Shown: positions 1-13,882, counted from the stretch's first letter. The stretch is 13,882 bases of DNA from Gemmatimonadota bacterium (GCA_036679645.1 JAZDCY010000072.1:1-13882), one strand, 5' to 3'. A program made the numbers and translations. Notes: generated from the sequence alone by a model not told the origin.

Positions 1-353
1 GCCTCGTCCTGGAGGAAGTTGCGGAGGTACTCGCTCGCGTACCGTCGCGAGTTCGTCTTCTCGCGTTCGTCGAATGCGCGCTCCATGGCCCGCAACCGGC
101 GTGCCTTTTGCCGCGCCAGCTCAGGTGCGATGAATCCGTGGCGCGCGACGCGTTCGGTCTCGGTCAGCAGCGCGTTGAGGCCTCGCTCTATTCCCCCTTC
201 ACGAACGCCCGCGTTGAGCGAGAACACCTCGCCGGATCCAACGAAGCGTCCCTGCCCACTACCCGCACCGAGAAAGGGCGGATCGGCTCCCTGTGACAGC
301 TCGAAGAAGCGCGCGTTGAGCATAGCGCTGAACAACGACTCCACTGCATCCTG
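1..353 (-). pseudogene. Out-of-frame continuation of the M16 (PqqL-like) protease, open to the window edge
   Basis: 117 stop-free codons from 353 down to 3 read QDAVESLFSAMLNARFFELSQGADPPFLGAGSGQGRFVGSGEVFSLNAGVREGGIERGLNALLTETERVARHGFIAPELARQKARRLRAMERAFDEREKTNSRRYASEYLRNFLQDE. This resembles the second domain of PqqL-like proteases and joins the upstream frame exactly if one 11-bp repeat copy is removed. Confidence 0.85.
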
Positions 354-1648
354 GCGATACGCAGGCGATACGCAGCGTACGTCGAGTGGTCACGGAGGTC
401 CTGCTTGAAGAGAATGCCAACGCTCGAGCCCGTCGCTTCGGGATCGGTGGCGATCGCGTAGAGTGGCTCCTCGTTGTCGGGGACGTCGAATACGGGACGT
501 TCCCGTGGATCGTCGGGGGGGGCAACCTGCGTGAAGTGTTCTCGAATGAGCGTCTCCACGGTGGCGGCGTCGAAATCTCCAACGGCAATGACTGCCATCA
601 GGTCGGGCCGATACCAGTCACGATAGAACCGCCGAACCGCATCGTGCTCAAACGTCTGGAGAATCTCGGGTTTCCCGATTGGGAGACGTTCCGCGTAACG
701 AGATCCGCCGAATGCGATAGGGAGCTGCTGATCGAGCATACGTTGCCCGGCACCTTGGCCTAGACGCCACTCCTCCATCACCACGCCGCGTTCCTTCTCG
801 ATCTCTTCTCCGTCGAAGGTTACACCGTGCGCCCAGTCTTCGAGAACCTGAAACGCGGTTTCCAGTACACCCGCGGTGTCTGTAGGGACTGTCAGCATGT
901 ACACGGTCTCATCGAAACTCGTGTACGCGTTCAGGTGCGGCCCCATGCGCATTCCGACCAGCTCGAAGTAGCTCACGAGGTCCTGGCGCGCGAAGTGGCG
1001 CGTTCCGTTGAACGCCATGTGCTCGGCAAAGTGCGCGAGCCCCTGTTGATCGTCGTCCTCGAGCACCGATCCCGCCCTGACCACGAGCCGGAGTTCCGCA
1101 CGGTTCTCGGGACGTCCGTTCTGGCGGATGTAGTACCTGATGCCGTTGGTCAGCGTGCCGATCGTGATCTGGGGATCGACCGGCACCGGCGTCGATGGGT
1201 CGTCTTCCTGTGCTTGGAGGGCGGTCGGCAACGCGAGCAGGATCGCGATGGCGAGCCCTCGCTTGAACTGATCGATCTTGCGCCGTTGTTTCTTGGTTGG
1301 CCGTCCCTTCCCGTCGTGGAAGTCGGTAGGCAGTGCCCGCATCTGCTGGGCGAGCTTCTCGCGCGCGGTCTTCGTCATGGCATCCTCCTCATAGAGCGTC
1401 GCTGCGTCCTTTGCCGGGCCACGGCGCTCGGACAGCGCGCGCACCGTGAGTCGGTACTCGTACGGTCCGCGACGCATGCGAATCTGGTCTCCGACGTGAA
1501 TGTGCTTGGCGCGCTTGACGCGTTCGCCGTTCACCTGCACCCGGCCGCCGTCTACTCCGTCTGACGCGAGCGCTCGTGTCTTGAAGAGCCGCGCCGCCCA
1601 GAGCCATCTGTCGAGCCGCACCGACGCGGTGTCGCTCACGGGAATCAC
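188..1648 (-). CDS. hslR: Fusion ORF: Hsp15/HslR ribosome-associated S4-domain protein (aa 1-130) + signal-peptide-like segment (aa 131-146) + N-terminal part of a PqqL-like M16 zinc protease; the last ~60 codons are out of frame after a frameshift near 353-375
   Basis: The N-terminus VRLDRWLWAARLFKTRALA...GGRVQVNG...RRGPAKDAATLYEE...RPTKKQRR matches Hsp15. It continues with no stop into GLAIAILLALPTALQA-QEDD and then GTLTNGIRYYIR...GSVLEDDDQQGLAHFAEHMAFNGT (HxxEH)...NAYTSFDETVY...EKERGVVMEEWR...FYRDWYRPDLMAVIAVGD. The GTG start overlaps the upstream TGA (GTGA, 1645-1648). The symbol applies to the N-terminal domain only. Confidence 0.9.
   Translation of the reverse strand: MIPVSDTASVRLDRWLWAARLFKTRALASDGVDGGRVQVNGERVKRAKHIHVGDQIRMRRGPYEYRLTVRALSERRGPAKDAATLYEEDAMTKTAREKLAQQMRALPTDFHDGKGRPTKKQRRKIDQFKRGLAIAILLALPTALQAQEDDPSTPVPVDPQITIGTLTNGIRYYIRQNGRPENRAELRLVVRAGSVLEDDDQQGLAHFAEHMAFNGTRHFARQDLVSYFELVGMRMGPHLNAYTSFDETVYMLTVPTDTAGVLETAFQVLEDWAHGVTFDGEEIEKERGVVMEEWRLGQGAGQRMLDQQLPIAFGGSRYAERLPIGKPEILQTFEHDAVRRFYRDWYRPDLMAVIAVGDFDAATVETLIREHFTQVAPPDDPRERPVFDVPDNEEPLYAIATDPEATGSSVGILFKQDLRDHSTYAAYRLRIARMQWSRCSALCSTRASSSCHREPIRPFSVRVVGRDASLDPARCSRSTRAFVKGE
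353..375. repeat. Perfect 11-bp tandem duplication (GGCGATACGCA x2) at the frameshift point
   Basis: 353-363 and 364-374 are identical, followed by G at 375. Confidence 0.95.
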
Positions 1649-2376
1649 CGCAGCGGCCGCGCCAAGGTATCATTGTGTCGCTGAATCAGAGACCGCAGGT
1701 AGGTGCTGATGGTTCCCACGCTCTCGAACCCGGCGGCGCGCGCAGCCACCTCCTGGCGCTCTACGGACACCGTATCCGAGGCAGCGAAACTGGGGAGGCT
1801 TTCGTGGACGCCCAGCGTGAAAAGGTCCCAGGCCGCGCCGGCCACCCGTGTGAAGATCATGTTCTGCGGCCGGTCGATTTCCGCTAGGTAGGCGTTTTCC
1901 ATCTCCCGTTCTAGATACAACTCGGCCCGTTTCCCGGGGACCGCGATGAACATCTCGATGTGATACAGCGCGCCGGCCTCCAGCGTCGGACCGAGCACCT
2001 CCGGCGGCGGGCCGCCGGCAAACAACTCCTCGCGCCACGCGGTGAGTGCGGCTGTCCGGGCAGAGAACGCCGCATCGGTCATCCCGCTCCGGGCAGCTGC
2101 GCGCTCCCGCCGGGCAGCTTGGTCGGCACTGTAGTACTCCGCGAAGCTTCCCATGGGGTAGATCAGCATCAGGTCCCAGTGATCGCCCTGGCGGTGCCGG
2201 ATGATCCACGGGCTCCCGCTCCCTCGCCCATCCACGGCGGAGCGCTGCTGGTAGAGGTCGATCAGCGCCGCGAGGTCGCCGGGAGCGGCCCGTACCAGCA
2301 CGGTGCGGTACAGATAGCTGGTATCGGACGGGATGGTGCCCGCGGAGAGCGCGAGCGCAAGAAGGATGTTGATCAT
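1645..2376 (-). CDS. Secreted hypothetical protein with two similar halves (possibly NIPSNAP-like/dimeric alpha-beta barrel)
   Basis: 243-aa ORF with hydrophobic N-terminus MINILLALALSAG. Internal similarity: LYRTVLVRAAPGDLAALIDLY...IIRHRQGDHWDLMLI versus LYHIEMFIAVPGKRAELYLE...IFTRVAGAAWDLFTL. Its stop overlaps the next start. The fold assignment is inference. Confidence 0.75.
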   Translation of the reverse strand: MINILLALALSAGTIPSDTSYLYRTVLVRAAPGDLAALIDLYQQRSAVDGRGSGSPWIIRHRQGDHWDLMLIYPMGSFAEYYSADQAARRERAAARSGMTDAAFSARTAALTAWREELFAGGPPPEVLGPTLEAGALYHIEMFIAVPGKRAELYLEREMENAYLAEIDRPQNMIFTRVAGAAWDLFTLGVHESLPSFAASDTVSVERQEVAARAAGFESVGTISTYLRSLIQRHNDTLARPLR

Positions 2377-2428
2377 GCCTCGAAGGTGCCCTCACCGCAC
2401 CCGCCGCCGCAACCGCTCGACAGGTGCG

Positions 2429-2434
2429 TATCTT
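2429..2434 (+). promoter_or_regulatory. Possible -10 element (TATCTT) for the plus-strand operon; very short or leaderless-type 5' end
   Basis: TAnnnT hexamer in the 67-bp divergent spacer, 9 nt before ATG 2444, which has no Shine-Dalgarno sequence. Confidence 0.35.
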
Positions 2435-2443
2435 TCGCGGCCC

Positions 2444-3322
2444 ATGGACGTCGCGCTCGTCACCTGTGCCGCGCTTCCGGGCCTCGCGCCCGACGACCGC
2501 CTGCTGCTCGATGCGCTCACTGCCTGCGGCTGCGCGGCGGAACCAGTGGTGTGGGAAGACCCACACTTCGACTGGGCCGTGCCGCGGGTCTCGGTTGTCC
2601 GGTCGGCGTGGGACTATGCGTATCGGCGCGCGGCGTTCCTCGAGTGGGCGCGCGGCGCGGCAGGCCGTACGGCGCTCTGGAACCCGCTCCCGGTAGTCGA
2701 GTGGAACACCCACAAGGCATACCTCGCCGACCTCGAACGGGAAGGCGTACCGGTCGTGCCGACGCGCATGTTCCGTGCAGGCGAGCGAGCGCGGCTCGTT
2801 GATGTGATCCGCGAAGAGAGGTGGGACGCTGTCATTCTCAAGGCCGCGGTCGCGCAGACCGGCCGCTATCTCCGGCATGTGGCCGGCGACCGGATTGCGG
2901 AGGGGCAGGACCACCTCGATCGGCTCTTGCCGTACGAGGACATGTTGGTCCAGGAGTACATCCCGGCTGTGACCACGTCGGGAGAGATATCGATCGTATT
3001 CATCGACGGCGCCTTCTCGCACGCAGTTCGAAAGGAGCCCGCCCGGGGAGACTTTCGCGTCCACCACGACTTCGGCGGCATCGTCCGCGGCGAAGCGCCT
3101 ACCGACATGGAACTCGCGGTCGCCGTGGCGGCGGTCGGTGCCGTGCCGTTCTCGCTGATGTACGCACGGGTAGACCTGGTGCAGCGCAACGACGGCACGC
3201 CGTGCGTCATGGAACTCGAATTGGTCGAACCAGAACTGTTCTTTCGGTGCGAGCCGGAGGCCGCGCCGCGGCTTGCGGGCGCGATAGCTGCACGCATCAG
3301 CGAAGCCGGAGTCAGGCGATGA
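2444..3322 (+). CDS. ATP-grasp ligase (RimK/glutathione synthetase-like, DcsG-like family)
   Basis: VVRSAWDY, WNPLPVVEWNTHKAYLADL, MLVQEYI, GEISIVFIDGAFSHAVRK, GDFRV..FGG, YARVDLV, MELELVEPELF. The start is placed at MDVALVT (2444) because the longer ORF overlaps the divergent gene. Confidence 0.85.
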   Translation: MDVALVTCAALPGLAPDDRLLLDALTACGCAAEPVVWEDPHFDWAVPRVSVVRSAWDYAYRRAAFLEWARGAAGRTALWNPLPVVEWNTHKAYLADLEREGVPVVPTRMFRAGERARLVDVIREERWDAVILKAAVAQTGRYLRHVAGDRIAEGQDHLDRLLPYEDMLVQEYIPAVTTSGEISIVFIDGAFSHAVRKEPARGDFRVHHDFGGIVRGEAPTDMELAVAVAAVGAVPFSLMYARVDLVQRNDGTPCVMELELVEPELFFRCEPEAAPRLAGAIAARISEAGVRR

Positions 3323-3933
3323 ATGTTCCCCGAACTGCGTTGCTTGCTTTATGTGTCGCAAGCGCTGCTTGTACGCCCCCGGAGGACCGTGACGCGGGCA
3401 GCGCCAACGCGCTACGAGGCCTGACGCTGACCGAGCCGCAACAGAAGCCGGATTTCACCCTCACGGATACCGACGGCGAAGACTTCGCCTTCGCACGGGA
3501 AACCAGCGGATTCCTGACGCTCGTGTTTTTTGGGTACACCTACTGCCCCGACATCTGTCCGGTTCACATGGCGAACCTCGGGGCGGTGATCGGTCAACTG
3601 CCTCCTTCGACCGCCCGCCGGATCAAGGTCGTGTTCGTAACTACAGATCCGCAGCGGGATACGCCCGCACGTCTCCGCACGTGGCTCGACAACTTCAGCC
3701 GCGATTTCATTGGACTGACCGGCGAGCACGATCGGGTGAACGAGGTTCAGGCGTCGATGAGCCTGCCACCCAGTGAGATAGGAGAGCCGGACAGCACGGG
3801 CTTCTACTATGTTGGGCACGCCGCCTTTATCGTCGCGTTCACACCCGACAACCTGGCACGCGCGTTCTACCCGTCGGGCATTCGGCAGGCAGATTGGGCG
3901 CATGATATCCCGCTGTTGTTGCAGTTTGAGTGA
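3319..3933 (+). CDS. sco: SCO1/SenC family copper chaperone lipoprotein
   Basis: ATG overlaps the upstream stop (ATGA). Lipobox-like ASAAC, PDFTLTDTDG, FFGYTYCPDICP (CxxxC), VFVTTDPQRDTP and the distal His in YYVGHAA. Confidence 0.95.
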   Translation: MNVPRTALLALCVASAACTPPEDRDAGSANALRGLTLTEPQQKPDFTLTDTDGEDFAFARETSGFLTLVFFGYTYCPDICPVHMANLGAVIGQLPPSTARRIKVVFVTTDPQRDTPARLRTWLDNFSRDFIGLTGEHDRVNEVQASMSLPPSEIGEPDSTGFYYVGHAAFIVAFTPDNLARAFYPSGIRQADWAHDIPLLLQFE

Positions 3934-4058
3934 TGGGGGCGATTGAAGGGGCGATGAGAGACGATGCTTGGTCGCGCGACCAAACCCCGGGCGTGAGCCC
4001 GGGGTTAAGGGCGATGGAAGGGCCGAGAGTTACTCGCGCGACCAAACCCCGGACGTGA
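3933..4058 (+). other. 41-codon mini-ORF bridging the sco stop and the probable PCuAC start
   Basis: ATG 3933 overlaps the sco TGA (TGATG). It reads MGAIEGAMRDDAWSRDQTPGVSPGLRAMEGPRVTRATKPRT, and its TGA (4056-4058) overlaps GTG 4055. Whether it is translated is unknown. Confidence 0.35.
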
Positions 4059-4078
4059 GCCCGGGGTTTAGGCGCTGG
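3968..4078. repeat. Two ~45-bp direct repeats (62-bp period), each containing a GC-rich hairpin with a GTGA tetraloop (REP-like)
   Basis: TCGCGCGACCAAACCCCGG(G/A)CGTGAGCCCGGGGTT begins at 3972 and at 4034. The stem AACCCCGGGC/GCCCGGGGTT spans 3983-4006. A perfect 16-bp palindrome TTGGTCGCGCGACCAA spans 3968-3983. Confidence 0.9.
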
Positions 4079-4543
4079 TGCGCATTGATGGGGGCGATGT
4101 TGGTGGCGGTGCCGGCGGCTTGCCGCGGCGAGTCGTCGGTCACGGTTGGACCGATCGAGGTGTCCAACGCGTATCTGGCGGAGCCCGTGACGCCCGATTC
4201 GCCGGTCGCGGTTTATTTCACCGTCACGAATCGCGGGACGGAGGTCGACACGTTGGTGGGAATCTCGGCGACCTTTGCCACCCACGGCGAGTTCCACGAA
4301 CAGGTAACCGAGGGCGGTGGCACACGTATGCGACCGGTGGACGCGGTCGAGTTGCCGGTAGGAGGGAAGGTGGTGCTGGCGCCCGGAGGTCTGCACGGGA
4401 TGTTGCTCGATGTCTCGAGTCCGCCGAAGCACTCCGAGCCGGTAGTGGTGGCGCTACATTTTTGGCGCGCGGGTACTGTGGATGTGCGGTTCGCTGTGGT
4501 CACCTACGCGAACCTCGAGGAGTACGCGGGGCGGCCCCGTTGA
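4055..4543 (+). CDS. PCuAC family periplasmic copper chaperone lipoprotein
   Basis: Exact H-x10-M-x21-H-x-M motif (HEQVTEGGGTRM...LAPGGLHGM), AVYFTVTNRG..DTLVG and lipobox-like VPAAC. The start is uncertain: GTG 4055 gives a charged n-region (FRRW); ATG 4088 is the alternative. Confidence 0.9.
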   Translation: MSPGFRRWCALMGAMLVAVPAACRGESSVTVGPIEVSNAYLAEPVTPDSPVAVYFTVTNRGTEVDTLVGISATFATHGEFHEQVTEGGGTRMRPVDAVELPVGGKVVLAPGGLHGMLLDVSSPPKHSEPVVVALHFWRAGTVDVRFAVVTYANLEEYAGRPR

Positions 4544-5379
4544 CCTGGTGGTGCTCGGCGCAGGGGATCCCGTGGACGTGGGAGTGGCGTGCCTACCCGG
4601 GGATTTGGTTGTTCGTGCTGACGCTGGCGGGCGCCTACACCTGGACGCTGCGGCGCTGGGAGCCGCGGTTGCGGGCTCGCGACGAGGGGCCGACCACACG
4701 GCGTGAGATTGCGTTGTTCGCCACCGGCGTGCTGGTGCTATGGGTGGCCGCCGATTGGCCCCTCGGGACCCTGGCCGCGGGGTACCTGCTGTCCGCTCGC
4801 GTGTTGCAGTACCTGCTGTTCGCGCTGGTGGCACCGCCGTTGTTGCTTCTTGGAACGCCGCGGTGGCTGCTCCGGCGGCTCCTGAGAGGACGGGCGGCGT
4901 TTCGCATCGCGCGGCTGCTGACGCGACCTTTGATCCCGTTGCTGGTGTACAACTCCGTTCTCGTCGCCGTTCATCTCCCCACGGTGGTGGACGGCGTCAG
5001 CGGGTCGCAGTTGGGCTCGTTCGTCCTGGACCTGACGGTTATCGCCTCGGGTCTCGTTCTCTGGTGGCCTGCTCTTGGCCGGCTGCCTGAACTCAAGCCC
5101 ATGGGTTATCCCGGCCGGATTGGATACCTGCTTCTGAGCGTCTTTGTCCCCACCGTTCCCGCCTCGTTCTTCACGTTTGCCCGATACCCGATCTACTCGC
5201 TCTATGAGTCGGCGCCACCGATCGGCTGGATCGACACGGTCACCGATCAGCAGATCGGCGGCCTGCTCATGAAGCTCGGCGGCGGGTTGGTGTTGTTTGG
5301 CACGATGTCGGTGATGTTCTTCCGGTGGCATTCGGCCGAAGAGAGGGCCGAGCACAAGATAAAGGAGGTCGTGACATGA
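4540..5379 (+). CDS. ctaG: Cytochrome c oxidase caa3 assembly factor (CtaG-like) membrane protein, divergent
   Basis: TTG overlaps the upstream stop (TTGA). Multi-TM protein with LVAPPLLLLGTP, VHLP, LWWP, PIYSLY and DQQIGGLLMK. It lies next to sco and PCuAC. Confidence 0.85.
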   Translation: MTWWCSAQGIPWTWEWRAYPGIWLFVLTLAGAYTWTLRRWEPRLRARDEGPTTRREIALFATGVLVLWVAADWPLGTLAAGYLLSARVLQYLLFALVAPPLLLLGTPRWLLRRLLRGRAAFRIARLLTRPLIPLLVYNSVLVAVHLPTVVDGVSGSQLGSFVLDLTVIASGLVLWWPALGRLPELKPMGYPGRIGYLLLSVFVPTVPASFFTFARYPIYSLYESAPPIGWIDTVTDQQIGGLLMKLGGGLVLFGTMSVMFFRWHSAEERAEHKIKEVVT

Positions 5380-6746
5380 AGCGTTTCGTGGTCGCGCTGG
5401 CGGCTGTCGTTCTCGCTCCGGGGCTCGTGCAGAGTCAGGACCAGAGACTGGCCGTGCCGTACGCGCGATTCGTGTTGCCCAATGGGTTGAACGTCATCCT
5501 GCATGAGGATCACACGACGCCCACCGTAAGCGTCAATCTGTGGTACAACGTGGGCTCGGGTCGTGAGAAGCCCGGCCGCACGGGCTTCGCCCACCTGTTC
5601 GAGCACATCCTGTTCGAGGGATCGGAGAACGTGCCGGAGGGCGCATTCGACGAGTGGTTGGAAGCCGCCGGCGGCAGCAACAACGGCTCTACCAACTCCG
5701 ACCGGACCAACTACTGGGAGAATGTGCCGAGCAACGCGTTAGCGCTGGCACTGTTTCTCGAGTCGGACCGCATGGGCCATCTACTGGGCTCCTTGTCTGC
5801 CGAGACGGTCGACGGGCAACGTGACGTGGTGAAGAACGAGCGTCGCCAGTCGTACGAGAATCGGCCGTATGGCATGGCGTTTCTAACGCTCGACTCGGCC
5901 ATGTACACTGCCGATCACCCGTACAGTTGGCCCACGATCGGCTCGATGGAAGATCTGACCGCTGCGTCGCATGAGGATGTCGTGGATTTCTTCCAGAACT
6001 ACTACACGCCCGCCAATGCCAGCCTGTCAATCGCCGGCGATATTGACATTCCAGCGACGCGGCGCCTGGTGGAGCACTGGTTCAGTGATGTCGAGGGACG
6101 CCCGTCCCCCATGCCGATCGATGCGCCTGTCGCGGTGTTGACCACGGAAAAGCGGATGGTGCTCGAGGATCGCGTGCAGCTTCCGCGACTCTACATGTGC
6201 TGGCTGACGCCGCCAATCTACACGCCCGGCGATGCGGAGATGGATGTCGTGGGTGGCGTGTTGGCCGACGGTAAGACATCACGTCTGTACCGGCGGCTCG
6301 TGTACGATATGCAGATTGCGCAGGACGTGTTCGCCTTCCAGGGCTCGGGTTCTCTGTCGTCACAGTTCTGCATCATCTCCACAGCGCGTTCGGGGCACGA
6401 CCTCAGCGAGGTCGAGACGGTGATCCAGGAAGAGATCAACCGGTTGAAGGACGAGCCGCCCACCGATCGCGAGGTGCAGCGTGTGATCAACGGCTATGAG
6501 TCCTCGTTCCTCGACCGGCTGGAGCGCGTCGGCGGGTTCGGTGGCAAGGCAGACCAGCTCAACGCGTATTACACACGTACGGGCAATCCTGACTGGTTCA
6601 ACGAGGATCTCTCGCGTTACATGTCGATCTCGCCAAACGACGTGCGCGCGACGGTCCAAACGTTCCTGGATGAGGGGCGAGTCGTGTTGAGTATAGTGCC
6701 GCGCGGCAAGCCCGAATTGGCAGCCACGAAGACAACCACCGACTGA
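5376..6746 (+). CDS. M16B (pitrilysin-family) zinc protease, catalytic subunit, exported
   Basis: AAGGAGGT Shine-Dalgarno and ATGA overlap. Signal peptide MKRFVVALAAVVLAPGLVQS-Q. Motifs LPNGLNVILHED, GRTGFAHLFEH (HxxEH), NGSTNSDRTNY, LESDRM, QRDVVKNERRQ and HPYSWPTIG. Confidence 0.95.
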   Translation: MKRFVVALAAVVLAPGLVQSQDQRLAVPYARFVLPNGLNVILHEDHTTPTVSVNLWYNVGSGREKPGRTGFAHLFEHILFEGSENVPEGAFDEWLEAAGGSNNGSTNSDRTNYWENVPSNALALALFLESDRMGHLLGSLSAETVDGQRDVVKNERRQSYENRPYGMAFLTLDSAMYTADHPYSWPTIGSMEDLTAASHEDVVDFFQNYYTPANASLSIAGDIDIPATRRLVEHWFSDVEGRPSPMPIDAPVAVLTTEKRMVLEDRVQLPRLYMCWLTPPIYTPGDAEMDVVGGVLADGKTSRLYRRLVYDMQIAQDVFAFQGSGSLSSQFCIISTARSGHDLSEVETVIQEEINRLKDEPPTDREVQRVINGYESSFLDRLERVGGFGGKADQLNAYYTRTGNPDWFNEDLSRYMSISPNDVRATVQTFLDEGRVVLSIVPRGKPELAATKTTTD

Positions 6747-6762
6747 CCGAGGAGAGCGAACG

Positions 6763-8217
6763 ATGAAGACGAAGAGATGCCTGCTCGCGGCGGTGGCGCT
6801 CGCGATCACCGCTCCGACACTGGCCGCGCAGGCCCCCGACCGGAGTCACCCACCCGACTTGGGTCCTCCGCCCACGCTGAGCCTTCCCGCCATCACAGAT
6901 CACACGTTGCCGAACGGCCTGCGTATCATCTACATGGCGAAGCAGAGCGTTCCCCTGGTTCAGATCAACATCGTGATCAAGACCGGGTCGGTCATGGATC
7001 CGGACGATCTGCCGGGCCTCGCCGGCGTGACGGCGGCGATGCTCGATGAGGGCGCCGGCGGACGGGACGCGCTCGAGTTCTCGGAAGCCATCGACTTTCT
7101 CGGTGCGAGCATCCGGGTGAGCAGCGGCTTGCATTTGACCACCATCTCACTCCATGCCCCCGTTGCCCGACTCGACGCCGCCATGGAGTTGCTTGCGGAT
7201 GTCGTGCTGCGGCCGGCTTTCTCTGCGGAGGAGCTGGACCGACTACGGCGACAGCGGTTGACGCAACTCGTTCAGTGGCATGACGAGCCGCGCGCCATCG
7301 CCAGCGCGATCTACAACCGCACTCTGTTTGGCGAGGATCACCCGTACGGCCGCTCGTCGTTCGGTACCGCACAGAGTCTCACGAACGTGTCGGCGGATGA
7401 CCTGCGTGCCTTCCACAGCACCTATTTCGTGCCGGCGAACGCGGCGGTCGTGATCGTGGGCGACATTGCCGAGGAAGAGGCGTTGACGCGGCTGCGTGCC
7501 GCGTTTGGCTCGTGGACGGGCGGCGATGTGGGCGAGGTCCGCGTGGACCGGGTCCGTCAGGTGCGGGGCCGCGAGGTGATCCTGGTCGATAAACCCGAGG
7601 CGGCGCAGTCGGTCATTCGGATTGGGCGCATCGGGGCCGCACGGGATACGGACGATTACTACGCGCTGGTCGTCATGAACACGATCCTCGGCGGATCGTT
7701 CGCGTCACGCCTGAACCAGAAGCTGCGTGAGGAAAAGGGGTATACCTACGGCGCGCGGTCGAGGTTTTCCTTCCGTCCCACGGCGGGTCCCTTCACCGCG
7801 TCCGCCGACGTGCAGACGGCGGTGACGGACTCGGCACTCTACGAGTTCATGTATGAACTGCGCGGGATTCTCGAAGACGTCACGGACGAAGAGATGACAC
7901 GTGCAAGGAACTTCGTCGCCCTGCGTTTCCCGTCCGGCATGCAGGCGGTCTCGCAGATTGCAGGTGGCATCGAAACGCTGTACGAGTATGATCTCCCGCT
8001 CGACTACTACAACACGTACATCCAGAGTATCCTCTCGGTCACGAAAGATGACGTGATGCGTGTGGCGCGAGAGTACATCGACCCGGACAATATCTCCATC
8101 ATAATCGTCGGCGATCGGAGCGTGATCGAGGATAGTGTGCGCGCGCTGAATCTGGGAGAGATTCGGGTGATGTCGGTGGAGGATGTGCTGGGTCCGCCTC
8201 CGGAGATTCGTGAGTGA
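6763..8217 (+). CDS. M16B protease non-catalytic partner subunit, exported
   Basis: Signal peptide ending LAA-Q. TLPNGLRI present; HxxEH is replaced by GLAGVTAAMLDEG. The C-terminal NTILGGSFASRLNQKLREEKGYTYGARS carries the R/Y pair typical of M16B heterodimer partners. Confidence 0.93.
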   Translation: MKTKRCLLAAVALAITAPTLAAQAPDRSHPPDLGPPPTLSLPAITDHTLPNGLRIIYMAKQSVPLVQINIVIKTGSVMDPDDLPGLAGVTAAMLDEGAGGRDALEFSEAIDFLGASIRVSSGLHLTTISLHAPVARLDAAMELLADVVLRPAFSAEELDRLRRQRLTQLVQWHDEPRAIASAIYNRTLFGEDHPYGRSSFGTAQSLTNVSADDLRAFHSTYFVPANAAVVIVGDIAEEEALTRLRAAFGSWTGGDVGEVRVDRVRQVRGREVILVDKPEAAQSVIRIGRIGAARDTDDYYALVVMNTILGGSFASRLNQKLREEKGYTYGARSRFSFRPTAGPFTASADVQTAVTDSALYEFMYELRGILEDVTDEEMTRARNFVALRFPSGMQAVSQIAGGIETLYEYDLPLDYYNTYIQSILSVTKDDVMRVAREYIDPDNISIIIVGDRSVIEDSVRALNLGEIRVMSVEDVLGPPPEIRE

Positions 8218-8299
8218 GCGGAGAGAGGTGAGCCGTAAGCGGGGAGCGGTGCGCGGGTGTCAATCGAGGCCTGCGCACCGCGCACTGCTCACCGCGCAC
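8214..8299. repeat. Inverted array of degenerate heptamers (GTGMGCG x6, spacer, CGCKCAC x4) between convergent genes; possible terminator or RNA-stability hairpin
   Basis: GTGAGCG GAGAGAG GTGAGCC GTAAGCG GGGAGCG GTGCGCG (8214-8255), then TGCGCAC CGCGCAC TGCTCAC CGCGCAC (8272-8299). Confidence 0.75.
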
Positions 8300-8978
8300 C
8301 CTCAAGTCGATACCCCACCTTCCGCACCGTCAACAGGTGTTTCGGCTGTGCGCTGTCCGCCTCGAGTTTCCTGCGCAGTTCGGCGACGTGCGTGTCCACG
8401 GTACGGCTGAGCACCTCCGCGCTGTAGCCCCATACCTCGGTCATCAGATCCACCCGTGACGCCACCGCGCCCCCGCGGTCGAGGAGGGCGGTGAGGAGAT
8501 CATACTCCTTCGGGGTGAGCTGGATCGTGTCGCCGTTCCGCCGTACCACACGCGTGCTGCGGTCTACCTCGACGTCACCGAAGCGATCGATGGACTTGGA
8601 TGCGCCATTGGGGGGGACGCCACGTCGCAGTAGTGCCTCGACGCGCGCCAGCAACTCTAGCACGCCAAAAGGCTTCGTCACATAGTCGTCGGCGCCCAAC
8701 TTGAGGCCACGGACCTTGTCGGCTTCCTCGCCACGGGCGGTGAGAATGAGGATAGGCGCCGAGAATCCGTTGCCGCGCAATTCGTGCAACACACGGAACC
8801 CGTCGAGTCCCGGGAGCATGAGGTCGAGGATCACGAGATCAGGTTTGGTGTTCCGTGCGCGCTCGAGTCCTGCGGGGCCTTCGCCGACAACATCGACCTC
8901 GTAGCCTTCGATCTCGAGGTTGTTACGCAGGCCAAAGGCGAGGTCTTCGTTGTCCTCGAGGACCAAGACGCGCGTCAC
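8289..8978 (-). CDS. OmpR/PhoB-family response regulator
   Basis: RVLVLEDN, PDLVILDLMLPGLDG, ILILTARGEEADKVRGLKLGADDYVTKPF, and winged helix LTPKEYDLL...RTVDTHVAELRRKLE...TVRKVGYR. GTG 8978 overlaps the kinase stop. Confidence 0.96.
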   Translation of the reverse strand: MTRVLVLEDNEDLAFGLRNNLEIEGYEVDVVGEGPAGLERARNTKPDLVILDLMLPGLDGFRVLHELRGNGFSAPILILTARGEEADKVRGLKLGADDYVTKPFGVLELLARVEALLRRGVPPNGASKSIDRFGDVEVDRSTRVVRRNGDTIQLTPKEYDLLTALLDRGGAVASRVDLMTEVWGYSAEVLSRTVDTHVAELRRKLEADSAQPKHLLTVRKVGYRLEGAR

Positions 8979-10597
8979 GGCGCGTCCTCCGCGGCTGGTA
9001 GCTCGATGAGGAAGCGCGATCCACCGCTCGGTGCCCTCTCCCACCAGGCGCGTCCGCTCTGGAGTTGGGCCAGCTCCCGCACCACGGCCAGGCCAATCCC
9101 GGTTCCCGCGACGGCGGCGTCCTGCTCCCGCTCCAGGCGCGAAAAGCGGTTCCAGATCTTCTCGCGATCGGAGTGCGGGATGCCCGGACCCTCGTCTTCC
9201 ACCCATAACTGCACCATCCCGTTCACGCGGTCGCAGCCGACGGTCACGGTCTGACCTTCGGGTCCGTACTTCACGGCGTTGTCCAGCAGGTTCAATAGCA
9301 TTTGCTGGACCGCGCCACGGTCGGCGATCGCTGCGTCCCCGGTTCGTACGGCAGTCTGGACGTCGACGGCACGGGCCTTGGCGAGCGGAGCGAAAACTTC
9401 GGTCACGTGCTCGACGATCGGCGCGAGCGGTGTGGGCTCTGGAGATAGGTGGCTCGCGTTCCGCTCCGCGCGCGAAAACTGCAACACGTTCTCCACGAGG
9501 TGTGTAAGGCGGCGTGCCTCCTGATCGATGATCTCGAGCGACCGCTGGCGTTCGGCCTCGTTGCGGACGCGTCCCAACGCTAGCGTCTCGGCGAACATGC
9601 GGATCTCGGCCAAGGGCGTACGCAATTCGTGTGACACGTTCGAGACGAATTCCGTGCGCAGGCGTTGCAGCTCGCTCTCACGCCGGAGCAACAGCAGTGC
9701 GGCCAGGATCAGACCGGCGGTGAGCACGAGCAACCCGCCGATCAACGGGAGGCGGCCGCGCGGCAAGCCCCCAATGATGAGCTGCTCGGCTGCCTCCGGT
9801 CGCAGCGCCACCTGCGCTACGAGCCCGCCCGCCCGCGGACCGAGCGACGTCTCGCCGCGGTAGGGACTGTACGCCGGATCATCGATCCCCGATCGGGCGA
9901 GGACGCGGGACAATCCGTCGCGCAGTTCGATCGACATCAGCGAATCGGGATCGCTACGTCGTGTGAGCGTGGTCGGCAGCAACGGGGCCCGCGTGGCCGA
10001 GCCCGCGAACAACGACCGCACGCTGTCCGGGTCGAGCTCGACTCCGTACGCTGTGAGCGGCCGGTACTCCTCGTCGAACTGGACGGTGTAGACCACTAGA
10101 TGCTGGGCTGGGGACGGATCCACCAGGACCGCCAACACCCACTCGGGGTCGAAGGCGTGGGCCGCGCGCTGGAGCGTGTCGGCAAGCCACCGCTCCATGT
10201 CCTTGCCGAACCGGGCTCCCGTGTGCTGGATGCTGCCGTCGTTGAGGTCCACGCGAAACAGCGAGCGCACGTACGCGATCGCTTGGCGTTCCGACGCGTC
10301 GGAGAGTGGTAGCGCGGCAGGTTCGGGGAGTGGTACTCTGGTCTCTCCGGCGCCAACCCGCGCGAGCACCCGGAAGGTCGGGTAAACCCCGTAGTACTCG
10401 AACTCGCGGCCGGCACGCTGTGCGTAGGTCTCGGCTGCCGCGCTGGCGTAGTCGCGCAGCACGCCCTGAGCCGTTGCGCGGTGATAGGTCGCCGCCATCC
10501 CCGCCTGCACGCCGAGTACGACCGCGAGGACGAGTGTTGCCAGCAGGAGCGCCACTACGAACGTGCTCCGGGACCGCGATCGGGTGCCTCGAATCAT
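8975..10597 (-). CDS. Membrane sensor histidine kinase (HisKA + HATPase_c)
   Basis: Two TM segments flank an extracytoplasmic domain. H-box FVSNVSHELRTPL, N-box NLLDNAVKY, G1 VEDEGPGI, G2 GTGIGLAVV. Confidence 0.96.
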   Translation of the reverse strand: MIRGTRSRSRSTFVVALLLATLVLAVVLGVQAGMAATYHRATAQGVLRDYASAAAETYAQRAGREFEYYGVYPTFRVLARVGAGETRVPLPEPAALPLSDASERQAIAYVRSLFRVDLNDGSIQHTGARFGKDMERWLADTLQRAAHAFDPEWVLAVLVDPSPAQHLVVYTVQFDEEYRPLTAYGVELDPDSVRSLFAGSATRAPLLPTTLTRRSDPDSLMSIELRDGLSRVLARSGIDDPAYSPYRGETSLGPRAGGLVAQVALRPEAAEQLIIGGLPRGRLPLIGGLLVLTAGLILAALLLLRRESELQRLRTEFVSNVSHELRTPLAEIRMFAETLALGRVRNEAERQRSLEIIDQEARRLTHLVENVLQFSRAERNASHLSPEPTPLAPIVEHVTEVFAPLAKARAVDVQTAVRTGDAAIADRGAVQQMLLNLLDNAVKYGPEGQTVTVGCDRVNGMVQLWVEDEGPGIPHSDREKIWNRFSRLEREQDAAVAGTGIGLAVVRELAQLQSGRAWWERAPSGGSRFLIELPAAEDAP

Positions 10598-10628
10598 GCG
10601 ATGAAGGTGTGTCGGGTGAGAAGTCCAA

Positions 10629-11843
10629 TCAAGCTGTTCGCGCGGGGGGCAGGCTTTTCTGACGTCTTTTCGCCGACTTCAGCAAATGATCTGGGATGGT
10701 GGGCTGAGGGCCGGTAGCGCGGTTACGTCCCGCCTGTTTCGCCTGGTACAGTCGCTCGTCGGCGCGCTCGATCACGTCGCGGATCGTCTCGCCGTCTATA
10801 GGCCATCCCGCCAGGCCCAGGCTCACCGTGATGCGTGCCGTGTGTCTTCCGCGCACCGGGATCTCCAGCCTCTCGATGGCGGCGCGAATCTCTTCGACCC
10901 TGGGATACGCCGCCGCCGCAAAGGTCTCGGGGAACGCGATCACGAACTCCTCGCCACCGTACCGCGCCACGAGATCCGTGCGGCGCACGGCGGACCGGAT
11001 GGCCTCGGCGACCATGCGGAGGGCCGTGTCGCCCGCGGCGTGTCCGTATGTGTCGTTGAAGGCCTTGAATCCGTCCAAATCAGCCATGGCGATGGACAAG
11101 GCTCGGCGATAACGGCGCGCACGAATGCCTTCTTCGGCGATGCGCTCGTCAAAGAACCCACGGTTCATGAGTTTCGTGAGTGGGTCGCTCGCCGAGAGCC
11201 AGCGAAGGTGTTCCGTGCGCAGCGTGATAGCGGTACTCACGAGCCCTGCACAGCCCATGAGCAGCATGCGGGCGAACTGGATATTCCACGAAAACATCCC
11301 GTACTCGAACGGCGCGACCGCCGGGTCGTTCAGGATCCAGTGCATGTCCGCGTATGAGACGATGGCCGAGTACTGTCCGACGGCGATCAGACCCGTGAGA
11401 GCGCAGGTACGCGCGTCGTAGCGCAGCGCGGTGGCCCCGATCGCCAGGAAGTAGATGGGGTAGACCACGCGGCTGTTGACGGCGAGGAGCGGTTGATCGA
11501 CGACCAAGTACGTAACCAGTACCGCGCTCACGAGCGTAACGTCGACCACACTCGTGAAGAACCCCAGGAGCGGGTGGTAGATGCGGTTTCGGACGACGAA
11601 ATAGATGATCGCGGCGAGCACCGCGGCGCCGAGGGCGATCATGAGGCTGGCCGAGACATCCCGCCGGCCGGGGTCGGTCACGACCTGTGAGACCGGGATC
11701 ACTACGAGGATGGACGCAATGACCATGCGGATTCTGGCCACTACCAGCTCGCCCTGCGCGCCAGCATCGATCAGGATCTGGTCGGGCGGGCTCCAGAACT
11801 CGTGCCAGCGCTGGGTCCACGTCGCTCTCTGCGGTGCGCTCAT
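10629..11843 (-). CDS. Membrane-bound diguanylate cyclase (GGDEF domain)
   Basis: GGAGG Shine-Dalgarno and a multi-TM N-terminus. Motifs DPLTKLMNR, DLDGFKAFNDTYGHAAGD, RRTD (RxxD I-site), RYGGEEF and ADERLYQAKQAGRN. Confidence 0.95.
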   Translation of the reverse strand: MSAPQRATWTQRWHEFWSPPDQILIDAGAQGELVVARIRMVIASILVVIPVSQVVTDPGRRDVSASLMIALGAAVLAAIIYFVVRNRIYHPLLGFFTSVVDVTLVSAVLVTYLVVDQPLLAVNSRVVYPIYFLAIGATALRYDARTCALTGLIAVGQYSAIVSYADMHWILNDPAVAPFEYGMFSWNIQFARMLLMGCAGLVSTAITLRTEHLRWLSASDPLTKLMNRGFFDERIAEEGIRARRYRRALSIAMADLDGFKAFNDTYGHAAGDTALRMVAEAIRSAVRRTDLVARYGGEEFVIAFPETFAAAAYPRVEEIRAAIERLEIPVRGRHTARITVSLGLAGWPIDGETIRDVIERADERLYQAKQAGRNRATGPQPTIPDHLLKSAKRRQKSLPPARTA

Positions 11844-11942
11844 ATCCTCCTGCTCGTAGCGGTGCCAACCTGTTGGAAAATAAGGGGTTGTCTGTCCCCC
11901 TACGTGCCCGATCGAGCCGTGTAGCGACTGGGTCGGGCGGGG

Positions 11943-12680
11943 CTACGCCTGTGGCATCGCGAGCCTAATGAAATTGTCGAGCAGAACGGCCGTAAGCTGA
12001 AGCGTTTCCTTCTCATGAGTCTGACACTCCGCCACGAGTTCAGCGCGGGATTTCCCGAATTCGGCCAGCTCGTCCGCGTATGCGTGGGCCCAGCGGCCGG
12101 CTTCGACGGCGGTGACCTCGAGGTGGAATTGCACTCCCACCGTCGCGCCATGGCGGAAGATCTGGTTGCGGCATGCCGGCGCCTCGGCCAGGTGATCGGC
12201 GCCTGGGGGGATGTCGAACGTGTCGCCGTGCCATTGAAACGCGGAAAAAGGGTCCGGAAACCCATCCAGGAGGGGATCGTCACGACCGGCTGCGGTGAGC
12301 GACACGTCGTACACACCGATCTCTTTTTCAGGGTTCGGTTTGACCTCGGCACCGATTACGTGAGCGAGGAGTTGTGCACCGCAACAGATGCCGAAACACG
12401 GCGTACCGGAACGGACCGCCGAGGTAAGGAACGCGATCTCGGACAGCAGGAAGGGGTGCCGGTGCGCGTCGTACGCTGCCAGTGGGGTGCCGCCTACGAG
12501 GATTGCGTCGAAATCCGAAGCGTCCGGGAATACAGGATTGCGCCACGCCTCGAGAAAATGGATCTCCGCGCCGCGGGCGCGCAGCTCCGACTCGTAGGCA
12601 CCGAAGGACTCGATCTCGCAGTTCTGGATCGTTAGGATCTTCAGCGCGATGTCAGACAGTGCACGCCATATCCTGGCCAC
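11943..12680 (-). CDS. Class I glutamine amidotransferase-like protein (GMP synthase GATase-like, stand-alone)
   Basis: FDAILVGG, PCFGICCGAQLLA (nucleophile Cys), EIG, FQWHGDTFDIP and GVQFHLE (His-x-Glu). The start is uncertain: GTG 12680 overlaps the upstream gene, and the conserved region begins near 12644. Confidence 0.9.
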   Translation of the reverse strand: MARIWRALSDIALKILTIQNCEIESFGAYESELRARGAEIHFLEAWRNPVFPDASDFDAILVGGTPLAAYDAHRHPFLLSEIAFLTSAVRSGTPCFGICCGAQLLAHVIGAEVKPNPEKEIGVYDVSLTAAGRDDPLLDGFPDPFSAFQWHGDTFDIPPGADHLAEAPACRNQIFRHGATVGVQFHLEVTAVEAGRWAHAYADELAEFGKSRAELVAECQTHEKETLQLTAVLLDNFIRLAMPQA

Positions 12681-12846
12681 AACACATGGGAGACTTGATC
12701 ATCCCGTGACCGTCTGGGCACTTGGTCACCAGCACGCTCGTACCGTCATCTTTACTGAGCGTGTCGTGGACGAGTTCTTTCCCGCACTTGCCGCACGTGA
12801 TCGTACCGATGCTCATCTCGCACTTGTCGCATGTGTAGAACGCCAT
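12652..12846 (-). CDS. Small 64-aa Cys-rich putative metal-binding protein
   Basis: GAGGAG Shine-Dalgarno before ATG 12846. Sequence MAFYTCDKCEMSIGTITCGKCGKELVHDTLSKDDGTSVLVTKCPDGHGMIKSPMCCGQDMACTV, with 8 Cys. It is hidden as the C-terminal part of the 12652..13302 track ORF. Confidence 0.85.
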   Translation of the reverse strand: MAFYTCDKCEMSIGTITCGKCGKELVHDTLSKDDGTSVLVTKCPDGHGMIKSPMCCGQDMACTV

Positions 12847-12928
12847 TGTACTCCTCGTGTTCGTTAGTGAAGGGGCAGGGACAATGCGCCGCCATCGATG
12901 TGGCCGCAACCGATCGCTACGGTACGCG

Positions 12929-13363
12929 CTAGCGTACCCGGATATATGCCCATTCGTGATTCGGGAAGTCATGTGCGGTGAGGCTGCGCAGGTGAAGGCT
13001 GTCTCCCGCCACGATACCGTTGGCGGCGAGCGCTCCGGTAATGCGCTCGAGCAAGAAGATGGAATCGCCCCGCAGCGCGAAAGCTCCGTTGATACCGAGG
13101 GTCGGGTGCCCGGGCGCGATGGTCCGTTGCTCGAACGTGCCGGCTTCATCGAACAGCAGCGTGTCGGCGGTAATGACGAACTGGACGGGGATACGGGCTC
13201 CGGTGAGCGTGATGGGTAGCGGCTTTGCGTCGATGGCGCGGAGGAGAAACGTGCCGTTGAGGTTGGTTGTCGGAGCGTTCGTATCGGTATCGCCGCAGGC
13301 AAACGTCGGCACGGCGAGAAGGGCCAGGAGAAAAACTGATGGCGCCCGGGCGTGCGTACTCAT
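12929..13363 (-). CDS. Hypothetical lipoprotein (beta-rich, possibly lipocalin-like)
   Basis: GGAGG Shine-Dalgarno, hydrophobic FLLALLAVPTFAC lipobox-like signal, then GD..APT...GTFLLRAIDAKPLP and alternating beta-strand patterns. Confidence 0.75.
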   Translation of the reverse strand: MSTHARAPSVFLLALLAVPTFACGDTDTNAPTTNLNGTFLLRAIDAKPLPITLTGARIPVQFVITADTLLFDEAGTFEQRTIAPGHPTLGINGAFALRGDSIFLLERITGALAANGIVAGDSLHLRSLTAHDFPNHEWAYIRVR

Positions 13364-13500
13364 GGGGAGCCTCCGCTGTTCGCAAGAACGTCTCTAATCA
13401 TGGAGGCGGCGCTTGGAGACCCGCAAGGGTGCAGCCCCGATGGGGGAAAGGAGGGGACGCCGACGCAATCTGCGAACGGCGGCGCCTTCCTGCACGTGGT

Positions 13501-13506
13501 TAGATT
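13501..13506 (+). promoter_or_regulatory. Possible -10 element (TAGATT) for the cyclodeaminase gene
   Basis: TAnnnT hexamer in the divergent spacer, with a similar context (GTGnn-TAnnTT-T) to the one at 2429. Confidence 0.3.
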
Positions 13507-13559
13507 TGGTCGCTGGAGGAACGGAACCTGACTCGCCCAACCCCAAGTCGCCAATCAAT

Positions 13560-13882
13560 ATGAAAGACCTCAAGATTCTCTCCGCCCACGACGTCCGCCT
13601 GGCTCTCCCCATGAAGGCCGCCATCGACGCCATGCGCGAAGCCTTTGGCCTTCTCTCGGCGGGGGACGTGGACCTGCCTTTGCGTACGAACGTGATGATC
13701 CCGGCCCAGGACGGCTGCATGCTCTCCATGCCCGCGCGCGCGGCCCGCGCCCTCGGCGTGAAGGTTGTGAGCGTCTTCCCGCGCAACCCCGACCGCGGCC
13801 GCCCGCGAGTCAACGCGACTCTGCTGCTCCTCGATCCCGAGACGGGCGAGCCGACGGCCTTGCTCGACGGCGAGGCCATCAC
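13560..13882 (+). CDS. Ornithine cyclodeaminase/mu-crystallin family protein, 5' part (runs off the window)
   Basis: Not in the ORF track. Translated by hand as MKDLKILSAHDVRLALPMKAAIDAMREAF...LPLR...MLSMPA...LGVKVVSVFPRNPDRGRPRVNATLLLLDPETGEPTALLDGEAI, which carries the family motifs. Confidence 0.92.
   Translation, partial: MKDLKILSAHDVRLALPMKAAIDAMREAFGLLSAGDVDLPLRTNVMIPAQDGCMLSMPARAARALGVKVVSVFPRNPDRGRPRVNATLLLLDPETGEPTALLDGEAI

Follow-up and report, generated by a model that had tools for sequence, protein, structure and literature searches.

Here, we present an analysis of a 13,882-nt stretch of DNA from a Gemmatimonadota bacterium (GCA_036679645.1, JAZDCY010000072.1:1-13882; hereafter, the window), in which the gene for Hsp15 (HslR) runs in frame into a gene for a PqqL-like M16 zinc protease. 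We propose, with a probability of roughly 0.55, that this one gene has two starts: an internal start would give an exported protease, and a long form would be cut by signal peptidase I and then by RseP, which would free cytoplasmic Hsp15. The proposal is built on sequence comparisons that involve the following features of the window.

1645..2376, minus strand: gene of 243 aa adjoining the fused gene, without Pfam or NCBIfam family, with an N-terminal hydrophobic stretch; genus g1 only.
1639, minus strand: likely GTG start of Hsp15, with an SD-like GGTGAT just upstream (SD energy −7.4).
1259..1639, minus strand: Hsp15 (HslR) part of the fused gene, without stop codon (NCBIfam PRK10348, aa 7-131).
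1481..1621, minus strand: S4 RNA-binding domain (Pfam PF01479, aa 10-56).
1384..1390, minus strand: internal Shine-Dalgarno (SD) sequence GAGGAGG, coded by Glu87-Glu88-Asp89 (from sequence, conservation and a duplex energy of −11.5).
1376..1378, minus strand: in-frame ATG (M91), where the protease precursor is predicted to start, giving it an n-region of 40 residues (from ATG/GTG conservation and an S4-less copy).
1303-1259, minus strand: Hsp15 helix α5, RPTKKQRRKIDQFKR (aa 116-130), also the basic n-region of the signal (from the E. coli Hsp15 alignment and conservation in 37 clusters).
1211..1258, minus strand: h- and c-regions of the predicted signal peptide (aa 131-146), with the predicted signal peptidase I cut between A146 and Q147 (from the conserved motif and likeness to the N-terminal signals of unfused orthologues).
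1..1210, minus strand: N-terminal half of the PqqL-like M16 zinc protease, running off the contig end (Pfam and the relative P0001); Peptidase_M16 at aa 177-294 and M16_C at aa 333-426 of the fused ORF (Pfam).
1019..1033, minus strand: HxxEH zinc motif HFAEH (aa 206-210), seen in the sequence and as HFxEHMAF in 37/37 clusters.
353..374: 11-bp tandem duplication that frameshifts the protease.

A preliminary description of this DNA had reported that Hsp15 is joined in frame to an M16 protease, and this was confirmed by an independent assembly, by 37 protein clusters and by occurrence in two genera. The minus-strand ORF comprises 486 codons (188-1648). GTG at 1648 and the 1621-1624 region offer alternative starts for the Hsp15 part; a contig of X4 lacks one base at 1643, which argues against a start at 1648. 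The ORF ends at 188 because the 11-bp duplication shifts the frame; the contig stops before the second half of the protease, which is absent from the assembly. The duplication is an assembly artefact of the source genome: it is left out in contigs of X1 (depth 105, no other letters), X2, X3 and X4, and both frames around it match the 1059-aa relative P0001. Because only the source assembly has it, the 486-aa public protein record is a frameshifted artefact. A pseudogene caused by this frameshift was rejected for the same reason and because the relatives are intact; separately, the TGA that was flagged in G187 proved to be the regular stop.

The Logan contig of run X1 spans positions 1-2400 and differs from the window solely by 11 bases fewer at 353. 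Being unchanged across the junction, it indicates that the junction is right, with X1, possibly the source sample, counting as an independent assembly and not as an independent sample. Related strains likewise have contigs that read through the junction with no gap (X3, 1188-1338; X4, 792-1841), and those of X4, X5 and X6 have no indel over 1180-1440. Thus, the inspection of sequencing data that had been recommended for the junction found no indel there in contigs of X1, X3, X4, X5 and X6, and a misjoin or indel was rejected based on the X1 and related-strain contigs. Codon 130, CGA in the window, is CGC, CGG, CAC, GAC or GGC in relatives; this variation argues against stop loss in one genome and agrees with the earlier statement that a simple stop loss at codon 130 is insufficient to explain the fusion.

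When the first 150 residues of a full-length relative served as the query, 36 long proteins were retrieved, 34 of them with S4, M16 and M16_C, and a second search gave 56 matches, 36 of them fused; the fused proteins from both searches form 37 clusters, the window's own included. PF28601 is also listed on fused proteins. The 20 longer Hsp15 matches without M16 look like over-long start calls, read-through or singletons. In P0099, Hsp15 stands behind a Macro domain and in P0102 behind a phosphoribosyltransferase domain, both being singletons and possibly gene-calling artefacts. P0089, P0091, P0094, P0096, P0097 and P0100 have a similar 130-residue N-terminal extension before Hsp15 with no Pfam match, and this extension appears to stem from a start called too far upstream, across a gene on the other strand.

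Of 401 genomes drawn from the family, 372 gave a match, and in 10 the match spanned the junction, a distribution at odds with a deletion in one genome as the source of the fusion. The fusion is present in 3/3 genomes of genus g1 and 7/7 of genus g76, two Gemmatimonadales genera; in a phylum-wide sample, 3/401 genomes matched the junction query, all from g1 or g76, and the record titles of the fused loci are Gemmatimonadales or Gemmatimonadota. The carriers belong to one group of bacteria from sediment and soil that are uncultured. Most carrier genomes, the source genome among them, have no Hsp15 copy besides the fused gene (it is the only Hsp15 match in G000, G002 and G083); G250 carries a stand-alone match in addition, and in G187 there is a fragment at a contig end.

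The fused hslR lies opposite an ATP-grasp gene and near SCO1; in G084 and G089, this place beside the ATP-grasp gene is taken by a stand-alone hslR. An hslR directly before an unfused protease, which a pre-fusion operon would show, was not seen, and G084 and G089 have no protease in the 10-12 kb examined. The unfused protease orthologues have ordinary N-terminal signals ending in AQ, and one of these nearly matches a fused junction. We infer that a protease gene landed behind a resident hslR and that, through a deletion, the FKR tail became connected with the protease signal at its n/h boundary. None of our tests supports the previously suggested functional link of ribosome rescue to envelope proteolysis; in close relatives, hslR is retained at this locus with no protease attached.

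Several other elements surround the fusion. The gene at 1645-2376 (minus strand) lies between the ATP-grasp gene and the fusion, shares 60-88% identity within g1, and its stop overlaps a GTG of the fused frame. A two-gene M16 protease pair with signal-like N-termini (5325-8217, plus strand) lies at a distance of 4 kb, with SCO1 and PCu(A)C copper genes between the pair and the fusion; G001 and G002 show synteny for this pair. Between SCO1 and PCu(A)C, a REP-like repeat of 54 nt that contains a palindrome is present twice (3957-4075), and a stretch similar to this repeat appears in a C45 translation. Heat-shock control was rejected, since no CIRCE-like site was found within 400 nt upstream in 15/15 fused loci; no sigma-70-like promoter or terminator was found in window positions 1200-2500. 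No RNA data set was found to contain this DNA, which counts neither for nor against its expression.

The N-terminal part of the fused protein has the organization of Hsp15, i.e., an S4 domain followed by long helices 4 and 5. Residues 7-128 of E. coli Hsp15 align to the fused ORF, and the match to PDB 1dm9 has an E value of 6e-27. The PRK10348 score of 100.6 bits is below the curated cut-off of 148 bits; because the stand-alone copy of G084 (94.8 bits) also misses this cut-off and only 1/14 control genomes passes it, the cut-off is narrow. With contact residues taken from PMC9757039 and bioRxiv 10.64898/2026.04.23.720132, the E. coli ribosome-contact residues R10, K13, R19, K22, R24 and K44 are present in 37/37 clusters, R42 in 35/37, and R115 and R126 (as R/K) in 36/37, while R28 is found in 0/37 fused and also in 0/58 stand-alone relatives. 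Helix α5 was located by the pattern KKQRR, which all 37 clusters matched. According to the same preprint, α5 of E. coli Hsp15 sits in the 30S mRNA channel, and the residues used there are conserved in the fused clusters. Thus, the fused protein shares the S4 domain, helices 4 and 5 and the ribosome-contact residues with E. coli Hsp15 (PDB 1dm9, 8ap4 and 30qz); it differs from it in having α5 run into the h-region of a signal, in carrying an internal start in helix 4, and in lacking a free C-terminus after α5, as none of the fused loci has a stop there.

For 15 fused loci taken together, we obtained a dN/dS of 0.20 in the S4 part; helices 4-5 and the protease each gave 0.24, and the h- and c-regions 0.48. 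Close pairs have a pN/pS of 0.05-0.24 in the S4 part. Judged from these ratios, the S4 part is under purifying selection, and the dN/dS of 0.20 argues that the stretch upstream of the internal start is translated and useful. The genomic setting differs from that in E. coli: among five genomes (G000, G001, G002, G083 and G084; 89-96% complete), RqcH (NFACT) was found in none and HrpA was over the cut-off in none. All five genomes have an Hsp15 with a long C-terminal helix despite neither protein being over the cut-off.

Helix α5 (RPTKKQRRKIDQFKR) continues in frame and without a stop into GLAIAILLALPTALQA-QEDD (aa 131-147). The position of α5 directly before the h-region supports the earlier proposal that the basic tail of Hsp15 stands in the place of a signal n-region. 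In 34 clusters, the signal-like stretch has at most one charge, lies 30-33 residues from the RP motif and ends in a cleavage-like site with A (33) or G (1) at −1, Q at +1 (34/34) and P at −6 (30/34). The resemblance of LQA-Q to the ends of the signals in other M16 genes, also pointed out before, holds, as the two others in the window end in VQS-Q and LAA-Q and the site is conserved in 34/34 clusters. The Q-rule is restricted to Bacteroidetes by the paper that describes it (PMC5837995), and for this reason we used a motif count in the source genome instead, comparing the frequency of a home-made signal motif with Q at +1 near ORF starts with that deep inside non-membrane ORFs. This motif, which combines the Sec/signal peptidase I features of a basic n-region, an uncharged h-region and a small −1 residue, was 33-fold enriched near ORF starts (178 in 136935 residues versus 24 in 616630, with many of the 24 being true signals behind over-long ORF starts) and is present in 37/37 fused clusters. 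The signal would be N-terminal only in the predicted M91 form, and is internal in the long form. The genome encodes signal peptidase I and four M50 proteases, one of which is RseP-sized.

Full-length fused relatives have 1050-1070 aa and a two-half mature enzyme of about 910 aa. The motifs HFxEHMAF and ERxVxxEE, i.e., HxxEH and the downstream Glu, are present in 37/37 clusters, and P0001 (aa 153-1044) matches PDB 9ldy with E 9e-179 and PqqL (6ofs) with E 9e-73. In its mature length, HxxEH plus Glu and predicted cleavable signal, the protease resembles PqqL/FusC-type M16 enzymes (PDB 6ofs and 9ldy; PMC6793856); it differs from them in that the n-region of its signal is the tail of Hsp15. E. coli PqqL is described as periplasmic, with its signal removed and with a narrow specificity, and its gene lies in an iron-regulated operon with a TonB-dependent transporter (PMC6793856).

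The preliminary description stated that the protease has no start codon of its own at the junction. We found none at the junction either; however, a strong one lies 40 codons upstream (M91, with the SD at 1390-1384). Codons 87-91 (GAG GAG GAT GCC ATG) in helix 4 of Hsp15 form a perfect SD sequence, a 5-nt spacer and an ATG. In 15 distinct fused loci, codon 91 is ATG (12) or GTG (3), while ATG, GTG or TTG is found in 0/81 stand-alone loci, in which the only Val is GTC; GGAGG precedes codon 91 in 14/15 fused versus 24/81 stand-alone loci. These counts are not independent, because all fused loci fall in a single clade, for which the tree shows about two switches between M and V. For the stand-alone set, 64 of 145 rows without an alignable YEED-type motif were dropped, mostly Alphaproteobacteria and fragments, and the 81 rows kept include many near-identical soil sequences. 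In the source genome, GGAGG stands before only 203 of 29625 internal in-frame ATG or GTG codons. Based on duplex energies against a generic anti-SD, the internal SD pairs more strongly than the best upstream start in 15/15 loci (−11.5 versus −7.4 in the window). At the protein level, codon 91 is M (21) or V (12) in 33/37 clusters and never L or I; the same absence of L and I is seen in one other column among the 23 with variable Met. X4 differs from the window at 30/261 bases, none of which is at 1376-1390. Taken alone, two further observations are weak, i.e., all three Val loci use GTG (4/20 background Val columns are also all-GTG), and E88 is all-GAG (as are 4/15 invariant Glu columns). Synonymous conservation was not raised around codon 91 in the 15 fused loci, nor upstream of it as might be expected of an internal promoter. 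Altogether, the SD and start codon are conserved beyond what the protein level needs among loci that are kin and not independent.

An S4-less copy of the gene in G001 (G001:C7; L032 330-3479) also bears on this start. Its likeness to the fused gene begins 19 codons before M91, and it keeps the SD and ATG; one other ATG, five codons upstream of M91, has no SD. Its protease is intact over 970 codons, with a pN/pS of 0.22 against the window and 33.5 synonymous versus 13.5 non-synonymous branch-specific changes. G001 also carries a complete fused copy. The S4-less copy is nearer to the window (81% over 325 aa) than to the complete copy of its own genome (67%), and about 180 nt of unrelated DNA separate the upstream membrane-protein gene from the Hsp15 remnant; from these sequences, it could represent a transfer, a rearrangement or a mis-binned contig.

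Four clusters (P0031-P0034; protein sequences only) have S or A at codon 91 and an intact signal, and the Hsp15 tree places them on a separate branch (SH-like 97). As they are fused without M or V at this codon, the internal start is not required for the fusion. This tree position suggests that the fusion came first and acted through the long form, with the nested start arising later in one branch. We infer that the internal start arose from an EED-coded SD that was already present; GAGGAGGA is already found in 21/53 stand-alone EED loci.

These observations modify the view of the gene product as a polyprotein. The fusion is real and lineage-wide and its cleavage-like site is conserved, in agreement with that view; however, the in-frame start at codon 91 is also conserved, and for this reason the gene probably does not encode a single polyprotein. 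According to the two-start model, the strong internal start would yield most of the protease, as a precursor with Hsp15 helices 4-5 as its n-region, which at 40 residues is long for a signal. The weaker upstream start would yield the long form. With codons 91-130 belonging to both products in the same frame, any stop regained by hslR would also destroy the protease; as there is no conserved frameshift exit either, Hsp15 can come from no product other than the long form. In the long form, the basic tail would hold Hsp15 on the cytoplasmic side, and signal peptidase I would cut between A146 and Q147. Finally, and this is the weakest step, RseP would cut the 16-residue uncharged remnant to give Hsp15 with a few extra residues, and α5 could then enter the ribosome. 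We prefer this release because an anchor directly after α5 fits the mRNA-channel position poorly; with RqcH and HrpA not found, the rescue pathway may differ from that of E. coli, and the structural argument is one by analogy. The features of an RIP substrate, i.e., a cytoplasmic domain, one hydrophobic segment and an S2P in the genome, are present. There are also precedents for the steps: RseP is reported to remove signal peptides and to free an active cytoplasmic FecR fragment (PMC8144685), signal peptidase to cut RsiV behind its cytoplasmic domain (PMC4183432), and S2P to turn signal peptides into pheromones (PMC10202637).

A rather unlikely alternative, and the one closest to the original polyprotein idea, is that a single cut by signal peptidase I leaves Hsp15 on an inner-membrane tether, from which it would rescue translocon-stuck ribosomes. 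The conserved cleavage-like site fits this idea, as do the four clusters that keep the signal without M or V at codon 91. It is also in line with a slow, membrane-localised sub-population of Hsp15 described in E. coli (bioRxiv 10.64898/2026.04.23.720132), and the disorder reported for Hsp15 on the 50S after about residue 103-107 (PMC9757039; bioRxiv 10.64898/2026.04.23.720132) would leave some slack. However, the internal start is conserved in 33/37 clusters, the remaining 16 uncharged residues are short for a stable anchor, and there is no linker after α5. Moreover, the α5 residues of the mRNA channel are conserved, and a C-terminal HaloTag on E. coli Hsp15 is reported to slow its release, with a longer ribosome dwell (bioRxiv 10.64898/2026.04.23.720132). 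By analogy, a lasting tether of Hsp15 to the membrane is hard to reconcile with recent structures.

It is quite improbable, in our view, that the long form stays uncut in the cytoplasm and binds 50S-peptidyl-tRNA as an Hsp15-guided protease that clears stuck nascent chains, with only the short form being exported. An internal start would be expected if the long form were poorly exported, C-terminally tagged E. coli Hsp15 is reported to still bind ribosomes (PMC9757039; bioRxiv 10.64898/2026.04.23.720132), and the lack of RqcH and HrpA hits in 5/5 genomes leaves room for a downstream rescue step. However, G084, one of these five genomes, has a stand-alone hslR, the four clusters without M or V keep an intact signal, and a 100-kDa domain directly after α5 clashes with the mRNA-channel position. 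In addition, PqqL-type enzymes are periplasmic and of narrow specificity in E. coli (PMC6793856), and an AlphaFold2 model (pTM 0.74) has a confident Hsp15 core and protease as two domains with low-confidence linkers (aa 104-119 and 130-145).

That the S4 part is vestigial and the gene acts only as a protease from the internal start is very unlikely, since, even if G001:C7 has lost S4 and stays intact, the dN/dS and pN/pS of the S4 part are low, the contact residues are kept in 37/37 clusters, the fused gene is mostly the sole Hsp15 copy, and G001 keeps a complete fused copy next to the S4-less one. Equally hard to credit is a release of Hsp15, with a clean C-terminus, through programmed frameshifting or an early stop close to the junction, as across 15 loci the first +1-frame stop lies 1 to 97 codons after the junction, the first −1-frame stop lies 40 to 471 codons away or is missing from the available stretch, and no conserved synonymous block is present at the junction.

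For the preferred model of two starts and release by RseP, the parts are known, i.e., in-frame proteoforms with different locations and cascades of signal peptidase and S2P; their combination with Hsp15 was found nowhere in the literature searched. Nested in-frame starts such as those of lambda C/Nu3 give two products from one frame. In hepatitis C core-E1, the end of the RNA-binding core protein is the signal of E1, and core is freed by signal peptidase and an intramembrane protease; unlike the fusion, this is a eukaryotic virus and has no nested start. In bacteria, ClpB, InfB, SpeA and PagC are described as having in-frame N-terminal proteoforms with different locations (PMC11005335), which likewise derive from one frame and two starts and differ in location or amount. 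In these cases, as described, the short form loses a signal or anchor, whereas the predicted short form of the fusion keeps the signal and drops the cytoplasmic domain. The fusion also resembles RsiV (cut by signal peptidase and then RasP; PMC4183432) and FecR (cut by RseP; PMC8144685) in its cytoplasmic N-terminal domain, single hydrophobic segment, signal peptidase I-like site and exported C-terminal part. However, its N-terminal domain is Hsp15 and not a sigma regulator: RsiV and FecR are signal-regulated sigma regulators, whereas the two housekeeping proteins joined in the fusion are unrelated and nothing indicates that their cleavage is regulated. In a full-text literature search, with subscription papers mostly outside its scope, we found no description of the Hsp15-signal-protease combination. 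Because the listed fused proteins are mostly named zinc protease or insulinase, their Hsp15 part is hidden, creating an annotation blind spot.

If our model is correct, the fusion would be a chromosomal bacterial case of a folded, working cytoplasmic protein that serves as the front end of an export signal, and the arrangement would be locked by the 40 codons shared between two in-frame products. It also provides a natural test of how long or folded the n-region of a signal can be, of whether RseP can make a working protein from a signal remnant, and of the C-terminal extension that helix α5 of Hsp15 tolerates. More doubtfully, the long form may be an Hsp15-guided protease, or the supply of Hsp15 may be set by Sec, signal peptidase and RseP, so that the rescue route would be tied to the export machinery while the nested start gives an ordinary periplasmic protease. 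If either were true, the fusion would represent a new ribosome-rescue route in a lineage without RqcH or HrpA.
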